Source of the DNA: Krischvirus LF73P4
Sequence record: OZ035795.1
Direction: 5' to 3' (one strand)
DNA length: 64,000 nucleotides
The notes under the pieces: generated by a model
The model's input: the letters and a program-made list of their open reading frames with translations, nothing else
What the model was told of the DNA's origin: nothing
Database searches by the model: none
Made by a program: the position numbers and the translations under genes
Shown here: positions 1-64,000 of the stretch, one piece after another
How positions within the stretch are numbered: position 1 is the first letter of the stretch
Layout of the letters: each line of letters starts with the position of its first letter

Positions 1-1
1 A

Positions 2-142
2 CAAGCTATCATCGATGATAATCGTGATGCGTATATCTACGCTATCGGAAAGTTACGTGATATCTACAAACAGCCACACACGCCAGAACTGCTTTCTGCT
101 ATGTGGATTAGTACACGGCAAACGGTATTAAGTATGCTGTAA
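2..142 (+). CDS. 3' end of unidentified upstream CDS (5' end outside window)
   Basis: Frame open from window edge to TAA at 140-142 (46 codons); hairpin terminator follows. Confidence 0.3.
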   Translation, partial: QAIIDDNRDAYIYAIGKLRDIYKQPHTPELLSAMWISTRQTVLSML

Positions 143-163
143 TGGCTTTATAAGGGAGACTCT

Positions 164-189
164 GAAAGGGGTTTCCCTTTTTATTTTTC
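164..189 (+). terminator. rho-independent terminator
   Basis: AAAGGG (165-170) / CCCTTT (175-180) hairpin followed by T-run 181-188. Confidence 0.5.
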
Positions 190-232
190 TGTGATATAGT
201 GAGAGCATCGAAAACGAAGAGAGGAAGAGACT

Positions 233-1258
233 ATGAAAATTTTGCTTTTAGGTGATCTGCATACTGGTATCGGTGGCGATGATCCGTGGGTGCATGAGTA
301 TATTCTTGATACCATCAAGAAAGCGGTTGAATACTCCAAAGAGCATAATATTAAGACATGGATTCAAACAGGGGATTGGTTTGATTGCCGAAAAGCAATT
401 ACCCATGAAACCATGAAATTTAACCGTACTAAGGTCATCCCGTTACTGGAAGAGGCTGATATTACTTGTTATATCACGGTCGGGAATCATGATATGTTTA
501 AACGAAACAAGATCCAGCCTAACGCACCGCGCGAAGTGTTAAGCCAGTATGATTGCATTAAGGTTATCGATAAACCGGAAACAGTTACCTTTGATGGTGT
601 ATCATTTGATCTGTTCCCGTGGTTTTGTGATGACAATAAATCAGAGGTTTTAGAGTTTATTCAAAACTCATTCAGCGAATATTGTGTAGGCCATTGGGAA
701 TTGTCCGGTTACTATTTCTATAAAGGGCTAAAATCCGAAGGTTATAGCTCGGACTTCCTCAAGAAATACCGTGAAGTGTTTTCGGGTCACTTTCATACTA
801 TCAGTGATGGCGGTAACGTAACGTATATTGGTACACCATACACACTAACGGCGGGTGACGAAAACGATCCGCGTGGTTTTTGGGTATTCGATACCGATAC
901 ACACAAAAAAGAGTTTATTCAGAATGACAAAACTTATCATGTGCGTATCACTTACCCGTCAGATGATAAAATCGATGTAGAACGCTTTAAAGGGCTTAGT
1001 GTGCGTCTTATCGCAACGGTCGCTGATAATGGATTAACTAAGTTAGAAAGCGCGTTAGAGGCCGTTGTACACAAGCTAAAAGTGGTCCATAAACTGGAGA
1101 GTAGCGCATCACAGGAAACAGGTGTTATTGAAGTTAAAAGCACTATTCAGATGGTCTATGAATATCTGGAAGAACAAAACCTAGAACCGGAAGAACTTGC
1201 GGCGGTCAAGCGTATTTCTGATGAACTTTTAGCCGAAGTAAATAACGCAAAAAGTTAG
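233..1258 (+). CDS. 47: recombination endonuclease subunit gp47 (Mre11/SbcD-like metallophosphoesterase)
   Basis: 341 aa; phosphoesterase motifs GDLH, GNHD, GHFH; lies upstream of gp46 as in T4. Confidence 0.9.
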   Translation: MKILLLGDLHTGIGGDDPWVHEYILDTIKKAVEYSKEHNIKTWIQTGDWFDCRKAITHETMKFNRTKVIPLLEEADITCYITVGNHDMFKRNKIQPNAPREVLSQYDCIKVIDKPETVTFDGVSFDLFPWFCDDNKSEVLEFIQNSFSEYCVGHWELSGYYFYKGLKSEGYSSDFLKKYREVFSGHFHTISDGGNVTYIGTPYTLTAGDENDPRGFWVFDTDTHKKEFIQNDKTYHVRITYPSDDKIDVERFKGLSVRLIATVADNGLTKLESALEAVVHKLKVVHKLESSASQETGVIEVKSTIQMVYEYLEEQNLEPEELAAVKRISDELLAEVNNAKS

Positions 1259-1287
1259 TTGACGCGGGGAGAAATCCCCGTTATACT
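1259..1287 (+). promoter_or_regulatory. sigma70-type early promoter candidate (TTGACG-17-TATACT) with CGGGGA/TCCCCG inverted repeat in spacer
   Basis: -35 at 1259-1264, -10 at 1282-1287; starts right after gp47 stop. Confidence 0.45.
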
Positions 1288-1312
1288 CTCTAAAAATTGA
1301 TTGGAGGTTGTT

Positions 1313-1564
1313 ATGATTACTAATGCACTGAAAGAAATCAACGAAGGTTTATCGAAATTCACTAAGATCCATGTATTTGAGGTTGTGCGAGATGGTCAGT
1401 ATATGCTATCATTTCGGTCTAACTATGGTTTGTGGACTCATGACGAAATCCCATTTGATCGTGAAAATATCACCAAAGAGGGGCTAACAAACATCGTATC
1501 TCGTAAGGTTGCTGATATTACCCAGAATGTTATTGCTCGTGGGTCTATGGGGTCTGTACGATGA
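1313..1564 (+). CDS. hypothetical protein
   Basis: ORF with GGAGG 5 nt upstream of ATG 1313. Confidence 0.5.
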   Translation: MITNALKEINEGLSKFTKIHVFEVVRDGQYMLSFRSNYGLWTHDEIPFDRENITKEGLTNIVSRKVADITQNVIARGSMGSVR

Positions 1565-1878
1565 AAACACTTGCACAAAAAGTAATGGAATTTAATGCCG
1601 CGTTGCCTATGTTTGCTCGACGCAAGGGGATCTCCGTTGATGTATGGTATTCCAAAGAGCATGAAGAAGTTCGGATGATGGTCGAAAAGCGACTCACCGA
1701 TACTACTGTTAAGTGTAAGATTCGCTCTATTCCTCGCGCGGAAATAGAATTTGATGAAAGCTATTACTTTACGCTACGTCATACACTGAAACAAGCAGTG
1801 GATGAACTTTTAGAAGACCTGAAACAATATGAAATTGAACGAGGAACATATTATGAATACGACTATGGTCGCGGCTGA
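1561..1878 (+). CDS. hypothetical protein
   Basis: 105-aa ORF overlapping neighbours by a few nt (coupled). Confidence 0.5.
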   Translation: MKTLAQKVMEFNAALPMFARRKGISVDVWYSKEHEEVRMMVEKRLTDTTVKCKIRSIPRAEIEFDESYYFTLRHTLKQAVDELLEDLKQYEIERGTYYEYDYGRG

Positions 1879-2425
1879 TCCTGATTCGATAGCAATGGAA
1901 TATTTTATTGAATTGGTGCACGCGTACACACTAAAACAATCATATTACAAGAATCCGATCTATGGTTATCTGAAAGCGCGTATTGCTAAAATGTGGGGTC
2001 AGCCAGTGGTTAAGCTGTGGTATGATGACGGCTACCGTCGTTACCTTAAAGTGATTCACCCACAAGAATTGATGGTGACTATGGGCATTGGCGACTTTGT
2101 AAAAGACAAAGTAGAATCCATTATTAAGAGTGTGGTTGGTGAATATAATCCGATTGTATATGGTGCTTTCGTCCAGTGGAAACAATCCAGCAAATATTAT
2201 TTTCCGAATACTCCATTGACGCTAACAGGTTGGATCTCTGTCATGCATAGTGGGGTATTCCTGGAAGCGTCAGAGACGATGTATAAAGGGTATATTCTCC
2301 CACATCGACTGGTGAAGTGTGATTATCGCTTGACTGTAGGTGAATTTCGCGATATTCTGGAACAACAAGCGGAAGACCTGCAAGGTGAAATTGAAGAATT
2401 TTTAGAGGAACATAAACTAAAATGA
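1853..2425 (+). CDS. hypothetical protein
   Basis: ORF; GAGGA 7 nt upstream of ATG 1853. Confidence 0.5.
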   Translation: MNTTMVAADPDSIAMEYFIELVHAYTLKQSYYKNPIYGYLKARIAKMWGQPVVKLWYDDGYRRYLKVIHPQELMVTMGIGDFVKDKVESIIKSVVGEYNPIVYGAFVQWKQSSKYYFPNTPLTLTGWISVMHSGVFLEASETMYKGYILPHRLVKCDYRLTVGEFRDILEQQAEDLQGEIEEFLEEHKLK

Positions 2426-2685
2426 TTCTATCGATGACCTACCTTAGACACAGGGTTATAGAAGGTCTTCGCGAATATCTGGCATTGAATAAAGGGATTT
2501 ATGTTGATCCCTTTATGACATATGATCCGGCGACACTGGATTATGTGATCATGTTGCCAGATCGCAGAGACACACTAGTTAAAGTGAAGGCGGCAAGTGT
2601 TTACAACATTGATGAAGATGTGTTAGCATTTAATATTATGGAATGTGTGATTGCGGAGTGGATTAATGGCAAAGTTAAATTTTAA
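2422..2685 (+). CDS. hypothetical protein
   Basis: 87-aa ORF, ATGA overlap with upstream ORF. Confidence 0.45.
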   Translation: MILSMTYLRHRVIEGLREYLALNKGIYVDPFMTYDPATLDYVIMLPDRRDTLVKVKAASVYNIDEDVLAFNIMECVIAEWINGKVKF

Positions 2686-4348
2686 AACCTTGCGCTATCA
2701 AAATATAATGAGCGTGGGTGCTGAACCTGTTGAGATTCAGCTAGACGGATTCAAAAAGACACTAATCACTGGTGTTAACGGTGCTGGTAAATCAACAATG
2801 ATCGAGGCGCTTTGCTTTGTGTTGTTCGGTAAACCGTTTCGTAGTATCAAGAAAGGCCAATTGATTAACAGCGTCAACAAAAAGAAACTGTTAGTCGAAG
2901 TCTGGTTTGAACTGGACGGGAAAGAGTTTTATATAAAACGTGGTCAAAAACCGGAAGTATTCGAAGTGCATCGCGACGGTCAAAAGATCGACGAGAGCGC
3001 AAGCACCAAAGACTTTCAGGAATATTTTGAAGGTATCATAGGCATGAACCTAGCCAGCTTCAAACAGATCGTTGTTTTAGGCACTGCTGGTTATGTTCCG
3101 TTTATGAGTCTTCCGGCAGCGGGTCGCCGTAAACTGGTCGAGGATTTGCTTGATATTGCTACGCTAGGCGAAATGGATAAACTGAATAAAGCGTATGTGC
3201 GCGAGATTACCCAGAATATCCAAATGCAGGAAATGAAAGCTAATCACGTTCAGCAACAAATCAACACTCATAAAAAGTACATAGAAGACGCTAGCAAGGC
3301 GAGTGCCGAGAATCTCCAGCGTTTACAGAATATGTATGATAAAGAGGTAGAATCGGCTAAAGCATTTAAAGCCGAAGAAACGCGCTTGACCGATGAGCTA
3401 TTGGCTGTTGTTATGCCGGAAGATCCTAGCGCGGTATTGGCTAAAATTAATACTGCTATCGCACAGATTGGTGCGCAGATCCAGAACTTTGACCGTGTTA
3501 TCCATATGCACGAGAAAGGCGGGATCTGTCCTACGTGCACACAACCGATCATTCAGGGTAATGATCAGACTGTACGCGAACAAAAAGCACAAGCGGAACA
3601 TAAACTGTTTCTGATTGACGAGAAACGCGTAGAATACGCCGAGAAAGCAAATTCTTTCCAGGCAGCACAAACTAAGGTCTTGGAAATTAAACGCGCTATA
3701 GAGTCACAGAGAGCGAATTTAACGGCATCTGTAGGTCGTGCTAAACAGATCCAGAAAGCAATGCAGGAATTGCAAAAAGAAAGGGTTGACAATTCCGAAG
3801 AACTTGCTAAACTGGAACACGAACTGGTAGAGATTACTAATGAAAAATCAAAGCTAGTTCTTGAAAAATATCACCGTGGATTTGTAACAGAAATGTTGAA
3901 GGATTCCGGTGTTAAGGCGTCTATCGTCAAGAAATATATTCCATATTTCAATGATCGGATTGCGTATTATCTTGATATTATGGAAGCGGATTATATCTTT
4001 ACGCTAGATGAAGAGTTTAACGAAACAATCAAATCACGGGGGCGTGAATCGTTTTCGTATACATCGTTCAGTCAAGGCGAAAAGGCACGTATTGACCTTG
4101 CGATGCTCTTTACATGGCGTGATGTTGCTGGTAAAGTATCTGGTACTAATATTTCTTTGTTGGTACTCGACGAAATTTATGATGGGGCTACGGACGTTCA
4201 GGGCGTAAAAGCACTTGATTCCATCATTGACAAGTTAGATGATAACGTGTATATTATCAGCCATCGTGACCATAACCCTGATGATTTTAGCCGTCATCTC
4301 AAGATGGTTAAACGTGGGCGATTCACTGAAATGAATGTTAACATTTGA
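2666..4348 (+). CDS. 46: recombination endonuclease subunit gp46 (Rad50/SbcC-like ATPase)
   Basis: 560 aa from ATG 2666 (GGAG upstream); Walker A GVNGAGKST; N-terminus resembles T4 gp46. Confidence 0.9.
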   Translation: MAKLNFKTLRYQNIMSVGAEPVEIQLDGFKKTLITGVNGAGKSTMIEALCFVLFGKPFRSIKKGQLINSVNKKKLLVEVWFELDGKEFYIKRGQKPEVFEVHRDGQKIDESASTKDFQEYFEGIIGMNLASFKQIVVLGTAGYVPFMSLPAAGRRKLVEDLLDIATLGEMDKLNKAYVREITQNIQMQEMKANHVQQQINTHKKYIEDASKASAENLQRLQNMYDKEVESAKAFKAEETRLTDELLAVVMPEDPSAVLAKINTAIAQIGAQIQNFDRVIHMHEKGGICPTCTQPIIQGNDQTVREQKAQAEHKLFLIDEKRVEYAEKANSFQAAQTKVLEIKRAIESQRANLTASVGRAKQIQKAMQELQKERVDNSEELAKLEHELVEITNEKSKLVLEKYHRGFVTEMLKDSGVKASIVKKYIPYFNDRIAYYLDIMEADYIFTLDEEFNETIKSRGRESFSYTSFSQGEKARIDLAMLFTWRDVAGKVSGTNISLLVLDEIYDGATDVQGVKALDSIIDKLDDNVYIISHRDHNPDDFSRHLKMVKRGRFTEMNVNI

Positions 4349-4565
4349 CAGAGTAACGCAGCCGGAGTTAGAATTGTATACCTTAATCAATCTATATTCC
4401 GGTGAAGAATATGTAGTTAGTATGGGGGACATGAAAAACAGCATATACAGCGATGCAGACATAACAAAAATGTTGTCTTGTCGTCATCATGAGTTTATGC
4501 TGGTCCCCAAATTTGATAAACTTGATTACCCTGATGCTGGGGTTGCAACAAACTTTAGAACGTGA
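4335..4565 (+). CDS. hypothetical protein (uncertain)
   Basis: 76-aa ORF overlapping gp46 stop; no strong RBS. Confidence 0.3.
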   Translation: MLTFDRVTQPELELYTLINLYSGEEYVVSMGDMKNSIYSDADITKMLSCRHHEFMLVPKFDKLDYPDAGVATNFRT

Positions 4566-4571
4566 TATACT
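4543..4571 (+). promoter_or_regulatory. promoter candidate TTGCAA-17-TATACT
   Basis: -35 at 4543-4548, -10 at 4566-4571, upstream of ATG 4596. Confidence 0.3.
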
Positions 4572-4595
4572 GATTTTATTTTGGAGATTAATATT

Positions 4596-4973
4596 ATGAC
4601 TACTTCCGCAAACCTGGCTAAAATTACTGTAGCAGACATTCAGAACAAGAAAACCAGCCTCGAATTTGACCGAGCAATGAACAAGATCCGTAAAGCGTGG
4701 GTACTGCAAATGCCGGAAAGCGAGAAAGCTAAAATGAAGGTTATCCCGCAGCAAGCACGCTTTGAACTGTACGCGCATATTGATGATATGGTGCAAAAAG
4801 AATGGATCGCTGCAATGCGCAAGTATTACGATGATTCAATTGCTAAAGGCGCTAAAACTATTCGAGGTAAAGATATTCTCGAAAAGGGTTATCAGATTGA
4901 CACTGATGAACTGCTGATTGAAGCCGCTAGCGTAGTAGTAACTCGTCTGATCGCAATTGCTGATGGGAAGTGA
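4596..4973 (+). CDS. hypothetical protein
   Basis: ORF with GGAG upstream of ATG 4596. Confidence 0.5.
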   Translation: MTTSANLAKITVADIQNKKTSLEFDRAMNKIRKAWVLQMPESEKAKMKVIPQQARFELYAHIDDMVQKEWIAAMRKYYDDSIAKGAKTIRGKDILEKGYQIDTDELLIEAASVVVTRLIAIADGK

Positions 4974-4977
4974 TAGA

Positions 4978-5355
4978 ATGAAACGTATGAGCTTAAAAGA
5001 ACAAATGCTATTCATCCTACAAAATAGTAAATTATGTCATATTCCGTTTGACTATATCAAAGATAATGATGTAATGAACTACCGTCACGGGATAGAGTGT
5101 ATTGAGTGGTATTTTGTCCTAGATAAATTTGTTGATGATGTGATTCGTCGTAAACTTGCGTTTGATGTTCGTGGTGATCTGGTATATCTCGACGGAAAAA
5201 AGACCGCAAAGAATCCTGTTACTGTCTATGCTCTGCAACAATACTTGACAGCTTACATTGGATTGAAGTATACTCACTCATCCGATAAGGAAGCCGAGAA
5301 AAAATTTATCGAAAGAATGCTAAAGATTCAAAATGAGCACGAAGTAAACCCGTAA
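4978..5355 (+). CDS. hypothetical protein (sits where T4 has rpbA, immediately upstream of gene 45)
   Basis: 125-aa ORF; position only, no motif recognised. Confidence 0.4.
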   Translation: MKRMSLKEQMLFILQNSKLCHIPFDYIKDNDVMNYRHGIECIEWYFVLDKFVDDVIRRKLAFDVRGDLVYLDGKKTAKNPVTVYALQQYLTAYIGLKYTHSSDKEAEKKFIERMLKIQNEHEVNP

Positions 5356-5385
5356 TTAATTGATTAACATGATAAAGGTGATTTG

Positions 5386-6072
5386 ATGAAACTGACTAAA
5401 GAAACCATTGCTACCCTGAAAAACTTTTCCGCTATTAACCCAGGTATCATCCTGAAAAAAGGAAACGTCCTAATCACCAAAAACATGACAAACGTTGTAT
5501 ATGGTGAAGCGACTCTGAATCAAGAACTGGAACACGAAATCGGGATCTATGATCTTAACTCTTTCCTGGGCATTCTGAATCTGGTGGGCGATGAAGCAGA
5601 TATTACGGTTGATAACCGCACCGGAAACATTCGTGTGTCTAATGATCGTCTGAAAATTAATTATCCTGGTGCTAGTGCTGCTGCTATCGTATCACCGAAA
5701 GGCCGAGTTACTCCACCTGCAAGCGATGTAGATTACGAACTGAGCAACGACGATCTGAAACAGCTTATGAAAATGAGCAATCAGCTTAAAGTGGATCGCC
5801 TTGAATTTCTACCGATTGATGGTCGTCTGATGATCAAAGGCTGGGAAGAGATTGACAAAAATAATCCTAATGAGATGTTTTGTCTTGATATGGGCGAATA
5901 TACCGGAACCGCAGACTTCCATTTCTTTATTCGTAAAGATAACATGAAACTGGTTGCTACTGACTTCGGCGATTACAAACTGAGCTTCACTCGCCGTAAG
6001 GCTGTATGGCTGGCAAGTGAAACCGTATCTTATATGATCGCGTGTGACCTTGACTCCAGCTACACCGACTAA
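5386..6072 (+). CDS. 45: sliding clamp gp45
   Basis: 228 aa, same length and clear similarity to T4 gp45 as recalled; followed by clamp loader genes. Confidence 0.9.
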   Translation: MKLTKETIATLKNFSAINPGIILKKGNVLITKNMTNVVYGEATLNQELEHEIGIYDLNSFLGILNLVGDEADITVDNRTGNIRVSNDRLKINYPGASAAAIVSPKGRVTPPASDVDYELSNDDLKQLMKMSNQLKVDRLEFLPIDGRLMIKGWEEIDKNNPNEMFCLDMGEYTGTADFHFFIRKDNMKLVATDFGDYKLSFTRRKAVWLASETVSYMIACDLDSSYTD

Positions 6073-6084
6073 TATAATGTTTGT

Positions 6085-6104
6085 GGGGAGTGTAAATACT
6101 CCCC
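6085..6104 (+). terminator. stem-loop GGGGAGT-GTAAAT-ACTCCCC followed by GTTTT (possible terminator or processing site)
   Basis: Perfect 7-bp inverted repeat just after gp45 stop. Confidence 0.35.
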
Positions 6105-6137
6105 GTTTTAATGATGTAATTTGTGAGAGGTGATTAT

Positions 6138-7112
6138 ATGCTGAGTGTTAATGAAAATGAGTTTCAGTGGGAACAGAAATACCGTCCGAAATCAATTTCT
6201 GAATGTATTCTGCCGGAAGCAGATAAAAAGATCTTCGCGCAGATTGTTAAGCAAGGCCGAATCCCTTCTATGATCCTGCATAGCCCATCGCCGGGTACTG
6301 GTAAAACAACCGTTGCTAAGGCGCTTTGCGAAGATGTGGGTGTTGATTATCTGTTTGTTAACGGCGCAGATTGTAAGATTGATTTTATCCGCGATGAGAT
6401 TACACGCTTTGCGCAGAGTGTATCACTCGATGAAGAAAAACGAGAAAAAGGCAAAGTTGTTATTATCGATGAGTATGACCGAGCGGGGTTGGCTGACGCT
6501 CAAAGACACTTGCGTAGTTTCTCTGAGGCATACTCAAACAACGTGACATTCATTATCACAGCAAACGATCTAGAAGGTATTATCCCAGCGTTACGATCTC
6601 GATTTGATCCCATCACGTTTGGATCTCCGACTAAAGATGATCAGCTTCGCATGATGAAAGAAATGATCGTCCGGTGTAAAGCAATTCTTGATAAAGAAGG
6701 TGTGCCAGTAGAAGAAATGCGCGTATTAGCGGAACTGGTTAAACAGAACTTCCCAGACTTCCGACGCGTAATGAAACTTTTGGACCGCTACGCTAAACAT
6801 GGTAAAATTGATGCTGGCGTATTGAGCATGGTTATCGAAAGTAGCAATACCGAAGTAACCGATGTGGTGGAAGCACTTAAAACTAAACAGTTTGCTAATG
6901 TGCGTAAACTTGCACCGCGATATACCAATACATACGCTCAATTTGTCAAGAAACTTTATAATGAGTTGTATACTCAAGTTAAGCCAGCTTCTATTATTCG
7001 TCTGACCGAGATTATCGGTGAAAATAATCAGATGTTTGCGCACGCGGCTGATAAAGAGATTCACATTGTCTTTTTGTTAATGCAATTAATGGTTGAATTG
7101 GAGTTCGTATAA
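6138..7112 (+). CDS. 44: clamp loader large subunit gp44 (AAA+ ATPase)
   Basis: Walker A SPGTGKTT; GAGAGG RBS before ATG 6138; synteny 45-44-62. Confidence 0.9.
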   Translation: MLSVNENEFQWEQKYRPKSISECILPEADKKIFAQIVKQGRIPSMILHSPSPGTGKTTVAKALCEDVGVDYLFVNGADCKIDFIRDEITRFAQSVSLDEEKREKGKVVIIDEYDRAGLADAQRHLRSFSEAYSNNVTFIITANDLEGIIPALRSRFDPITFGSPTKDDQLRMMKEMIVRCKAILDKEGVPVEEMRVLAELVKQNFPDFRRVMKLLDRYAKHGKIDAGVLSMVIESSNTEVTDVVEALKTKQFANVRKLAPRYTNTYAQFVKKLYNELYTQVKPASIIRLTEIIGENNQMFAHAADKEIHIVFLLMQLMVELEFV

Positions 7113-7690
7113 TGTTAGGTCAATTTTTCGGTGAAGATGATACACAATTAAACGAGCATGAAATTGCATGGCGCTCTCGTGATTGGGAAAAGGTGTCTGA
7201 ATTAGCTGACACATTCACCGAGAAAACCGACAATGCATTATTTGCTCTGATGGATCATATCACCTTAGATAAACAGCGCGTTAATGTTGGGAACAATTCT
7301 GCATATAACCAGAGATGGATTAATACCGCTCTTTCCCAGCACGCAGATTGCCTATATAGCGCGTATGTGATGAATTTAATCGGTCATGGCCTCCCAGATC
7401 AAATGCATTTTGATTATCTCTTACAGAGTATTTCTAAGGGGAAACGATACGGTAAATGGGCTAAACTAACAGAAGAATTGGACCAAAAATTGGTTTTAAT
7501 GGCAGTGGCGAAAGCATATTGTGTAAATATGGATGACGCCCGGTTTTATCTCGATTTGGCTAATGAAAAGGGATATATGGACAAGTTATTGAAGCACATT
7601 AAACCGTATGCGACCGATGAACTTTTGGCGGGTGTTACTAAGAATCAGACAGAAAGGAAACGACTTAAAAAGATTATAGAAAGGTGGTAA
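7112..7690 (+). CDS. 62: clamp loader small subunit gp62
   Basis: 192 aa, TAATG overlap with gp44, position between 44 and regA. Confidence 0.7.
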   Translation: MLGQFFGEDDTQLNEHEIAWRSRDWEKVSELADTFTEKTDNALFALMDHITLDKQRVNVGNNSAYNQRWINTALSQHADCLYSAYVMNLIGHGLPDQMHFDYLLQSISKGKRYGKWAKLTEELDQKLVLMAVAKAYCVNMDDARFYLDLANEKGYMDKLLKHIKPYATDELLAGVTKNQTERKRLKKIIERW

Positions 7691-7691
7691 A

Positions 7692-8054
7692 ATGATTGAA
7701 ATTAATTTGATTAGTCCTGAAAACTTCCTTAAAATTAAGGAGACTTTAACCCGCTGCGGCATTGCCAACAATCGAGACAAGACGCTGTATCAGTCTTGTC
7801 ATATTCTCCAGAAGAAAGGGCGCTATTACATCGTTCATTTCAAGGAGTTGTTGAAATTAGATGGTCGTAGTGTTAAAATGACGTGGGAAGATGAATTACG
7901 CCGTAATAACATTGCAAAACTTCTGGCGCAGTGGAATCTGTGTACCCTGATTGATAGTGATTTTGAAACTACCGAAGTTAATAATTTCCGTGTATTGTCT
8001 TTCAAACAGAAAGAAGAGTGGACGCTGATCGAGAAATATCAGATCGGACGATAA
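7692..8054 (+). CDS. regA: translational repressor RegA
   Basis: 120 aa; strong similarity to T4 RegA as recalled (e.g. LYQSCHILQKKG). Confidence 0.9.
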   Translation: MIEINLISPENFLKIKETLTRCGIANNRDKTLYQSCHILQKKGRYYIVHFKELLKLDGRSVKMTWEDELRRNNIAKLLAQWNLCTLIDSDFETTEVNNFRVLSFKQKEEWTLIEKYQIGR

Positions 8055-8075
8055 GATACTGATGGGATAGGGGTA

Positions 8076-8104
8076 TTGACAAACTAAGTCGATTCCCCTA
8101 TAAT
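8076..8104 (+). promoter_or_regulatory. sigma70-type promoter TTGACA-17-TATAAT upstream of gene 43
   Basis: -35 at 8076-8081, -10 at 8099-8104. Confidence 0.5.
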
Positions 8105-8136
8105 GAGTGTCTTTCGTAAGTGAAGGAGTTTATATT

Positions 8137-10815
8137 ATGTATTTTCTGTCATGTGAGCGAGTGGGTGATAAGATCTACGAGCGTTATATTGATGATGCTG
8201 GACAAGAACAAGAGCGTTACGTTGAATATACGCCAACTTTATTTCATCATGCCGCGCCCGGTATGGTTACGAATTATAAAGATATCTATGGCAAGCCTTG
8301 CATTGCTAAAAAATTCCCATCTATGAACGAGGCCAACAAATGGCGTAAAAAGATGGGAGAAATGGGGCAGGAGGCACTAGGGATGGATGATTTTATCATC
8401 TCCTATCTGTCCGATACATATAAAGGCGAGATTCGATATGACCGAAATAAAATCCGTGTAGCCTGGGTTGATATTGAGGTCACTGCACCGGAATTTCCTA
8501 AACCAGAAGAAGCGAAATATCCTATCGATGCTATTACGCATTATGATTCCGTACATGATCGTTTCTTTGTATTTGATTTGAAAGGAAAAAACGGTGAAAT
8601 CTGGGAAGCAAGCAAGTCTATTCTTCGACCTGATATTGTAGAGCGCGTTGTTTATAACGTCTATGACACAGAAGATGAATTGCTGTTAGAATACATCCGA
8701 TTCTTTGAGGAAAACCGACCCGTTGGTTTCACTGGCTGGAACACAGAAACATTCGATATTCCATATATCATTAAACGTATCAGTAATAAGTTCGGAAGTA
8801 GAACCGCTAACCGTCTAAGCCCATGCGGTAAGATTAAATCCCGAATCTCGCAGGATGATTTTGGCAACGAGCGTGAAGCATTTACGATCATGGGGATCGA
8901 AAGCCTTGATTATATTGACCTGTACAAGAAATTTAGCTTTACGACTCAACCAACATATGCATTAGATTATGTTGCTGAATATGAGACCGGAATCGGTAAG
9001 GTTGATTATGATGGTCCGTTAAAGAAATTGCGTGATGACAACCATCAACTTTACATCGATTATAACATCGGCGACGTTGATCGTGTGCTGGCGATTGATA
9101 AAAAGCGTGGATTTATCGATCTTGTGTATAGTCTATGTTTCTATGCAAAGATTAAATTTAACCATGTTTATAACCCGATGAAAGTATGGGATGCTATTAT
9201 CTTCGGATCTCTGAAAGCAGAGGGTAAAGTAGTACCGGAAAATAAGATACAGCCTAAGCAGACTTATCCTGGCGCATTCGTAAAAGAACCTGTACCGAAT
9301 GCTTACCGTTGGATGATGAGCTTTGACTTAACAAGTCTGTACCCATCTATTATTCGACAGGTTAATATTTCTCCTGAAACAATCGCTGGATCTTTTGATG
9401 CTGCACCGATGCACGAGTATATCAATAAAACTGCACCACGTCCGAGTGATGAGTATTCTTGCTCGCCTAACGGATGGATGTATAGAAAAGATATTCACGG
9501 TATCGTACCGATTGAGATTAAAAAGGTATTCGATCAGCGTAAGCAGTACAAAAACATGATGTTGGCATGTGATCGCAATGCTGAACTCTGTAAAGCGATT
9601 CTACACGATGAAAATCATGTTTATGGGGGAACCATTAGCTATAGCGTTGAAGTGCGTCACGACTTCGATGAAGCGTTTAAATCGATGCTTTCTGAATTGA
9701 GCAAAGATGCCTTAGAGAAATTGCTGGAAGAATGTAAAGACGAGTCGATCTTGTGCAATACAAACCAGCTTTCTCGAAAAGTTTTGATCAACTCCCTTTA
9801 TGGTGCGTTGGGGAATCCTAAATTCCGTTTTTATGATCTCCGTAACGCTAGTGCGATCACACTGTTCGGTCAGCTTGCAATTCAGTGGATTGAGCGTAAG
9901 ATTAACGAATACTTAAACGAGCTTTGCGGAACGACTGATTTTGCATATGTTCGTTATTGTGATACTGACTCCGTTTATGTGCTGGTTAACAATGTTATTG
10001 ATAAGGTTGGCGGGGAAGACCGTTTCGACGATACCGAAAAACTTGTTGACTTCCTTGATAATTTCGGTAAACATCGAATGGAACCTATTATCGACAAGGG
10101 ATATCGCGAGTTATGCGAGTACATGAACAACTATGAGCACTTGATGTTTATGGACCGTGAGGCAATTGCTGGTCCTCCGTTGAAATCTGCGGGTATCGGT
10201 GGATTCTGGACTGGTAAAAAGCGTTATGCTCTTAATGTTTGGGATATGGAAGGAACGCGCTTTGCTGAACCTAAGCTAAAAATCATGGGCTTGGAAACGC
10301 AACGTAGCTCCACCCCTAAAGCATGTCAGAAATCACTGAAAGAATGTATTCGCCGTATGTTGCAGGAAGGTGAAGAGTCATTGCAGGAATACTACGGTAT
10401 TTTTGAGCAAGAATTTAGAAAACTTGACTATCTTGATGTTGCTGCGGTATCATCTGCAAACAACCTACAGAAATACAGCGATTCAAACGGGTATCCGATT
10501 AAGGGTTGTCCGTATGCGGTTAAGAGTGTATTGTGTTATAATCGTAATGCTCGAAAATTCGGACTAGACCCGATTCGTGAGGGTGAGAAGGTTATGATTG
10601 TACCGCTTAAAGACCGAAATCCGTTTGGAGAAATCTGTTTTGGTTGGTTGTCTGGTACTCGTATTCCACCAGAAATTGAATCAGAGGTGTTGAAGTGGTT
10701 GGACTGGCCTTTGTTGTTTAATAAGACTTTCGTCAAACCACTGGAGAACATTACCACGGCTGCAAAGCTGCAATATGAAAAAGTTGCTTCACTGACTGAC
10801 CTGTTTGACATTTAA
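8137..10815 (+). CDS. 43: DNA polymerase gp43 (family B, with 3'-5' exonuclease)
   Basis: 892 aa from ATG 8137 (AAGGAG upstream); motifs DIEV, SLYPS, YCDTDS; collinear with T4 gp43. Confidence 0.95.
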   Translation: MYFLSCERVGDKIYERYIDDAGQEQERYVEYTPTLFHHAAPGMVTNYKDIYGKPCIAKKFPSMNEANKWRKKMGEMGQEALGMDDFIISYLSDTYKGEIRYDRNKIRVAWVDIEVTAPEFPKPEEAKYPIDAITHYDSVHDRFFVFDLKGKNGEIWEASKSILRPDIVERVVYNVYDTEDELLLEYIRFFEENRPVGFTGWNTETFDIPYIIKRISNKFGSRTANRLSPCGKIKSRISQDDFGNEREAFTIMGIESLDYIDLYKKFSFTTQPTYALDYVAEYETGIGKVDYDGPLKKLRDDNHQLYIDYNIGDVDRVLAIDKKRGFIDLVYSLCFYAKIKFNHVYNPMKVWDAIIFGSLKAEGKVVPENKIQPKQTYPGAFVKEPVPNAYRWMMSFDLTSLYPSIIRQVNISPETIAGSFDAAPMHEYINKTAPRPSDEYSCSPNGWMYRKDIHGIVPIEIKKVFDQRKQYKNMMLACDRNAELCKAILHDENHVYGGTISYSVEVRHDFDEAFKSMLSELSKDALEKLLEECKDESILCNTNQLSRKVLINSLYGALGNPKFRFYDLRNASAITLFGQLAIQWIERKINEYLNELCGTTDFAYVRYCDTDSVYVLVNNVIDKVGGEDRFDDTEKLVDFLDNFGKHRMEPIIDKGYRELCEYMNNYEHLMFMDREAIAGPPLKSAGIGGFWTGKKRYALNVWDMEGTRFAEPKLKIMGLETQRSSTPKACQKSLKECIRRMLQEGEESLQEYYGIFEQEFRKLDYLDVAAVSSANNLQKYSDSNGYPIKGCPYAVKSVLCYNRNARKFGLDPIREGEKVMIVPLKDRNPFGEICFGWLSGTRIPPEIESEVLKWLDWPLLFNKTFVKPLENITTAAKLQYEKVASLTDLFDI

Positions 10816-10832
10816 GATAAAGTGTGTATAAT
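10805..10832 (+). promoter_or_regulatory. sigma70-type promoter TTGACA-16-TATAAT overlapping end of gene 43
   Basis: -35 at 10805-10810, -10 at 10827-10832; GGCGGGT/ACCCGCC hairpin at 10833-10859 downstream. Confidence 0.45.
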
Positions 10833-10876
10833 GGCGGGTGTTGGGTGACGATACCCGCCAATGTGAGAAATATATT

Positions 10877-11065
10877 ATGAGAGACATTGAAAAGATTAAA
10901 CGTGAACGTGAGGAAGGCATAGAGCATTTCAAGAAAGTTCACGGAAATCACAGCAACGAAGTATTTGTGACGATCAATGTTGATGCGATGAAAAAGTTAA
11001 TTCAAGAGCACTACAAAGATCGAATAACAATGAAGCAATTAAAGTATTACGGATTAACTGAATAG
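10877..11065 (+). CDS. hypothetical protein
   Basis: 62-aa ORF between gene 43 and uvsX. Confidence 0.4.
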   Translation: MRDIEKIKREREEGIEHFKKVHGNHSNEVFVTINVDAMKKLIQEHYKDRITMKQLKYYGLTE

Positions 11066-11076
11066 AGGTATTAATA

Positions 11077-12147
11077 ATGTCTGTACTGGAAAAACTGAAA
11101 AAGAACTCTACCCTGAAAACTACTGCGGTACTGTCTAAATCCAGCTTCTTTAACGAAAAAACAAATACTCGCACTAAGATCCCGATGCTGAATATTGCGT
11201 TTTCAGGTGATCTTAAAAAGGGCTTTCAATCTGGTCTGATTTTCTTTGCTGGTCCGTCTAAGCACTTTAAATCAAACATGGGATTAACTTGTGTTAGTGC
11301 ATACATGAAACAGAATCCTGATGCGGCGTGTTTGTTCTTTGATTCTGAGTTCGGTATTACACCCGCTTATCTTGAATCTATGGGTGTAGATCCTGATCGC
11401 GTGGTGCATGTTCCAATCAAGAACATCGAAGAACTTAAATTTGAAATCATGAACCAGCTTGAGCAAATTACCCGTGAAGATAAAGTGATCATCTTTATTG
11501 ACTCAATCGGTAACTTAGCAAGTAAAAAAGAAGTTGAAGACGCGATTAATGAGAAATCCGCACAGGATATGACGCGAGCTAAAGCACTTAAAGGCTTGTT
11601 CCGTATGGTGACGCCATATCTGACTATGAATGATATCCCGTGCATCGCTATTAACCACACTTACGAAACGCAAGAAATGTTTAGTAAGACCGTTATGTCC
11701 GGCGGTACGGGCGCGATGTATTCAGCCAATGAAGTTTTCATTATTGGTCGTCGTCAGCAGAAAGAAGGAACCGAAATTACTGGTTATGATTTTATCCTGA
11801 ATGCGGAAAAATCACGAACCGTTAAAGAAAAATCTAAGTTCCCGATTAGCGTAACATTTAGCGGTGGTATCGATCCTTATTCCGGCTTGCTGGAATTGGC
11901 TGTAGAGTTAGGCTGGGTAGTGAAACCGTCAAACGGCTGGTATTCTCGTTCAATCCTAAATACCGAGACCGGAGAGATGGAAACCGAAGAACGCAAGTTC
12001 CGTGCTAAAGAAACCAATAGCATTGAGTTCTGGAAACCACTTCTGACAAACGATAAGTTTAACGAAGCAATCAACGATCATTATAAGCTGGGGCAAGTGA
12101 TCAGCGACGAAGCAGTTGACAAAGAAATCGAAGATATGTTAGCATAA
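11077..12147 (+). CDS. uvsX: RecA-like recombinase UvsX
   Basis: 356 aa; collinear similarity to T4 UvsX as recalled (e.g. KIPMLNIAFSG, IAINHTYETQEMFSKTVM). Confidence 0.9.
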   Translation: MSVLEKLKKNSTLKTTAVLSKSSFFNEKTNTRTKIPMLNIAFSGDLKKGFQSGLIFFAGPSKHFKSNMGLTCVSAYMKQNPDAACLFFDSEFGITPAYLESMGVDPDRVVHVPIKNIEELKFEIMNQLEQITREDKVIIFIDSIGNLASKKEVEDAINEKSAQDMTRAKALKGLFRMVTPYLTMNDIPCIAINHTYETQEMFSKTVMSGGTGAMYSANEVFIIGRRQQKEGTEITGYDFILNAEKSRTVKEKSKFPISVTFSGGIDPYSGLLELAVELGWVVKPSNGWYSRSILNTETGEMETEERKFRAKETNSIEFWKPLLTNDKFNEAINDHYKLGQVISDEAVDKEIEDMLA

Positions 12148-12158
12148 CAATGGTAGTA

Positions 12159-12181
12159 AAGGGGCTACGTGCCCCTTTTTC
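12159..12181 (+). terminator. rho-independent terminator
   Basis: AGGGGC-tacgt-GCCCCT hairpin followed by TTTTT. Confidence 0.55.
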
Positions 12182-12202
12182 ATATCTAGAGAGGATTATA
12201 TT

Positions 12203-12520
12203 ATGGATAAGAAACCAACAAGTTTAGAAGAAGCACACAGCTTGATTCAAGAAGCAATGAAGACAGTTATCCAGGAACTGATAATTGTTGATGAAGAGGG
12301 AGAACATCATATTGTCTATATTCATAATGTTGAATACGATCCAGACACTAAAGGTATTATGGTCGACTACTCCACGCCGTCAGATCGTGATGTGGTATAT
12401 CCACACGTCATTAAGGCGTTAACCGCGCAGATCAAAGAAGCAGAAGAAAAGTTGAAAAAAGAAACTTTCTGGTATAAACTCAAGACCTTTGTTATGCGTG
12501 TAGTTGGGGGCTATGTATGA
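12203..12520 (+). CDS. hypothetical protein (at position of T4 gene 40)
   Basis: 105-aa ORF between uvsX and gene 41; assignment by position only. Confidence 0.4.
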   Translation: MDKKPTSLEEAHSLIQEAMKTVIQELIIVDEEGEHHIVYIHNVEYDPDTKGIMVDYSTPSDRDVVYPHVIKALTAQIKEAEEKLKKETFWYKLKTFVMRVVGGYV

Positions 12521-13929
12521 TTAAAACTATCTTTTCACAGTTGATTTACAATGGCGCATTCTTTACGAATGTATGGCCTCACCTTAAAGCGGACTACTTC
12601 ACCGAAGACGAAGAAAAACTGATTTATAAGCTGATTAAAAAGCACGTAGACGAATATTCCAATATTCCTACGCCAACAGCATTACAGATTGCTTTAGACA
12701 AGGAGAGAGGCAATCAGACAACATATGAAGGGGCGAAAACTCTTCTTGATTCGCTTGAGAATACACCGGAAGACCTTGATTGGTTAATGAAGGAAACCGA
12801 AAAATTTATTCGTGACCGCGCTATGTATAATGCAATGTCACGGGCGCTAGAGATTCAGGCGAACGCACAACTACCAAAAGAGAAACAGAATAAGAAATTG
12901 CCTAGTGAGGGCGCTATTCCTGAAATTATGCAGGAAGCACTATCCATTACGTTTGATTCTGATGTAGGTCATGACTGGTTTAATGACTTTGAAAAACGAT
13001 TCTTGCTATATCAGACTAAGGCGAATAAGATCCCATTTAAGCTGCCGATGTTGAATAAAATCACGAAAGGAGGGGCGGAAAGAAAAACGCTAAATGTGTT
13101 GCTTGCTGGTGTAAACGTTGGTAAATCGCTTGGATTGTGTTCTCTTGCTGCGGATTATATGGAATGTGGTTATGATGTATTGTATATCTCAATGGAGATG
13201 GCAGAGCATGTCGTAGCCAAACGTATCGACGCAAACTTGCTTGACATTACATTAGATGAATTGGATAATGGTAATGTTTCTTTTGCGGAATATTCCGCAC
13301 GCATGAAGCGTGTTAAGAATAAGAAGATCGGGGATCGTCCGGTTGGAAAATTGATGATCAAGCAGTATCCGACTGGTGGCGCGAACTCCAATCACTTTGA
13401 GGCGTTAATGAATGAATTGCGACTCAAGAAACAGTTTAAACCTGATGTTGTGATTGTTGACTATCTTGGGATTTGCGCATCGTCTCGCTTGCGTGTATAC
13501 TCTGAAAATAGTTACACACTAGTTAAGGCGATTGCGGAAGAACTGCGAGGATTTTTTGTTAAGTGGGATGTTGTTGGTTGGACTGCGGCACAGACTACCC
13601 GCGCTGGTTGGGATGCTTCCGACCTTAACATGAGTGATACCGCTGAATCAGCAGGTCTTCCGGCTACAGCCGACTTTATGTTGGGTGTTATCGAAACCGA
13701 AGACCTGGCTAAAATGGGCGTCCAACTCATGAAGCAGATCAAGTCTCGTTACGGTGATAAGAACTATTATTCACGGTTTAACGTTGGTGTGAAGAAAGGC
13801 AATCAGCGTTGGTATGAAGTACCAAACCAGATCGCAGATCAGGAGAACGCACAAGTTAAACCACAAAGCGCACAGCAAGCCGAGAAACGCGAAAAACTCG
13901 ACGAGCTAGCAAATACCATGACTTTCTAA
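12517..13929 (+). CDS. 41: replicative DNA helicase gp41 (DnaB-like)
   Basis: 470 aa; Walker A GVNVGKS; collinear with T4 gp41 as recalled. Confidence 0.95.
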   Translation: MIKTIFSQLIYNGAFFTNVWPHLKADYFTEDEEKLIYKLIKKHVDEYSNIPTPTALQIALDKERGNQTTYEGAKTLLDSLENTPEDLDWLMKETEKFIRDRAMYNAMSRALEIQANAQLPKEKQNKKLPSEGAIPEIMQEALSITFDSDVGHDWFNDFEKRFLLYQTKANKIPFKLPMLNKITKGGAERKTLNVLLAGVNVGKSLGLCSLAADYMECGYDVLYISMEMAEHVVAKRIDANLLDITLDELDNGNVSFAEYSARMKRVKNKKIGDRPVGKLMIKQYPTGGANSNHFEALMNELRLKKQFKPDVVIVDYLGICASSRLRVYSENSYTLVKAIAEELRGFFVKWDVVGWTAAQTTRAGWDASDLNMSDTAESAGLPATADFMLGVIETEDLAKMGVQLMKQIKSRYGDKNYYSRFNVGVKKGNQRWYEVPNQIADQENAQVKPQSAQQAEKREKLDELANTMTF

Positions 13930-13935
13930 TAAAAT

Positions 13936-13951
13936 GCGCCCTACGGGGCGC
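13936..13951 (+). other. GC-rich stem-loop (GCGCCC-tac-GGGGCGC) without T-run
   Basis: Inverted repeat directly after gp41 stop. Confidence 0.3.
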
Positions 13952-13979
13952 TGGTGAATGATTTGATAGGAGATATAAC

Positions 13980-14615
13980 ATGATCGCTAATGCTTTACCG
14001 CCAAAATGGATCGTAAGTCGCTTTTATACTCTCAAGGAAGGTAACGCACCTGATGGTCGTCCGATCCGAGATCTGTTTCTGGAGATGACTACAGCCGAAG
14101 CACAGTTTTATAATGATCTGACAGACGATAAGCCATTTCTCGTAAATTCGGTGGACCTCGATGGCAATGTCACATCAATCATCACACATGGTGGGGGAGT
14201 GAAAAATATTACTTCTCTGCGTGATCACGGTTGGGAAATTGCTTGTGTATTTCCTGCGGATGTACGCGGATTCTTTGATGAGGTATCTGATATTAAAGTA
14301 AATGCACTGGAACCATATGACGAGATCCCACCACTGAAAGAAGAAAAAGAGTTGACACCGGAAGATGTAGATAGTACACTACACCCCGACCTATTTAAGA
14401 AGATTAGCGGTTTATGGACTGTTACCCTGTATCCAACCGCATTAGGTCTAGAATTGGGTATGCCAACTTATTCTGATATTGATAATTGGACTAAGCATAT
14501 TGATAAAGATGTTGAAAAACAGCGAAATAATGCTAAAATGCAACTTAAAGAGAAACGCAAAGATCTTGAACGACAACTGAAAGAAACAAAACGTTTGCTT
14601 TCTACATTCGCTTGA
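13980..14615 (+). CDS. hypothetical protein
   Basis: 211-aa ORF, lysine-rich C-terminus. Confidence 0.5.
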   Translation: MIANALPPKWIVSRFYTLKEGNAPDGRPIRDLFLEMTTAEAQFYNDLTDDKPFLVNSVDLDGNVTSIITHGGGVKNITSLRDHGWEIACVFPADVRGFFDEVSDIKVNALEPYDEIPPLKEEKELTPEDVDSTLHPDLFKKISGLWTVTLYPTALGLELGMPTYSDIDNWTKHIDKDVEKQRNNAKMQLKEKRKDLERQLKETKRLLSTFA

Positions 14616-14645
14616 TCTATAATGAAACTCTAAGGAGACTATATT

Positions 14646-15023
14646 ATGAAAAATATGATTACGCCGGAAGATGTAGCATTCAAAACCGCATTCAACGGAG
14701 ATATTCTTATTTTTATCGACGGTAAACACGCCGGAATGATTGAACAGGAAGGTCGCTGGGGTGTTGCTGAACTATATAACGTGGCGGGTGTAGAAGGTCA
14801 TAAAACAGCACTTGTTTTCTTGTCGGATAAAGATCAAATGCGTCGAAAAATTGCTGCGCTCTATAATGAAGCAGTATATTTCTACGAACCGTTTCATCGT
14901 ATTAAAACGATCTCCCGCGTGACTCGAAAAGATGTTAATGCTTGTGTTATCAAGATTGTAGAGAATCAGGATAAACTGACGAAAGACCAGATTGTTGACT
15001 TACTGAAAGAGATTATTCTATGA
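14646..15023 (+). CDS. hypothetical protein
   Basis: 125-aa ORF with AAGGAG upstream. Confidence 0.5.
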   Translation: MKNMITPEDVAFKTAFNGDILIFIDGKHAGMIEQEGRWGVAELYNVAGVEGHKTALVFLSDKDQMRRKIAALYNEAVYFYEPFHRIKTISRVTRKDVNACVIKIVENQDKLTKDQIVDLLKEIIL

Positions 15024-15196
15024 TTGGATTTAAACAGTTTGTTGAAGAAAATAAACTCAAAGAAGATATGACCGCTGGCGATGCTGGCGGCAATCCTGAG
15101 AAGATCGCAGCAGGTGAAACGAGCGGATCTATTACCAATCGTGGACCTAGTGTAGCGGGTAAAGAAAAACGCAAAAAGGAGAAAGACGGTGCTTAG
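15020..15196 (+). CDS. hypothetical small protein (58 aa)
   Basis: ATGA overlap with upstream stop; below ORF-track size cut-off. Confidence 0.3.
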   Translation: MIGFKQFVEENKLKEDMTAGDAGGNPEKIAAGETSGSITNRGPSVAGKEKRKKEKDGA

Positions 15197-15347
15197 TATC
15201 ATCATGTTTATCGTTGGCTTGCTGTCCGCTATTATCGGTGTTGTTATTTTCGGATTATCTGGACACAAAACAAAAACAGAAAAGTTATCCGAGATCACAA
15301 TGTATGTTGGTGTAGTTCTCATTCTGTTGTCGGTGGCGCTTAAATGA
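15189..15347 (+). CDS. small hydrophobic protein, two predicted membrane helices (GTG start)
   Basis: AAGGAG 7 nt upstream of GTG 15189; hydrophobic stretches; stop overlaps next ATG. Confidence 0.35.
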   Translation: MLSIIMFIVGLLSAIIGVVIFGLSGHKTKTEKLSEITMYVGVVLILLSVALK

Positions 15348-15547
15348 TTACGATGAAATGTCTTAAAAGCACATATGCACTTTTTGAAGCCGGAAAAGAA
15401 TATGAATTTACAGAACTTGACCCGGTAGGCCGTTTTCGTGTATTCTCTTACACATCGCCAGATGGTAGTGTCTACAAATTTGGATTAGATGAGAACGGAG
15501 AGAATGAAAATGAAAGTGTAGGAACTTTCATGAAATTTGAGCTATAA
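15344..15547 (+). CDS. hypothetical protein
   Basis: 67-aa ORF. Confidence 0.4.
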   Translation: MITMKCLKSTYALFEAGKEYEFTELDPVGRFRVFSYTSPDGSVYKFGLDENGENENESVGTFMKFEL

Positions 15548-15556
15548 GAGGTTATT

Positions 15557-16585
15557 ATGATTTACTACGCAGATTATGAAATAGCGGAAAAAGCCATATA
15601 CGGCGAACGAAATTTTAAACGGTTGCATACTAGCTCATTTACGCTGGTCTGTAGTTGTCCGATCTGCGGTGACTCAAAGAAAAATCATACTCAAGCGCGA
15701 TTCCGTATCTATACCTATAAGGATAGTTTGCGTTGTGGTTGTTTCAACTGTAACTACAATCAGCCGTTAGGTGAATTTCTCAAACAGTATAAACCGGACC
15801 TATTCAGGGAATGGCTTATGGAGAGACGGAAGGAACAAGGCGACCACAAGAACACCACGTTCAAGCCACTGAAAAAGGTAGAAAAGCCGGAGATTAAGAA
15901 AGTGCAAACATTGCCTTTCTGCGAGAGATTAGATACTCTTCCGGCTAATCATCCTATAATAAAGTATGTCAGTGATCGTTGCATCCCTCACGATAAATGG
16001 GATCTTCTGTATTTCACGAGAGAATGGCAAAAGGTAGCAAATCACATTAAGGCTGATACTTTCAAGAACCCACAACCTGAACCGCGTTTAGTGATTCCTA
16101 TCTTTAACCGCGAGAACAAGATAGAATCCATTCAGGGGCGAGCATTGAGAAAGGATTACGGAAAGACCAAATATATGACGATTAAAACTCATGAGTTAGC
16201 GAGTAAGGTCTATGGTCTTGAACGCGCCGATCCGAGTAAGCCAGTGTATTTCTTAGAAGGTCCGATCGATTCATTGTTTATTGATAACGGGTGTGCAATT
16301 ACTGGCGGTACTTTGGGATTAGATGAAATACCTTTCCCAGACCAGCGAGTGTTTGTACTTGATGCGGAACCACGGTCTGCCGATACAATGCACCGACTGG
16401 AAAAGTTTATCAATGCAGGGGAAAAGATTGTATTGTGGGACCGTTGCCCGTGGCATTCTAAAGACGTTAACGCCATGATTCAGGACGAGGGCGCTACACG
16501 CGACCAGATCATGGAATATATCAAAGAGAACACCGTACAAGGTCTGATGGCTAAAATGCGGTTTATGAAATATTGTAAATTTTAA
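15557..16585 (+). CDS. 61: DNA primase gp61
   Basis: 342 aa; zinc ribbon CPICGDS...CFNC; strong similarity to T4 gp61 as recalled. Confidence 0.9.
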   Translation: MIYYADYEIAEKAIYGERNFKRLHTSSFTLVCSCPICGDSKKNHTQARFRIYTYKDSLRCGCFNCNYNQPLGEFLKQYKPDLFREWLMERRKEQGDHKNTTFKPLKKVEKPEIKKVQTLPFCERLDTLPANHPIIKYVSDRCIPHDKWDLLYFTREWQKVANHIKADTFKNPQPEPRLVIPIFNRENKIESIQGRALRKDYGKTKYMTIKTHELASKVYGLERADPSKPVYFLEGPIDSLFIDNGCAITGGTLGLDEIPFPDQRVFVLDAEPRSADTMHRLEKFINAGEKIVLWDRCPWHSKDVNAMIQDEGATRDQIMEYIKENTVQGLMAKMRFMKYCKF

Positions 16586-16599
16586 TTAATGAGGTGAAT

Positions 16600-17118
16600 A
16601 TGTCAGAATTTAATTCTTGTGCTGGTCTGGTTAACGAAAAAGATATTAACGCGGCTATCGCCGCATATCATCACGCTATTGCAGAAGGTAAAGATCCGTT
16701 TCAGGTGATGCTCGAAATGCAAACTGGTTTGCAGGTTGCATTATCCGAAAAATTTGATTGGGTCCCAAATCCAACTAAGCTAGAGACTTGCGGTGAAATG
16801 CTGGATTGGATGCAACGGATGGATGACGCTATCGCAGACGAAACACGAGAGCTTTACACATCGCTGGGTGGAATGTCCAATGGTAAAGATGCAAGTGCAA
16901 TCTGGAAAATGTGGAAAAAGAACCACGGAGAAGCGCGAGCGCGTAAATTCTCTGAACTGTCACCGGAAGATCAGCTTGAAGTGAAATTTGAATTTGTGGA
17001 CGCGATCCACTTCATTCTGTCAAAGATGATCCCGCTGGGTATTGACGCTCAAGAACTCTTTATTCTGTACTATCTGAAAAATGCTGAAAACTTCGCCCGT
17101 CAAGAACGCGGCTACTAA
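16600..17118 (+). CDS. hypothetical protein; possible all-alpha NTP pyrophosphatase (MazG/gp56-like)
   Basis: 172 aa; acidic ExxE / ExxD helices; product call tentative. Confidence 0.35.
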   Translation: MSEFNSCAGLVNEKDINAAIAAYHHAIAEGKDPFQVMLEMQTGLQVALSEKFDWVPNPTKLETCGEMLDWMQRMDDAIADETRELYTSLGGMSNGKDASAIWKMWKKNHGEARARKFSELSPEDQLEVKFEFVDAIHFILSKMIPLGIDAQELFILYYLKNAENFARQERGY

Positions 17119-17125
17119 AAATTAG

Positions 17126-17154
17126 TTGACACTAATCTATAATGGTTTTATTAT
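17126..17154 (+). promoter_or_regulatory. promoter candidate TTGACA-17-TATTAT
   Basis: -35 at 17126-17131, -10 at 17149-17154; abuts terminator hairpin. Confidence 0.35.
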
Positions 17155-17184
17155 GCCTCCCGTCGAAAGATTGGAGGCTTTTTT
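17155..17184 (+). terminator. rho-independent terminator whose 3' arm contains the SD of the next gene
   Basis: GCCTCC (17155-17160) / GGAGGC (17173-17178) hairpin + TTTTTT; ATG at 17188. Confidence 0.55.
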
Positions 17185-17187
17185 ATT

Positions 17188-17691
17188 ATGCAATTTACAC
17201 CAGAAGAACTTAACATCATTGATGAAGTGATGAACTCTAAAGAAAATATCGATATGTCGATCCTTAATGGATTGATCGAAAAGACTGAGCGGTTAGTGCA
17301 TCATGAAGCCTTGTATCGCGGTGTGAGCAAAAGAGAAGGCCGTAAGCTGGATACCTTAATTGTAGGTGATTCTTTCGTTGTAGAGCGTCCTATGAGCTTT
17401 ACGCCACTGAAATCAACAGCAGAGGACTTTGCAACCGATGTTTATGCAACAGGAAAGATTATTGCAATAAAACCTACCAAGCCTTGCATGAATTATTACG
17501 AACATGCTATTGACCGAGTGGTGTCTAAAGAGTATGACAATCCGACTACTCGACTGTCTTTGTATGCTATGTTGGCAGATGAGCGCGAGTGCATATACAA
17601 GACAGGGACGACCATGATCCTTGATGAGATCGAGGAAGTTTACGCGTGTAATGGCGAGCTGATAGAGATTTACAAATTTTCTTTAATTTAA
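17188..17691 (+). CDS. hypothetical protein (possible Mod-like ADP-ribosyltransferase)
   Basis: 167 aa; YRG, ST and ERE elements in the order of R-S-E ADP-ribosyltransferases; weak. Confidence 0.5.
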   Translation: MQFTPEELNIIDEVMNSKENIDMSILNGLIEKTERLVHHEALYRGVSKREGRKLDTLIVGDSFVVERPMSFTPLKSTAEDFATDVYATGKIIAIKPTKPCMNYYEHAIDRVVSKEYDNPTTRLSLYAMLADERECIYKTGTTMILDEIEEVYACNGELIEIYKFSLI

Positions 17692-17694
17692 GTG

Positions 17695-17723
17695 TTGACA
17701 GCACAAACCAGATAGACAATAAT
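17695..17723 (+). promoter_or_regulatory. promoter candidate TTGACA-17-AATAAT
   Basis: -35 at 17695-17700. Confidence 0.35.
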
Positions 17724-17752
17724 ACACACATACCAACTAAGGAGAATCAATT

Positions 17753-18508
17753 ATGAAACTGTTTGCTTTTAAATCTAACGAAGAATTGGCGCTGGTTGTT
17801 TTCCGGCTGAACTCTATCATGGCTGGTGCTTCACGTCGCAACAAAGACTTCTCTATGAGCTTAGTCACTGTGCGTAACATTTACCGACAGACTCATTGCG
17901 CCTATTCCGGTGAGGCTTTCGGTGAAGGTGATGATGGACTCTCCTTAGAGCGCATTGATTGCAATCTAGGATATGTTGATGGCAATGTAATTCCGGTTAA
18001 ACTGAAATACAATTCTTTCCGTGGCAATCACACTATCGAATCTCTTAAAGAGATCCAGGAACTAGGAACTAACGGTAAACTTTCTGATGATGAAATTGCC
18101 CTACGTGCGAAGTACATCGAGTGGATCGAACTTAACGAGAATCGCATCAAAAATCAGGAACTGGCAATCGAAGAAAAGAAATTAGCAATCGAGCGCCACA
18201 AAAAGCACAACGAACCTGAGAAAGCAGAGGCAGTCGAGCGAGCTATTAAAAATACTCTCTTCCGTATGGAAGAACGTTATCAGAAAATTGCAGATCTCAA
18301 GCAAGCCCTTAGCGAAATCAACAAGAAAGAAGAAAAACTTAAGGCTATTGCAAACAATACCGAAGTCGTGCTAAAATATACCAGCGTTTTGATTGAATCT
18401 CTTTCTAAGTATGAGAACTTAACGCCAGCACAAAAAGAACGCGTGAAATACGGGCTTCCGATTGATGCGTCGTGGATTGAATTGATGAAAGCGAAGGTAG
18501 GTTTATAA
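17753..18508 (+). CDS. hypothetical protein with coiled-coil C-terminal half
   Basis: 251 aa; AAGGAG upstream. Confidence 0.55.
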   Translation: MKLFAFKSNEELALVVFRLNSIMAGASRRNKDFSMSLVTVRNIYRQTHCAYSGEAFGEGDDGLSLERIDCNLGYVDGNVIPVKLKYNSFRGNHTIESLKEIQELGTNGKLSDDEIALRAKYIEWIELNENRIKNQELAIEEKKLAIERHKKHNEPEKAEAVERAIKNTLFRMEERYQKIADLKQALSEINKKEEKLKAIANNTEVVLKYTSVLIESLSKYENLTPAQKERVKYGLPIDASWIELMKAKVGL

Positions 18509-18822
18509 TGCATGTATTTGCTGTATGTTATCGTGATAAAGACGGATTCTTTCAATACTCAGTGGACGCGAAGGGTCGCGTCCTAACTTGCGAAACACAT
18601 GATGCTGCGTTAGCGTCAATGTGTGATCAGATAGATTATTGTGAGAGTCTATTGGCAGGTGAACCGAAATACAAGGTTGTACCTAAACGAAAATTTGGCA
18701 TAATCCGGTCTTCTGAAATTGTTCGGGATGGTATCGAATATAAAATTCCTGAATATGAAAAAGAACGGGTACGGCGAGAACTCAATACTATCTGTGTTCG
18801 CAAGGTGAGGATTTTAGGATAA
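18508..18822 (+). CDS. hypothetical protein
   Basis: 104-aa ORF coupled to neighbours. Confidence 0.5.
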   Translation: MHVFAVCYRDKDGFFQYSVDAKGRVLTCETHDAALASMCDQIDYCESLLAGEPKYKVVPKRKFGIIRSSEIVRDGIEYKIPEYEKERVRRELNTICVRKVRILG

Positions 18823-20213
18823 TGAGCAGAGTATTAACTTTCGATATGTTAACAGACGGGCAAAAACATGCTTTTGATGTTCTAATGAAACGCATTGAAC
18901 AAAAGAAGCATACAACTGTCCGTGGTGCGGCGGGTACTGGTAAAACCGCAATGATGAAATTCATTGTTCAGGAAATGGTCCGCCGTGGTGTAACTGGTGT
19001 GGTTTTGGCAACGCCTACCCACCAGGCTAAAAAAGTTTTGAGTAAAGCGGTAGGTCGTCAAGCATTTACTTTACATGCACTACTGCGACTAAACCCGACC
19101 AACTATGAAGATACTCAAGTATTTGAGCAAAAAGATACTCCTAAGCTAGATGATGTTCAGATCATCATTGTTGATGAAGCGAGTATGGTCGATAAGAAAC
19201 TATTTGATATTCTCATGAAGAGTATCAACGGTCGAATTGTTGTTATTGCAGTTGGCGATCCGCACCAGTTACGACCAGTTGATCCGAGCGGTGCAACGTC
19301 GATCTCTCCTTTCTTCACGGATGAAAATTTTCAAAACGTGGAGTTGACAGAAATTAAACGATCTAATGCACCGATCATTGATGTGGCGACCGCTGTCCGT
19401 AATGGTAAATGGGTATTCGAAAAGCAGTGCGGCAACGAGGGTGTATTCCATAGCTCAACTCTGCCGGAGTTTATGAAGCATTATTTCGAAACCGTTAAAA
19501 CGCCGGAAGACCTGCTAGAAAACCGTATTCTGGCCTACACTAACAAGAGCGTCGAAAAACTCAATGAAATTGTGCGTAAGCGCGTTTATAACACCGATGA
19601 ACCAGTGATTGTAGATGAAATTCTGGTTACTCAGGAACCATTGATCGAATATCTGCGAGATGAACGCGGGAAGAAGATTCCCAATGTTATTTTTAACAAT
19701 GGTGAGATGATCCGAGTTAAAGAGGTCATCCCGCGCGAATTTACATTACGTTGCACGGGGGTAGATCCGCAACCAGTTTTAGGCTATACTCTGAAAGTGG
19801 AAAGCGTCGATGATGACGAAGACAAAGAAATCCTAAATCAGAAAGTCGGTTTAGATGCAGTCGGAATCACTACAGATAAACCAGATTTAGTAGAAATCAA
19901 CATTCTGACAGAACAACGTCAGAAGAACATTTTCTCTATCTATCTGAATACGGTCGCCGGACAATATCGCGAAATGAAGAAAGAGAATCCAAAATTTAAA
20001 CCAGATTGGGATTCCTTCTGGACGATGAAGCGTATGTTCTTGAATGTAAAAGCATTACCAGCTTGCACCATTCATAAGTCACAAGGGATCAGCGTAGACC
20101 GCGTGTTCCTGTATACTCCTTGCATGTGTACAGACAATGTTGACTTTGAATTGGCAATGCAGTTATTATATGTGGGTGTTACCCGTGCGCGGTATCGAGT
20201 AGACTATATTTGA
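18822..20213 (+). CDS. dda: DNA helicase Dda (SF1B)
   Basis: 463 aa; Walker A GAAGTGKT; collinear similarity to T4 Dda as recalled. Confidence 0.9.
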   Translation: MSRVLTFDMLTDGQKHAFDVLMKRIEQKKHTTVRGAAGTGKTAMMKFIVQEMVRRGVTGVVLATPTHQAKKVLSKAVGRQAFTLHALLRLNPTNYEDTQVFEQKDTPKLDDVQIIIVDEASMVDKKLFDILMKSINGRIVVIAVGDPHQLRPVDPSGATSISPFFTDENFQNVELTEIKRSNAPIIDVATAVRNGKWVFEKQCGNEGVFHSSTLPEFMKHYFETVKTPEDLLENRILAYTNKSVEKLNEIVRKRVYNTDEPVIVDEILVTQEPLIEYLRDERGKKIPNVIFNNGEMIRVKEVIPREFTLRCTGVDPQPVLGYTLKVESVDDDEDKEILNQKVGLDAVGITTDKPDLVEINILTEQRQKNIFSIYLNTVAGQYREMKKENPKFKPDWDSFWTMKRMFLNVKALPACTIHKSQGISVDRVFLYTPCMCTDNVDFELAMQLLYVGVTRARYRVDYI

Positions 20214-20223
20214 GGAAATTATT

Positions 20224-20391
20224 ATGATTATGCGAAGTATCCCAGAATTTAATGATGTGACGGTAAGCCGTCACAATGGAACTGTTACCATGTGCTTTAG
20301 ATGGGGTCTATACGGCTGGAACGTGTCCGGCGATAGTGAAGCTGCATGTATCAATAAAATGATCGAGCATTTCACTAAGCGAGGGTTTTGA
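20224..20391 (+). CDS. hypothetical small protein (55 aa)
   Basis: GAGGA upstream of ATG 20224. Confidence 0.35.
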   Translation: MIMRSIPEFNDVTVSRHNGTVTMCFRWGLYGWNVSGDSEAACINKMIEHFTKRGF

Positions 20392-20392
20392 T

Positions 20393-20635
20393 ATGGTTGT
20401 TATTAATAATGTGGCTAATGTAATACATCTACAATCAATTGTCGCGTGGAACCGTCAAAAGATTCATTGTGACTATGCACAACATGTAATGAATTTTAAC
20501 AACAAAGTACGCGCATACATGGCAACGGAACGACTGTTAACCGATAATTACGGTAACGGGATTATTGATTGTAGCGGTTTCATTCTGGATAAAAACGATC
20601 TGGAGTTGTTCCGGCATATCGCGGAGGATATTTAA
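20393..20635 (+). CDS. hypothetical protein
   Basis: 80-aa ORF. Confidence 0.4.
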   Translation: MVVINNVANVIHLQSIVAWNRQKIHCDYAQHVMNFNNKVRAYMATERLLTDNYGNGIIDCSGFILDKNDLELFRHIAEDI

Positions 20636-20636
20636 A

Positions 20637-21305
20637 ATGCTTCCAGTGGATTTAATGATTGACTTTGAAAGTTTAGGTTATCCGCCCGATGGGGCGGTTA
20701 TCAATATGGCGGCAATCGGATTTAAAGAAGATCCGCACAATCCACCTACATTTAAAGAACTGGTCGACAATTCCTTTCTGGTAAAATTTGATATTCCTTC
20801 CCAGAAAGGTGTAAGGGTGTTTGATCATGGTGTGGTTGAATGGTGGAAGAATACCGCCTCAGAAGGTATGAGAAAGCAATTAATCACAAATGGTACGGAA
20901 GTATCAACTAAAGAAGGTTTAGCGCGTTTTAACGCATTCTGTGAAGCCGTAGGGGTAGATCCGGTTAAATCCGTAATGTGGTCACGCGGTAATGCGTTTG
21001 ATATTCCGTTACTAGTTGATATGATCCGCCGTGCACACAATACACGAGAGACGTTCAGCCTTGAACCTGTGCGATTCTGGAATATCCGAGATGTTCGCAC
21101 CGCCATTGAGCGTACATTGATGCATCGCGGGATGTGTGAGTGTCCGTTACCAATGGGTACGCTAGATGGTTTTATCGCACATGATGCAATTCATGATTGC
21201 GCTCGCGATATTCTTATGCTAATCTATGCACAACGTTATGCTATGGGTCTGGAAGACCTACCAGAAAATCCAGATCCAAATTCAGTTAAGAAACAAAGGG
21301 GATAA
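20637..21305 (+). CDS. dexA: exonuclease A DexA (3'-5' exonuclease)
   Basis: 222 aa from ATG 20637 (GGAGGA upstream); collinear similarity to T4 DexA as recalled. Confidence 0.85.
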   Translation: MLPVDLMIDFESLGYPPDGAVINMAAIGFKEDPHNPPTFKELVDNSFLVKFDIPSQKGVRVFDHGVVEWWKNTASEGMRKQLITNGTEVSTKEGLARFNAFCEAVGVDPVKSVMWSRGNAFDIPLLVDMIRRAHNTRETFSLEPVRFWNIRDVRTAIERTLMHRGMCECPLPMGTLDGFIAHDAIHDCARDILMLIYAQRYAMGLEDLPENPDPNSVKKQRG

Positions 21306-21306
21306 T

Positions 21307-21480
21307 ATGCCATTATACGATTATTCTTGTGAAGAACACGGTCAATTTCAGAAAATCCGCAAAATTTCCGAGCGTGAAAAGGCAGAATGCCCTGAATGCG
21401 GTAAAGAATGCAAACAGGGATTGACTGCCCCGCGCGGGATTAATGGCGGGTACTATGATAAAAATGTGCGCGTGTCATGA
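21307..21480 (+). CDS. small zinc-ribbon protein
   Basis: 57 aa with CxxH...CPECG cysteine pairs; AAGGGG upstream. Confidence 0.45.
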   Translation: MPLYDYSCEEHGQFQKIRKISEREKAECPECGKECKQGLTAPRGINGGYYDKNVRVS

Positions 21481-21578
21481 GTCATATACTTGACAATCAC
21501 TCAATTTTAATATGATTGTTGCAGCCGTCTTTGTGGCGGTTGCAGTAAGTTATGGTTATGTTATGAAGAGGTTTAATA

Positions 21579-23402
21579 ATGAGTGAGTTTCGCATTTTAT
21601 CTGATCGTGAGCATGTCCTTAAGCGTGCAGGAATGTATATAGGATCAACAACTTACGAAGAACATCAACGTTTCCTGTTCGGTAAATGGACAAAAATTTC
21701 ATATGTTCCTGGACTGGTGAAAATCATTGATGAGATCATCGACAACTCTGTAGACGAGGCGATTCGCACTAATTTTGAATTTGCCAATGTGATTAGCGTC
21801 GATATCCAAAACAATATTGTTACGGTAACAGACAACGGTCGCGGTATTCCTCAACATATGGTTACTACCCCAGAGGGCACGCAGATTCCGCAACCTGTAG
21901 CCGCATGGACACGAACAAAAGCAGGGTCTAACTTTGATGATACCAATCGATTAACGCAAGGGATGAACGGTGTAGGGTCGTCGTTGTCAAATTTCTTTAG
22001 CGATTGGTTTACTGGTGTGACCTGTGACGGCGAAACAGAAATGACCGTTCAATGTACAAACGGTGCTGAAAATATCACATGGTCATCGAAACCATCAAAA
22101 TTGAAGGGAACAAAGGTTACATTTTGCCCAGACTTCGACCACTTCGAAGGTTATATGATGGACAACTCTGTTTTAGATATTGTTCATGATCGTCTGCAAT
22201 CATTGAGCGTAATATTTCCTAAGATCACGTTTAAGTTTAATGGTAAACGTATTGTTAGTAAGTTCAAGGATTATGCTAAACTATACAATGATGATCCGTT
22301 TGTCATTGAAGATAAAAACTTTTCACTTGCCCTAGTTCCTGCGGTCGAGGGAGAAGGTTTTAAATCAGTATCCTTTGCTAATGGTCTGTTTACCAAAAAC
22401 GGGGGAACACACGTAGACTACGTGACAGATGATCTTTGTGAAGAGATTGTAAAACGAATCAAGAAAGAATATAAGGTTGATGTTACTAAAGCTGCGGTTA
22501 AATCTGGATTGACCTGTATTCTTATTGTTCGTGAATTGCCTAACCTTCGTTTTGATTCACAGACAAAAGAACGATTGACTAATCCAACTGGTGATATCAA
22601 GCGTCATATTGATCTTGATTTTAAAAAGCTGGCTAAAGTCATTGCGAAGAAAGAAAACATTATCATGCCTATTATTGCTGTAGTCCTGGCACGCAAAGAG
22701 GCAGCAGATAAAGCGGCAGCGACTAAGGCAGCAAAGGCAGCGAAACGGGCTAAGGTAGCAAAACACGTTAAAGCTAACCTTATTGGAACTGACGCAGAAA
22801 CTACCCTGTTTTTGACGGAAGGTGATTCCGCGATCAACTATCTGATCTCTGTACGTGATCAAGATTTACATGGCGGTTTCCCGTTGCGAGGCAAAACTCT
22901 TACAACGTGGGAACAACCGGAGGCAAAGATCGTTAAGAACGCCGAAATTTTTAACATCATGGCGATCACTGGCTTGCAATTTGGTGTTGATGCATTGGAA
23001 GTTATGCAATACAAAAATATTGCGATTATGACAGACGCTGATACTGACGGGATCGGGTCTATTAAACCTAGTCTGATCTCTTTCTTTGCTCGTTGGCCTG
23101 AATTGTTCGAAGATGGACGAATCCGGTTTATCAAAACACCTATTATCATTGCGGAACCAAAGAAAGGTGATGATGTTCGATGGTATTATGACCTAGAAGA
23201 TTTTGAGAACGACCGAGATAATATCAAAGGTTACAACATTCGATATATCAAAGGTTTAGCATCGCTCACAGAATCAGACTATCATCGCGTGATCAACGAT
23301 CCTGTCATGGAGATCATCACGTTACCGGAAAACTATAAAGAGCTATTCGATTTGCTCTATAGTGAAGATTCAGACATGAGGAAGGCATGGATGGCGTCAT
23401 AA
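21579..23402 (+). CDS. 39: DNA topoisomerase II large subunit gp39 (unsplit; includes the part T4 encodes as gene 60)
   Basis: 607 aa; GyrB-like ATPase N-terminus; length matches unsplit T2/T6-type gp39. Confidence 0.9.
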   Translation: MSEFRILSDREHVLKRAGMYIGSTTYEEHQRFLFGKWTKISYVPGLVKIIDEIIDNSVDEAIRTNFEFANVISVDIQNNIVTVTDNGRGIPQHMVTTPEGTQIPQPVAAWTRTKAGSNFDDTNRLTQGMNGVGSSLSNFFSDWFTGVTCDGETEMTVQCTNGAENITWSSKPSKLKGTKVTFCPDFDHFEGYMMDNSVLDIVHDRLQSLSVIFPKITFKFNGKRIVSKFKDYAKLYNDDPFVIEDKNFSLALVPAVEGEGFKSVSFANGLFTKNGGTHVDYVTDDLCEEIVKRIKKEYKVDVTKAAVKSGLTCILIVRELPNLRFDSQTKERLTNPTGDIKRHIDLDFKKLAKVIAKKENIIMPIIAVVLARKEAADKAAATKAAKAAKRAKVAKHVKANLIGTDAETTLFLTEGDSAINYLISVRDQDLHGGFPLRGKTLTTWEQPEAKIVKNAEIFNIMAITGLQFGVDALEVMQYKNIAIMTDADTDGIGSIKPSLISFFARWPELFEDGRIRFIKTPIIIAEPKKGDDVRWYYDLEDFENDRDNIKGYNIRYIKGLASLTESDYHRVINDPVMEIITLPENYKELFDLLYSEDSDMRKAWMAS

Positions 23403-23403
23403 T

Positions 23404-23967
23404 ATGAAAAGTGCGAAATTTTGGAATACTGAAATTCAAGAGGAATTAAAACGAAGATTTGGACACACGGAAGGTGTTCTATATCACAAAACAAATAGTC
23501 CGTCTTTTAATGGTCTGCCAGAGGGATATTTCTACCAAGTCGGTGATAAAGTAAAAACAAAAAAGTTAAATTACGGTCATTTGGCAATAGATGTTTACAA
23601 TAAGGTTAAAAAGAGAACATCTACATATCTTGTACATAGAATTGTCTGGTTTCTTGAATATGGAACACAGGTTAAGGTAATAGACCACATAGACGGGAAT
23701 CCAGAAAACAACAATCCACCAAATTTACGGGAGGCAACACAACAACAAAACATGTACAATAAAAAGAAAATGGACGGGTGCACGAGCATATATAATGGTG
23801 TTACTCATCGCAAAGGATCTAGCAAAAGACCGTGGCAAGCACAAATAAGGATAAACGGATACAGAAAATACATAGGATCGTTTGCTACTCAGGAGGAAGC
23901 CGCTAGAGCATATGATGAATATGCAAAAATTCATCATGGGGAGTTTGCATCTTTAAATTTTAGTTGA
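23404..23967 (+). CDS. HNH homing endonuclease with AP2-type DNA-binding domain
   Basis: HRIVW...IDHIDGNPENN...NLR HNH motif and YRKYIGSFATQEEAARAYDEYA AP2-like segment. Confidence 0.8.
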   Translation: MKSAKFWNTEIQEELKRRFGHTEGVLYHKTNSPSFNGLPEGYFYQVGDKVKTKKLNYGHLAIDVYNKVKKRTSTYLVHRIVWFLEYGTQVKVIDHIDGNPENNNPPNLREATQQQNMYNKKKMDGCTSIYNGVTHRKGSSKRPWQAQIRINGYRKYIGSFATQEEAARAYDEYAKIHHGEFASLNFS

Positions 23968-23991
23968 CACACAAGGGAGATTCTCTATAAT
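23964..23991 (+). promoter_or_regulatory. sigma70-type promoter TTGACA-16-TATAAT with GGGAGA/TCTCCC inverted repeat
   Basis: -35 at 23964-23969, -10 at 23986-23991; T-run 24003-24011. Confidence 0.45.
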
Positions 23992-24025
23992 GGGAGTCTC
24001 CCTTTTCTTTTATGAGGATTTAACG

Positions 24026-24325
24026 ATGAGCAAAAAGAATAACATGATGATGAGTATGGCAAAGTTCATGGAAGCAGACCTGATCAAAAATACAGTACAG
24101 CATGAACGCCAGCGAGAAGCCGCAGTGATTGCAGAACAAGGTTTTCAGGTTATCCGCAATCCACCTAAAGATACGATTAAATCGAAATACAGAGACGATC
24201 TGAAAGACCATGAAGTACGGGAACTGGTTAATGATCTGCGTGACATTGCCATCAAATATCATGGTTATCAGTGCTTACGAGAACTGATCGCAGAGCGAGT
24301 AATGGATGCCCTGAAAAAAGATTAA
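24026..24325 (+). CDS. hypothetical protein
   Basis: 99 aa; GAGGA upstream. Confidence 0.45.
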   Translation: MSKKNNMMMSMAKFMEADLIKNTVQHERQREAAVIAEQGFQVIRNPPKDTIKSKYRDDLKDHEVRELVNDLRDIAIKYHGYQCLRELIAERVMDALKKD

Positions 24326-24332
24326 AAATCTG

Positions 24333-24361
24333 TTGACGCTGGATCGGGGATATATCATAAT
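24333..24361 (+). promoter_or_regulatory. promoter candidate TTGACG-17-CATAAT flanked by GGGGA/TCCCC
   Basis: -35 at 24333-24338, -10 at 24356-24361. Confidence 0.4.
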
Positions 24362-24391
24362 GTCCCCATCGAAAACAAAAGGTTGACTTAT

Positions 24392-24586
24392 ATGAAACCG
24401 TTTAAGAATGAAGAAACTCAAAAATTTTGTGAAAAAATTGCAGAAATCTACTTGACAGGGGAAAAGGAAAAAGCTAATATTATGTTCAAAGAGTCGGTTT
24501 CTATGATGAAAGTAGCACGCTGGGAACTGATCGCAATGCAAGACCAAATTCGTTATCTAGTAACAAAGGAGAATCAAAATGCGTAA
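24392..24586 (+). CDS. hypothetical protein
   Basis: 64-aa ORF. Confidence 0.4.
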   Translation: MKPFKNEETQKFCEKIAEIYLTGEKEKANIMFKESVSMMKVARWELIAMQDQIRYLVTKENQNA

Positions 24587-24773
24587 CCATTACATCGAAC
24601 TGGCAAGCCGTAAAGTTTCAGACCTGAAAGGCGTAATTGCTTACTATGAAGAAGTCCTGAAAAACGAAATTGCGGAGTGGGAACGTAAAGAATACAGCAA
24701 GTGCTTAGAGAAAAGCCGCGCTGAACTGGTTGACGCAGAAGCCCATCTGCAATGGGTGATTGAAAATGTATAA
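24579..24773 (+). CDS. hypothetical protein
   Basis: 64-aa ORF coupled to upstream ORF. Confidence 0.4.
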   Translation: MRNHYIELASRKVSDLKGVIAYYEEVLKNEIAEWERKEYSKCLEKSRAELVDAEAHLQWVIENV

Positions 24774-24783
24774 GGAGTAGAAA

Positions 24784-25041
24784 ATGAGTCGAAGTTTTGA
24801 TTTTCTGATCGCCAAGTGTCATCGAGAAAAGAAATCGATGGACCTGTTTATGAAATGTTTGAGGTATGAATATGCACACCTTCGTAAACACAAAATTGAT
24901 CCGCAAGTTTCCTACGAAAACATCAAGAAATATGCGAAAGAAGTGATTGACAACGATTGCACCGTGACATATAATGCGTTTATTGATTTATGGGCGTGGG
25001 ATGTAATCTACGCAGAGATGGACAAAGAAGATTTTAATTAA
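24784..25041 (+). CDS. hypothetical protein
   Basis: 85-aa ORF. Confidence 0.45.
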   Translation: MSRSFDFLIAKCHREKKSMDLFMKCLRYEYAHLRKHKIDPQVSYENIKKYAKEVIDNDCTVTYNAFIDLWAWDVIYAEMDKEDFN

Positions 25042-25055
25042 GTGAGGATTATATT

Positions 25056-27164
25056 ATGAAAATGCATATCGATAATGAAGAAGTATTTGGCAGTGACCTG
25101 AGCGGTGCGGTTGATTTTTCACTGAAAGCAAGTAGCAAGGCTTTTATGGTGCTTTCTAAGAACACTTATCAATATTGTGAGCGTGCTTGCGTCCGTGAGT
25201 ATTCGTGCAATGCTACCGACACTCACAAAGAAGCCGGAACCTTAGATCGTCCGTTTGATATTCATTTACCGACTGCAATCGAACCGTATTTTTCTGTGCG
25301 TGATTATGGTACGGGTATTCCGTCTAAGAAAGAATTAGAACAACTGTTTACGGTTTACTTTGAATCAACAAAAGACCAGACTAATGATTATATCGGATCT
25401 TTTGGTTTAGGTGCGAAGTCTGCTTATAGCTATACTGACACCTTTACAATCGTAAACTACTACAATGGTCGCGCTTATGGCTTTACTGCATTTGTGCAAA
25501 ACTCTATGCCGAAAATGGTGCAGATTTTCGACGAACCGACCTATGAAGACAACGGTCTGAAAATCACTATTCCGGTGAAAGAAAAAGACATTCAGACATG
25601 GCATCGAGAAGCACAATTTGTACTTCGTCATTTTGGGGAACACAAACCTAATATCAATGCAATCGAAATTAATTATTTCCCTAGCTTTGATAATTATTAT
25701 GTTTGCAATGGGCGTGATAACGATTCCTATGTAGTATATGCAATCATGGGTAAGATCCAGTATCCGATCCCGTATGAATATGTTCGCGGAACATGGTTAG
25801 AAGCTGTAAACCGCCAGCACCAGACCATTTACATTAATTTTGATTTGGGTGATCTGGACCTGATGCCATCGCGCGAAGAAGTTCACTTGTCAATCGAGAC
25901 TAAAGCGAACATCGAAAAACGTATTGCAGAAATCAATGAAATGATGTTGGAAAAGGTTAAAGAAAAGATCGCCAACATTAAAACAGAGCGTAAACTTGCG
26001 CAATTTATGAGCGAGTATTCATCGACTCAACGCAATATTATTAGCAAGATGGGTAAGATCGGGCAGTGGGATGATCCGGTAGCAATCTATAATAAGTTTG
26101 TGAATGCGGGTAAAGATTCGCCTAGTGACGTAGAAGGTCAGGTGTATACTCTGTATCGTACTCGTCACACAATCAGTAAATTGCGCCCTGCTTTCGTTAG
26201 CAGTCAATACAACATTACGCATTTTGTATGGATGCATAAAGAAGATATTCTGTGTGTAATTGATGATACCGATAAACCGAAACTGCGTGCACTGACTCTT
26301 AACGGCATGGTCCAGGAATACGGAATCAATAAAAAGGTACTGGTGTTCCGTCAGCGCAACGAAAAACATATGGAGACTTTCGAGTACATCAAACAGTATT
26401 ATGATGAATCTGAAATGACCGTGATTAAGGTATCAGAGGCCGATGATCTGCGTGCTAAAGCAGTTAAACCGGAAAAGACCGAGCGTACACAACGTGAAGC
26501 GACTCCCAAGCTGCCTAACGTGTATATCATGGAAAAGATTGGTGACAGTTGGCATAAAACCAGCCATCACATGAAAGCGGCAGAGATTCGCGAGTTATCA
26601 GGCTTGCACATGTTCCGCGTAGGTGATGCATTCGAAAGCCGTAGTCGTAAATCGATCTATAGTGAAAATACATTACACACGGCGCTTGACTACTTCGGGG
26701 TAACAAAGTATATTATTACTCGAAACGAGACACAAAAATATCTCGTTGACGAACAATTGGAATGTGCGCTAGAATTTGTTCGCGGTAAGCTGGCTGGTCT
26801 GGCTAAGAAGGTTAAGACCAATCATCTGGGGTATGGCGAATATCTGGGTGTGATCACTATGTTGTTTCATGACGATGAACTAGAACGCTGTGTTCCAGAA
26901 TTTATTGACAGACTGTACGGTCGTCATTATAATAAAGAGGTTTCCAAGTTACTCCTTCGTACTCGTTGGATTATGGACGAAGAAACTAAAAAGATCTGTG
27001 ATGAAAAATTCACGGCAGCAAACGAACGAATTAAAGCAGTTTGTGCGAAGTTTAAAGAGAATAGCCCGTTACTGTATGATATTGTAGATAACTGGTATCG
27101 TATTCTGCATAACGACAAACGCGCACAAGACTTTATGAAACTGGTTAAGAATGTTAAATTTTAA
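25056..27164 (+). CDS. rIIA: rIIA lysis-inhibition/membrane integrity protein
   Basis: 702 aa; GHKL-like boxes (REYSCNATD, RDYGTGI, GSFGLGAKSA); adjacent to rIIB. Confidence 0.8.
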   Translation: MKMHIDNEEVFGSDLSGAVDFSLKASSKAFMVLSKNTYQYCERACVREYSCNATDTHKEAGTLDRPFDIHLPTAIEPYFSVRDYGTGIPSKKELEQLFTVYFESTKDQTNDYIGSFGLGAKSAYSYTDTFTIVNYYNGRAYGFTAFVQNSMPKMVQIFDEPTYEDNGLKITIPVKEKDIQTWHREAQFVLRHFGEHKPNINAIEINYFPSFDNYYVCNGRDNDSYVVYAIMGKIQYPIPYEYVRGTWLEAVNRQHQTIYINFDLGDLDLMPSREEVHLSIETKANIEKRIAEINEMMLEKVKEKIANIKTERKLAQFMSEYSSTQRNIISKMGKIGQWDDPVAIYNKFVNAGKDSPSDVEGQVYTLYRTRHTISKLRPAFVSSQYNITHFVWMHKEDILCVIDDTDKPKLRALTLNGMVQEYGINKKVLVFRQRNEKHMETFEYIKQYYDESEMTVIKVSEADDLRAKAVKPEKTERTQREATPKLPNVYIMEKIGDSWHKTSHHMKAAEIRELSGLHMFRVGDAFESRSRKSIYSENTLHTALDYFGVTKYIITRNETQKYLVDEQLECALEFVRGKLAGLAKKVKTNHLGYGEYLGVITMLFHDDELERCVPEFIDRLYGRHYNKEVSKLLLRTRWIMDEETKKICDEKFTAANERIKAVCAKFKENSPLLYDIVDNWYRILHNDKRAQDFMKLVKNVKF

Positions 27165-27175
27165 GAGGTGATATT

Positions 27176-27307
27176 ATGACTAAACTGACCGCTATCCAGA
27201 AAGAAACCATCCGTAAACAATACGCTCGCGGCTTGACTAAAGGCGAACTGGCACGAATCTATAATGTATCAGACCGCACAATCCGCAAGGTTGTAGAAGC
27301 AAAATAA
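27176..27307 (+). CDS. small helix-turn-helix protein (43 aa), resembles an rIIB N-terminal module
   Basis: AAGAGGTGA RBS; GLTKGELARIYNVSDRTIRKVV HTH-like segment. Confidence 0.45.
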   Translation: MTKLTAIQKETIRKQYARGLTKGELARIYNVSDRTIRKVVEAK

Positions 27308-27319
27308 TTCTGGTATAAT
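27291..27319 (+). promoter_or_regulatory. promoter candidate with extended -10 (TGgTATAAT) and weak -35 TTGTAG
   Basis: -10 at 27314-27319; GGGCG/CGCCC hairpin 27330-27347 in the leader. Confidence 0.4.
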
Positions 27320-27369
27320 GATGTGAATCGGGCGGCGATAGTCGCCCAACTAATAGAGGAATGAATACT

Positions 27370-28362
27370 ATGACTAAAGCAAAAATCACCGTCTCTGACC
27401 GTAACGTTCAATGCCTGGATTCTGCGAAACAAATCAAACTGGCTAAACAGTGGGGCGAAGGTAAGTTTACTACCCGCGAAGCACTTGCGGCAGCATTTGG
27501 TGTATCTCGTCGCACTGCCTCCCGTGTATTACTGATTCAGAAAGACGCAGTAGCGGAAGGTCGCAAGGCACTAGAAAAACGTAAAGCACGCCGTAAAACC
27601 AGTAAAGGAAAAGGCGGTGAACGCGCAAAAAAGCCCGTGACTACTTCCTCAAAAATCGTAGCCATAGCCTCAACTAAGTTTATTACTATTACATGTGGTG
27701 ACATTGTTTATACTGCTGATCCATCACATGTTAACTTTAATGAAGCACTGGAAGCGATTAAACATAATGATTTCATCAAAGCTATTACGCTGATTGACAT
27801 TAAGAAAGCGGTTGAAGTATATTATCACGGCGCTTTCCGTATCGAAAATGGTATTGTGTATTATCATAATATTGTTCTTGATAATAATCTGACTCGTCGA
27901 GTTGTGGAGTCGATTAAAGAGAATAAGCCATATACGCACTATCTGAACTTCTTTGAGAAGTGCAAGAAAAACCCTAGCCGTAAGGCCGTAGATCGTCTAT
28001 TTGACTTCTTAGAGCACAACGACATTGAGATCGTGGAAGATGGTTGTTTCTATGCATGGAAACGTGTTGATGTTGATTATAAAGATTTCTTTACGCATAC
28101 GTTTGATAATAGCCCAGGTCGCACGGTTAAAATGAAGCGTAAAGACGTGGACCCAGATGATGATCGCACTTGCTCTAATGGCCTCCACGTTGCAGCGAAA
28201 CACTATATTCCGCACTATGGCGGTGGACGAGGCCGAATCATTAAATGTAAAGTTGATCCGCGTCACGTTGTAAGTATCCCGAAAGATTATGCGAATGCCA
28301 AAATGCGCTGTCATCGTTACTATGTGGTTGAAGATGTAACCGAAGGTTTTAGCCATTACTAA
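27370..28362 (+). CDS. rIIB: rIIB protein
   Basis: 330 aa from ATG 27370; conserved C-terminal core matching T4 rIIB as recalled (KAVDRLFDFL...YVVEDVTEGF). Confidence 0.85.
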   Translation: MTKAKITVSDRNVQCLDSAKQIKLAKQWGEGKFTTREALAAAFGVSRRTASRVLLIQKDAVAEGRKALEKRKARRKTSKGKGGERAKKPVTTSSKIVAIASTKFITITCGDIVYTADPSHVNFNEALEAIKHNDFIKAITLIDIKKAVEVYYHGAFRIENGIVYYHNIVLDNNLTRRVVESIKENKPYTHYLNFFEKCKKNPSRKAVDRLFDFLEHNDIEIVEDGCFYAWKRVDVDYKDFFTHTFDNSPGRTVKMKRKDVDPDDDRTCSNGLHVAAKHYIPHYGGGRGRIIKCKVDPRHVVSIPKDYANAKMRCHRYYVVEDVTEGFSHY

Positions 28363-28376
28363 CAGAGGAATTAATT

Positions 28377-28703
28377 ATGGTTGATATGAAAGTTACTTGC
28401 GAAAGTGCACATGTTGAAGTTGAAAGTAGCCAATATTCATTGCGTCCGTCCGGTCGTGTTACTGTGACTATGGATGATGTTGATTTGGTTAATAATGTTA
28501 GTGTTGAAGATATCGTTAATGAGTATGATCATAGCGAACTGCTAGACGCAATTCCTGAACATGTTGTTATCCAGCACGTAGTAAGCAATAATGATCCATC
28601 GACTTTCATTAAAGAATATGGCGCTGATGAAATGCTCGATGAAATTGGCGAAAAGATTGTTATTGCATGGCTTGAAAACAACGGTTATACTGTAGAACAA
28701 TAA
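28377..28703 (+). CDS. highly acidic small protein (candidate DNA mimic)
   Basis: 108 aa with 23 D/E versus 5 K/R by my count. Confidence 0.5.
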   Translation: MVDMKVTCESAHVEVESSQYSLRPSGRVTVTMDDVDLVNNVSVEDIVNEYDHSELLDAIPEHVVIQHVVSNNDPSTFIKEYGADEMLDEIGEKIVIAWLENNGYTVEQ

Positions 28704-28710
28704 TCAACAT

Positions 28711-28734
28711 AGGCCGCTTTGCGCGGCCTTTCTT
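28711..28734 (+). terminator. rho-independent terminator
   Basis: AGGCCGC-tttgc-GCGGCCT hairpin followed by TTCTT. Confidence 0.5.
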
Positions 28735-28748
28735 AGAGGGAATACATT

Positions 28749-29042
28749 ATGACAGTCACGGTTATTACCAAATACGACGACGAAAATGTGATTTACGGTG
28801 ATGTGGTTGTTGTTCACGGTCGTAGCATGAAAGTTACTGGCAATTGTAAAGATGGTGCTATTATTTGCGGTGAATTGGTGAGAACAGTCAATCCTATCAC
28901 CGACGAACAAAAGCGAGTCATTATCAGAAAACTTAAAGACAGTGGATATTGTAACGTCGTGGTGATTCAAGAAAAAATTGAAGTAGGCCAATTATACACA
29001 AATCAGAAAACAATTCCGGTATCAATGGTTAAAGGCGGTTAA
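28749..29042 (+). CDS. hypothetical protein
   Basis: 97-aa ORF. Confidence 0.45.
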   Translation: MTVTVITKYDDENVIYGDVVVVHGRSMKVTGNCKDGAIICGELVRTVNPITDEQKRVIIRKLKDSGYCNVVVIQEKIEVGQLYTNQKTIPVSMVKGG

Positions 29043-29044
29043 TA

Positions 29045-29407
29045 ATGCTAGGTCATTCTAAAATAGAAGATTGCTCATTCAGAGCAATGAAAGATGATTT
29101 TTCGGTCCTGTACGCGTCTATCCGAGAGTTGTTTGTAGATTTTAAGCAATTCAGAGAATACAAAGGAGTTAAGATGCGGGAGTGGGTATTCTGGCCTTTC
29201 TATATCATTACTCTGTTTTCTATGGTATTTTGTTTTGTCGGGATCACTATCGCTAGTTTTGTCACTTGCGTTTTCCTGATTATCAGGTGTATCATGTTTG
29301 CTTTGATTGCTGCCCCGTTTATTGTGTCAATCCTTCCGTTAAAATGGCTATTGGATTGGGCTGATAAATCTGATAAAGTAAAGAATGTGATTTGTAAGCG
29401 TGTATGA
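29045..29407 (+). CDS. hypothetical membrane protein
   Basis: 120 aa with long hydrophobic segments. Confidence 0.5.
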   Translation: MLGHSKIEDCSFRAMKDDFSVLYASIRELFVDFKQFREYKGVKMREWVFWPFYIITLFSMVFCFVGITIASFVTCVFLIIRCIMFALIAAPFIVSILPLKWLLDWADKSDKVKNVICKRV

Positions 29408-29414
29408 GGTGAAG

Positions 29415-30761
29415 ATGAATAAATCAGTTACTTACCGCAGCCTTGAAAGCATTGTACATAATGAAGCTAAGGAATATGCGATCTATTCTGCCGAGGAACG
29501 CGGGATTCCTCAATTAGTAGATGGGCTTAAACCAGTGCAACGCTTTGTTATGGAATGTGCTTTGCAAAAGAGTAAAGGCGACCGTAAGAAATTCCGTAAG
29601 ATGGCAGATATTGGATCTGGTGTTGCTGAGTTGGGTTATCACCACGGGGAAACTAATGCCGTAGAAGCCGGATCACTCATGGCGAATACATGGAGCAATA
29701 ATACTCCACTGCTTGACGGTCAAGGTAACTTCGGATCTCGTTTAGTCCAGAAAGCAGGTGCAGCACGTTATATCTTTGCTCGTGTGCATGAAAACTTCTT
29801 TAAAATCTATAAAGATATGAATTGCGCACCTAAGCACGAAGATCTGGAACACATCCCGCCAGCGTTCTACTTGCCAGTTGTGCCAATGGTATTGGCTAAT
29901 GGTATTAGTGGTATTGCTACAGGGTATAAAACTGACATTTTACCGCATTCACTGGAAAGCCTCATTGAATGCACAGAGCTAGCACTTGCCGGAAAACTGG
30001 ATAAAGAACCTAGTGTTCAATTCCCGAAATTCACGGGTAAAGTTATCCCGCGAGATGATCGCGATGGTGTGATTCTTGAGGGTACATATGAACTAAACGG
30101 CAAGACTAAACTGACAATATCAGAAGTTCCTTATAAGTTCGACCGTGAAGAATATGTAGCGGTACTGGATGCACTGGAAGAAAAAGATCTGATTGTATCG
30201 TATAATGACCGTTGCTCTAAGGACGGATTCAGATTTGAAGTAACACTGAAACGCGATTATTTCAAAAGCGAAGATGAATCCGCTCGACATGAGCAAATCA
30301 TGAAGGATTTTAAACTAACGCAGTTAGTAGCCCAGAATATCGTAGTGGTTAATGAACGTGGTTTAGTAGAAGTATTCGAGAAAGCGAGCGATCTGATCCG
30401 TCGATTCGTCGAAATCCGATTAGGGTATGTTGATAAACGCATTGAATTGATGCAAGCGGAAACGCTGGAAGCATACAATTATGCAATGGCTAAAGCCGAA
30501 TTTATCGATCGCGTAATTAAGGGCGAAATCGAGCTACAGGGCAAGAAAAAGGCCGAGGTAATGCAATCCATCAATGGACATGAAAAACTGCGTCCATACG
30601 CCGATAAGCTAGTTTCTATGCCATTGTATAGCGTTACTCAAGAAGAGTATGATCGACTGGTCAAAGATGCCAATAAACATCATAGTGAATATGAGTATTG
30701 GACAAAGACGACAGCAATGAAGGAATATAAGAAAGATCTTAAAGAACTTAAGAAGGGTTGA
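29415..30761 (+). CDS. 52: DNA topoisomerase II medium subunit gp52 (GyrA-like)
   Basis: 448 aa from ATG 29415; conserved blocks (GLKPVQRF, GYHHGE, LLDGQGNFGSR) as in T4 gp52. Confidence 0.9.
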   Translation: MNKSVTYRSLESIVHNEAKEYAIYSAEERGIPQLVDGLKPVQRFVMECALQKSKGDRKKFRKMADIGSGVAELGYHHGETNAVEAGSLMANTWSNNTPLLDGQGNFGSRLVQKAGAARYIFARVHENFFKIYKDMNCAPKHEDLEHIPPAFYLPVVPMVLANGISGIATGYKTDILPHSLESLIECTELALAGKLDKEPSVQFPKFTGKVIPRDDRDGVILEGTYELNGKTKLTISEVPYKFDREEYVAVLDALEEKDLIVSYNDRCSKDGFRFEVTLKRDYFKSEDESARHEQIMKDFKLTQLVAQNIVVVNERGLVEVFEKASDLIRRFVEIRLGYVDKRIELMQAETLEAYNYAMAKAEFIDRVIKGEIELQGKKKAEVMQSINGHEKLRPYADKLVSMPLYSVTQEEYDRLVKDANKHHSEYEYWTKTTAMKEYKKDLKELKKG

Positions 30762-30967
30762 TTATGAAAGAATATCCAGAAGGCGGTTATATTGCATTTG
30801 TGTACAACAATAAAAAGATTGTGCCAATGGTCGTTGAGACTATGGAAGAAGCCAACCGGATCACTATTGAATCTCTGAATAAGTTAGCAGAGATAACAAA
30901 CACACCAGAACACAGAGCAACGATAGACTATTTGATGAAAGAATTTTTGGAGGGAAAGTATGACTGA
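30758..30967 (+). CDS. hypothetical protein
   Basis: 69-aa ORF. Confidence 0.45.
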   Translation: MIMKEYPEGGYIAFVYNNKKIVPMVVETMEEANRITIESLNKLAEITNTPEHRATIDYLMKEFLEGKYD

Positions 30968-31352
30968 ACGACGCATCACTTCAAATGGTTTGGGTACTCA
31001 TCATGCCTGGATGGTTAATCCAGACAAAAATCCTTATAAACTTTACGATACAACGATTAAACCGTGGAATAATGACGTATGGAAATCATCACCATCAATT
31101 AATCCGATGACTGATCCGAGACCGATTAGCCCAATGGCGGACCCAGTACAGATCAAGCCGTTGCCTTACCAGATAACGACGAATAGCATAGCCAACAAAC
31201 AAGAAAATGATATTGATATGATCTACGAGATGATTAAACTTTGGCGTGATGTTTATCTGGGTGTTCTATGCAACACAGATAAAAGTGCACATGCGGCAGC
31301 GGTGCTGGCATCTCATGCAGTAGACGAAGCCAAAAAGAAATTTAGTAAGTAA
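30960..31352 (+). CDS. hypothetical protein
   Basis: 130-aa ORF. Confidence 0.5.
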   Translation: MTERRITSNGLGTHHAWMVNPDKNPYKLYDTTIKPWNNDVWKSSPSINPMTDPRPISPMADPVQIKPLPYQITTNSIANKQENDIDMIYEMIKLWRDVYLGVLCNTDKSAHAAAVLASHAVDEAKKKFSK

Positions 31353-31361
31353 CTGACTATT

Positions 31362-31388
31362 AAGCCGATCCTTGTGGTCGGCTTTTTT
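31362..31388 (+). terminator. rho-independent terminator
   Basis: AAGCCGATC / GGTCGGCTT hairpin followed by TTTTTT. Confidence 0.55.
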
Positions 31389-31402
31389 ATTTGAAAAGTT
31401 GT

Positions 31403-31431
31403 TTGACTTCCATAATCCAGCATTGCATAAT
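31403..31431 (+). promoter_or_regulatory. sigma70-type promoter TTGACT-17-CATAAT
   Basis: -35 at 31403-31408, -10 at 31426-31431. Confidence 0.45.
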
Positions 31432-31462
31432 ACACACAGTGAAACAAAAAGGAGATTCAAAA

Positions 31463-31669
31463 ATGAAAGTACGTTGCATTGAAACAGATCACATCAATTA
31501 TAGCTTTAGTGTTGGGTGTGATTATGATGTTGATGTATTCACGGACAATAGCGGAAACACATTTGATGTAGTTCATGGTGACTATATTTGGTTTTACTTT
31601 GACAAACAACAACTTACTGCAACCAAACGAAACGGTGATCCGGTAGCAAAATTTGAAATAATCGAATAA
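31463..31669 (+). CDS. hypothetical protein
   Basis: 68 aa; GGAG 8 nt upstream of ATG 31463. Confidence 0.45.
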   Translation: MKVRCIETDHINYSFSVGCDYDVDVFTDNSGNTFDVVHGDYIWFYFDKQQLTATKRNGDPVAKFEIIE

Positions 31670-31675
31670 AGTCTA

Positions 31676-31710
31676 TTGACACCAGAACAAGGGAGTAGTA
31701 ACATACTCCC
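31676..31710 (+). promoter_or_regulatory. repeated promoter + stem-loop cassette, copy 1 (TTGACA-17-TAACAT; GGGAGTA/TACTCCC)
   Basis: -35 at 31676-31681, -10 at 31699-31704, inverted repeat 31691-31710. Confidence 0.5.
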
Positions 31711-31735
31711 ATACCAAACAAAAGGAGAATCAAAG

Positions 31736-32008
31736 ATGAACAACGAAAACAGCAAGGTGTTAGCAATTGCCGATAAAGTAGGTTACTGGAAATGCTGGGA
31801 TGATATGGAGAAATTAGGCGGTCGCTATCTCGATAACTTAGAGTTGCATTATTGCCAAGCGCGTAATGCAGAAGTTGCGGGAGTAGCAATCGAAGATATT
31901 CCGTCTAAAGTCTTCGGATTCTCTAAAGATGATACTCTAGAATATGTTTTCAAGGCTGTTATGGATCAAGCATGGGAAGACGCAGAGACACGCGCTCTTG
32001 ATTGGTGA
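31736..32008 (+). CDS. hypothetical protein
   Basis: 90 aa; AGGAG upstream. Confidence 0.45.
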   Translation: MNNENSKVLAIADKVGYWKCWDDMEKLGGRYLDNLELHYCQARNAEVAGVAIEDIPSKVFGFSKDDTLEYVFKAVMDQAWEDAETRALDW

Positions 32009-32012
32009 TAAT

Positions 32013-32183
32013 ATGAACTGGTATAAAATTTGGAAAAATCAGGTGGAGGCTTATCTAGGGTATAAGCCCACCGACGAAGAATTACTTGAAGCAATGTACG
32101 AAGACGGAATAAATCCGAAAGTAGCCGCGCAAGAATACGCGGAATGGATGAAGGTCGAAGATAACATAAAGGGGAAACTATGA
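32013..32183 (+). CDS. hypothetical protein
   Basis: 56-aa ORF. Confidence 0.35.
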   Translation: MNWYKIWKNQVEAYLGYKPTDEELLEAMYEDGINPKVAAQEYAEWMKVEDNIKGKL

Positions 32184-32380
32184 AGAAAATGATTGCAATT
32201 GCTTTGCTGGCTAGTGCATGTACTGTAAATGCTAATACCGCAGCGATGGTCGCGGCTGTAACTGCCGCAAATGCTTCCGTTATGGCATCGCAAGAGGCAG
32301 CACGCCAGCAAGCACAACAAGAAGCCCAGCGAAAAGCGCATGAGGCGACGAAAAAATTTCACGAAAATAACAAAAATTAG
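32180..32380 (+). CDS. small exported protein (signal peptide; possible lipoprotein)
   Basis: MKKMIAIALLASAC N-terminus; Ala/Gln-rich helical remainder. Confidence 0.45.
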   Translation: MKKMIAIALLASACTVNANTAAMVAAVTAANASVMASQEAARQQAQQEAQRKAHEATKKFHENNKN

Positions 32381-32415
32381 TTGACTCCAAAGGTCATCGG
32401 TAGTATTATACTCCC
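32381..32415 (+). promoter_or_regulatory. repeated promoter + stem-loop cassette, degenerate copy 2 (TTGACT-17-TATTAT)
   Basis: -35 at 32381-32386, -10 at 32404-32409, imperfect repeat ending TACTCCC 32409-32415. Confidence 0.45.
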
Positions 32416-32442
32416 ATACCGAAACGAACTGGAGGAATTAAA

Positions 32443-32685
32443 ATGGTTAAAGTTAATGTTATCGAAGTTGCACTGTATGACGCTGGTATCTTCCTGAATG
32501 AAAAAGAAGCTGCCGTTCTCGATGAACTGAAAACTGTTTTTGTTCCTGTAGTAGAAGACGTAGAAGCAATCAAAATCGCTTCTCGTAAACTGTCCCGCGA
32601 AGCATTCGATATGATTGATCCGGTTTTCAAAGTTATGCACGAATGCGCGGTTATGATGACCGAAGAAGAAGCGAAAAATTTCTAA
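32443..32685 (+). CDS. hypothetical protein
   Basis: 80-aa ORF; GGAGGA upstream. Confidence 0.45.
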   Translation: MVKVNVIEVALYDAGIFLNEKEAAVLDELKTVFVPVVEDVEAIKIASRKLSREAFDMIDPVFKVMHECAVMMTEEEAKNF

Positions 32686-32692
32686 AAACTAG

Positions 32693-32727
32693 TTGACGTA
32701 AAGATAAGGGAGTAGTAACATACTCCC
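32693..32727 (+). promoter_or_regulatory. repeated promoter + stem-loop cassette, copy 3 (TTGACG-17-TAACAT)
   Basis: -35 at 32693-32698, -10 at 32716-32721, inverted repeat 32708-32727. Confidence 0.5.
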
Positions 32728-32750
32728 ATACCAAACGAAAGGAGAATCAC

Positions 32751-32963
32751 ATGAAATCTATCGAGCAAGTAGTAACAGAGTTTATGAGCTACGAAGGAAA
32801 CCGCATCTTTGGACGTTCTCAAGTTCGCGAGATCGTAGAAGAAGTTGCGGGAGAGTTTGCGGAATCTGGTCACGTTATCACGCAAGAACGTAAAGAAGAA
32901 GCAGTAAGCCAGATCATGGCTATGCAGAAAATGCGTATTAATGCACGAGCGGGTAAAAATTAA
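32751..32963 (+). CDS. hypothetical protein
   Basis: 70-aa ORF; GGAG upstream. Confidence 0.45.
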   Translation: MKSIEQVVTEFMSYEGNRIFGRSQVREIVEEVAGEFAESGHVITQERKEEAVSQIMAMQKMRINARAGKN

Positions 32964-32973
32964 AAAATAGTTG

Positions 32974-33008
32974 TTGACACAGGATTAAGGGAGTAGTAAG
33001 ATACTCCC
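32974..33008 (+). promoter_or_regulatory. repeated promoter + stem-loop cassette, copy 4 (TTGACA-17-TAAGAT)
   Basis: -35 at 32974-32979, -10 at 32997-33002, inverted repeat 32989-33008. Confidence 0.5.
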
Positions 33009-33036
33009 ATCAAGACAAAACATTGAGGAATATATT

Positions 33037-33795
33037 ATGAAAAACATTATCGCTGCTATCGTTCTTTCCGCTACTGCTTTCGGTGCTAATGCTGCGTCCT
33101 TTGATTGCGCTAAAGCTACTACCAAATCAGAGAAGTTTATTTGTGCTAATGAGTCTATCTCCGCACTGGACTCTAAACTTCATGAAGTGTATGTTAAGGC
33201 TGTTAAGATTGATCCGTCTCTGAAACAAGAGCAACGAAACTGGAATAAAACTGTTCGTGATACAATGATCAATATCGGGCAGATTCAGCCACTGGAGGCT
33301 GTATACAACGCTCAAATCCAAAACTTGATGAATGTATTACCTAAAGAAGAAACCGCGTCAGAAAGCGATTCAGAGACTTCTGCGAAGGTTGAAGAAGAAC
33401 AACCGAAACAGGAAGCAAAAGTGGTAGAAGAACCGAAGGTCGAAACTTTTACCTATCAATGCACCGTTCGTTATGAGTGGAGTATGAAAGATGGAATTTC
33501 CACAAAAATTAAAGAAGCGCCACTGTATGCCAAATATGGAAATCAACCAGGAGATCTTAAAGTAACCATTAAAAATGGGAAGATGGTTGATTTTGTATAC
33601 ATTGATGAATACAACGTACACAAAGCAAACGTACAAGAAACCGTTATGACTAAAGGCGGGTTTTATAAGAATGTTGGCAAGAAAGATCTATATGAATACT
33701 CCGTTTTCGAACCAAACGACGGAACTATTCGATTCGAAAAACGTCATCCTACATTCGGTGGCGCAATTGATGTAGATCAATACGTTTGCAAGTAA
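33037..33795 (+). CDS. exported protein with DUF1311/LprI-like N-terminal domain
   Basis: Signal peptide ending ANA; FDCAKATT..EKFIC..ESISALDSKL..Y motif; acidic/lysine linker. Confidence 0.55.
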   Translation: MKNIIAAIVLSATAFGANAASFDCAKATTKSEKFICANESISALDSKLHEVYVKAVKIDPSLKQEQRNWNKTVRDTMINIGQIQPLEAVYNAQIQNLMNVLPKEETASESDSETSAKVEEEQPKQEAKVVEEPKVETFTYQCTVRYEWSMKDGISTKIKEAPLYAKYGNQPGDLKVTIKNGKMVDFVYIDEYNVHKANVQETVMTKGGFYKNVGKKDLYEYSVFEPNDGTIRFEKRHPTFGGAIDVDQYVCK

Positions 33796-33806
33796 GAGGT
33801 TAAATT

Positions 33807-34094
33807 ATGAAATTCAATAACATGAAGATCACAAAAGATTGGTGGGATGCGATGCGAGATACTCCAGAAACCAAATTGAATGAGACCACAACAACAATAC
33901 AAGTTGATTACGAAGATCCGAAAGACATATACAGAGAGATTTTAATCAGAGATCTTATAAAAGCTGGAAACTATCAAACACCAGATGGCCTTATTGACAT
34001 GATGGTTAAAGGTCTGTATAGTGGTAAAAATACAGATATTTTACCGTGGTACGAGGGATATTTTAAAACATATCGTGACCACAACCGAAAATAA
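33807..34094 (+). CDS. hypothetical protein
   Basis: 95-aa ORF. Confidence 0.45.
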   Translation: MKFNNMKITKDWWDAMRDTPETKLNETTTTIQVDYEDPKDIYREILIRDLIKAGNYQTPDGLIDMMVKGLYSGKNTDILPWYEGYFKTYRDHNRK

Positions 34095-34117
34095 TTTGTT
34101 GACGTGAGGATTATATT

Positions 34118-34309
34118 ATGGTAATTTTTAATCGTGATGGTATTATAGTTCGACAGCATCCATTCCTTGAATACTATCAGGTTGAACAATGGGGATATGG
34201 AGATTGCAACCGCTCATACGGTCAAAGCTGGGGATACCGTACAGTTTTTGAATCAACTAATATTGACAAAGTACGACAGAAAGTTTTAGAACTTCTTAAC
34301 GATAAGTGA
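34118..34309 (+). CDS. hypothetical protein
   Basis: 63-aa ORF; GAGGA upstream. Confidence 0.4.
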   Translation: MVIFNRDGIIVRQHPFLEYYQVEQWGYGDCNRSYGQSWGYRTVFESTNIDKVRQKVLELLNDK

Positions 34310-34319
34310 GGATTACATC

Positions 34320-34688
34320 ATGGAAATTCAAAACAATTACGAAAAATGTGTTATTATCAATGATTTGCAACGTCAATTGCATCATTACGAAACCGATTAT
34401 AAAACAGCAACCAAAACCGGAAAGTTGAAAGTGTGGGAAGTATGGTATAACCGAAACTATCTGGGAAGTATCCACAAACTTGATCGCAGTGATGTTTATA
34501 CAATGCATGTAGGCGCTTGTGGTGAATCGGATGTAGCATCTAATTTCATGGAAGCACTTGCATTCTATGTAGAATATCTGGTAGACTATATCGAGTTGGA
34601 AGAGGAAGTGGTAGAATTGCTTCCTCCACCGGAAGAAGCGCCGGAAGCAACGATCCTGAAAGCATTAAAGAAAATCTTTGTTAAGTGA
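34320..34688 (+). CDS. hypothetical protein
   Basis: 122-aa ORF. Confidence 0.45.
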   Translation: MEIQNNYEKCVIINDLQRQLHHYETDYKTATKTGKLKVWEVWYNRNYLGSIHKLDRSDVYTMHVGACGESDVASNFMEALAFYVEYLVDYIELEEEVVELLPPPEEAPEATILKALKKIFVK

Positions 34689-34696
34689 GGTGAACT

Positions 34697-35029
34697 ATGA
34701 AAAATGTACTGATTGTGTGGGAACTGATTCCAGAAACTACTGAATTATACATGGTACAGGTTGATAATAAAGAATTTGAAATTCTGAAACGCGTCAACTG
34801 CAAATATATTAACATTGATGACATGACCCCAGAAATGGACTATGTAAACTATGCTCTCATGCAGCCTAGTTGGATTATGGATGAAACCAAAGCAGACGCC
34901 GAATCGCTGGGTGTACCGGAAGAAGTATTAGCGAAATGGCATCAATTCAAAGTTGAAATAAAAGAGGGCGAACCGTTTATTCCTAGCGGTATGATCGATG
35001 CGGTGATCGTAACAGGTTTTCATCTGTAA
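34697..35029 (+). CDS. hypothetical protein
   Basis: 110-aa ORF. Confidence 0.45.
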   Translation: MKNVLIVWELIPETTELYMVQVDNKEFEILKRVNCKYINIDDMTPEMDYVNYALMQPSWIMDETKADAESLGVPEEVLAKWHQFKVEIKEGEPFIPSGMIDAVIVTGFHL

Positions 35030-35041
35030 GGAGATTATACA

Positions 35042-35374
35042 ATGTTTAACTATGACAAATATGAATCATGGAAAGCGACCGAATTGAAAGAGGCAGCGCG
35101 GTTAATCACACCGCGTCTTTATCCGGTGTTGTTTAGCGCCGATAAAGTAACAAGGGAAGTAAACGAGGCGCTATCGGTTTTAGGCTATCTGATCGATAAA
35201 GTAGAGAAAACATCGGTATTCACAAATAGCGTAGAATATACCCGGTATCGAGTGTTTTTAGATTCCTTGCTCGTTGTCATTAAAGCACTAAATGATCATA
35301 ACTACACCATGAACATGACGAAAATAATCGACGAAGCAAGAATTATGACAGAGAATATTTTCGGTAAATTTTGA
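35042..35374 (+). CDS. hypothetical protein (paralog of 35489-35812)
   Basis: 110 aa; C-terminus ...DEARIMTENIFGKF matches neighbour's ...NDARKLAENVYGKF. Confidence 0.5.
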   Translation: MFNYDKYESWKATELKEAARLITPRLYPVLFSADKVTREVNEALSVLGYLIDKVEKTSVFTNSVEYTRYRVFLDSLLVVIKALNDHNYTMNMTKIIDEARIMTENIFGKF

Positions 35375-35488
35375 TTATGAAAGATGATGAATCATTGAAA
35401 ATTGCACTGGTTATGCTATTACAAGGTATAGAATTAGCAAACCACGAAAAAATGTTGACACAACAGCGTGAAATTATGAGAGGTGATT

Positions 35489-35812
35489 ATGATCGAGTTT
35501 GAAATTGACAACTTTCACGAAAAAGCAGAAGACTTAACCAAAATTTTGATTAGTCGAGGTGCATATAATACGAAAGATATTATAAAAGAAGTTAATGTAG
35601 CGATGGACGCGATCCAAAAGGAATTTAAACATATTTCAGCGATTGGAGAAAATGGTCATCTTGAAGATGTTGAGCTGGTAGCACTGCGACGCTATTACTT
35701 CTTTGTTGATTGCATCATTGATCTAGCTAAAAATTATAGTCATTACATGAAAGATATTGTAAACGATGCACGTAAGTTGGCAGAGAATGTTTACGGGAAG
35801 TTTCCAGAATGA
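35489..35812 (+). CDS. hypothetical protein (paralog of 35042-35374)
   Basis: 107 aa; GAGG upstream of ATG 35489. Confidence 0.5.
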   Translation: MIEFEIDNFHEKAEDLTKILISRGAYNTKDIIKEVNVAMDAIQKEFKHISAIGENGHLEDVELVALRRYYFFVDCIIDLAKNYSHYMKDIVNDARKLAENVYGKFPE

Positions 35813-36057
35813 AATTAGAACAAGCGATTGTATACTTTGAGATGGGCTATGATATTGCTCGTGTAGAGTGGGAAGATGGTGATTTTGTCCGATTGATTGA
35901 TCTTCCAGAAACAGCTATTGCACTGGTCAAAGTAGAAAACGGCATACAACGAAATTACGCGTTTTCTGACGAAGACAAACAAGCCGATGACTGGTACGCT
36001 ACATGTTTTCATCATACAGCGTCAAAATGCGATTCAGGCGCGTCTATGCGTCAATAA
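35809..36057 (+). CDS. hypothetical protein
   Basis: 82-aa ORF. Confidence 0.45.
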   Translation: MKLEQAIVYFEMGYDIARVEWEDGDFVRLIDLPETAIALVKVENGIQRNYAFSDEDKQADDWYATCFHHTASKCDSGASMRQ

Positions 36058-36069
36058 ATGCGTCAATAA
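36046..36069 (+). repeat. perfect 12-bp tandem duplication ATGCGTCAATAA x2
   Basis: Read directly; duplicates last three codons plus stop of ORF 35809-36057. Confidence 0.8.
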
Positions 36070-36103
36070 AAAAGAAGGGGAGGCCGAAAGGCTTCCCCTT
36101 TAA
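36068..36103. terminator. bidirectional terminator between convergent early block and holin t
   Basis: AAGGGGAGGCC-gaaa-GGCTTCCCCTT hairpin flanked by A-run (5') and T-rich (3'). Confidence 0.6.
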
Positions 36104-36104
36104 G

Positions 36105-36761
36105 TTATCTAATCCTTCCGAGGATTCTGGCAGATTGATTGCAAAGAGTATCTAAATTCTCAATGTCAATATCCGGTTTATTCTTCCATGCAATGGAGAT
36201 ACTACCAGAATAGACATTATCGAGATTGAATATAGGGCAAGAATACATAAACCCTATATCGATACTCTCTAATTTCTTTTCTCTTGATGGAATATACTGG
36301 AAATCTTTATCGGTAAAATATGATTTACCTAAAAGATGCCTACGATATTCTTCACTCGTTTTATTGATAGGGAATCCGCCTAAATTTTTTTCATCGATTG
36401 TATGCGGTAACTTTCCTTCATATGCCACCAAATCAACAAAATAGTTTAGGTTTTTCGGACGAAAACTAAAAACAGCAGAAAAATCGGCATCAGCCGACAC
36501 ATGAACTATCTGTAACTGCTCCTGTGCTGCATTATCAAAATTGCGGTCTTTCTCTACCTGGAGAACGTGAGCATAAGTCTCATAACGAGTCTCTTTATAA
36601 AGCGCAAATAACTCGTTTTTACTATAAACGACAAATGCTAATATAGACAACACGACGGCAGCAAAAACACGAAGTACGAGCAACTCCGTGCTTTTAGTTG
36701 TGAAAATAGCGCGCAGGACATTTGAGATAGCAAAGTCTTTCCCTTTTTCAGAAACTTGCAT
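36105..36761 (-). CDS. t: holin T (lysis protein t)
   Basis: 218 aa, same length and strong similarity to T4 holin as recalled (LQIVHVSADADFSAVFSFRPKNLNYFVD...). Confidence 0.9.
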   Translation of the reverse strand: MQVSEKGKDFAISNVLRAIFTTKSTELLVLRVFAAVVLSILAFVVYSKNELFALYKETRYETYAHVLQVEKDRNFDNAAQEQLQIVHVSADADFSAVFSFRPKNLNYFVDLVAYEGKLPHTIDEKNLGGFPINKTSEEYRRHLLGKSYFTDKDFQYIPSREKKLESIDIGFMYSCPIFNLDNVYSGSISIAWKNKPDIDIENLDTLCNQSARILGRIR

Positions 36762-36794
36762 ATAATGCCCTAAGATAACTATGACAGTGTACTC

Positions 36795-37034
36795 TTATTT
36801 AGGTAGTTGACTATCACTATTTTTATTTTGCTCGTTGCTATCTTCTGACTGATCTTTATTAAACTCCTTATAAAGTTCTTCCACAAAACGATCATCAATT
36901 GGCGTATTGGTATAAGCCGCAAGACGACGAGCGCAATAGAAGAAAATTTTAGTGAGCATCTTTTCACTAATTAACTTTGACAATAGTTTCATTCCGAAAT
37001 TAGACAAAGCACCAATGACGATATTATAGACCAT
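36795..37034 (-). CDS. hypothetical protein between adhesin and holin
   Basis: 79 aa; AAGGAG 8 nt upstream of ATG; hydrophobic N-terminus, acidic tail. Confidence 0.5.
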   Translation of the reverse strand: MVYNIVIGALSNFGMKLLSKLISEKMLTKIFFYCARRLAAYTNTPIDDRFVEELYKEFNKDQSEDSNEQNKNSDSQLPK

Positions 37035-37097
37035 AGCCGTTTCTCCTTAGTAGTTCCCTTCCGTGGGAGTTTTCCTTAATTCTTTTTATAATTGCGT

Positions 37098-37880
37098 CTA
37101 AACAGCCGGTCCGTAAATAGCTCCGCGATTTTGCCACGTTGGAGAAGACCCTATAACAGCATATCCAGAATCGCCGCCATTATATTCAGATCCTTGACCA
37201 CGAATATTACATCTACCTCCTGCGGCGCCTACCTCACCACCGCTTCCACCATTATAGATACCGTTCACGGACCCCGAACCGGGCGCATAAAGAGTACCAG
37301 CAGTTGCGCCTGATTGCATATCAATAGATCCGCCCGGCGCACCAAACGGACGCCCACCGCCACCGCCAAAGGTTAATCTCATTTGTGAAAAAGGAGAATA
37401 ATACCCGCCACCGCCACCGCCACCGCCACCTGCAATAGCTCCACCATTATTAATTCTTAGTCTCCCACCAATATCATTTTGAATACAATGCCCCCCGGCT
37501 GATCCAGGACCATTGCTACCGCCATTCCCGCCACGACCATACATCGTTACGCCATGTATATTCAACTGAACATATTCATTCGGTGTATCTCCGTACATAA
37601 AGAATAAAGGAACATCTTTAGAATATGATACTAAATCTCCAGTGATATTAAACACTATAGGTGTACTACCTGCTTCAAAGCATCTATCACGGAACCACTG
37701 ACCGTTGAAGTTATGGTCTGCACCAAGTGTATGAATAATTTCTCGCGAGCGACCTGCAAATTGACTCATCCAGCAAGGAACACCCAATCTTAATTGACCA
37801 GCCGCTTGACTCATCCATCGTTGTCCTGTTTCATTTGCGGCTGAACTTCCAATCCAACCAGGAACACCAACTACTGCCAT
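37098..37880 (-). CDS. 38: long tail fibre tip adhesin gp38 (T2-type, glycine-rich motifs)
   Basis: 260 aa; conserved N-terminal domain then poly-Gly runs separated by variable segments. Confidence 0.9.
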
Positions 37881-37893
37881 AATTTATACTCCA

Positions 37894-37912
37894 AAGGGGG
37901 CAACGCCCCCTT
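37894..37912 (-). other. tight stem-loop AAGGGGGC-aac-GCCCCCTT between gene 37 and gene 38
   Basis: Perfect 8-bp inverted repeat with 3-nt loop. Confidence 0.4.
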
Positions 37913-37916
37913 GTTG

Positions 37917-40697
37917 TTAGAATTTAAAATATTTACTAATTTTGCGAGCAATTTTAGTAAAGAAAGGAGTTTTCAATTCTTTAATTTCTTCACTCATTTC
38001 CTGAATAGCCTTAATTAAAAGAGCATTCACTGCCGAGTTAGAAATTGTCAGAACATCAGATCCATCAACTTCAACTTTAGATACAGCTTCCGGCAATTCT
38101 TTTTCAAGATCCTGAGCAATAATACCAGCTTCACGTTTAATCACACTACGATCTTTAATAGACTTAACTTTATCGTAAGTATAAACTTTCAGACGGCATA
38201 CTTTTTCAAGTGCTCCGTTTTCTAACTCTTCTTTATTAATCTTAAGACGGGAGTCAGAACGAATATACACATCGCTAAAGCTACCATTTCCTGGTGTATA
38301 AAAGAACCCATCATGATGGAATTCAAACACAGCTTGTGGGTGTCCAGCATCAGGAGAAGCCTCCGTGGATCCGACACGAATGATTGCTTGCCCCCACTGT
38401 GATGGAATACGACGCATACCAAAGTCAACAGCGGTGCTATATCCTTGATTGGTTATAACGCTTCTTGCTTTAAGAATAGGATAATAACTATCTTGACCAA
38501 CATAACCATGATCAACGAATAATGGAGCTTCTACTCGCCATTGGTTGCCCCAATCACCTGGTTGTCTGGCAACCCAACTTGCACCATTGATATACATACG
38601 ATCGCGGTTAACGTTAACCATTAAGGTATTTTGCGGGTTTAAAGATATCTCGCCAGAATTTGTAATATAAATTGCAGAATTACTAGCATAACTAAAAAAC
38701 CCTAATCCGTTATCAGCGCCTCCTTTCCCTATATACCAATTATTATTACCATCACAACTACCCAACAAATAAACCGAATCTCCAGATGACGGAGCATTCA
38801 AAACTATTGCGTCCGAACCACGATTAACAGTTATTTTATCGGAAGATTCTATTTGACCAAAGAATTTAGTTTTAATTGCACCAGTCGCTAAAGTACGTTC
38901 AGTGGAAAAATGAGCGCCTTTGCTATCTTCTAACTGAATAATGTTATCACGAGCGTTATTGCTATCACCCCAATGGTTAAATTTAAAATAATCTCGTGAT
39001 CCTAAACGTCCGGCGTCAAAAGTCATCAAGCCTTTCATGTTAATATCACCACCAAAAAATGCGGTGAGAGAATCACGTTTTAATTTTAAAACGTTAGCAC
39101 CACTAGTACCACCCAAAGTAACATCACCAGTTCTTAATTCATAACGGAAAGGTCTATTTGTATTAAAGTTTCCATCTTGATCATTTTCGTCGGTGGAAAG
39201 AATATAAAGACTCTCTCCATCATTACGTAAAAATGCACCAAATTTTCCGCCATACATACGGAATGCATTCAACGAGCGGAATTTAACTTCTGTTTTAAAT
39301 GTGGTAGTGTTATTAAGGTTAACAGTAGAGTTAAAGTTAACTGCGCCATTAAAATCTTGTTTAGCAGTCCAAGTATGTGATCCGTCTTCAAGAACAACAC
39401 GGCGAACTGTACAAGTTCTATTTCCCGGATTACCAGCAACACGAACGACAAAATAACGGTAGTTTGTCTGGGATACAGTACCACGCCAAACCTGAACAGT
39501 ACGCCCTGTGCCAGTGTGTTCGCTAGGACCGACAGAAAACATAACCAAGTTTCCGTCAATCGCACCCCAATCCATATTTGCTGGCATGTTCTTTATTTTG
39601 TTCAAAGGAACACTAAACATACTACCAGGGACAAAATCAAAGGTTTGCCAGTCTAGCTCCGCTAATTGAGATTTAACACCACCCATACCCAGAGTGATCG
39701 GCATAGAATAGGACGTATATACTTCGTACCAATTTCCCCAGATGTTATTTGTCATCGCACGTTCAAACACGCGAGATCGCGTAGTTGCACCCGTTCCTGC
39801 GGTAGTGAAACGTTGGAAAATAGCGGCACCGGAAGCACGCTGTTTAACCTCAAGCAATCCGGTCATCTCAACCGGAACACCTTCTGCAACTGGACGGTTA
39901 ATAACGGCATCAGTCCCTAAAATGTTATACAAGCCAGGAGAACGAAAATTATTAAGATCCCCGTCATAGAATGTGTTTGGAGTAACCATACCTACTTGTT
40001 GCCACGGTCCCCAATTCGGAGCTTCTGGATCCCATGCACCAGCAAGACAACGAACATATACAACACCCATTCGGGTAGTATAACGTTGCGTGCGAGAATA
40101 GTTACCACCTTCATAAATTTCTAAAAGACCTTGCGCGAGACCACCTTCTTCTGGGTAATTTCGAGAAAATGATGCAATGGAACTTAAACTATTTCGCCAT
40201 AACCCAAAATGAGAAGCATCACCTAAAGTATTCAAGTCTAGTGTAGTTGATAGTGGACGTGTGCCAGTTTGAATATTGCGCCACGGACCCCATGGACCAT
40301 CTACGCCATTCCATTTAGCAGACAAAGAACGGATATAAACGTTACCAGACCGAACAGTATAACGCTGAGTGCCAGCAAATTGACCAGCCACAAATACTTC
40401 TAATACACCTACAGCATTCTCTTCTGGGAATTTATTTGCTGGCTGCGCATTTGTTGAAGTTGATTTAGACCAAACGCCAGTAAATTTACCAGTAGGTCCA
40501 TAATTATCTAAATTTGCATCAGATGGCAACTCACCGCGAAAGTGTCCCAAAGTAATTACATTATTGCTGTCATCTTTTGTATATAGTTCTCGATCCGCTA
40601 GGTTAATAGCAAGTTCACCCGGAGTTAGAATATTCGCATCCGGCTTGCGACCTGCCGTACTTGTTCTTTTAAATTGGATTCTCTGTAAATCTGCCAT
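37917..40697 (-). CDS. 37: long tail fibre distal subunit gp37, with C-terminal intramolecular-chaperone-like segment
   Basis: 926 aa; N-terminus QRIQFKRTSTAG...GELAINL like T4 gp37; SDSRLK motif about 113 aa from C-terminus. Confidence 0.9.
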   Translation of the reverse strand: MADLQRIQFKRTSTAGRKPDANILTPGELAINLADRELYTKDDSNNVITLGHFRGELPSDANLDNYGPTGKFTGVWSKSTSTNAQPANKFPEENAVGVLEVFVAGQFAGTQRYTVRSGNVYIRSLSAKWNGVDGPWGPWRNIQTGTRPLSTTLDLNTLGDASHFGLWRNSLSSIASFSRNYPEEGGLAQGLLEIYEGGNYSRTQRYTTRMGVVYVRCLAGAWDPEAPNWGPWQQVGMVTPNTFYDGDLNNFRSPGLYNILGTDAVINRPVAEGVPVEMTGLLEVKQRASGAAIFQRFTTAGTGATTRSRVFERAMTNNIWGNWYEVYTSYSMPITLGMGGVKSQLAELDWQTFDFVPGSMFSVPLNKIKNMPANMDWGAIDGNLVMFSVGPSEHTGTGRTVQVWRGTVSQTNYRYFVVRVAGNPGNRTCTVRRVVLEDGSHTWTAKQDFNGAVNFNSTVNLNNTTTFKTEVKFRSLNAFRMYGGKFGAFLRNDGESLYILSTDENDQDGNFNTNRPFRYELRTGDVTLGGTSGANVLKLKRDSLTAFFGGDINMKGLMTFDAGRLGSRDYFKFNHWGDSNNARDNIIQLEDSKGAHFSTERTLATGAIKTKFFGQIESSDKITVNRGSDAIVLNAPSSGDSVYLLGSCDGNNNWYIGKGGADNGLGFFSYASNSAIYITNSGEISLNPQNTLMVNVNRDRMYINGASWVARQPGDWGNQWRVEAPLFVDHGYVGQDSYYPILKARSVITNQGYSTAVDFGMRRIPSQWGQAIIRVGSTEASPDAGHPQAVFEFHHDGFFYTPGNGSFSDVYIRSDSRLKINKEELENGALEKVCRLKVYTYDKVKSIKDRSVIKREAGIIAQDLEKELPEAVSKVEVDGSDVLTISNSAVNALLIKAIQEMSEEIKELKTPFFTKIARKISKYFKF

Positions 40698-40741
40698 TTT
40701 ATAAAATCCTTAACGGTTGTTAGAATAATATTATTTAGAAA

Positions 40742-40760
40742 AGCGGGGATTATCCCCGCT
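40742..40760 (-). terminator. stem-loop AGCGGGGA-tta-TCCCCGCT, partial terminator/attenuator between gp36-like gene and gene 37
   Basis: 8-bp perfect inverted repeat; short U-run follows on - strand. Confidence 0.4.
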
Positions 40761-40764
40761 AGAA

Positions 40765-42255
40765 TTAGAAAGTACCAAAATCAATTACCGCATTAAGCGG
40801 AACAGCGCCAACATCATCAGGAGTTGGTTTGTGTCCTTCGTGGTATAATTCAAATGTATCGGTGTCCTGAGTATTGTTGCGTGATTTAACGAAAATAATT
40901 TTAGAATCATGTGTGATGCCTAGTTTCTCGTGCGCTTTAATATCACTAACACGATGAATCATTGCTGTGCCATCTAAGCTATTAAGTCCAGCGTAGCAAT
41001 TATCACCATTATAGTTAGCTTTTGCGGTACGAACGCCGTTTGCAGCGGGAACTGTCAAAGCACCTCTCATGGTATCGCCAGTCACATTAACATAGCGAGC
41101 ATCAGCCAATTTACGGTGATCTACATAGTTCCATGCGGTCCATGATTCATTAGAACAAGAACGCCAGCACATCGGATGATCAATAGATTCAGGATAGTAT
41201 ACCTGAACAATTCGACGAGTACCGACCGCATCTTCTGGGCGATATACCATCAAAACGCCGTTATAATAGCTATCAGACGGTTTATTAGTACCTGATCCAG
41301 CATTTTCCACACGATAGATACCGCGATTAATAAGAGTGTTCCAATCAACGTTTCCAATGATTGTTGGATTTGCTACCATTGATTTTTTCTCAAAGTAGCT
41401 CAAACGAACCAATTCATTAGGACCAGCAGGATCGTTTGTCGCCAACATTCTAGGCGCTTGCAAGTTACCTTCCATAATATCACCAGCACGTTTAACCTGT
41501 GCATCATTGGTGACATTACCTAGTCCAACATCGGCTTTAGTCGGTTTATTGTTGGTGTGGTAGAATCTACCTGCCTTGCCATTAACAGAAATTGTCGGCT
41601 CGTTTTTGCTACTGAATGCCAAAGTATCAAGACTATTTCCAAAATAAATGGCATTAGAATCGAAAGCAATGAAACCACGATCCCGCGCAAGTATTTTCGA
41701 ATTAACATCAAGTTTAAATGTAGCCGTGTTTAAATTATACGTTCCCGTGAGAGTATCACCGCGACGAGACACCAAATCCAAATCATTGTTTGTCGGCTTA
41801 TTAACAGGACTATAGACGCGTTGACCAGTGTCTTTAATGGTTGTCCCTTCGATGGTCCCTTTAGTTTTAAAATCACCTGTGGTAGTGTCAATATAAGCCA
41901 TGATAACATCATCACGAGCATTAACAAAACCAATAGATTTCCACGAATGCAAACCCCAACTTACACCATCAAAGTTAGCCGCATCGCTCTTTCCTTTAAA
42001 GATCCCGTTCTTTTTGGTTTCTCCACCGGATGCGCTACCTACGCTTAAACCTTCCTCAAAATGGACCAGTTTCTGAAATGTACCACCCTCAGATGCACTA
42101 ACAGCATCAAAATCGGCAGCCGAAGGTTTATCAAAAGCGGTATAGATTTTATGACCTTTATAGAAAAGCTGATCACCCGCTGGCTGGATCGTCAAGTTTC
42201 CTTGCGTCCAAATGGGAGATCCGCCTACAGTAGATCCATGTTTCAAATCTGCCAT
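40765..42255 (-). CDS. 36: long tail fibre hinge/connector protein, gp36-like (enlarged)
   Basis: 496 aa; N-terminus MADLKHGSTVGGSPIWTQGN...PAGD resembles T4 gp36; directly upstream of gene 37. Confidence 0.6.
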   Translation of the reverse strand: MADLKHGSTVGGSPIWTQGNLTIQPAGDQLFYKGHKIYTAFDKPSAADFDAVSASEGGTFQKLVHFEEGLSVGSASGGETKKNGIFKGKSDAANFDGVSWGLHSWKSIGFVNARDDVIMAYIDTTTGDFKTKGTIEGTTIKDTGQRVYSPVNKPTNNDLDLVSRRGDTLTGTYNLNTATFKLDVNSKILARDRGFIAFDSNAIYFGNSLDTLAFSSKNEPTISVNGKAGRFYHTNNKPTKADVGLGNVTNDAQVKRAGDIMEGNLQAPRMLATNDPAGPNELVRLSYFEKKSMVANPTIIGNVDWNTLINRGIYRVENAGSGTNKPSDSYYNGVLMVYRPEDAVGTRRIVQVYYPESIDHPMCWRSCSNESWTAWNYVDHRKLADARYVNVTGDTMRGALTVPAANGVRTAKANYNGDNCYAGLNSLDGTAMIHRVSDIKAHEKLGITHDSKIIFVKSRNNTQDTDTFELYHEGHKPTPDDVGAVPLNAVIDFGTF

Positions 42256-42288
42256 AAAGTAACCTCAAAAATTAGTTATAGTTCCGAG

Positions 42289-42296
42289 TATTTATA
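42289..42296 (-). promoter_or_regulatory. T4-type late promoter box TATAAATA
   Basis: Exact TATAAATA on - strand, 33 nt upstream of gp36-like ATG. Confidence 0.55.
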
Positions 42297-42465
42297 GAAT
42301 GTTAACAAAATATCGCTTCGCGACGTGCCGTAGGCACTGACTACTTTTTAACCGAAACAAATTTTCTATTATTCTAAAGATCTTTCTTCGTTTTGGTTAT
42401 GTTTTAACCAATAACTATATTTTTATACAGTAATAAATAAAACGGGTACTATACGAGGACTTCTT

Positions 42466-42720
42466 ATGACAGAAGACATTTTGTTAAAACTCTATGATCG
42501 TCTGGATAACGAATTAGCAACATTGCGGGGTGAAGTTCTCTATTTGTCTAAATGCAATACAGATCTGCTTAAGCAGATTGCAGAAAGGGATGATCAAATA
42601 AAATCCCTTTCAGGTGCATTACGTGATCGCGACAAGGCATTAGAGATTTTACAGCGTGTTACCAATAAGGAAGAATTAAAAGACTTCTTACATGGTTATG
42701 CTCATGCCATCGATCTATAA
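42466..42720 (+). CDS. hypothetical coiled-coil protein
   Basis: 84 aa; GAGGA 6 nt upstream of ATG. Confidence 0.45.
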   Translation: MTEDILLKLYDRLDNELATLRGEVLYLSKCNTDLLKQIAERDDQIKSLSGALRDRDKALEILQRVTNKEELKDFLHGYAHAIDL

Positions 42721-42746
42721 TAAAAAAGCCCGTCAATGACGGGCTT
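42721..42746 (-). terminator. rho-independent terminator ending the gene 4 - gene 2 transcript
   Basis: AAGCCCGTC-aat-GACGGGCTT hairpin; on - strand followed by TTTTTTA. Confidence 0.6.
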
Positions 42747-42750
42747 AATG

Positions 42751-43572
42751 TTATGCATCCTTCCAAACTTTCCTTGCGTCGTATTTCTTGCCTTTTGACA
42801 TAAACTGATATGTAGGCATATAGATAATATTGCTCCAGTCTTTCGGGCTAATCTCAACAAGTTTTGTTTTAATGTGTCCCGGTAGATATGCTTTGATCAT
42901 GTGATCACTTCCACGCATACCTTTTACATCGCTCCATTTGATTTTTAAGCGTGTTTTATTGCTCAAGGTAGGAGTAGATGCATATTGCTTTAAAAGTGCC
43001 TCTAAAAACTGCTGACGGGCTTTAGGCGTTACATAGTGTAAGTTAAGACCCAGCATTACAGTATTACCCGCCTTTGTCTTAGAATCACCCAGACAAATGA
43101 TCAGCGGGAAAACATCCCAATATGGTAAAGTGTCTTTATACTTCGCATCATACATAAAGGTATAGATTCGCCCTACTTGCGGTTTTACAATCTGGTGTCC
43201 CTTTATTCCCGCTTTTATTGTTTTAGTAAACCACTCCTGTGATTTTTCTTTAGGACGACTCTTTGATACAGCACGCATAGACGCACGAAAATCATTAATC
43301 ATCATCATTGCGCGTTGCTGCTTATTGAGACCCTTTGCACCTTTCCCTTTTAGTTTTTCAACTTCTATTGCTGTTTTAATTTCGCTGGCATAACGAGACA
43401 TACTTTTAGTGAAAGTCGCATAGGCTATTCCCTTAGAATCTGCAAATGCTTTAGCTGTCATGCCTTTGGCTTTTGCTTTCGCAAATTCTACACCCAATTC
43501 GACCCACTGTTTAGACTTTCTTTTTTGGGGAGACGGCTTTTCGTCTTCTGTGATTATTTCAAATACGCTCAT
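42751..43572 (-). CDS. 2: DNA end protector protein gp2
   Basis: 273 aa, basic; size and position next to gene 4 as in T4. Confidence 0.65.
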   Translation of the reverse strand: MSVFEIITEDEKPSPQKRKSKQWVELGVEFAKAKAKGMTAKAFADSKGIAYATFTKSMSRYASEIKTAIEVEKLKGKGAKGLNKQQRAMMMINDFRASMRAVSKSRPKEKSQEWFTKTIKAGIKGHQIVKPQVGRIYTFMYDAKYKDTLPYWDVFPLIICLGDSKTKAGNTVMLGLNLHYVTPKARQQFLEALLKQYASTPTLSNKTRLKIKWSDVKGMRGSDHMIKAYLPGHIKTKLVEISPKDWSNIIYMPTYQFMSKGKKYDARKVWKDA

Positions 43573-43583
43573 AATATTATCCT

Positions 43584-44057
43584 CTATTTGTTAAGCCCTT
43601 TAAAGCCAAACACTTTCTTTAATGCATGTTCGGTGATGATCTTAAACTCCATGTTATGCTTTTGGCATAATTTCACGGCAGCTAACCATTTTTCAGTATT
43701 TTTTGTGTATGTCCATACTTCATGCATATATCGTTGCTTTGTCTTCGCGGTCATTCTTTTTGGCTTTTCCGGTGGCCTTGTCTCTTTAGCTGGTTTAACT
43801 TCCCATAAATGCTCCTTGCCATCATCAAACTTAACGTAAAAATCCATAAAGTATCTGTGTCTTTTTCCGTCTGTTGATGACTCATAAGGAATTACTACGG
43901 TCTCAGATCCCCATTTTGCAACTCTAGGATTGCGGTCTAGCCACTGCATGATCCATCTTTCCCAGCTTGAACGGTATGTGATCTTACGTATATCCCCTTT
44001 ATACTTTTCCTTATTCTCAGGAACATACTTGCCCTTATAAGTGTTAGATCCTCCCAT
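43584..44057 (-). CDS. 4: head completion protein gp4
   Basis: 157 aa; divergent from gene 53 as in T4. Confidence 0.65.
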   Translation of the reverse strand: MGGSNTYKGKYVPENKEKYKGDIRKITYRSSWERWIMQWLDRNPRVAKWGSETVVIPYESSTDGKRHRYFMDFYVKFDDGKEHLWEVKPAKETRPPEKPKRMTAKTKQRYMHEVWTYTKNTEKWLAAVKLCQKHNMEFKIITEHALKKVFGFKGLNK

Positions 44058-44072
44058 TTTAGCACCCTTTAT

Positions 44073-44080
44073 TATAAATA
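44073..44080 (+). promoter_or_regulatory. T4-type late promoter box TATAAATA for gene 53 operon
   Basis: Exact TATAAATA, 32 nt upstream of ATG 44113. Confidence 0.6.
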
Positions 44081-44088
44081 CATAATAC

Positions 44089-44096
44089 TATTTATC
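44089..44096 (-). promoter_or_regulatory. possible late promoter variant GATAAATA for gene 4
   Basis: 7/8 match on - strand, 31 nt upstream of gp4 ATG. Confidence 0.3.
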
Positions 44097-44112
44097 AATT
44101 GAGGGTGCTAAA

Positions 44113-44667
44113 ATGCTCTTTTCTTTCTTCCCTGCCATTGAATACAATGGCAAGATGATTACTGACATTGTGCGCAATTACCGCGCATATTTCAACGCAA
44201 TAATTTCTGATTATAACATACAAACATATTACATTCAAGGTAGTCCACGACCGGAACAAGTTGCATATGAAGTATACGGAAACCAGCAACTTTATTGGAT
44301 CTTGCTGATGCTTAATGACGTATACGATCCGTTTCATGACTGGATCACTGATCAAGAGACAGCATATGAATCAGCCGAACAGCGATATGCAAATGTAGGA
44401 GGAAATCAAGTATTATACCACGTTGATATTGACGGAAACAAGTATTGGAATCTTACCGAATATCCGAAAGGATCAAGCAATTGGTATGATAAAGGGGATA
44501 TTCATCACCGTTATTTGCAGTTTCAGGGTGCATTATCGGCAGTAGACACACTGGAAGATGCGATCCTCCGTAATGAGGAACGACGCAAGATCAAGATCAT
44601 AGATCCTACACAAATTAAACAATTTATTAACGCATTCATTCGAGAAATGGAAAAGGCTGATGTGTAA
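44113..44667 (+). CDS. 53: baseplate wedge protein gp53
   Basis: 184 aa; first gene of late operon, upstream of gp5. Confidence 0.7.
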   Translation: MLFSFFPAIEYNGKMITDIVRNYRAYFNAIISDYNIQTYYIQGSPRPEQVAYEVYGNQQLYWILLMLNDVYDPFHDWITDQETAYESAEQRYANVGGNQVLYHVDIDGNKYWNLTEYPKGSSNWYDKGDIHHRYLQFQGALSAVDTLEDAILRNEERRKIKIIDPTQIKQFINAFIREMEKADV

Positions 44668-44678
44668 GGTGATTAATT

Positions 44679-46478
44679 ATGCTAATGTTTAATAACTCCG
44701 TTAAATGGTTTACCGGAATTGTAGAAAACAGGGAAGATCCATTAATGTTAGGCCGAGTTCAGGTTAGGATTCATGGTATACATCCCTCGCTATCCGCACA
44801 CGGTGACATTCAAGGTCTTCCAACCGAAGATCTACTATGGATTACGCCAGTACAAGATATTACAAGCGCGGCGATCTCCGGTATAGGTCAAAGCCCTACT
44901 GGTATTGTTGAAGGTTCAATGGTATTTGGTTTGGCTTTAGATGAACGTTATTTAAACTGCGTTATTCTTGGTACTATTGCCGGACAATATACAGAGAAAC
45001 CACTCACTACAGAAGGTTTTTGCGACCCTTCTGGTGCATATCCTCGTTATATTGGTAATGATGTTAATATTCTTGCTCGTGGCGGTATTAACCCAGAAAC
45101 CGGGCAAACAACAAAACCTGATAGTGTCTATATTCGAGATGAAAACACTGGAGTTGCAGTAAATCCAGACGACGAGCCATTAGATCAAATTCCGGTTGAT
45201 GATAATCCTGATTTTACAATAGAAAAAATGCTGCGTGGCGATGAGGGGTATCGCGAGAAATGGTATCTTGATTCAGAAGGATATCCGACAATAGGCATCG
45301 GGCATCTGATCATTTATAAGAAAACCAGTGATCTTGGTATTATCAATAATGAACTTTCTAAGCTGGTAGGGCGTGAAGTTACAAACGGAAGACTTACTGC
45401 CGAAGAAGTTAGTAAAGTATTTGCTGACGATATAGAAAAGACTCGTCGTGATATGCGCAAACATCCACGAATTGCACCTGTCTATAATAAATGTAATGCC
45501 TCACGTCGTATGGCATTAGAAAATATGGCGTTTCAAATGGGTGTTGGTGGATTGGGTAAATTTAAGAATAGTCTTGCTGCGATGTTAGCGGAAGAATGGA
45601 AACAAGCCTATGATGGATTACGTCAATCTGTATGGGCTAACCAAACTCCAGGACGATCCAGCCGTGTTTCTAAAATTATTTTAACTGGTAACTTAGAATC
45701 ATATGGCGTAATTGCTCCAAAGAAAGAGGAATCAATTTCGGATGATCCGCGAGCACGTTTAAGAAATGCCCGTATTGCTGCCTATAAGACGCAGAGAGCA
45801 GAAGAAGACCCAGAAGCACCGTTTACCCCACAAGACACACGAATCATGTTTAAAGAGCCTAAGAGTTCGTATTCTGCAAGGTATCCTTATAACCATGTGT
45901 ACGAGTCAGAGAGCGGTCATATTATCGAGATTGATGATACTCCTTCTCATGAGCGATATCATCGTAAACATCCTTCTGGTACATTTGAAGAAACCAGACC
46001 GGACGGAACGAGGGTAGAAAAGATTGAAGGTGATGACTATTTGATCGTTAAGCAAGGCCGCAAAGTCAACGTTAAAGGCAATCTGCAAGTTGTTGTTGAA
46101 GGTGACGCGCAAGTTTATTATATGGGTAATGTAATGCAAACCGTTGATGGTAACGTCACGGAATTTATTCGTGGCAATGTTAATCAGACCGTTGAGGGTA
46201 CAGCTAATATGCATGTTGTAGGTGATGTTACCGCACAGCTTGACGCTAATTTGACGGCTAACGTCAAGGGTAATGCTGAATTAATGATCGAGGGTAACAC
46301 TACCGAAACAATTAAAGGTAACTATGATTTAACCGTTGAGGGTAATTTTAATATGACCGTCAATGGCACTAAATCAGATCAGGTTAATGGTGACTGGTCC
46401 CGTAATTGTGGTGCAAGCGTTAAAGATATTGCATCTGGTACAGTTAAAATTGATGGTAGCCGTATTGATCTTGGGTGA
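44679..46478 (+). CDS. 5: baseplate hub / tail lysozyme gp5
   Basis: 599 aa; lysozyme motif EGYPTIGIGHL; C-terminal VxGxxxxT beta-helix repeats. Confidence 0.9.
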   Translation: MLMFNNSVKWFTGIVENREDPLMLGRVQVRIHGIHPSLSAHGDIQGLPTEDLLWITPVQDITSAAISGIGQSPTGIVEGSMVFGLALDERYLNCVILGTIAGQYTEKPLTTEGFCDPSGAYPRYIGNDVNILARGGINPETGQTTKPDSVYIRDENTGVAVNPDDEPLDQIPVDDNPDFTIEKMLRGDEGYREKWYLDSEGYPTIGIGHLIIYKKTSDLGIINNELSKLVGREVTNGRLTAEEVSKVFADDIEKTRRDMRKHPRIAPVYNKCNASRRMALENMAFQMGVGGLGKFKNSLAAMLAEEWKQAYDGLRQSVWANQTPGRSSRVSKIILTGNLESYGVIAPKKEESISDDPRARLRNARIAAYKTQRAEEDPEAPFTPQDTRIMFKEPKSSYSARYPYNHVYESESGHIIEIDDTPSHERYHRKHPSGTFEETRPDGTRVEKIEGDDYLIVKQGRKVNVKGNLQVVVEGDAQVYYMGNVMQTVDGNVTEFIRGNVNQTVEGTANMHVVGDVTAQLDANLTANVKGNAELMIEGNTTETIKGNYDLTVEGNFNMTVNGTKSDQVNGDWSRNCGASVKDIASGTVKIDGSRIDLG

Positions 46479-46486
46479 GGTAACTA

Positions 46487-47053
46487 ATGGTTGAAATTCT
46501 TCCGATGAGTTCAAAATTGGAGGATATCAGCGAGCGAGAAATCTTTGAGGTGGTGTTCTCTTATAAAGCAACGCCACCGGATGCAAATACCACATACACG
46601 ATTAAAGAGTTTAAGATCAGCGAGTATCGCCCTAATAAGGGCGTTACCGTTGAAGAAACTAAAATATCTGGTGAGTATCGGGATAGTTTTTCGCTTGGCG
46701 CGGATTCTCTTAAATATATAACGAAAGATAGAATTAAAAAATCTGCCGGAAGTTTTGATGATTTACCAGATCCAACTACCGCAGATCTATATTATTTTAA
46801 CGCTCCTACACGTCTACAGGAGGTTTATACTTATAAAGTAACCCTAACCTATATCCAATCTGTTTCAGAGTCTTCTGGTGGTTCTGATGAAGGAAATAGT
46901 GGTGGTTCCAATAGCCGAGAGGGTGCTGGTGAAACTAATCCGCCTCCGGTAGTAACCGAGCACACAATAGAGAAAGTTTATACTCAAACCGTTTTTGGAA
47001 ATTGGGATGTGTGGGCGCAGCAACTAAGAGATTATGTACATAGGGGTGTTTAA
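46487..47053 (+). CDS. hypothetical protein (position of T4 5.1)
   Basis: 188-aa ORF between gp5 and PAAR protein. Confidence 0.5.
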
Positions 47054-47346
47054 TGGCTGGATTATCCTACGATAAAGCTAAAACTACAGGGCACGGAAAC
47101 TACCCACCTACGGTAATTAATGCAACTCAATCTAAGGTATTTGTTGAGGGTATCCCTGTATTAGTCGAAGGAGACCCAATTACACCACATACAAAAACAA
47201 CAAAGCCTTATGATACACACGGGGGAACTACGGTCGCCAGTACCCCGAAAGTATTTGTTACCGGAAAGAAAGCAATTCAAATGGCAGATCGTATTAGCTG
47301 TGGCGATACCGTCGCTATGGCATCACCGAAGGTATTCATAAAATGA
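47053..47346 (+). CDS. 5.4: PAAR-type spike tip protein gp5.4
   Basis: 97 aa, same size and position as T4 gp5.4. Confidence 0.7.
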
Positions 47347-49247
47347 CAAAGCAAAAGATTACACAAATTCCTGATATTTTTAATGCTGCTACGTTTGATG
47401 AAATTAAAAGCGCATTAACAGACTGGATGAGAAACCAGGAAGAATTTAAAGATTTTGATTTTAATGGTGCTGGCATTAACGTATTGATGGACTTGCTCGC
47501 ATATAACACTCTGTATATTCAGCAATTCGCTAACGCCGCGCTATATGAATCTTTTATCAGAACGGCAATTAAGCGTAGTTCAGTTGTTCAAGCCGCGCAA
47601 GATTTAGGATATTTGCCAGCAAGTAAAACTAGTGCATCGACCACAATTATGTTGCACGTATCACATCCGCGAAATCCGGCAAGTATTCGAATCCCACGAG
47701 GAACTAAATTTATTGCAAGTGTGGATCGCCAGACTTCTTACCCATTTGTTACTACAGAGGACGTCGTAAGCGTTTTAGGTTCAAATGGTTTATATACGCC
47801 TATGCTTAAAGTCGCACAAGGTCGTATTGTTCGTACAGAAATGTTATTTGATCCGAAGAAACAAATTCTGATCCGTGATCCTGATATTGACCGCGCTCAG
47901 GTTAAGTTGTGGGTAGATGGTGCTGAATGGAAAGACTGGACGCGAGAAAGTATTGTTAATGCAACTGGCGCTAGTAATATTTTCTATATGCGTGAAACCG
48001 TAGACGGACATACTGAAATTTTCTTTGGTGAGGGTGAATCAACTTTATCTGCCGCTGGCGGTGCACTGGAAGCAAATTATATTGGTGGACTTAAGCCGTC
48101 AACTGGTGCTAATATTGTTATCGAATATATCAGCACTAAAGGCGCGGAAGCAAACGGTTCAGTTAATTTCACATACGCGGATACATTGGCATCAATTTCT
48201 ATTGTTAAAATTATTGAGAATCCGACAAATGATCGTGATTATGTCGGTGCAGATGGTGGTGGTGATCCTGAATCAATCGAACGTATCCGTGAACTTGCTC
48301 CGGTAATGCGTGAATCTCAGCGTCGTTGTGTGACTGCTTCCGACTATGAGGCTTTTGTGTCTAGCCGTTTTGGTAGTATTGTTCAGGCGGTACAATGTTT
48401 CACCGACCGAGAAAAACCGGGTTATGCTTTTGTTGCTGTTAAGCCTAAATCTGGCTTGCGCTTGACAACCGTTCAAAAAGAAGATATGCGGGATTATCTG
48501 GCAAAATATAACCTTGCCCCTATCACGCCGAGCATCATTGACCCTAACTATCTGTATATTAAACAGAATATTAAAGTTTCCTATTCAATCAACGACTTGT
48601 CAGAATCAGAGCAGTGGTTGCGCGGTGCGGTTATTGATCAGATTGATGCATATTATACCGACGAAGTGGAAATTTTTAACCAGACATTTAGTAAGTCTAA
48701 AATGCTTGCTCGTATTGACAAAGCTGATGTATCTGTGATAGGTTCTAGTGCAGAAATCGAGATGGTGCGAGAGATCGACAACTTCTATAAAGCACCGATG
48801 GCGGGAATCAAGTTTTTAAACCAGTATAAGAGCGGAATCAAGTCTAGTTCATTCAACTTCGAAAAGGACGACAAGCAATATCCGATCCATTATGTAAGTA
48901 CAGAAATGAACAAAGAATCCGGTTTAGCTAAATTGCTGGTTGGACCTTTCCCTGTTGATTCTACAATCGCTTTACCGCACTATTCCGGCACTGATTTTGA
49001 TAAAGAGATTATCGACGGTGCGGACCTATACTTTGAGGTTGGAGAGGTTCAGCATTATGAAGACCTTATTTCATGGGATCTGGGTAAACTGAATATCAAT
49101 AGCGATCGCTTTACTGGTTCATATATTGAGTTGACAGCTAAACCGATTGCTGATAACATTTTTACTAAAGACGGTTCTTTGATCGTGTTTGAAAACGATC
49201 TCCGTCCTCAGTACACAACTATTAGTCTGGAGGCAATTGCTCAATGA
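47343..49247 (+). CDS. 6: baseplate wedge protein gp6
   Basis: 634 aa; size and order match T4. Confidence 0.8.
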
Positions 49248-52200
49248 TTAAAGCGCCTAGTGTAACTAGCTTGACAATAGAAAAATTGTCTGCTAATCAG
49301 GCGTATATCACATGGGATGACGTAGGCGAAAACTTCTTTTATTTTGTGGAGTTAGCCGAAACCAGAACACGAGACGGGGAGATCATCCCCGTCGATGAGT
49401 TAAGCTGGGTAAACCTGGGATATACTGCCGACCAAAACTGGTTTGAGGATAAAAACCTTTTTCCAGAATATTATTACAAGTTTCGTGTAGCAGTAGCCGC
49501 AGAAGGATTTGAACAAAGTAAATGGGTTGAAACAGAAGAGTTTCAGACATTTAAAACAAACGCATATAATTTTTCTATGATGCGAGAGTTCAACCTTGCA
49601 AACGAGTTTATAAAGGAAAAATTTACATACGATAATCGAGAGTATGTCAAGTTTAATACTGACCTGATTCAAGCATCATTAATGAAGGAAGATTTTGTCT
49701 TTAGTCCTGAATATGCAAACATGACAAATATCTCAAACTACATTGTAGTGGATGAGAACTTTCATGAAATACAGGATCACATAGAAAAAGTTTGTACTGA
49801 TATAAACCGCACTATGTTAGCGGAAATGAACGGTGTTTTGTACCTTTTCGAACGGTTCCAGCCGATCGTGAAAGTGTCAAATGATAAAGGCCAATCATGG
49901 AAAGCATACAAGGCTTTTAATGACCGTGTAGGGAATCCGGTTTCCCGTACATGCGTTTATCAGTCTAAAACCACTACTTACGTTTTAGGATATGACCGAA
50001 TCTTTTACGGACGACAAGCGAGCGATACTCGATGGAGCGCGGACGATGTTCGATTTAGTGATGATACGATCACTTTTGCAAAGGTCGGTGACGAAAACGA
50101 TTTAGGCTTTGACGTTGAGGTCTTTGGTGTATTTTCCAGATTAACAGGTGATACCACAAAATACGCCGAAGCTATGGCGTGTAGTGATGACTATTTGTGG
50201 GTTGGTGCTAAAGATGTTATTCGCAGGATTCGTCTTAAGAATACTCCTGTTGATACCGTACAGGGTTCGCCTACGTTTGGAGAAAAAATATTCGATCCTG
50301 ATGTTATCCGAGTAACAGGAAATGATAAAGCTGTCATTCAGAAAATGGATGTGATCGACGGTAAATTGCTTGTATTTGTTACGGGTGAAGTTAAACAGCG
50401 TTATCAAGATCCAACTAAACCAGAAAACGTTGTTCCGTCAGATGATGCGGGTGTATACTTAATAGGGAGTGATGGTCTGTCTTTTCAGAGAGTATTTGGC
50501 AACACTCCGCAGGAAAGGGAATATATTCAGCATGGGTTCAGTAATATGTCAACCAATGGTGATGAGGTGTTCATAAGCCATTATAATCATCACTTCGAAA
50601 GCATTTTACCTGATCCAGAAACTGCCGAGAAATATGAATTGGGCGAAGCTGTAAAATATTCTCAGGAGCCAACTTATCTAACTGATAAGAAAATACATCA
50701 AACTACTTTCAGAGCAAGTTATGATGATTTGCGTATTTGGGAGTTAGGACCGCAAGCGTATTATAACGAGGCTGATTATACATGGATGCGTCGAAACGGT
50801 GTCCGTGTGTGGATCACAAATGATAATCGCCCGTTGGTTGTTTATCCAGAAGTTGTCTATACGCAGGAAGTTGATACTTCCGGCATTCTTGATAAAAACA
50901 GAATTAACCGTGAAGTTTATGATAAAGGGACCGTGACCTGTTATCTTAACAATGTTAAATTTGAAGGATTCAAACAATATGCATCCGGTGTAATGTTCCA
51001 TAAAAACACGGGAGAGATCATAGGATTCTATCAATTTAACTATCGCGTTCGTGATCAGGTTGGTGTATATTGGAAACCTACAAATGTAGCATTTGTTGCT
51101 GAATTGCAAAATCAGGTTCGAGAGGTTCCCTGGGTTCCGGTTCACTACGATCGAGAACAAGACCCAGATTTGCGACCTTTACTGAATAAGATGACACCGG
51201 ATAGCTTTTTACTTGAGAACGAAAATTTCAGAAAATTCTCTGAATATTATCTGCAATTCTTAAGTGATGGTTCTGGAACATATTATAATAAACTAAAAAA
51301 TCTGATTAAAAACAAATATCCACGCGAGCAAGATGCATATGAGTATCTTTGGTCAGAGATGAACAAACGAAACATCTATGCAGATAAAAACAAGCGAGAT
51401 GCGGTCGTAAGATTCTTTGAATCCCGCAAATCAGATTTTTATTCCACTAAGGGCGTGGAGGCTTCTTATAAGTTCTTGTTTAAGTTACTTTATAATGAAG
51501 ATGTGGAAATTGAGGTTGAATCACAAGCCGGACTAGAGTATGATATTGTTGTTAGTTCAACGAACATTGACGAGGATATCGTAGGTCGCACGATTTATAC
51601 CCCGACCGGACGGGCTAACGTGACTTATCTTGAAAGGGAATATGAAGGTGGACGTCTACGCTGGCGAGTAACCATTCATAACCTGATCGGGCGGTTCGAA
51701 GAAGGTCAAGTGATCAAATCAGAGAAAACAGCGTTTGAAGGGATGATCCTTGTTGGTGTACGTGGTAAAGAGTTGCTGAGTAGTTCAATCGACTATATCA
51801 ACCGATCACGAAGCCAATACACCATGAAGATTAAAAGTGCATTGCCAGTTTCGCGCTATGCAAATGATGTAATGCGATTCGTTCATCCTGTCGGCTTTGG
51901 GTTTATCGGTGTTACCCTGCTTACGATGTTCATTAACAGCGGGTTGAGCATGAAGCACACCGAGACTATAATTCAATCTCTGAAAAATTATAAGTTTGAC
52001 AGCGGATTGCCTAGCGTGTATCCTGATCGGGTGGCAGACCTTGATGTTGATGGAAATATTAAGATTGACCCACTAACAGGGAAACCATTATACTTAACGT
52101 CACCGACAATTGGCGAAGAGTTCCCTGTTCCTCCTGAATATGATCAGGAGAACAGCGAATTGTTCCACGGACTTAAAGCAAGCGAACGAAGATTTGCAAT

Positions 52201-52330
52201 GAGTCCACTGTTTGACCAGTCGGCGGTAACATTCTCTATGTTCCGTGAACTTGTAGATAAAAGGTTGAAGGATAATATAGGGAATCCACGCGATCCGAAG
52301 AATCCGACACAGAGGAAAATTAATGGCTAA
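49244..52330 (+). CDS. 7: baseplate wedge initiator gp7
   Basis: 1028 aa; size and order match T4. Confidence 0.8.
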   Translation: MIKAPSVTSLTIEKLSANQAYITWDDVGENFFYFVELAETRTRDGEIIPVDELSWVNLGYTADQNWFEDKNLFPEYYYKFRVAVAAEGFEQSKWVETEEFQTFKTNAYNFSMMREFNLANEFIKEKFTYDNREYVKFNTDLIQASLMKEDFVFSPEYANMTNISNYIVVDENFHEIQDHIEKVCTDINRTMLAEMNGVLYLFERFQPIVKVSNDKGQSWKAYKAFNDRVGNPVSRTCVYQSKTTTYVLGYDRIFYGRQASDTRWSADDVRFSDDTITFAKVGDENDLGFDVEVFGVFSRLTGDTTKYAEAMACSDDYLWVGAKDVIRRIRLKNTPVDTVQGSPTFGEKIFDPDVIRVTGNDKAVIQKMDVIDGKLLVFVTGEVKQRYQDPTKPENVVPSDDAGVYLIGSDGLSFQRVFGNTPQEREYIQHGFSNMSTNGDEVFISHYNHHFESILPDPETAEKYELGEAVKYSQEPTYLTDKKIHQTTFRASYDDLRIWELGPQAYYNEADYTWMRRNGVRVWITNDNRPLVVYPEVVYTQEVDTSGILDKNRINREVYDKGTVTCYLNNVKFEGFKQYASGVMFHKNTGEIIGFYQFNYRVRDQVGVYWKPTNVAFVAELQNQVREVPWVPVHYDREQDPDLRPLLNKMTPDSFLLENENFRKFSEYYLQFLSDGSGTYYNKLKNLIKNKYPREQDAYEYLWSEMNKRNIYADKNKRDAVVRFFESRKSDFYSTKGVEASYKFLFKLLYNEDVEIEVESQAGLEYDIVVSSTNIDEDIVGRTIYTPTGRANVTYLEREYEGGRLRWRVTIHNLIGRFEEGQVIKSEKTAFEGMILVGVRGKELLSSSIDYINRSRSQYTMKIKSALPVSRYANDVMRFVHPVGFGFIGVTLLTMFINSGLSMKHTETIIQSLKNYKFDSGLPSVYPDRVADLDVDGNIKIDPLTGKPLYLTSPTIGEEFPVPPEYDQENSELFHGLKASERRFAMSPLFDQSAVTFSMFRELVDKRLKDNIGNPRDPKNPTQRKING

Positions 52331-53318
52331 TGAAAATAGTGTGATCTATCGCTCAATCATTACTAGCAAATTCAGAACAGAAAAACTTCTGAACTTCTAT
52401 AATTCTGTAGGCGATGGAGCAAATCAAATTACAATTTATGGAACGTTTGGACGTTCGGAGCCGTGGTCAGAAAACGAAAAAGAGGTGGGCTTTGCCCCAC
52501 CTTATCCGACCGATTCAACGGCTGGTGTTGTTGACATGTGGACCCATATGATGGGGGCGGTTAAGATTAACAAATCACTTCTTGATGCGGTTATCCCTCG
52601 TAAAGATTGGGGTGATACCGGACAGGATAACCCGCGCACGTTCTTTATCAATGACATTGTTGTCGTAAACTCAGCACCATATAACCGTACAGATGTTGGT
52701 AGCGGCTGGATGGTTTACCGTGTAACTGATGTTCCTGATCGCGGTTACTGCTCGATTTCAAGCATTGACGCTAAAGTAGAGTGTTTGAAGTTGGGCGGAA
52801 AGTGGACACCTACCCATGAATCAATTGCGCCACCTGTAGGAAAGGGCGATTCTATTGATATGGGTGATGGGTATCGTTGGGAATATCTGTACACAATTCC
52901 GCCTGATGCGGCGATCAACCGTTGCACCAATGAACATATTGTTGTACCGTTCCCCGATGAACTGCGACAAGATCCGGCGCGTTGGGGCTATGACAATGTG
53001 ATCACCTGGTATAATGACTATAATCTGCTTTATCGGCTGAAAGTAGTAACTTTGCGTTTTCAGGCTTATATGGACTCTGCGCAATTCCCAACTACCGCGT
53101 TAGTGGGTAATACTGGTTTCCGTCAGTTAAGCATTATCCTTAACCCATTGGAAAAGAAAGCACGCCCTAGCGATCCAGACGTTAAAGCGGTTAAATATAA
53201 GTACCGACCGCAAGACTTAGAGCCACACTCAGGAGAAATGATCTACATGGAAAACCGACAACCTATCGTTCGGTCATTAGATCAAACAGAACTTGTTTCT
53301 GTATTGTTTGAGTTCTAA
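52323..53318 (+). CDS. 8: baseplate wedge protein gp8
   Basis: 331 aa; size and order match T4. Confidence 0.8.
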   Translation: MANENSVIYRSIITSKFRTEKLLNFYNSVGDGANQITIYGTFGRSEPWSENEKEVGFAPPYPTDSTAGVVDMWTHMMGAVKINKSLLDAVIPRKDWGDTGQDNPRTFFINDIVVVNSAPYNRTDVGSGWMVYRVTDVPDRGYCSISSIDAKVECLKLGGKWTPTHESIAPPVGKGDSIDMGDGYRWEYLYTIPPDAAINRCTNEHIVVPFPDELRQDPARWGYDNVITWYNDYNLLYRLKVVTLRFQAYMDSAQFPTTALVGNTGFRQLSIILNPLEKKARPSDPDVKAVKYKYRPQDLEPHSGEMIYMENRQPIVRSLDQTELVSVLFEF

Positions 53319-53331
53319 GTGTATGATTTTA

Positions 53332-53366
53332 AAAGCCAATTCGAGAGAGTTGGCTTTTTCCATTTT
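53332..53366 (+). terminator. rho-independent terminator after gene 8
   Basis: AAAGCCAA / TTGGCTTT hairpin followed by TTTTT. Confidence 0.55.
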
Positions 53367-53371
53367 TGGTG

Positions 53372-53399
53372 TTGACAATATTATTTGGTAAGGTATAAT
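53372..53399 (+). promoter_or_regulatory. near-consensus sigma70-type promoter TTGACA-16-TATAAT
   Basis: -35 at 53372-53377, -10 at 53394-53399, 30 nt upstream of ATG 53429. Confidence 0.55.
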
Positions 53400-53428
53400 G
53401 CTCACATCTAAACAACGGAGGATAAATT

Positions 53429-53686
53429 ATGGCACGTCGTAAATTTACAGATAATTGTGAAGCAATTCAGGTATCCCCTTGCGGTTGGTATGTGATCGCG
53501 AACGGTGAAAAGATCGGAGAGATCATCGATCATACTCATTCATCACTAGCCGATTACACCGATGAACTATGGGAGGGTATCAACTTCATGAATGACACTA
53601 AACGATTCAAGACTATCGACGAAGCTATCTATTTTGTGTATAATCCAACTTTCGGTATGTGGGGAACTAGAAAATGGCACGCGTAA
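53429..53686 (+). CDS. hypothetical protein (cassette gene 1)
   Basis: 85 aa; GGAGGA 6 nt upstream. Confidence 0.5.
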   Translation: MARRKFTDNCEAIQVSPCGWYVIANGEKIGEIIDHTHSSLADYTDELWEGINFMNDTKRFKTIDEAIYFVYNPTFGMWGTRKWHA

Positions 53687-54003
53687 ATATTAAACTGCAT
53701 TATACAATGGGTAAACCAAAACATCCAATGCATAAAGTGTTTTGGGGCTTGCATCTTCAAGAAAAATGGCATGATAACTATTGGTTTTGTGACCATGATA
53801 AGAAGTGGCATTCTCAAGATGAAGTTAATGCGATGATGGAACATGGTATAAAATTTAATTACTCTAATTATGACCATAGCATTACTTGTATTCGAAAATT
53901 GAAACGGTTTATTCGAAAGAATCCGCAATTTAAAAACTTTGTGTTCTTTATGTCTCATGTTTATTTGGGGCATAGCGTTACCGTAACAGCAAAGGTTAAA
54001 TAA
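53674..54003 (+). CDS. hypothetical His/Trp-rich protein (cassette gene 2)
   Basis: 109 aa; start overlaps upstream ORF. Confidence 0.5.
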   Translation: MARVNIKLHYTMGKPKHPMHKVFWGLHLQEKWHDNYWFCDHDKKWHSQDEVNAMMEHGIKFNYSNYDHSITCIRKLKRFIRKNPQFKNFVFFMSHVYLGHSVTVTAKVK

Positions 54004-54842
54004 TGGCACGACTTTCTAAACAAGAGCAAAAATTACACGATCGGGCGATGGAGCTAATCAATTCAGATCGCCCATTGACCTATGAAGAAAAAGAATTTTG
54101 CTATAACAACTATCATGGCGATGGGCTAGGTGGTTCCGGTGCATTCTTTACCCCAGAAGGGCTTGCCTGGGATTTTACCATTGATGCACACTGCACCGGA
54201 AAAGTATTGGACCTTTGTGCTGGGATCGGTCGTTTATCTTTTTGTATGTTGCATCGCTGTAAGCCAGAAAAGATCGTATGCGTCGAACTCAATCCAGAAT
54301 TTGCGAGGATTGGCAAGCGACTATTACCGGAGGCAGAATGGATCACCAGCGATGTATTCGAATTTGAGTCAAACGAGAAATTCGATGTTGTAATTAGCAA
54401 TCCACCTTTCGGGAAAATCAATACAACCGACACAAAGGATGTATTTGAGTACACTGGCGGCGAATTTGAATTTAAGGTTATGACATTAGGCCAGAAGTTT
54501 GCCGATGTAGGTTATTTTATTGTTCCTACTGGTTCCGCTGGTTTTGCCTATTCCGGTAGACCTTATTATGATGGATCAGTGAAGTCTAATAAATATCTAA
54601 AATGGAGCAAACAAACTGGTTTGGTGACTTATGCCGGATGTGGGATCGATACATCAATCTATCGCGATGAATGGCACAGTACCAACGTTTTAACAGAAGT
54701 GGTTGAGGTTCGGTATTACGAGAAAGAAGCCGTAGAAGCGCCTAAATCGCGTCCTAACGAACAAATAGAAGAAAGTAAGGAGATTACCTTACCGGAACAA
54801 GAAACAGCGTCTGGGACGCTCTCAGACTTGTTTGACATTTAA
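54003..54842 (+). CDS. gamma-class N6-adenine-type DNA methyltransferase (cassette gene 3)
   Basis: 279 aa; motif X GAFFTPEGLA, motif I VLDLCAGIGRL, motif IV VISNPPFG. Confidence 0.75.
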   Translation: MARLSKQEQKLHDRAMELINSDRPLTYEEKEFCYNNYHGDGLGGSGAFFTPEGLAWDFTIDAHCTGKVLDLCAGIGRLSFCMLHRCKPEKIVCVELNPEFARIGKRLLPEAEWITSDVFEFESNEKFDVVISNPPFGKINTTDTKDVFEYTGGEFEFKVMTLGQKFADVGYFIVPTGSAGFAYSGRPYYDGSVKSNKYLKWSKQTGLVTYAGCGIDTSIYRDEWHSTNVLTEVVEVRYYEKEAVEAPKSRPNEQIEESKEITLPEQETASGTLSDLFDI

Positions 54843-54846
54843 TTAT

Positions 54847-54872
54847 AAGCCGTCCTCCTGGGCGGCTTTTTT
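54847..54872 (+). terminator. rho-independent terminator after methyltransferase
   Basis: AAGCCG...CGGCTT hairpin followed by TTTTTT. Confidence 0.6.
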
Positions 54873-54882
54873 GTATGTATTT

Positions 54883-54890
54883 TATAAATA
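54883..54890 (+). promoter_or_regulatory. T4-type late promoter box TATAAATA for gene 9
   Basis: Exact TATAAATA, 27 nt upstream of ATG 54918. Confidence 0.6.
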
Positions 54891-54917
54891 ATACATCATA
54901 ACATGAGGAATTAAACA

Positions 54918-55772
54918 ATGGCACAAGTTCCAAAGAAAAGAATAGACACAGGTACGGTCGGCAATCCATCGACTGGCGATATCTTATATGATGGCGGTAA
55001 TAAAATTAACGATAACTTTGATTCAATATATGACGCATTTGCTGATCAACGTCTAAAAGAGATTGATCATGGTGCTGGTCGAATGGTTATTCATGCCACG
55101 GGATACTATCAGAAACACCCACGACAAAGCTATGCAGGATCGGCGGTAGAGATTGGTAGCTTACATGATATTGACACAACTCAAGGCGCATTAATAGCAA
55201 TTCTTCCTAAAGCTAAAGTTGGTGAGGGTGTTGTGTTCATAAATAGTAACGGTAGCTTTTCGGCAACAACACCACTAAACATTAGAACTCAAGCAGGAGA
55301 TTCTATTAGCGGGTATTCCGGTGACGCGGTAATAACTCAACCTTTCTCAAAAGTCACCGTCTGGTGTACTGCCGTCGAAGGTAGTAGAGTTACCTGGCGG
55401 CTGGGCATCGAAAGTATGTTTACCGACACAACCACACCACTAGATAGGACAGTTAATGTAACTGGAGTTGCAACCAACGTTGCTATTGCAGCAAAAACAG
55501 AATATGTATCAATTAAACTATTAACAACCGCTAGCAATACGACGGGTTCAAAAATGCGCTCAAGCGAAACTCTATTGATGATTGATGCCAGAGCCGGAAA
55601 AGTTTACGCGACAGAATATGCGGTTTTACAGAAAACAGAAGACGAATTATACACGGTTCGTTATTTCATTGGTTCCGGCGATAAAGTATATGCAGAGTAT
55701 AAGGCTACTGGCGAAAATATTCGTTTAGCAGTTAAAGCCACAGACACTATTAAAATCGGGGTTGCTACATGA
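54918..55772 (+). CDS. 9: baseplate wedge / long tail fibre socket protein gp9
   Basis: 284 aa; size and order match T4. Confidence 0.8.
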   Translation: MAQVPKKRIDTGTVGNPSTGDILYDGGNKINDNFDSIYDAFADQRLKEIDHGAGRMVIHATGYYQKHPRQSYAGSAVEIGSLHDIDTTQGALIAILPKAKVGEGVVFINSNGSFSATTPLNIRTQAGDSISGYSGDAVITQPFSKVTVWCTAVEGSRVTWRLGIESMFTDTTTPLDRTVNVTGVATNVAIAAKTEYVSIKLLTTASNTTGSKMRSSETLLMIDARAGKVYATEYAVLQKTEDELYTVRYFIGSGDKVYAEYKATGENIRLAVKATDTIKIGVAT

Positions 55773-57571
55773 AACAATTAATTAATATCGGTAACGTTGT
55801 AGATGACGGTACTGGTGATTATCTAAGAAAAGGCGGTCAAAAGATCAACGACAACTTTTCTGAACTTTATACTAAGCTGGGGGACGGCGATACCCCCCAC
55901 GCATCCGGTGCATGGAAAACGCATACAGCGCCATTATTAAAGCCTAATTTTGGTGATGCGTGGGCTATCAATACAACAAACAACGCGGTGTCGGTAGAGC
56001 TTCCTAAAGGTGGAGTTGGTGATTATAACAAGACAATTAAACTTCGTGATGTTTGGCGCTCGTGGGCGTCTCATAACGTAACACTTAAGCCAGCACAAGG
56101 CGATACAATTAAAGGATCACCAATTGACCGAGAATTGTATAAAGATTTTATGGATGTTGAACTGGTTTATTGTGCGCCTGGGCGCTGGGAATATATCGAA
56201 AACAAGCGAGTTGACACGATCACCACGTCTGACCTAAGCACAGTAGCTAAGGAAGTTTATATTGCCACAGAAGGGCAAACAGATTTCCCTAATGTATTTG
56301 GTTCTAACACATATAACACTCGAAATGTTGAAGTATATTATCGAGGAAACCTTTTATATTATGGTAAGTCTTTTAGTAATGACTCTAACTACGGTTCAAT
56401 TGGTGAGGATGGATCACTTGTTGAACTTGATGGCAAAAGCATAAAACTTCGTTTTCCTTGTTCGGCTGGGGACACCGTTCAAATTATTACATACATGGAC
56501 GGAATTGCATCATTCCGATCTAGTTATATCACACACACAATTAGAGTGTATGATACCGGAATGACAGCACTAGAAACTATTCCGGGTGAAGTGTGGGTAG
56601 GTGATTTATCGACGAAAAAAGAATTTACCAATGCTGATTTGGGAGTTAGTAAACGTGATATAATTAACCCAAATTCATTTGAGTTATTAATAAATGGTAC
56701 TCAAATGATTAAAGCTGGTGATGCTGATCTTCCTTCGTTTGTCTGTGAAGGTGCTGACGGAGAAACCGAAGAGAGTTGCGCACTTGCTGGCGGTCAGTGG
56801 GTACAGTCTGGAGAAGATTATTCACTGGTATTTGATGAGAATAGCATTGTAACAGGGATTAAATTAGCTAAAGCGTTGGACAATAGAGATACTATAACAA
56901 TTCGTTGGTTTAATAACGATATCGGAACTCTATTAGAATGGGATGGTGTCGGCGGAATTAAAGAAAAAGCAGACAAGATTTATCTCAATAACGAAGACGA
57001 AGTTAATTTAACAAAACAAATTGAATATACAGACTTCCAGAATCCTAGTCAGAAAAACACTCGTCCGGCAGAAGAGTATTCAGGTCGAATTATGGATATA
57101 TATTCACTGTTTGATATTTTTCATCCGGTCGGCACGATATACGAAAACGCACATAACCCAGCTAACCCAGCGACCTATATGGGGTTTGGTATCTGGGTTC
57201 GGTATGCGGAAGGAGAATTTCTTGCTGGTTGGTCTTCCGATGCCAGCGACCAGAATTTTGCATTAAACAATAACGATCTTGATATTCATGGACAACCTAC
57301 ACACACCGCTGGTGGTACTGGTGGTGAAGTTGCCTATCAAATCAAGAAAGATATGATTCCTGAATTACAATCCAGCGATCGTGTTTTGGTGAAAGACGAT
57401 ACAGGGTCAATTATCATTGGTGGCTGTCAAGTTGATCCTGATGCGGCAGGTCCAGCGTTTACGAAATATAGAGAGGATATCGTAAAAGTTAATTCTGGAA
57501 ATGCTGATCCATCAATGATGGGTATTCTTCCTCCATATCGCACCGTTCATCGCTGGTTAAGGGTAGGTTAA
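55769..57571 (+). CDS. 10: baseplate wedge / tail pin protein gp10
   Basis: 600 aa; size and order match T4. Confidence 0.8.
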   Translation: MKQLINIGNVVDDGTGDYLRKGGQKINDNFSELYTKLGDGDTPHASGAWKTHTAPLLKPNFGDAWAINTTNNAVSVELPKGGVGDYNKTIKLRDVWRSWASHNVTLKPAQGDTIKGSPIDRELYKDFMDVELVYCAPGRWEYIENKRVDTITTSDLSTVAKEVYIATEGQTDFPNVFGSNTYNTRNVEVYYRGNLLYYGKSFSNDSNYGSIGEDGSLVELDGKSIKLRFPCSAGDTVQIITYMDGIASFRSSYITHTIRVYDTGMTALETIPGEVWVGDLSTKKEFTNADLGVSKRDIINPNSFELLINGTQMIKAGDADLPSFVCEGADGETEESCALAGGQWVQSGEDYSLVFDENSIVTGIKLAKALDNRDTITIRWFNNDIGTLLEWDGVGGIKEKADKIYLNNEDEVNLTKQIEYTDFQNPSQKNTRPAEEYSGRIMDIYSLFDIFHPVGTIYENAHNPANPATYMGFGIWVRYAEGEFLAGWSSDASDQNFALNNNDLDIHGQPTHTAGGTGGEVAYQIKKDMIPELQSSDRVLVKDDTGSIIIGGCQVDPDAAGPAFTKYREDIVKVNSGNADPSMMGILPPYRTVHRWLRVG

Positions 57572-57572
57572 T

Positions 57573-58217
57573 ATGATTTCTAAAACACGTTCTAAAGCAA
57601 GCGTATTTTCTAGCGACGCAGCATTCATTTCATACGATCCGGGGTCGAAAGACCCCATTATTGGTGACATTCGCCCAATTGGTGGATTAAACGTAGACCA
57701 ATCTCGCAAAGGTTCTTTTATTAACAACGTACAATCAGCCATTGATGATTTGTATAGCATTTCTATGCTTAATGTCGGTGATGTATTGGTAACTACAAAT
57801 TCAACTCCACCGGAAGCGGCGGGACAAATAGAAACTCTTTCTTTCACTGGAACGGTAACAAATAAACACGATCCAGCCGCGACAAAAGTTGTAATTGAAG
57901 TTTTGGGTTATCCATTTGTTGTTAATGTTGGAACATCGAATGTTGCATTATGCGAAATGGTCACAACAAAATTTACTGAATTGAAAGACAAAAGTATCTT
58001 ATTCTCTAGAGTTGAGAGGAAAGGTACTGGCAACGATAAAATAGAGATTCAGTATATTGATTCAAATGCACACGAAGCAACGGTCGTAGAAAAATATGGT
58101 ATTAGCGTTCGTGGGGAAATAAATTCCCCTGCTCGTTATGGTTATGGTGCATGGTCCAGAATGGGAACGGAAGAAAAATTTGGTTCAACACTATTTTATT
58201 TTAAGCGTATTGCGTAA
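57573..58217 (+). CDS. 11: baseplate wedge / tail pin protein gp11
   Basis: 214 aa; size and order match T4. Confidence 0.8.
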   Translation: MISKTRSKASVFSSDAAFISYDPGSKDPIIGDIRPIGGLNVDQSRKGSFINNVQSAIDDLYSISMLNVGDVLVTTNSTPPEAAGQIETLSFTGTVTNKHDPAATKVVIEVLGYPFVVNVGTSNVALCEMVTTKFTELKDKSILFSRVERKGTGNDKIEIQYIDSNAHEATVVEKYGISVRGEINSPARYGYGAWSRMGTEEKFGSTLFYFKRIA

Positions 58218-58227
58218 GGTGTAAATT

Positions 58228-59631
58228 ATGAATAACACTATTAATCACGTAAAAGACGATGCACAGTATGTTAAGTTTGACCCTACCGGAAATTGGCCTA
58301 GCAATATAAAAAACGTACAAGCGGCATTAGCCGCTATTCAGGGGTTTGCTATTGCAGGTCTTCCAACGGCAACCGAAGAAACAGCGGGTATTGCTGAAAT
58401 TGCTACTCAAAAAGAAGTAGATGATGGGTTGGATGGAACTAAAATTGTTACCCCAAAAACATTGGCTGTTAAGCTGTCAAGACCGGACGCAACAAAACTT
58501 GTCAAAGGGATCACTCGCTATGCTAATAACGATGAAGCTATGGGCGATACTCCAAATATTGCAATTGGTCCTGATACATTAACCCATGTATTCGAGAAGA
58601 AGAAGGCAACGGAAACCGTACAGGGTACAATTAAAATCTGTTCTATGGATGCGGCAAAAATCGGTAGTGATGACACTATGGCGGTTACGCCTAAAAAGAT
58701 GCACGCTGCTATTGCTCAGATTGTTCCTGGATTGATCCCAGAGCAAAATACCGCTTCCGAATCCCGTGAGGGTCTAGTTAGGCTGGCAACAAGCCAACAA
58801 ACGCTTGCTGGTACTATCAGAGAAGGATTTGCCGTTAGCCCATATGCATTTTCCAACGCAAGAGCCAATGAAAATCAGGCGGGTACTGTTAAAATTGCGT
58901 CATCCCAACAAATGATTGACGGTAATGACAACACAGTAGTAGTATCAGCACAAAAATTTGCGAACACTAAAGCAACCACTGGACAATTCGGTGTTGTTAA
59001 GCTAACAGATAATCCCGGTTCCGGTGAAGCAAATGCTGCGTTATCTGCAAATGCTCGTGTATTGCCTCTAAGCGGTGGTGTCGTTACTGGTGATGTGTAT
59101 CGTCATAGTGGAGGTGACGGAAACCAGTTTACCACTAAAAACGAAATGGATGCATGGTGTATGCCAATTGGTGCAATTATTCTAACTGCATTCAACAGCA
59201 ATGATCATGGCGCATTTAAAATTTGTAACGGGCAATGGTTGAATAAACACCAATATCCTACGCTATTTGCTCGCATCGGATTTACATATGGTGGTGACGG
59301 TGGAGATCATTTCGCTGTTCCAGATATGCGCGGTCTTGTTGCTCGTGGGTGCGATTGGGGAAGAGGTTTAGACCCAGGTCGTGGATTTGGTACTTATCAA
59401 GACGACACCATGCAACATATGACAGGTAACTTCCCTGTAGCTAACCGTTGGCGCGGTTGGACTGGTGGTGCATTTGCCATCACAGGTGGTCAATGGAGCA
59501 CGAACTATAAAAACGGTGGTGGTGATGATTGGGGTAGTATTGTTAACTTTGACAGCGCAAGACAGGTTAGAACGTCTGGCGAAACTCGCGTTAAAAGCCT
59601 TGCATTAAACTACGTTATAAGGGTACAATAA
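58228..59631 (+). CDS. 12: short tail fibre gp12
   Basis: 467 aa; N-terminus YVKFDPTG and C-terminal AVPDMRGLVARG resemble T4 gp12. Confidence 0.85.
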   Translation: MNNTINHVKDDAQYVKFDPTGNWPSNIKNVQAALAAIQGFAIAGLPTATEETAGIAEIATQKEVDDGLDGTKIVTPKTLAVKLSRPDATKLVKGITRYANNDEAMGDTPNIAIGPDTLTHVFEKKKATETVQGTIKICSMDAAKIGSDDTMAVTPKKMHAAIAQIVPGLIPEQNTASESREGLVRLATSQQTLAGTIREGFAVSPYAFSNARANENQAGTVKIASSQQMIDGNDNTVVVSAQKFANTKATTGQFGVVKLTDNPGSGEANAALSANARVLPLSGGVVTGDVYRHSGGDGNQFTTKNEMDAWCMPIGAIILTAFNSNDHGAFKICNGQWLNKHQYPTLFARIGFTYGGDGGDHFAVPDMRGLVARGCDWGRGLDPGRGFGTYQDDTMQHMTGNFPVANRWRGWTGGAFAITGGQWSTNYKNGGGDDWGSIVNFDSARQVRTSGETRVKSLALNYVIRVQ

Positions 59632-61400
59632 TGATCGAACAATTAAACATTCGAAAGATCCCTAACGTCGATGGTGTCCCTGGAGAGGGACAACATTCTA
59701 TTAGCTGGATTAAAAATGGTGAATGTCTAAGCGCAGCAACCACAGAAACAGGACACGAGGGGACGCTTAACCGCGCCCCTTATGCGATTCAAGAAAATAT
59801 TGTTCGTTTGGATGAAAATTCTAAGACAACGGTAACAAAAGTTAACGAAGTTGTTACAGCAGTTAATGATATTAAAACTACTTTAGGCGCGGTTGCTGAT
59901 GGTAGTATTATTGATATTGTCAATCAAACTATTGCAAAGGTTGAGTCTGTAGAAGAAAATTTAGGAGAAACTTCAAGGACATTACAAACCACAGTAGATG
60001 AACTGGCGGAGACAGGAAAGAAAATTGGTGTTCGTCCGGCAGCAGATCCGAGTACACGAACAATATATGATGATATTTCTTTCATCAAACAAGAATTGGG
60101 CGCTTTCCCTAACTTCAATATCAACGGTTATCCAGATCCAGGTAGTTCCGGTTCCGGTATCAAATATAGAGTTATCCAGAATACGGAAGCATTAAACAAC
60201 CACGGTCAGCGAATCCGCCAACTAGAAAACGACTGGCAAGATTCTGACGTTGGAGAGCTAACAGAACAAGTTAACAAAATGCGAAGCGAGCTAGGAGACA
60301 CATCACTAGCAACACAGGACAATGTTTATCTTCGTCTTCGCACAAACACTCGCAATATCGCTAGTATATCAAACGAAGTTCAGGAAGTAAAGAAAGCGAT
60401 TCTATTTGAATCAATTCCCGATATCGGGACTAAAGTAACTAAGCTACAATCTGATTATACACAGCTTAATGATGAAGTCAACGGCTTTGACGCTGGTATC
60501 CGTCCTCGTTTAACTCTTCTGGAAAATAAGATCGGCAATCCTCAAGCCGCTGGAAGTATTGATTATCGATTGACCAATCAAGAACTGGAATTTGTAGATC
60601 TTAAATCTATTGTCGGTGTCAGTGGTGCTGATGGCCTACGTGGTGAGGTTGCACGAATCTCTAACACAGTTGGTACTGACAGTGAGCGTCATACTATCGC
60701 AGGTCGTCTAAAAATTGTAGAAAACACACAGGGACGACTAGAAGCTAGCGTACAGGATATCGAGCAAATGATCGGCGATCGAGATTCCGGTCTAACCGCC
60801 GGGGTTATTAAGCTGTCAAGCGACATGTACGGCAATCCAGAAGGAAGCACGCAGCTTGAACAAGATGGGATCGTGAAAACTGTTAAGGCATTGAGCACAT
60901 CAAATGCAAGCAAGGTAACAGACGTTCCTGATGATGGTTTCCATTATCTACGTAAGCACGGGGAATGGGTTCAGGTCGCATGGGCGGCTGGTGCATTTAA
61001 AAACACCGCTCAGATTGATATTACTCTCGACGGACAAGATCAATACAAAGGAATCCCGCTAAACGATATGACCGAAGAAGTTCCTGCGCGTGGAATGGTT
61101 AAGAGCGAATCTCTTGTTACGGTTAACGACAAAGGCTTATTCCGTTGTGTTTTCCGTTGTTCTGTAAATGCGGCACATAACGCTACTTTCGTAGTCGGTA
61201 TTGCTAAAAATGGTCAGATTGTACATGAGGTACGAAATGGTCATTATGGAACTGATGATTTAATTAGCTATTCTACCAGTGCTTTCCTAAATATTGAAAA
61301 GGGCGACCGGATCGATATTCGCATTAAGGGCGTATCCGAAGAAGCATTAGCGCAACAGCTACAAATTAAAGAGTTCCTCTTTGGAATTTCTCCGGTATAA
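59631..61400 (+). CDS. wac: fibritin (whisker) Wac with extra C-terminal domain
   Basis: 589 aa; N-terminus like T4 fibritin (EGQHSISWIKNGE); internal foldon-like PDDGFHYLRKHGEWV. Confidence 0.8.
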   Translation: MIEQLNIRKIPNVDGVPGEGQHSISWIKNGECLSAATTETGHEGTLNRAPYAIQENIVRLDENSKTTVTKVNEVVTAVNDIKTTLGAVADGSIIDIVNQTIAKVESVEENLGETSRTLQTTVDELAETGKKIGVRPAADPSTRTIYDDISFIKQELGAFPNFNINGYPDPGSSGSGIKYRVIQNTEALNNHGQRIRQLENDWQDSDVGELTEQVNKMRSELGDTSLATQDNVYLRLRTNTRNIASISNEVQEVKKAILFESIPDIGTKVTKLQSDYTQLNDEVNGFDAGIRPRLTLLENKIGNPQAAGSIDYRLTNQELEFVDLKSIVGVSGADGLRGEVARISNTVGTDSERHTIAGRLKIVENTQGRLEASVQDIEQMIGDRDSGLTAGVIKLSSDMYGNPEGSTQLEQDGIVKTVKALSTSNASKVTDVPDDGFHYLRKHGEWVQVAWAAGAFKNTAQIDITLDGQDQYKGIPLNDMTEEVPARGMVKSESLVTVNDKGLFRCVFRCSVNAAHNATFVVGIAKNGQIVHEVRNGHYGTDDLISYSTSAFLNIEKGDRIDIRIKGVSEEALAQQLQIKEFLFGISPV

Positions 61401-61407
61401 GAAATTA

Positions 61408-61428
61408 AAGGGGCGTTAAGCCCCTTTT
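61408..61428 (+). terminator. rho-independent terminator after wac
   Basis: AAGGGGC-gttaa-GCCCCTT hairpin followed by TTTT. Confidence 0.5.
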
Positions 61429-61446
61429 CCGTTTATAGGTGATATT

Positions 61447-62379
61447 ATGTCAGGATATGTAACCAATAACCCAAGAGAATTAAAAGACGCTATTCTGCGT
61501 CGTTTAGGCGCACCAGTAATTAACGTAGAAGTCACAGAAGACCAGATTTACGATTGTATTCAGAGAGCACTAGAACTCTATGGGGAATATCATTTCGATG
61601 GTGTGAATAAAGGATATAAAGTATTTCGTGTTAGTGCAGAGCAAGCGCAACACGGGGTATTTGATTTAAGCGATTCTGGAGTATTCGCAGTAACTAAAAT
61701 AATTCGAACAAACGTAGGTAGCGCGGCTACGATGGATGGCACTGCCGTTTATCCGTGGTTTACTGACTTTCTGTTGGGTTTAGCGGGTGTAAATGGCGGT
61801 TTAGGATCTGGCTGTAGTAAATTTTATGGTCCAAATGCAATGGGTGGTGATCTAGGATATTTCGAACAGCTTATGAGCTATCGAGCCACTATGCAAAATA
61901 TGCTTAATCCACTGCCAGACTATTGGTATAATAGCGCAAACGGACAACTTAAGATTACAGGAAACTTCCGAGAAGGTGATCTCATTGTTGTTGAATTATA
62001 TGTTAAAAGCTATGTAGACGTTCCTGATATGATCGGCGCGGTTGCTGGTTATGCTCATGCAGGAGGATGTTCTACCGCTGGTGGGATTAGTGCCGTTTAT
62101 GATAACCCAACCGCAGGATTGAGCGGTATTGTTGCTGGTATGGGACCGATCCGTGATAACAAGCAGGGCGCATATAATAACCGTTGGGTTAAAGACATGG
62201 CAACCGCTTTCACTAAGGAGGTGTGGGGGTCCATCATGGCTAAACATCAAGGTCTGCAATTACCCGGCGGTGTCACTGTTGATGGTATACGAATCATTGA
62301 AGAAGCACGCGCCGACATTGAGAAATTGCGACAAGAACTAGAATTATTAGATCCTCCGTTCGGCATCCTCATGATTTGA
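61447..62379 (+). CDS. 13: neck protein gp13
   Basis: 310 aa; size and order match T4. Confidence 0.8.
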
Positions 62380-62384
62380 TTTAT

Positions 62385-62402
62385 TGGGGGAGTATTCCCC
62401 CA
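62385..62402 (+). other. stem-loop TGGGGGA-gtat-TCCCCCA between genes 13 and 14
   Basis: 7-bp perfect inverted repeat followed by TTT and the gene 14 SD. Confidence 0.4.
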
Positions 62403-62415
62403 TTTGGAGTAACAT

Positions 62416-63156
62416 ATGTTTAACAACACTCTTTTTGCTCGCCTTGAATCGCAAAAGGATTATGAGAATACACGACAAACAGAGATTCTTAATCCTTATG
62501 TGAACTTTCACAAATATACAAATACTCAGACGTTAGCCGACGTTATGGTCGCCGAAGCTATTCAGATGCGAGGTGTAGAATTATATTACATCCCTCGTGA
62601 ATTTGTCAAACCAGATATGATCTTTGGTGAGGATGTTCAAAGCAAATTTACTAAAGCATGGAAATTTGCGGCTTATGTTAACTCATTTGATGGGTATGAA
62701 GGAGCGGGTAATTTCTTCTCTAGTTTCGGGTATCAAGCTAATGATGAACTAACTTTTACGGTTAACCCCAACCTATTCAAGCATCAAGTAGATGATCAAG
62801 AGCCAAAATCAGGTGACTTAATTTATATTCCAATGAGTAATGATCTCTTTGAAATTAATTACGTCGAGCCATATCAGCCGTTTTTTCAGGCTGGCAAAAA
62901 TGCCATGCGTAAAATTATTGCAGAGAAATTCGTGTATAGCGGTGAGGAATTGCGACCAGAATTACAACGCAATGAGGGAATTAATGTTGATGAGTTTGCG
63001 GATCTGGATCTTGCACCGATCACTAATCTGGACGGGTTAACAGATATCAACTTAGATCAGTACAAAGAAGATAAGCAATTCAGAAGCGAAGGACAAGATT
63101 TTATTGATCCGTTTGATCCTATTAATGGCAAGGGTTCACCTTTCGCCGATTTTTGA
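62416..63156 (+). CDS. 14: neck protein gp14
   Basis: 246 aa; size and order match T4. Confidence 0.8.
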
Positions 63157-63182
63157 TAAATACTCATAAACAAGGGGGTCAA

Positions 63183-64000
63183 ATGTTCGGTTGGCACTAT
63201 AATTCGTCAATTAGAAGGTATATTGTATTGCTGGGTAATTTATTCTCCGGCGTACAAATTAAAAGGGTGCGTAGTGACGGTGAGCGTTTTATTAAAGTTC
63301 CTATCACCTACGCAAAGAAAGAAAAATTCATGATGAGTCTGGACAAATATAACAATATCTTAAGCGAGGAAGACGTAGCAAAGGTAGAAACTATTTTACC
63401 TCGTATGTGTCTTTCTTTGATTGATATGACATACGCCCAGAACTTTAAAACCAATATTGCAAATAAGACAGTACCAAAATATACAGCGGATGGAATCAGG
63501 AGCGTAACACAATATAATCCTGTACCATATAAGTTTACTTTCGAGTTAGGGATTTATACGCGTAACGAAGATGATATGTTTCAGATAATTGAACAGATTC
63601 TTCCTTACTTCCAGCCTCATTTTAACTGTAAGATTAAAGAACTACACGGTAATGATGTATGGATTGATCGAGATATTCAGGTCACAATTAGTTCTATTAC
63701 TCCAGATGAACAGGTAGGCGAAGATAAGTTTTCTCGTCGTCGTCTTGAGTGGACCATTATGTTTGAGTTCATCGGGTTTATCTATCCTCCAGCTACCGAC
63801 GTTAAGGGGGAAATCAGAACGATTTATCTTGATTTTCATGCTAATTCTCGTGAATTAAATCCTAGCGGTAATTTTGAATCAGTGGACCATGAAGTTGTTA
63901 AACGTGACGTCGAGCAAGAAGAATGGGATGGAACTGTCAAAGAATCATATTCTAGTGATATTCCAATACCAGTTGCACCGACTCCACCGGGTCCACGTAT
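63183..64000 (+). CDS. 15: tail sheath stabiliser/completion protein gp15 (3' end outside window)
   Basis: Collinear similarity to T4 gp15 as recalled (ETILPR, ILPYFQPHFN, PPGPR); runs to window edge. Confidence 0.85.
   Translation, partial: MFGWHYNSSIRRYIVLLGNLFSGVQIKRVRSDGERFIKVPITYAKKEKFMMSLDKYNNILSEEDVAKVETILPRMCLSLIDMTYAQNFKTNIANKTVPKYTADGIRSVTQYNPVPYKFTFELGIYTRNEDDMFQIIEQILPYFQPHFNCKIKELHGNDVWIDRDIQVTISSITPDEQVGEDKFSRRRLEWTIMFEFIGFIYPPATDVKGEIRTIYLDFHANSRELNPSGNFESVDHEVVKRDVEQEEWDGTVKESYSSDIPIPVAPTPPGPR

Follow-up and report, generated by a model that had tools for sequence, protein, structure and literature searches.

The Krischvirus LF73P4 carries, between the baseplate genes 8 and 9, a gene whose product has the motifs of an amino-methyltransferase (MTase). 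This locus raises the question of what the enzyme methylates, and of how so small a protein would find its substrate. We analysed a window of 64,000 nucleotides from sequence record OZ035795.1; positions refer to this window and the features discussed are collected in Table 1. The open reading frame (ORF) was confirmed, it begins with ATG and encodes 279 amino acids. The source of the window is an RB49-like Krischvirus, and the MTase gene is the ortholog of RB49p143, which has never been characterised. Names are inconsistent between databases, which at present list the genes as ‘release factor glutamine methyltransferase’, ‘rRNA methyltransferase’, ‘radical SAM protein’ or ‘hypothetical’. Literature searches found no methylome or biochemical data on RB49p143 or its homologs; m6dA is not reported in the Durham HPLC/MS paper, and the KP15 and KP27 papers list only Dam and Dcm.

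The MTase is found at a protein identity of at least 95% in 58 Krischvirus genomes, homologs occur in 289 phage records and 187 plasmids, and the family comprises 187 clusters (50% identity) at E<1e-30; the gene is therefore real and conserved. Homologs are mostly 236–242 amino acids long. The plasmid matches (tblastn, E<=1e-5) are mostly from Pseudomonas, Streptomyces and Agrobacterium, with no enterobacterium among the organisms listed for them. In phage RB16 the family member sits in the replication cluster, with genes 41 and 61 on either side, and in GAP32 it sits between nrdD and nrdG. The extensions of long family members are mostly undefined. The Dickeya phage JA29-like group (P0126) carries a fragment of a beta-class DNA methylase domain (PF01555), which is weakly supportive as a clue to the substrate.

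The gene lies in a cassette that is set between two intrinsic terminators. The first of these ends the transcript of the late gene 8, and the RefSeq record of phage GEC-3S has an independent terminator annotation at this site. It is followed by a sigma-70 promoter, which we read as the early promoter of the cassette. With this 12/12 promoter and the enclosing terminators, the MTase is predicted to be expressed early. Downstream of the cassette, TATAAATA is presumably a late promoter of the kind established in T4. Besides the baseplate genes 8 and 9, the MTase has only two small ORFs as neighbours, neither with a Pfam match, so there is no endonuclease partner nearby, in agreement with the original prediction. 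The possibility that the family has a conserved partner encoded upstream, for instance a specificity subunit or a TRMT112-like activator, was considered and rejected. The ORFs that abut family members in RB16, GAP32, phiM12, Labrenzia, Pseudomonas, Streptomyces and Citrobacter are unlike one another and also unlike the 85- and 109-residue products encoded in the window; the 109-residue product is thus not a conserved partner.

Table 1. Positions of the features of the MTase cassette, the MTase protein and the replication proteins gp45 and gp43 in the window.
Feature	Position (nt)	Residues	Strand	Details
gp45 sliding clamp, proposed docking partner	5386..6072		+	Pfam gp45-slide_C and DNA_PPF, both above cut-offs
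gp43 family-B DNA polymerase	8137..10815		+	Pfam DNA_pol_B and exonuclease domains
Intrinsic terminator ending gene 8 (late) transcript	53331..53358		+	12-bp stem, then T-run
Sigma-70 promoter TTGACA-16 nt-TATAAT	53372..53399		+	12/12 consensus; annotated in GEC-3S with -35 and -10
85-aa ORF, first cassette gene	53429..53686		+	No Pfam match; hypothetical in GEC-3S
109-aa ORF	53674..54003		+	Stop overlaps MTase start (TAATG); no Pfam match
Methyltransferase CDS	54003..54842		+	RB49p143 ortholog, PHROG 3820; 279 aa
N-terminal helical region	54003..54137	1-45	+	Helices 6-19, 27-36, 39-42; H12 and L25 kept family-wide
Motif X GAFFTPEGLA	54138..54167	46-55	+	F49, T50, P51 conserved or invariant
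Motif I VLDLCAGIGRL (AdoMet binding)	54204..54236	68-78	+	G74, G76 invariant
Motif II acidic residue	54285-54287	E95	+	
Motif IV VISNPPFG (catalytic NPPF)	54390..54413	130-137	+	N133, P135 invariant
Family-specific insertion, about 50 aa	54540..54692	~180-230	+	Between strand 5 and last strand
Disordered acidic linker	54717..54812	239-270	+	pLDDT 61-71
Putative gp45 clamp-binding motif GTLSDLFDI	54813..54839		+	Extreme C-terminus; matches gp43 tail
Strong intrinsic terminator, cassette end	54847..54868		+	9-bp stem, 6 GC pairs, then TTTTTGT; annotated in GEC-3S
Presumed T4-type late promoter TATAAATA	54883..54890		+	Upstream of gene 9 (start 54918)

An AlphaFold2 model of the protein (mean pLDDT 90.1, pTM 0.83) predicts that residues 1–238 are one compact catalytic domain. 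The motifs X, I and IV are present where the original prediction had placed them and in the N- to C-terminal order that it gave (GAFFTP at residues 46–51, DLCAGIG at 70–76 and NPPF at 133–136). Across hundreds of divergent family members G74, G76, N133, P135, E95 and D216 are invariant. The C-terminal ~130 residues had been expected to supply target recognition, a role that the model does not bear out; residues 140–238, the insertion of about 50 residues included, are predicted to finish the Rossmann fold, and residues 239–279 form a disordered tail. The model consists of this single domain (residues 1–238) and the tail, with no separate target-recognition domain. The insertion contains the sequence GIDTSIYRDEW, which includes the invariant D216 and the conserved W224; this is a candidate base-binding or mini-recognition loop with a motif VIII-like aromatic residue.

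The X-I-IV order had been taken as the gamma-class arrangement. The order itself is seen, but neither the order nor the FFTP of motif X identifies the substrate as DNA, because RNA and protein amino-MTases such as METTL5/PH1948, RsmC and HemK have the same order. In the family profile alignment FFTP lies opposite the ‘YRTP’ of PH1948. The best sequence matches among solved structures are PH1948, RsmC, Ta1320 and METTL5, and MTS, PrmC and RsmC rank first among the curated profiles. A search against N6_Mtase and related profiles had been suggested as a check, and its outcome was mixed. N6_Mtase (PF02384) scores 16.7 bits, below the gathering threshold of 20.4. Eco57I (PF07669) scores 28.2 against a cut-off of 25.3 and covers residues 117–189 only, and the Pfam MTS profile, a generic small-MTase domain, scores 38.6 against 23 over residues 60–143. 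Matches at E<0.01 were obtained among 66 family members for N6_Mtase in 26, Eco57I in 17 and MTS in 60. Best profile hits to RNA or protein MTases had been named among the outcomes that would refute the prediction, and to the letter this outcome is seen, but PrmC and RsmC fall far under their family cut-offs. PrmC/HemK (TIGR03534) reaches 37.5 bits against a cut-off of 199.1 and covers residues 64–137 only, RsmC (NF007023) reaches 29.2 bits against an equivalog cut-off of 295, and TrmN6 is also far under its curated cut-off; these three identities were rejected. A DNA amino-methyltransferase stays the best reading. An orphan or protective methylase had been called the simplest interpretation; from this we retain the DNA-MTase reading and the solitary nature of the gene, the family being confined to phages, plasmids and islands and solitary in every context examined.

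The X-I-IV order and a motif IV of the form (D/N)PP(Y/F/W) are shared with gamma-class MTases (M.TaqI, type I HsdM and the Eco57I/MmeI-type enzymes). Unlike these, the MTase has neither a recognition domain nor an S subunit, its catalytic unit comprises only 238 residues, and it has its own insertion and a putative clamp-binding tail. METTL5, PH1948 and Ta1320 (18S rRNA m6A MTase family) and RsmC (MTS domain) can be aligned over about 170 residues only and lack the N-terminal helices, the 180–230 insertion and the tail. METTL5 requires TRMT112, whereas the MTase family has no conserved partner, and in contrast to the MTase these enzymes are not encoded on mobile elements. The DarB protein of phage P1 is an antirestriction protein. 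DarB-like MTase-helicase fusions (PHROGs 11801, 1685 and 10089) are phage-encoded, as is the MTase; their MTase domain was aligned to query positions ~4 to ~144 with E-values of 8e-7 to 4e-3, and the structural neighbours of the MTase in BFVD are also MTase-helicase fusion proteins. The similarity is weak, and the fusions differ from the MTase in being giant (>2000 aa), packaged in the virion, equipped with helicase domains and free of a clamp motif.

The original prediction did not include a putative C-terminal clamp-binding peptide, which is the most informative feature of the protein. Residues 239–279 are disordered, acidic and specific to Krischvirus; over its whole length the tail contains 11 acidic against 4 basic residues (pI 4.2), and a short helix is predicted at residues 273–277. 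The MTase ends in ...SGTLSDLFDI and gp43 of the same phage ends in ...VASLTDLFDI, the last five residues being identical. A six-frame search of the window for DLFD[IFLMV] gives just two occurrences, in the MTase and in gp43, and in the whole genome of RB49 (164 kb) just the MTase and gp43 ORFs end in this way. The probability that a second protein would end in DLFDI by chance is about 3e-4. A chance match was rejected on the basis of this value and of the uniqueness of the pair in the window and in RB49. A recent DNA copy of the 3' end of the polymerase gene was rejected because the match covers only 19 of 27 nucleotides, different leucine codons are used and the flanking sequences are unrelated. 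The linker differs among Krischvirus isolates and the terminal nonapeptide is constant.

The SLTDLFDI at the C-terminus of gp43 (nt 10789-10812) serves as the reference for a clamp-binding tail in this phage. In T4, gp43 ends in ...KASLDFLFG and gp55 in ...SPSLDFLYEAND, with SLDFL[FY] common to both. The gp43 tail ASLTDLFDI of the phage studied here is homologous to the T4 clamp-binding SLDFLF, and the [ST]L[ST]DLFDI of the MTase and its own gp43 resembles the T4 SLDFL[FY]. In T4 clients the clamp-binding motif is joined to the body of the protein by a linker and binds a hydrophobic patch of gp45 (PMC7892883). The T4-family clamp clients gp43 (polymerase), gp55 (late sigma factor) and gp33 (co-activator) share with the MTase a layout of body, linker and C-terminal peptide. 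The putative client in the window is a methyltransferase, and this is no known class of gp45 partner in the literature searched. The literature searches likewise found no clamp-binding motif on a prokaryotic MTase.

C-terminal motifs also occur elsewhere in the family. A strict motif, Q[LFIMV]x[LMFI][FL] in the last 12 residues, was sought in 86 tailed representatives at 50% identity. It is present in 22 of them, against 0.33 expected from shuffled tails, and a relaxed pattern is present in 40, against 1.0 expected. At 80 phage loci from IMG/VR the strict motif is found in 23 and the strict or relaxed motif in 57; for contigs shorter than 120 kb, 53 of 67 match. The other ORFs in the same IMG/VR loci served as a control, in which the strict motif is found in 5 of 2289 (0.2%) and the relaxed pattern in 34 of 2289. 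A C-terminal QLxLF is an established motif for binding to the beta clamp (PMC4549789). On unrelated tails of 10–233 residues QLxLF ends are over 60-fold more frequent than expected, and many family members do not have any tail. The QLxLF C-terminus is found in plasmid relatives, such as Pseudomonas megaplasmid members (for example ...FAQLSLFDAA), and in phages that use the host replisome; the terminus of the window protein is of the phage type and not of the Q type. In Slopekvirus gp43 ends in ...SLNDLFGDW and the MTase in ...KSDLFTFTIE, and in Pseudotevenvirus gp43 ends in ...SLNTLFGDDW and the MTase in ...AQNLFTFTIE. In the 20-kb loci of these two genera no substantial ORF besides gp43 and the MTase has a tail of this kind. 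The termini suggest that the type of tail motif tracks the clamp in use, with T4-like phages that have their own gp45 carrying non-Q, polymerase-like termini.

We consider it moderately likely that the MTase is a DNA N6-adenine methyltransferase which is expressed early, is tethered to the clamp and works during replication, probably in anti-restriction. It is predicted to be a compact single-domain AdoMet-dependent enzyme that has NPPF in its active site and lacks a recognition domain, and it is encoded in a self-contained early cassette inserted between the late baseplate genes 8 and 9. An acidic linker of about 30 residues leads to GTLSDLFDI, a copy of the tail by which its own polymerase would bind the clamp, and this peptide would dock in a hydrophobic pocket on gp45 of the phage. 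Carried by clamps that have been loaded at nicks and replication forks, the MTase would methylate new phage DNA, with adenine N6 as the most likely target, and tracking along DNA from the clamp would take the place of a recognition domain. The support for methylation of adenine N6 in DNA is indirect and comes from the putative clamp-binding tail, the carriage on mobile elements and the fold. The likely benefit is that phage DNA with unmodified cytosines would be shielded from restriction. This design recurs within the family, where relatives on plasmids and in host-replisome phages carry the beta-clamp motif QLxLF at the C-terminus instead.

A wider proposal, which we regard as evenly balanced, is that the family represents widespread DNA adenine MTases of phages, plasmids and islands which lack a recognition domain and for which the clamp is the DNA-tracking module. 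The C-terminal motif would be swapped to match the clamp, QLxLF for the host beta clamp or a polymerase-like motif for the phage's own gp45, and fast, probably low-specificity co-replicative methylation would outrun restriction. Such enzymes would be the prokaryotic counterpart of DNMT1 and PCNA. DNMT1 is the eukaryotic maintenance MTase that is brought to replication forks through a PIP-box to PCNA. The likeness is that a short linear motif to the clamp couples methylation to replication, and it is one of analogy only and not of homology. DNMT1 is a large, multi-domain C5-cytosine enzyme of eukaryotes and its motif is not C-terminal, unlike that of the MTase.

Another parallel is offered by M.EcoGIX and M.BceJIII, which are replication-coupled, promiscuous anti-restriction MTases of plasmids (PMC7736820). 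Like the proposed MTase they are orphan enzymes borne on mobile elements, are expressed early on entry and coupled to replication, have low specificity (SAY) and counter restriction. For activity they required Pol I as a partner from the replisome, and the authors suggested that the sliding clamp might act as an intermediary (PMC7736820). They are beta-class enzymes with DPPY (PMC7736820) and a non-homologous motif order, whereas the MTase has NPPF and the gamma-type order, and neither is reported to have a clamp-binding motif of its own. They are therefore functional analogues only. The replisome partner of M.EcoGIX and M.BceJIII has been inferred and not identified, and clamp tethering of the MTase, if true, would address the same question. 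It would also explain how a 238-residue MTase can act efficiently on DNA without a recognition domain, provide a route by which mobile elements couple self-protective methylation to replication, and bring methyltransferases into the set of clients known for T4 gp45 and the bacterial beta clamp. The type of C-terminal motif would become a sequence rule that predicts the replisome used by a mobile element, and the contradictory names of several hundred phage and plasmid genes would be settled. It would also bear on the candidates for phage therapy among Krischvirus, Slopekvirus and Pseudotevenvirus, in which sensitivity to restriction affects the host range.

The MTase could instead be an ordinary site-specific orphan N6-adenine MTase, protective in the manner of Dam, which reads a short motif through the ~50-residue insertion and whose tail has no part in targeting. 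This agrees with the NPPF, the gamma-type order and the DNA-MTase-like fold, with a solitary gene on mobile elements, with the absence of the tail from many family members and with the BREX sensitivity of TB34, which fits a narrow specificity. It leaves unexplained both the five-residue identity with the polymerase end and the excess of QLxLF on tails that are otherwise unrelated, and we consider it unlikely. An RNA or protein substrate, the glutamine of a release factor or m2G/m6A in rRNA, is quite unlikely; the enzyme would then act on components of host translation or, in view of the tail, on a protein of the replisome kept at the clamp. Profiles of such enzymes score best, but the values for PrmC (37.5 against 199 bits) and RsmC (29 against 295) are far too low for family membership, there is no conserved TRMT112-like or other partner, and the putative clamp-binding tail would put the enzyme on DNA. 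The restriction of the family to mobile DNA elements across phyla also argues against this substrate, as do the alignment of DNA MTases over a larger part of the protein, N-terminal helices included, and the nearest viral structures, which are MTase-helicase fusions.

The tail might also make the protein a competitor or regulator at the clamp, occupying the pockets of gp45 or the host beta clamp and so modulating replication or the switch to late transcription, or else the replication of the host, with methylation secondary or vestigial. A tail that is the same as that of the polymerase would contend for one pocket, T4 late transcription is controlled by the occupancy of gp45 (PMC7892883), and MuC of phage Mu also employs the beta clamp (PMC12867686). 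However, the residues for AdoMet binding and catalysis are invariant family-wide, which points to selection on catalysis, and a peptide of nine residues would be sufficient to compete, with no need of a 238-residue enzyme. We consider this role very unlikely.

The original prediction that the protein is not of the alpha-class T4 Dam type agrees with its NPPF, the lack of DPPY and the lack of a MethyltransfD12 match. The further remark that no DPPY protein is seen at the T4 dam-like position was borne out by a six-frame scan of the 64 kb for DPP[YFW], which gave no such methylase and, as its single hit, a DPPF in a 310-residue gp13-like ORF; the MTase is the only ORF in the same six frames with NPP[YFWH]. 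RB49-type genomes do have a D12-class dam with DPPY, which lies outside the window (RB49p063, PF02086 match at 5.5e-30). RB49 has this dam and a third annotated methylase elsewhere, and the MTase is therefore not a stand-in for Dam.

The methyltransferase gene belongs to an RB49-like Krischvirus, a 'pseudo-T-even' phage of the Straboviridae, and the 1.7 kb around it shares 99.9% identity with phage vB-Eco-KMB43 and 95.6% with RB49. Its product (MTase) carries the three motifs named in the original prediction, in the order given there, at amino acids 46–55, 68–78 and 130–137. Six-frame scans show that it is the sole NPP[YFW] ORF of the 64-kb window and that the window contains no DPP[YFW] methylase; the observation on which the prediction was built is therefore confirmed. 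The solitary nature of the enzyme also holds, no endonuclease adjoins the family genes in any context examined. RB49-type phages have three annotated methyltransferases, the other two (p063 and p189) lying outside the window. The annotation of p189 is unsupported, because this protein matches no Pfam family and lacks a [DNS]PP[YFW] motif.

Features of the methyltransferase locus, the replisome proteins and other RB49 proteins
Feature	Sequence	Coordinates	Strand	Remarks
gp45 sliding clamp	window	5386-6072
gp43 DNA polymerase	window	8137-10815
Terminator after gene 8	window	53331-53358
Sigma-70 promoter	window	53372-53399		TTGACA, 16 nt, TATAAT; consensus match 12/12
Two small ORFs 5' of MTase	window	53429-54003		85 aa and 109 aa; no family match
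MTase ORF	window	54003-54842	+	279 aa; RB49p143 ortholog
Strong terminator after MTase	window	54847-54868
T4-type late promoter	window	54883-54890		TATAAATA; ahead of gene 9, downstream of the MTase terminator
p063 Dam	NC_005066.1	39922-40734		true D12-class, DPPY
p189 'DNA methyltransferase'	NC_005066.1	115890-116606		238 aa
RB49 gp55	NC_005066.1	27531-28064
RB49 gp33	NC_005066.1	142695-142964

The curated profiles are ambiguous for this protein. Pfam matches it to MTS (1e-9) and to Methyltransf_25. The match to N6_Mtase or related families that had been proposed as a check was found for Eco57I (2.4e-6, above the cut-off and covering only 73 residues), not for N6_Mtase, which scored below the cut-off. 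The only NCBIfam matches are to PrmC and RsmC, all far sub-threshold. Homologs are named in GenBank as 'DNA methyltransferase', 'release factor glutamine methyltransferase', 'radical SAM protein' or 'hypothetical', and the RefSeq entry for RB49 combines the product 'DNA methyltransferase' with the note 'similar to rRNA guanine-N2-methyltransferase'. A full-length match is seen for a single phage family, PHROG 3820 (4e-117).

An exhaustive search resolves a discrete family of 187 clusters (50% identity, E<1e-30), whose conserved unit is query residues 1–~238. Invariant or nearly invariant residues include F49, T50, P51, D70, G74, G76, E95, P109, W113, N133, P134, P135, F136, G137, D216 and W224. 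AlphaFold2 predicts residues 1–238 as a confident single domain (mean pLDDT 90, pTM 0.83) comprised of three N-terminal helices, a Rossmann core and an insertion of ~50 residues (aa ~180–230) bearing a conserved GIDTS...W loop. The rest is a low-confidence tail. There is thus no recognition domain in the C-terminal ~130 aa, which the prediction expected to supply target recognition.

The MTase gene sits between the late baseplate genes 8 and 9, yet it forms its own unit. In the GEC-3S RefSeq record an independent annotation shows the same order of elements, with two ORFs and MTase after the promoter and a terminator at either end, and this arrangement points to early expression driven by host RNA polymerase. 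The 109-aa ORF overlaps the MTase start (TAATG) and is rich in His/Trp. Both small ORFs, co-transcribed with MTase, are kept in Krischvirus and missing from the other contexts of the family.

The last 41 residues of MTase are acidic (11 D/E against 4 K/R) and predicted to be disordered. This tail is confined to Krischvirus, most homologs end near residue 240. The protein ends in ...ASGTLSDLFDI and gp43, the DNA polymerase of the same phage, in ...KVASLTDLFDI. The pattern DLFD[IFLMV] occurs twice in the six frames of the window, at these two ends, and in the complete RB49 genome MTase and gp43 are the only ORFs with an end of this type. The chance of a second protein ending in DLFDI is ~3e-4. 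The linker varies among Krischvirus isolates (LPEQETAS, LPKQESES, LPEDKSPS) while GTLSDLFDI is invariant, and in more distant relatives the end reads GTLTDLFDI or GSLSMFDI. The MTase tail is not a DNA copy of the gp43 end: only 19/27 nt match, leucine is encoded by different codons and the flanking sequences show no relationship.

In T4, gp43 ends in ...KASLDFLFG and the late sigma factor gp55 in ...SPSLDFLYEAND. The role of the gp43 tail reportedly rests on work by Berdis et al. (1996) and on a crystal structure of the RB69 clamp with a peptide by Shamoo and Steitz (1999). In the literature both T4 tails are described as sliding-clamp-binding motifs that a linker connects to the rest of the protein and that bind a hydrophobic patch of gp45 (PMC7892883). 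RB49 gp55 ends in ...ELPSLDQFYEIEN, resembling T4 SLDFLYEAND, and gp33 in ...EPTNTLDI; the Krischvirus clamp clients thus have related but non-identical tails, and the MTase tail is nearest to the polymerase's. Neither p063 Dam nor p189 has a clamp-type tail.

Tail motifs are found across the family. The set contains 145 complete 50%-identity representatives, of which 86 extend at least 10 residues past the core, with tails of 10–233 aa. The strict bacterial beta-clamp motif, Q[LFIMV]x[LMFI][FL], is present in the last 12 residues of 22 of these 86. Shuffled tails would give 0.33, and the frequency in the catalytic cores is 0.0005; a relaxed version is present in 40 (1.0 expected). Examples are ...FAQLSLFDAA (a Pseudomonas megaplasmid), ...SQLALF, ...KKQLTLF, ...PQLSLFA, ...AEQLALF and ...GTIGLFDI (Streptomyces pZL1). 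Several of the misses are a QLxLxL variant. QLxLF at an unstructured C-terminus is the established bacterial beta-clamp-binding motif, with the full consensus QLSLF (PMC4549789). Among 80 IMG/VR phage loci, 23 have the strict motif and 57 the strict or relaxed motif, as against 5/2289 (strict) and 34/2289 (relaxed) other ORFs of the same loci; the Fisher p-values (4e-31 strict, 2e-71 relaxed) are inflated because the loci are related. An end of the type Q[LAP][SD]LF[GD]xAA occurs in 53/67 IMG/VR contigs below 120 kb.

T4-like phages with their own clamp lack a Q-type motif, their MTase tail sharing its core with their own polymerase tail. In Slopekvirus gp43 ends in ...SLNDLFGDW and MTase in ...KSDLFTFTIE, in Pseudotevenvirus the ends are ...SLNTLFGDDW and ...AQNLFTFTIE, and at these loci the two are the sole substantial ORFs with such ends. 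We are highly confident that the tail motifs are genuine and were selected. Members from jumbo phages, Aeromonas phages and a Citrobacter island have no tail, so the core can function without the clamp. In the lineage of Dickeya phage JA29 (BFVD A0A384ZXJ6, 389 aa) and P0126 (389 aa) the family core has, in place of a clamp motif, a C-terminal fusion to a fragment of the beta-class DNA methylase domain PF01555 (profile positions 171–220 of 221). A few other phage ORFs near MTase orthologs have strict beta-clamp ends, ...DQLDLFGAAA and ...GQLRLFG (L083:1554, 289 aa; L089:18613 and L090:18100, both 288 aa), and may be further clamp-tethered proteins.

Homologs are present in 289 phage records, including Krischvirus, Pseudotevenvirus RB16/RB43, KP15-like Slopekvirus, Aeromonas T4-likes, jumbo phages such as GAP32, Sinorhizobium phiM12 and Dickeya JA29. 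A further 187 plasmids carry them, chiefly Pseudomonas megaplasmids and Streptomyces and rhizobial plasmids, and one is in the Citrobacter island, flanked by IS and HNH. The gene is solitary in every context examined, and the ORFs directly upstream of it show no relationship among themselves. The gene is flanked by replication genes 41 and 61 in RB16 and by nrdD and nrdG in GAP32, and sits among tRNA-related genes in phiM12. The Slopekvirus member is KP15_gp027 (GAP32 annotation note; 48.8% identity in tblastn). The KP15 and KP27 papers report no methyltransferases besides Dam and Dcm, and leave the resistance of KP27 to many restriction enzymes without explanation (PMC5219037, PMC3620542).

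We therefore propose, as a moderately probable reading, that MTase carries out clamp-tethered, co-replicative DNA methylation. Made early in infection, the enzyme would use its C-terminal peptide to dock on the gp45 clamps that are loaded at replication forks and at nicks, and the flexible acidic linker would leave the catalytic domain free to reach the DNA passing through the ring. Base flipping and methylation of the exocyclic amine would be the work of the NPPF loop, with W224 and D216 probably contributing; given an NPPF motif and a DNA substrate, adenine N6 is the most likely target. The clamp would replace the absent recognition domain, making methylation co-replicative, and an anti-restriction role would fit a phage with unmodified cytosines as well as plasmids and temperate phages on arrival in a new host. 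A substrate other than DNA, whether RNA or protein, seems hard to reconcile with the putative clamp-binding tail and with a distribution limited to mobile elements. A precedent for co-replicative methylation against restriction is offered by M.EcoGIX and M.BceJIII. These are orphan plasmid methylases, promiscuous (SAY) and coupled to replication. They protect against restriction and depended on a replisome partner, and their authors suggested that the sliding clamp may be an intermediary (PMC7736820). These are beta-class DPPY enzymes whereas MTase has NPPF, and they are therefore analogues, not relatives.

Methylation by MTase would be either motif-limited or incomplete, because DraI, HpaII and NheI all cut RB49 DNA, which is regarded as unmodified (PMC4041780), and because a GATCAG-specific BREX system still restricts Krischvirus TB34, a phage that has the gene, by ~100-fold (PMC11341690). 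For comparison, M.EcoGIX modifies ~40% of its own sites. A 2026 study describes glucosylated methyl-cytosine-type modifications in Krischvirus SAP, with no identifiable genes for them, and canonical cytosines in TB34, which is 99.96% identical (PMC13390438). That difference is separate from MTase.

The ORF itself is known and ordinary, since it was listed as RB49ORF143w with a 'Methyltransferase small domain' match in a 2006 comparison of T4-like genomes (PMC1524935) and is named a DNA methyltransferase in RefSeq. The literature searched gave no account of a clamp-binding tail on a family MTase or of family-wide tail motifs matched to the replisome in use. What we rate as new is the combination of a DNA amino-methyltransferase with a putative clamp-client short linear motif.

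The window is rearranged relative to RB49, 1–42300 against 42302–64000, with the junction at 42302–42411. Window 232–37088 and 40592–42411 are the reverse complement of RB49 26365->1 and 164018->150000, and they abut RB49 62775->84460, which is in forward orientation. The junction is spanned by 0/58 Krischvirus records, and in RB49 both breakpoints coincide exactly with an inverted repeat of ~110 bp (93.6% identity). Either an inversion of ~77 kb is real and has brought early and late genes onto one strand, or the assembly was mis-joined at the repeat. In the distal tail-fibre region, window 37089–40591 has no megablast match to RB49 and its flanks are 87–98% identical; it lies inside a 926-aa minus-strand ORF (37917–40697) and looks like a swapped host-range cassette.

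Follow-up and report, generated by a model that had tools for sequence, protein, structure and literature searches.

The RB49-type neck whisker protein, a longer form of fibritin, was reportedly described by Letarov et al. in 2005, and since this long whisker is already known, only a fold assignment would add anything to it. In T4, the C-terminal end of fibritin contacts the long tail fibers and governs the infectivity of the phage, and cocktails for phage therapy make use of RB49/JSE-like phages. The small foldon by itself has been considered enough for folding only in the fibritins of T4 and JS98, and sequences of the expanded C-terminal domain are required for folding and trimerization of RB49 fibritin (Letarov & Krisch 2013, PMC3797505). 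This C-terminal part of the RB49-type protein has been called 'alien', replacing the C-terminal domain of T4 (PMC3797505), or 'unrelated' to T4 Wac (PMC9569957). Here, we have analyzed the fibritin gene (wac) of Krischvirus LF73P4 in a window of 64,000 nucleotides, that is, the whole stretch of DNA under study (OZ035795.1).

The wac locus and its retained foldon

According to the list of open reading frames, the gene order in the window is gp10-gp11-gp12-wac-gp13-gp14. The ATG of wac shares one base with the stop codon of gp12 (TAATG), and the final base of its own stop codon is 61400. The same position between gp12 (short tail fiber) and gp13 (neck protein) has been annotated for wac in eight further phages besides RB49 and JSE. 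At the DNA level, the gene shares 99.8% identity with wac as annotated in phage KMB43 and 98.4% with that of JSE, and the product matches PHROG 1056 'fibritin neck whisker' (E 1e-180). With phmmer, its N-terminus aligned with the T4 fibritin fragments 1ox3 and 2ibl (E about 2e-14) as well as with full-length T4 fibritin, and T4 fibritin 2bsg aligned with residues 7-431 (E 7e-53). Thus, the protein combines homology to T4 gpwac in both the N-terminal domain and the shaft, a Fibritin_C score and the gp12/gp13 position, all of which define the fibritin class, with about 140 aa past the shaft that are homologous to RB49 gpwac. Judged by this homology, it is an RB49-type fibritin of a Krischvirus (RB49/JSE-like) phage. 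The features of the locus are listed in Table 1.

Table 1. Positions of wac, the parts of its product and the adjoining hairpin in the window
Feature	Position	Strand	Basis or remark
wac (fibritin, neck whiskers)	59631..61400	+	589 aa + stop; open reading frame list
N-terminal neck-attachment domain, aa 1-50	59631..59780	+	aligns with T4 fibritin N-terminal fragments
Segmented coiled-coil shaft, aa 51-426	59781..60908	+	alignment with T4 fibritin 2bsg
Foldon, aa 427-450	60909..60980	+	Pfam Fibritin_C; T4 foldon alignment
C-terminal head, aa 451-589, predicted C1q/TNF-like jelly roll	60981..61397	+	AF2 and Foldseek
GC-rich hairpin AAAGGGGC-GTTAA-GCCCCTTTT	61407..61428		wac/gp13 gap; consensus scan; terminator-like, putative

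In phage GEC-3S, a terminator has been annotated at the position equivalent to this hairpin.

Pfam Fibritin_C (PF07921) matched residues 368-450 with an E-value of 2.1e-24 (85.9 bits, cut-off 21) over profile positions 2-91 of 93; the foldon motif is not a chance match. The 20-residue foldon piece by itself reached E 0.01 at profile positions 72-91. When the T4 foldon (T4 455-480) was aligned separately from the shaft, it paired with residues 424-449 (aligned motif stretch KVTDVPDDGFHYLRKHGEWVQV), and P, D-G, Y, R-K and G-E-W-V were identical between the two. The core motif VPDDGFHYLRKHGEWVQV (aa 432-449, nt 60924-60977) carries the Pro, Asp-Gly turn, Tyr, Arg and Gly-Glu-Trp-Val of a foldon at the end of the coiled coil. 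In a comparison of ten divergent fibritins (from Krischvirus, Muldoonvirus, Serratia 92A1/4S and the metagenomic locus L016), no other part of the last 170 residues was as well conserved as the motif, in which P, Y, R, W and Q were the same in all ten. An AF2 model of residues 368-589 placed a beta-hairpin at 437-442 / 445-451 with low confidence. At the level of sequence, residues 432-449 are a true foldon, and the foldon-like stretch that the preliminary description had located within the fibritin, at about residues 431-450 and from position 60921 (residue 431), is substantiated. The same holds for the 139 residues that it had counted past the foldon up to 589 aa, which are residues 451-589. 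On these alignments, a new domain is appended past a kept foldon, which corrects the usual account of a 'replaced' T4 C-terminal domain.

Predicted fold and distribution of the C-terminal head

The head was modeled by AF2 as a monomer from a 5-sequence alignment. The model predicts an ordered domain made up entirely of beta structure, with nine strands (pLDDT 75.9, pTM 0.70), the first 8 residues (WAAGAFKN) forming a low-confidence linker. In the longer construct of residues 368-589, the pLDDT was only 52, with the strand order of the head unchanged and the foldon hairpin present. The top Foldseek matches in PDB were cerebellin, C1QL, 4-1BBL, BxpB and collagen X NC1, and distal receptor-binding domains of phage fibers and a TNF-like lectin were also among the neighbors; in BFVD, C1q-domain and collagen-like phage fiber proteins came first. 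The predicted structure could be superimposed on the C1q/TNF jelly-roll beta-sandwich, at a sequence identity of only 8-18% to relatives of this fold. The head remained below the Pfam thresholds of both C1q (PF00386; 14.3-14.4 bits, cut-off 23.7) and BclA_C (PF18573; 15.5-16.1 bits, cut-off 38), and sub-threshold matches to these profiles occurred in three (best E 0.018) and four (best E 3.2e-4) of ten divergent heads, respectively. On the basis of the model, the head is predicted to adopt a C1q/TNF jelly-roll fold. The preliminary description had supposed a compact beta-rich extra domain that could be examined by structure prediction and a fold search, and residues 451-589 were indeed predicted to be ordered and C1q/TNF-like; its overall architecture, a fibritin with an internal foldon and a distal extra globular beta domain, agrees with Pfam, T4 alignment, AF2 and Foldseek.

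C1q/TNF jelly-roll domains assemble as compact homotrimers with N- and C-termini at the base, and such heads are very stable trimers (BclA, collagen VIII/X NC1). Heads of the C1q/NC1/BclA type act as trimerization and registration nuclei for collagen-like stalks. Because the head is appended to a protein known as trimeric, it likely forms a trimer as well.

The occurrence of the head was analyzed in several sequence collections. It was present in all 57 Krischvirus records, and also in Muldoonvirus, in further T4-like phages of Serratia and Cronobacter and in a single metagenomic phage; wherever found, it was located in wac, 3' of a foldon, without exception. The head of the window is 98% identical to that of JSE and 78.4% identical to that of RB49 over all 139 residues, and divergent homologs came from Muldoonvirus, Serratia 92A1/4S and the metagenomic locus. 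An exhaustive HMMER scan of 1.84 billion representatives returned, artefacts aside, only an RB49-like fibritin and one metagenomic fibritin, P0005 and P0007 being dismissed as repeat artefacts. A word-indexed search for remote homologs yielded only two truncated 110-aa gene calls, and a search of IMG/VR yielded three Krischvirus-like loci. The preliminary description had named an extension shared by relatives and structural only as an outcome that would speak against its proposal; the extension is indeed common to all relatives, and the folding requirement for the expanded C-terminal domain of RB49 (PMC3797505) does not establish the 'structural only' part.

It should be noted that some apparent departures from this distribution were set aside. 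A fibritin that seemed to end just past the foldon without a head (P0003) was a chimeric contig: its 5' part is bacterial and GC-rich, the foldon is followed by an inverted duplication of the fold-back type, and an Illumina adapter lies at the end. A free-standing 110-aa head ORF (P0002) proved to be a truncated call, its scaffold having a gap of 100 N within wac that is flanked by duplicated sequence, and a second one (P0001), a 110-aa call on a 927-bp contig, was assumed to be truncated in the same way. Phage Skers, which has gp36 and no wac match, was considered as a natural wac deletion; its record is without gp9 to gp16, essential genes included, and the absence of wac is therefore an assembly gap.

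Variation, gp36 and the role of the head

Within Krischvirus, the foldon was the least variable region of wac (17% variable columns), followed by the N-terminal domain (22%; dN/dS about 0.05). The end of the shaft (aa 368-426) was the most variable part (53%), and over aa 401-420 the nucleotide identity between JSE-type and RB49-type genes went down to 43%. In the head, 32% of the columns varied, just as in the shaft, and dN/dS was 0.13-0.18; both findings count for a conserved partner rather than a host receptor. No hypervariable loops were observed in the Krischvirus heads, whose inferred apex loops varied at 17-33% of positions; the hypervariable or diversifying distal loops tracking host range that mark a receptor-binding protein were thus not found in the head. 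That it evolves like the shaft, under such a dN/dS and with no hypervariable loops, argues against a host-range adhesin. Across genera, the invariant residues of the head were the AAG motif directly past the foldon and the tight turns DKG, NG and GD, and these turns would lie, by strand topology of the model, at the stalk-proximal base.

The tail fiber protein gp36 of JSE is enlarged (496 aa), and its C-terminal half was identified at full length in 67 records. Among the gp36 matches listed were Krischvirus and five of the seven non-Krischvirus head-bearing phages, the remainder being inferred from matching counts. The head thus appears to co-occur with enlarged gp36, an association confounded by the shared ancestry of these phages. 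This co-occurrence agrees with the covariance of wac and gp36 that Letarov et al. reportedly noted in 2005. Within Krischvirus, no pattern of covariation between head variants and gp36 variants could be observed at whole-protein identity: KMB43 has a head like that of the window and a gp36 only 90.7% identical to JSE, and RB49 has a head 78% identical to that of the window, yet a gp36 95% identical to JSE.

We consider it rather probable that the head, C1q/TNF-like and placed past the retained foldon, serves both as a cap that trimerizes the protein and as the tip of the whisker to which the long tail fiber docks. Homology, foldon retention and head distribution were computed here, and to them this reading adds a predicted fold and a folding need taken from the literature on RB49 fibritin. 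Head and foldon would jointly form the C-terminal nucleus of trimerization and registration, by analogy with C1q/NC1/BclA-type heads on collagen-like stalks and with the foldon in T4, and the coiled coil would zip from there toward the N-terminus. In the virion, the head would be the distal tip of each whisker and, in place of a bare foldon, the contact surface for the long tail fiber near its knee, where the enlarged gp36 is; it may help fiber attachment and keep the fibers retracted in unfavorable conditions. Trimer formation by the head and tail-fiber docking are here extrapolated from T4, where the whisker tip contacts the long tail fiber (PMC3797505), and from co-occurrence, and in RB49-like phages the fiber conformation before adsorption may differ from T4 (PMC9569957). 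The tail needles of Sf6 and HS1, trimeric coiled coils with a TNF-like knob not setting host specificity (PMC3741392), provide an architectural precedent for a coiled coil capped by a C1q/TNF-like head.

A doubtful alternative, in line with the binding of host surface structures suggested in the preliminary description, is that the head is an accessory adhesin or lectin, binding host glycan or protein, mucus or environmental polymers and giving reversible pre-adsorption or positioning independent of the long tail fibers. Its location at the distal whisker tip would suit such a role, as would its near folds: the distal domain of the short tail fiber of cyanophage A-1(L), a receptor-binding fiber (PMC10966104), the GlcNAc-bound RBP head of lactococcal phage 1358, the receptor-binding domain of TM4 gp23, PRD1 P5 and a Photorhabdus TNF-like lectin. 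However, the isolated A-1(L) distal domain failed to bind cells by itself (PMC10966104), and the knob of the Sf6/HS1 needle confers no host specificity. Possible host recognition has been raised by Letarov and Krisch for Aeh1-type fibritin (PMC3797505), and in a 2026 preprint, k-mers in gp12 and in the adjoining fibritin gene were predictive of LPS sugar, a signal for which linkage of fibritin to its neighbor gp12 is the simplest explanation. Against an adhesin also stand the shaft-like variability of the head, its lack of hypervariable loops, the purifying selection on it and its 76-99% identity in Krischvirus phages that differ in host range; in RB49-like phages, differences in host range, as well as spontaneous RB49 mutants with altered host range, have been traced to gp38 only (PMC9569957). 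A related reading, which we regard as unlikely, takes the head for a ligand-binding module, with six whisker tips binding a host or environmental glycan, or with a ligand that cues release of the long tail fibers. If true, RB49-like fibritin would be a second, neck-borne sensor or adhesin beyond an assembly aid, with relevance for adsorption control, the present support being fold resemblance only. The 'environment sensing' of the preliminary description is plausible for the head, by analogy, only in the sense known from T4, in which whisker tips keep the long tail fibers retracted.

It is likewise improbable that the head is a purely structural cap, a larger foldon that only nucleates or stabilizes the fibritin trimer and makes no specific contact with tail fiber or host. 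The folding requirement in RB49 (PMC3797505), the stability of C1q/TNF trimers, with BclA and collagen VIII/X NC1 among the fold matches of the head, and the cross-genus invariant residues, the AAG motif past the foldon and the turns that strand topology places at the base, are all in its favor. On the other hand, 27 residues of foldon are enough for this task in T4, a foldon is kept here, and contact between whisker tip and tail fiber is established for T4 (PMC3797505). That purifying selection has maintained 139 extra residues in at least three lineages that kept the foldon suggests a role beyond folding. As for the fold itself, an Ig-like domain, as borne by RB43-type fibritins (PMC3797505), instead of a C1q/TNF jelly roll is very improbable. 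A profile of the ten heads found nothing significant among PDB sequences; the best matches were NCAM Ig domains (E 0.02-0.04, non-significant), reached via a D-x-G-x-F/Y-R-C motif resembling the Ig F-strand motif, and cerebellin had E 1.3.

For the favored reading, a trimerizing and fiber-docking head, the C1q/TNF-like knob on a retained foldon offers a structural hypothesis for both the folding of the RB49-type whisker and the surface that would meet the enlarged gp36. Its practical value is small.

Comparison with known systems

The RB49-type fibritins (RB49, Phi1 and JSE gpwac) are of the same family and type and occupy the same gp12/gp13 locus, with no substantive difference from the protein in the window. 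T4 fibritin (2bsg, 1aa0, 1avy) shares a homologous N-terminal domain, segmented coiled coil and foldon. It has 487 aa and ends a few residues past its 27-residue foldon, whereas 139 further residues are present here, and, in contrast with T4, the foldon alone is insufficient for folding in RB49 (PMC3797505). The gC1q domain, cerebellin, collagen VIII/X NC1, the C-terminal domain of BclA and ExsFA/BxpB are trimeric heads on fibrous stalks with a fold similar to the one predicted here; the stalk is collagen in the C1q/BclA-type proteins and an alpha-helical coiled coil plus foldon in the whisker. Among phage proteins, the distal domain of A-1(L) gp33 (8ke9), the tail fiber of cyanophage A4 (9k09), PRD1 P5, the RBP head of lactococcal phage 1358 and the tail-needle knob of Sf6/HS1 have the same fold as the predicted head, with no sequence similarity detectable between the head and any of these domains. 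They belong to host-facing fibers, spikes and needles, whereas the head described here sits on a whisker at the neck, a structure that in T4 is known to partner with the tail fiber of the phage itself.

The wac gene and its foldon

The fibritin (neck whisker) gene wac lies in a T4-like gene order when compared with the RB49 annotation, and its ATG overlaps the gp12 stop codon by one base (TAATG). The encoded protein belongs to PHROG 1056 'fibritin neck whisker' (E 1e-180), and T4 fibritin (PDB 2bsg, 487 aa) could be aligned with its residues 7-431 (E 7e-53). The gene was 99.8% identical in DNA to the annotated wac of Escherichia phage vB-Eco-KMB43, 98.4% to that of JSE and 76-80% to those of RB49-like phages. 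All 57 records with DNA matches were Krischvirus-type phages of Escherichia or Shigella.

Features in and around wac
Feature	Coordinates	Strand	Length	Remark
gp10	upstream of wac		600 aa	ORF list of the window
gp11	upstream of wac		214 aa	ORF list of the window
gp12	upstream of wac		467 aa	ORF list of the window
wac (fibritin)	59631..61400	+	589 aa	ORF; the finding concerns its 3' end
wac aa 368-426	60732-60908			last coiled-coil segment before the foldon
Hairpin	61407-61428			GC-rich; within the 46-nt wac-gp13 gap
gp13	downstream of wac		310 aa	ORF list of the window
gp14	downstream of wac		246 aa	ORF list of the window

The hairpin (AAAGGGGC GTTAA GCCCCTTTT) had a terminator-like score on the minus strand in a consensus scan, and phage GEC-3S has an annotated terminator at the equivalent position. 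Phage Brandy (L002 3635-4060) carries an additional 141-aa hypothetical ORF between gp13 and gp14, absent from the window, RB49 and JSE, which may be a mobile insertion.

A foldon-like stretch had been placed at about residues 431-450 in a preliminary description; the motif VPDDGFHYLRKHGEWVQV was located at residues 432-449, within a Pfam Fibritin_C match covering residues 368-450 (E 2.1e-24) and reaching profile position 91 of 93. The final 20 residues of this region, searched alone, matched profile positions 72-91, and in the HMMER alignment of KVTDVPDDGFHYLRKHGEWVQV to the T4 foldon the identical positions were the second Pro, the Asp-Gly turn, Tyr, Arg-Lys and Gly-Glu-Trp-Val. When ten divergent fibritins were aligned, the motif was the most strongly conserved part of their C-terminal 170 residues, and the foldon was the least variable fibritin region within Krischvirus (17% variable columns). 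At the sequence level, the motif is a homologous foldon and not a chance resemblance. The alignments show that the foldon is kept and the head (residues 451-589) appended after it, a small correction to the usual 'replaced' wording.

Predicted fold and distribution of the head

The AlphaFold2 model of the head, based on a five-sequence alignment, had nine beta-strands (pLDDT 75.9, pTM 0.70). Since pLDDT values below 50 were confined to the first eight residues and one loop, the head is not predicted to be disordered, the outcome that was to count against the compact beta-rich domain first described behind the foldon. A longer construct (368-589), although poorly modelled (pLDDT 52), had the same strands in the head and a hairpin at the foldon.

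Fold matches of the head, with the value for each
Matched structure	Value
Cyanophage A4 tail fibre	11.0
Cyanophage A-1(L) short tail fibre, distal domain	10.6
EDA-A1	10.4
Caprin-2 C1q	10.3
F-BclA, cerebellin-1	10.0
BclA	9.9
ExsFA, Photorhabdus TNF-like lectin	9.8
Lactococcal phage 1358 RBP	8.7
TM4 gp23 receptor-binding domain	8.2
PRD1 P5	7.8

Foldseek ranked cerebellin, C1QL, 4-1BBL, BxpB and collagen X NC1 highest in the PDB, and phage 'C1q domain' and collagen-like fibre proteins highest in BFVD. The only recurrent Pfam matches, both under the gathering score, were BclA_C (four of ten divergent heads, best E 3e-4) and C1q (three of ten, best E 0.018). On the basis of these structural and sub-threshold matches, we call the head C1q/TNF-like by predicted fold; with scores below gathering, its sequence places it outside the Pfam C1q and BclA_C families. 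No PDB sequence significantly matched the ten-head profile. Weak NCAM Ig matches of this profile ran through a D-x-G-x-F-R-C motif and covered part of the domain only, and an Ig-like fold was rejected on the basis of the structure searches.

In tblastn searches, each of the 57 Krischvirus records had the complete head, always within wac (76-99% identity). The gene had exactly 589 codons in all 11 genes compared (the window and ten fetched), a comparison of lengths suggested in the preliminary description. The extension is common to relatives, which is half of what had been held against a special role. An exhaustive HMMER search of 1.84 billion cluster representatives added a single genuine relative, P0006; this 591-aa fibritin is encoded on a metagenomic T4-like contig whose gene order (gp10-gp11-gp12-wac-gp13) is the same and whose terminase is 74% identical to that of Krischvirus. 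Searches seeded with more divergent members identified the head in wac of Serratia phages 92A1, 4S, WSPA, PS2, Muldoon and SP1 and of Cronobacter phage VP8 (Muldoonvirus or unclassified Straboviridae; wac of 591-595 aa), in every case preceded by the foldon motif. Therefore, it represents a lineage-wide fibritin type and no peculiarity of this genome.

Several records proved to be artefacts. An apparent fibritin ending at the foldon (P0003) was rejected as coming from a chimeric fold-back contig with adapter sequence: ENA contig k141_11135 (L012) begins at its 5' end with a GC-rich, ABC-transporter-like bacterial part, runs on into a wac fragment and then into an inverted fold-back copy of that region, and ends in the Illumina adapter AGATCGGAAGAGC. 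A free-standing 110-aa 'head' protein (P0002) was rejected as a gene call shortened by a scaffold gap; P0001, another call of 110 aa from a contig of 927 bp, is presumably truncated as well. Although labelled a complete genome, the Skers record (L023, MW748999.1, 12717-13405) has the gene for the large terminase subunit directly after gp8; gp9-gp12, wac and gp13-gp16, some 9.5 kb with essential genes among them, are missing, most likely through an assembly gap.

Variation and recombination within the head

Among eleven Krischvirus wac genes, the head was as variable as the shaft (32% of columns each); its N-terminal 45 residues varied most (42%), and 17-33% of positions were variable in its inferred apex loops. 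Deep comparisons gave Nei-Gojobori dN/dS values of 0.13-0.18 for the head, about 0.09 for the shaft and 0.05-0.06 for the foldon. By these measures, the head is under ordinary, somewhat relaxed purifying selection and lacks the signature of a receptor-binding protein. Across genera, the invariant residues were an AAG motif that directly follows the foldon, together with three tight turns (DKG, NG and GD); judging from strand order and from C1q/TNF domains having both termini at the base, these turns should lie at the stalk-proximal face.

Within Krischvirus, wac varied most at aa 368-426 (53% variable columns, saturated synonymous sites), adjoining the least variable foldon, and nucleotide identity between JSE-type and RB49-type genes fell to 43% at aa 401-420.

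The wac genes of ECD7 (L006) and Makalu_002 (L007) were nearly identical to that of RB49 until about codon 480, and became 97-100% (ECD7, from about codon 480) and 98-100% (Makalu_002, from about codon 500) identical to that of the window. Thus, homologous recombination has shuffled the jelly-roll core between lineages, with a breakpoint inside the head and away from the foldon/head boundary. JK32 wac had a comparable switch near codon 540.

Tail fibre gp36 and the role of the whisker tip

The tail-fibre hinge connector gp36, about 221 aa in T4, has 496 aa in JSE (L011 16548-18038). Full-length matches to the C-terminal half of JSE gp36 occurred in 67 phage records, 58 from Krischvirus (Skers included) and nine others by count, the same number as non-Krischvirus records with the head; the matches listed include five of the seven distinct non-Krischvirus head carriers (92A1, WSPA, 4S, PS2 and VP8). 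In the work of Letarov et al. (2005), novel gpwac C-termini reportedly co-vary with novel gp36 C-terminal domains. This co-occurrence is reproduced here, yet confounded by common descent, and head type did not track gp36 identity within Krischvirus. A 112-residue piece of the gp36 half (query residues 127-238) also matched, at 35-36% identity, gp34, the proximal tail-fibre subunit of RB43-like Citrobacter, Cronobacter and Enterobacter phages.

In the best-supported reading, the foldon together with the C1q/TNF-like head would serve as C-terminal trimerisation nucleus and also make up the whisker's distal tip. By analogy with T4, the long tail fibre is the most likely docking site of this tip. 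The small foldon alone suffices for folding in T4 and JS98 fibritins only, and RB49 fibritin requires sequences of its expanded C-terminal domain (Letarov & Krisch, PMC3797505). That the head binds the host surface, as the preliminary description proposed, is suggested by fold relatives that include receptor-binding fibre tips and a lectin; we consider it unlikely, however, because the expected variability signature is absent and genetics give no support. Host-range differences and spontaneous host-range mutants map to gp38 (Efimov et al., PMC9569957). The sole published hint tying wac sequence to a receptor phenotype is that k-mers predicting LPS-sugar specificity in Straboviridae fall in gp12 and the adjacent fibritin and baseplate-wedge genes (bioRxiv 10.64898/2026.04.02.716166), and the fibritin signal probably reflects linkage to gp12. 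A purely structural cap leaves unexplained why several lineages keep 139 residues behind a retained foldon, and is less probable still. The architecture first described (fibritin, internal foldon, extra beta domain) holds, and its host-binding function is hypothetical.

The RB49-type fibritin is already described and present in all relatives, and no fold assignment for the RB49 head was found in the literature that could be searched. The modest additions here are the C1q/TNF-like fold assignment and the reading of a retained foldon with an appended head. The tail needle of Sf6/HS1 offers a close architectural precedent: its coiled coil bears a TNF-like knob, which does not determine host specificity (PMC3741392).
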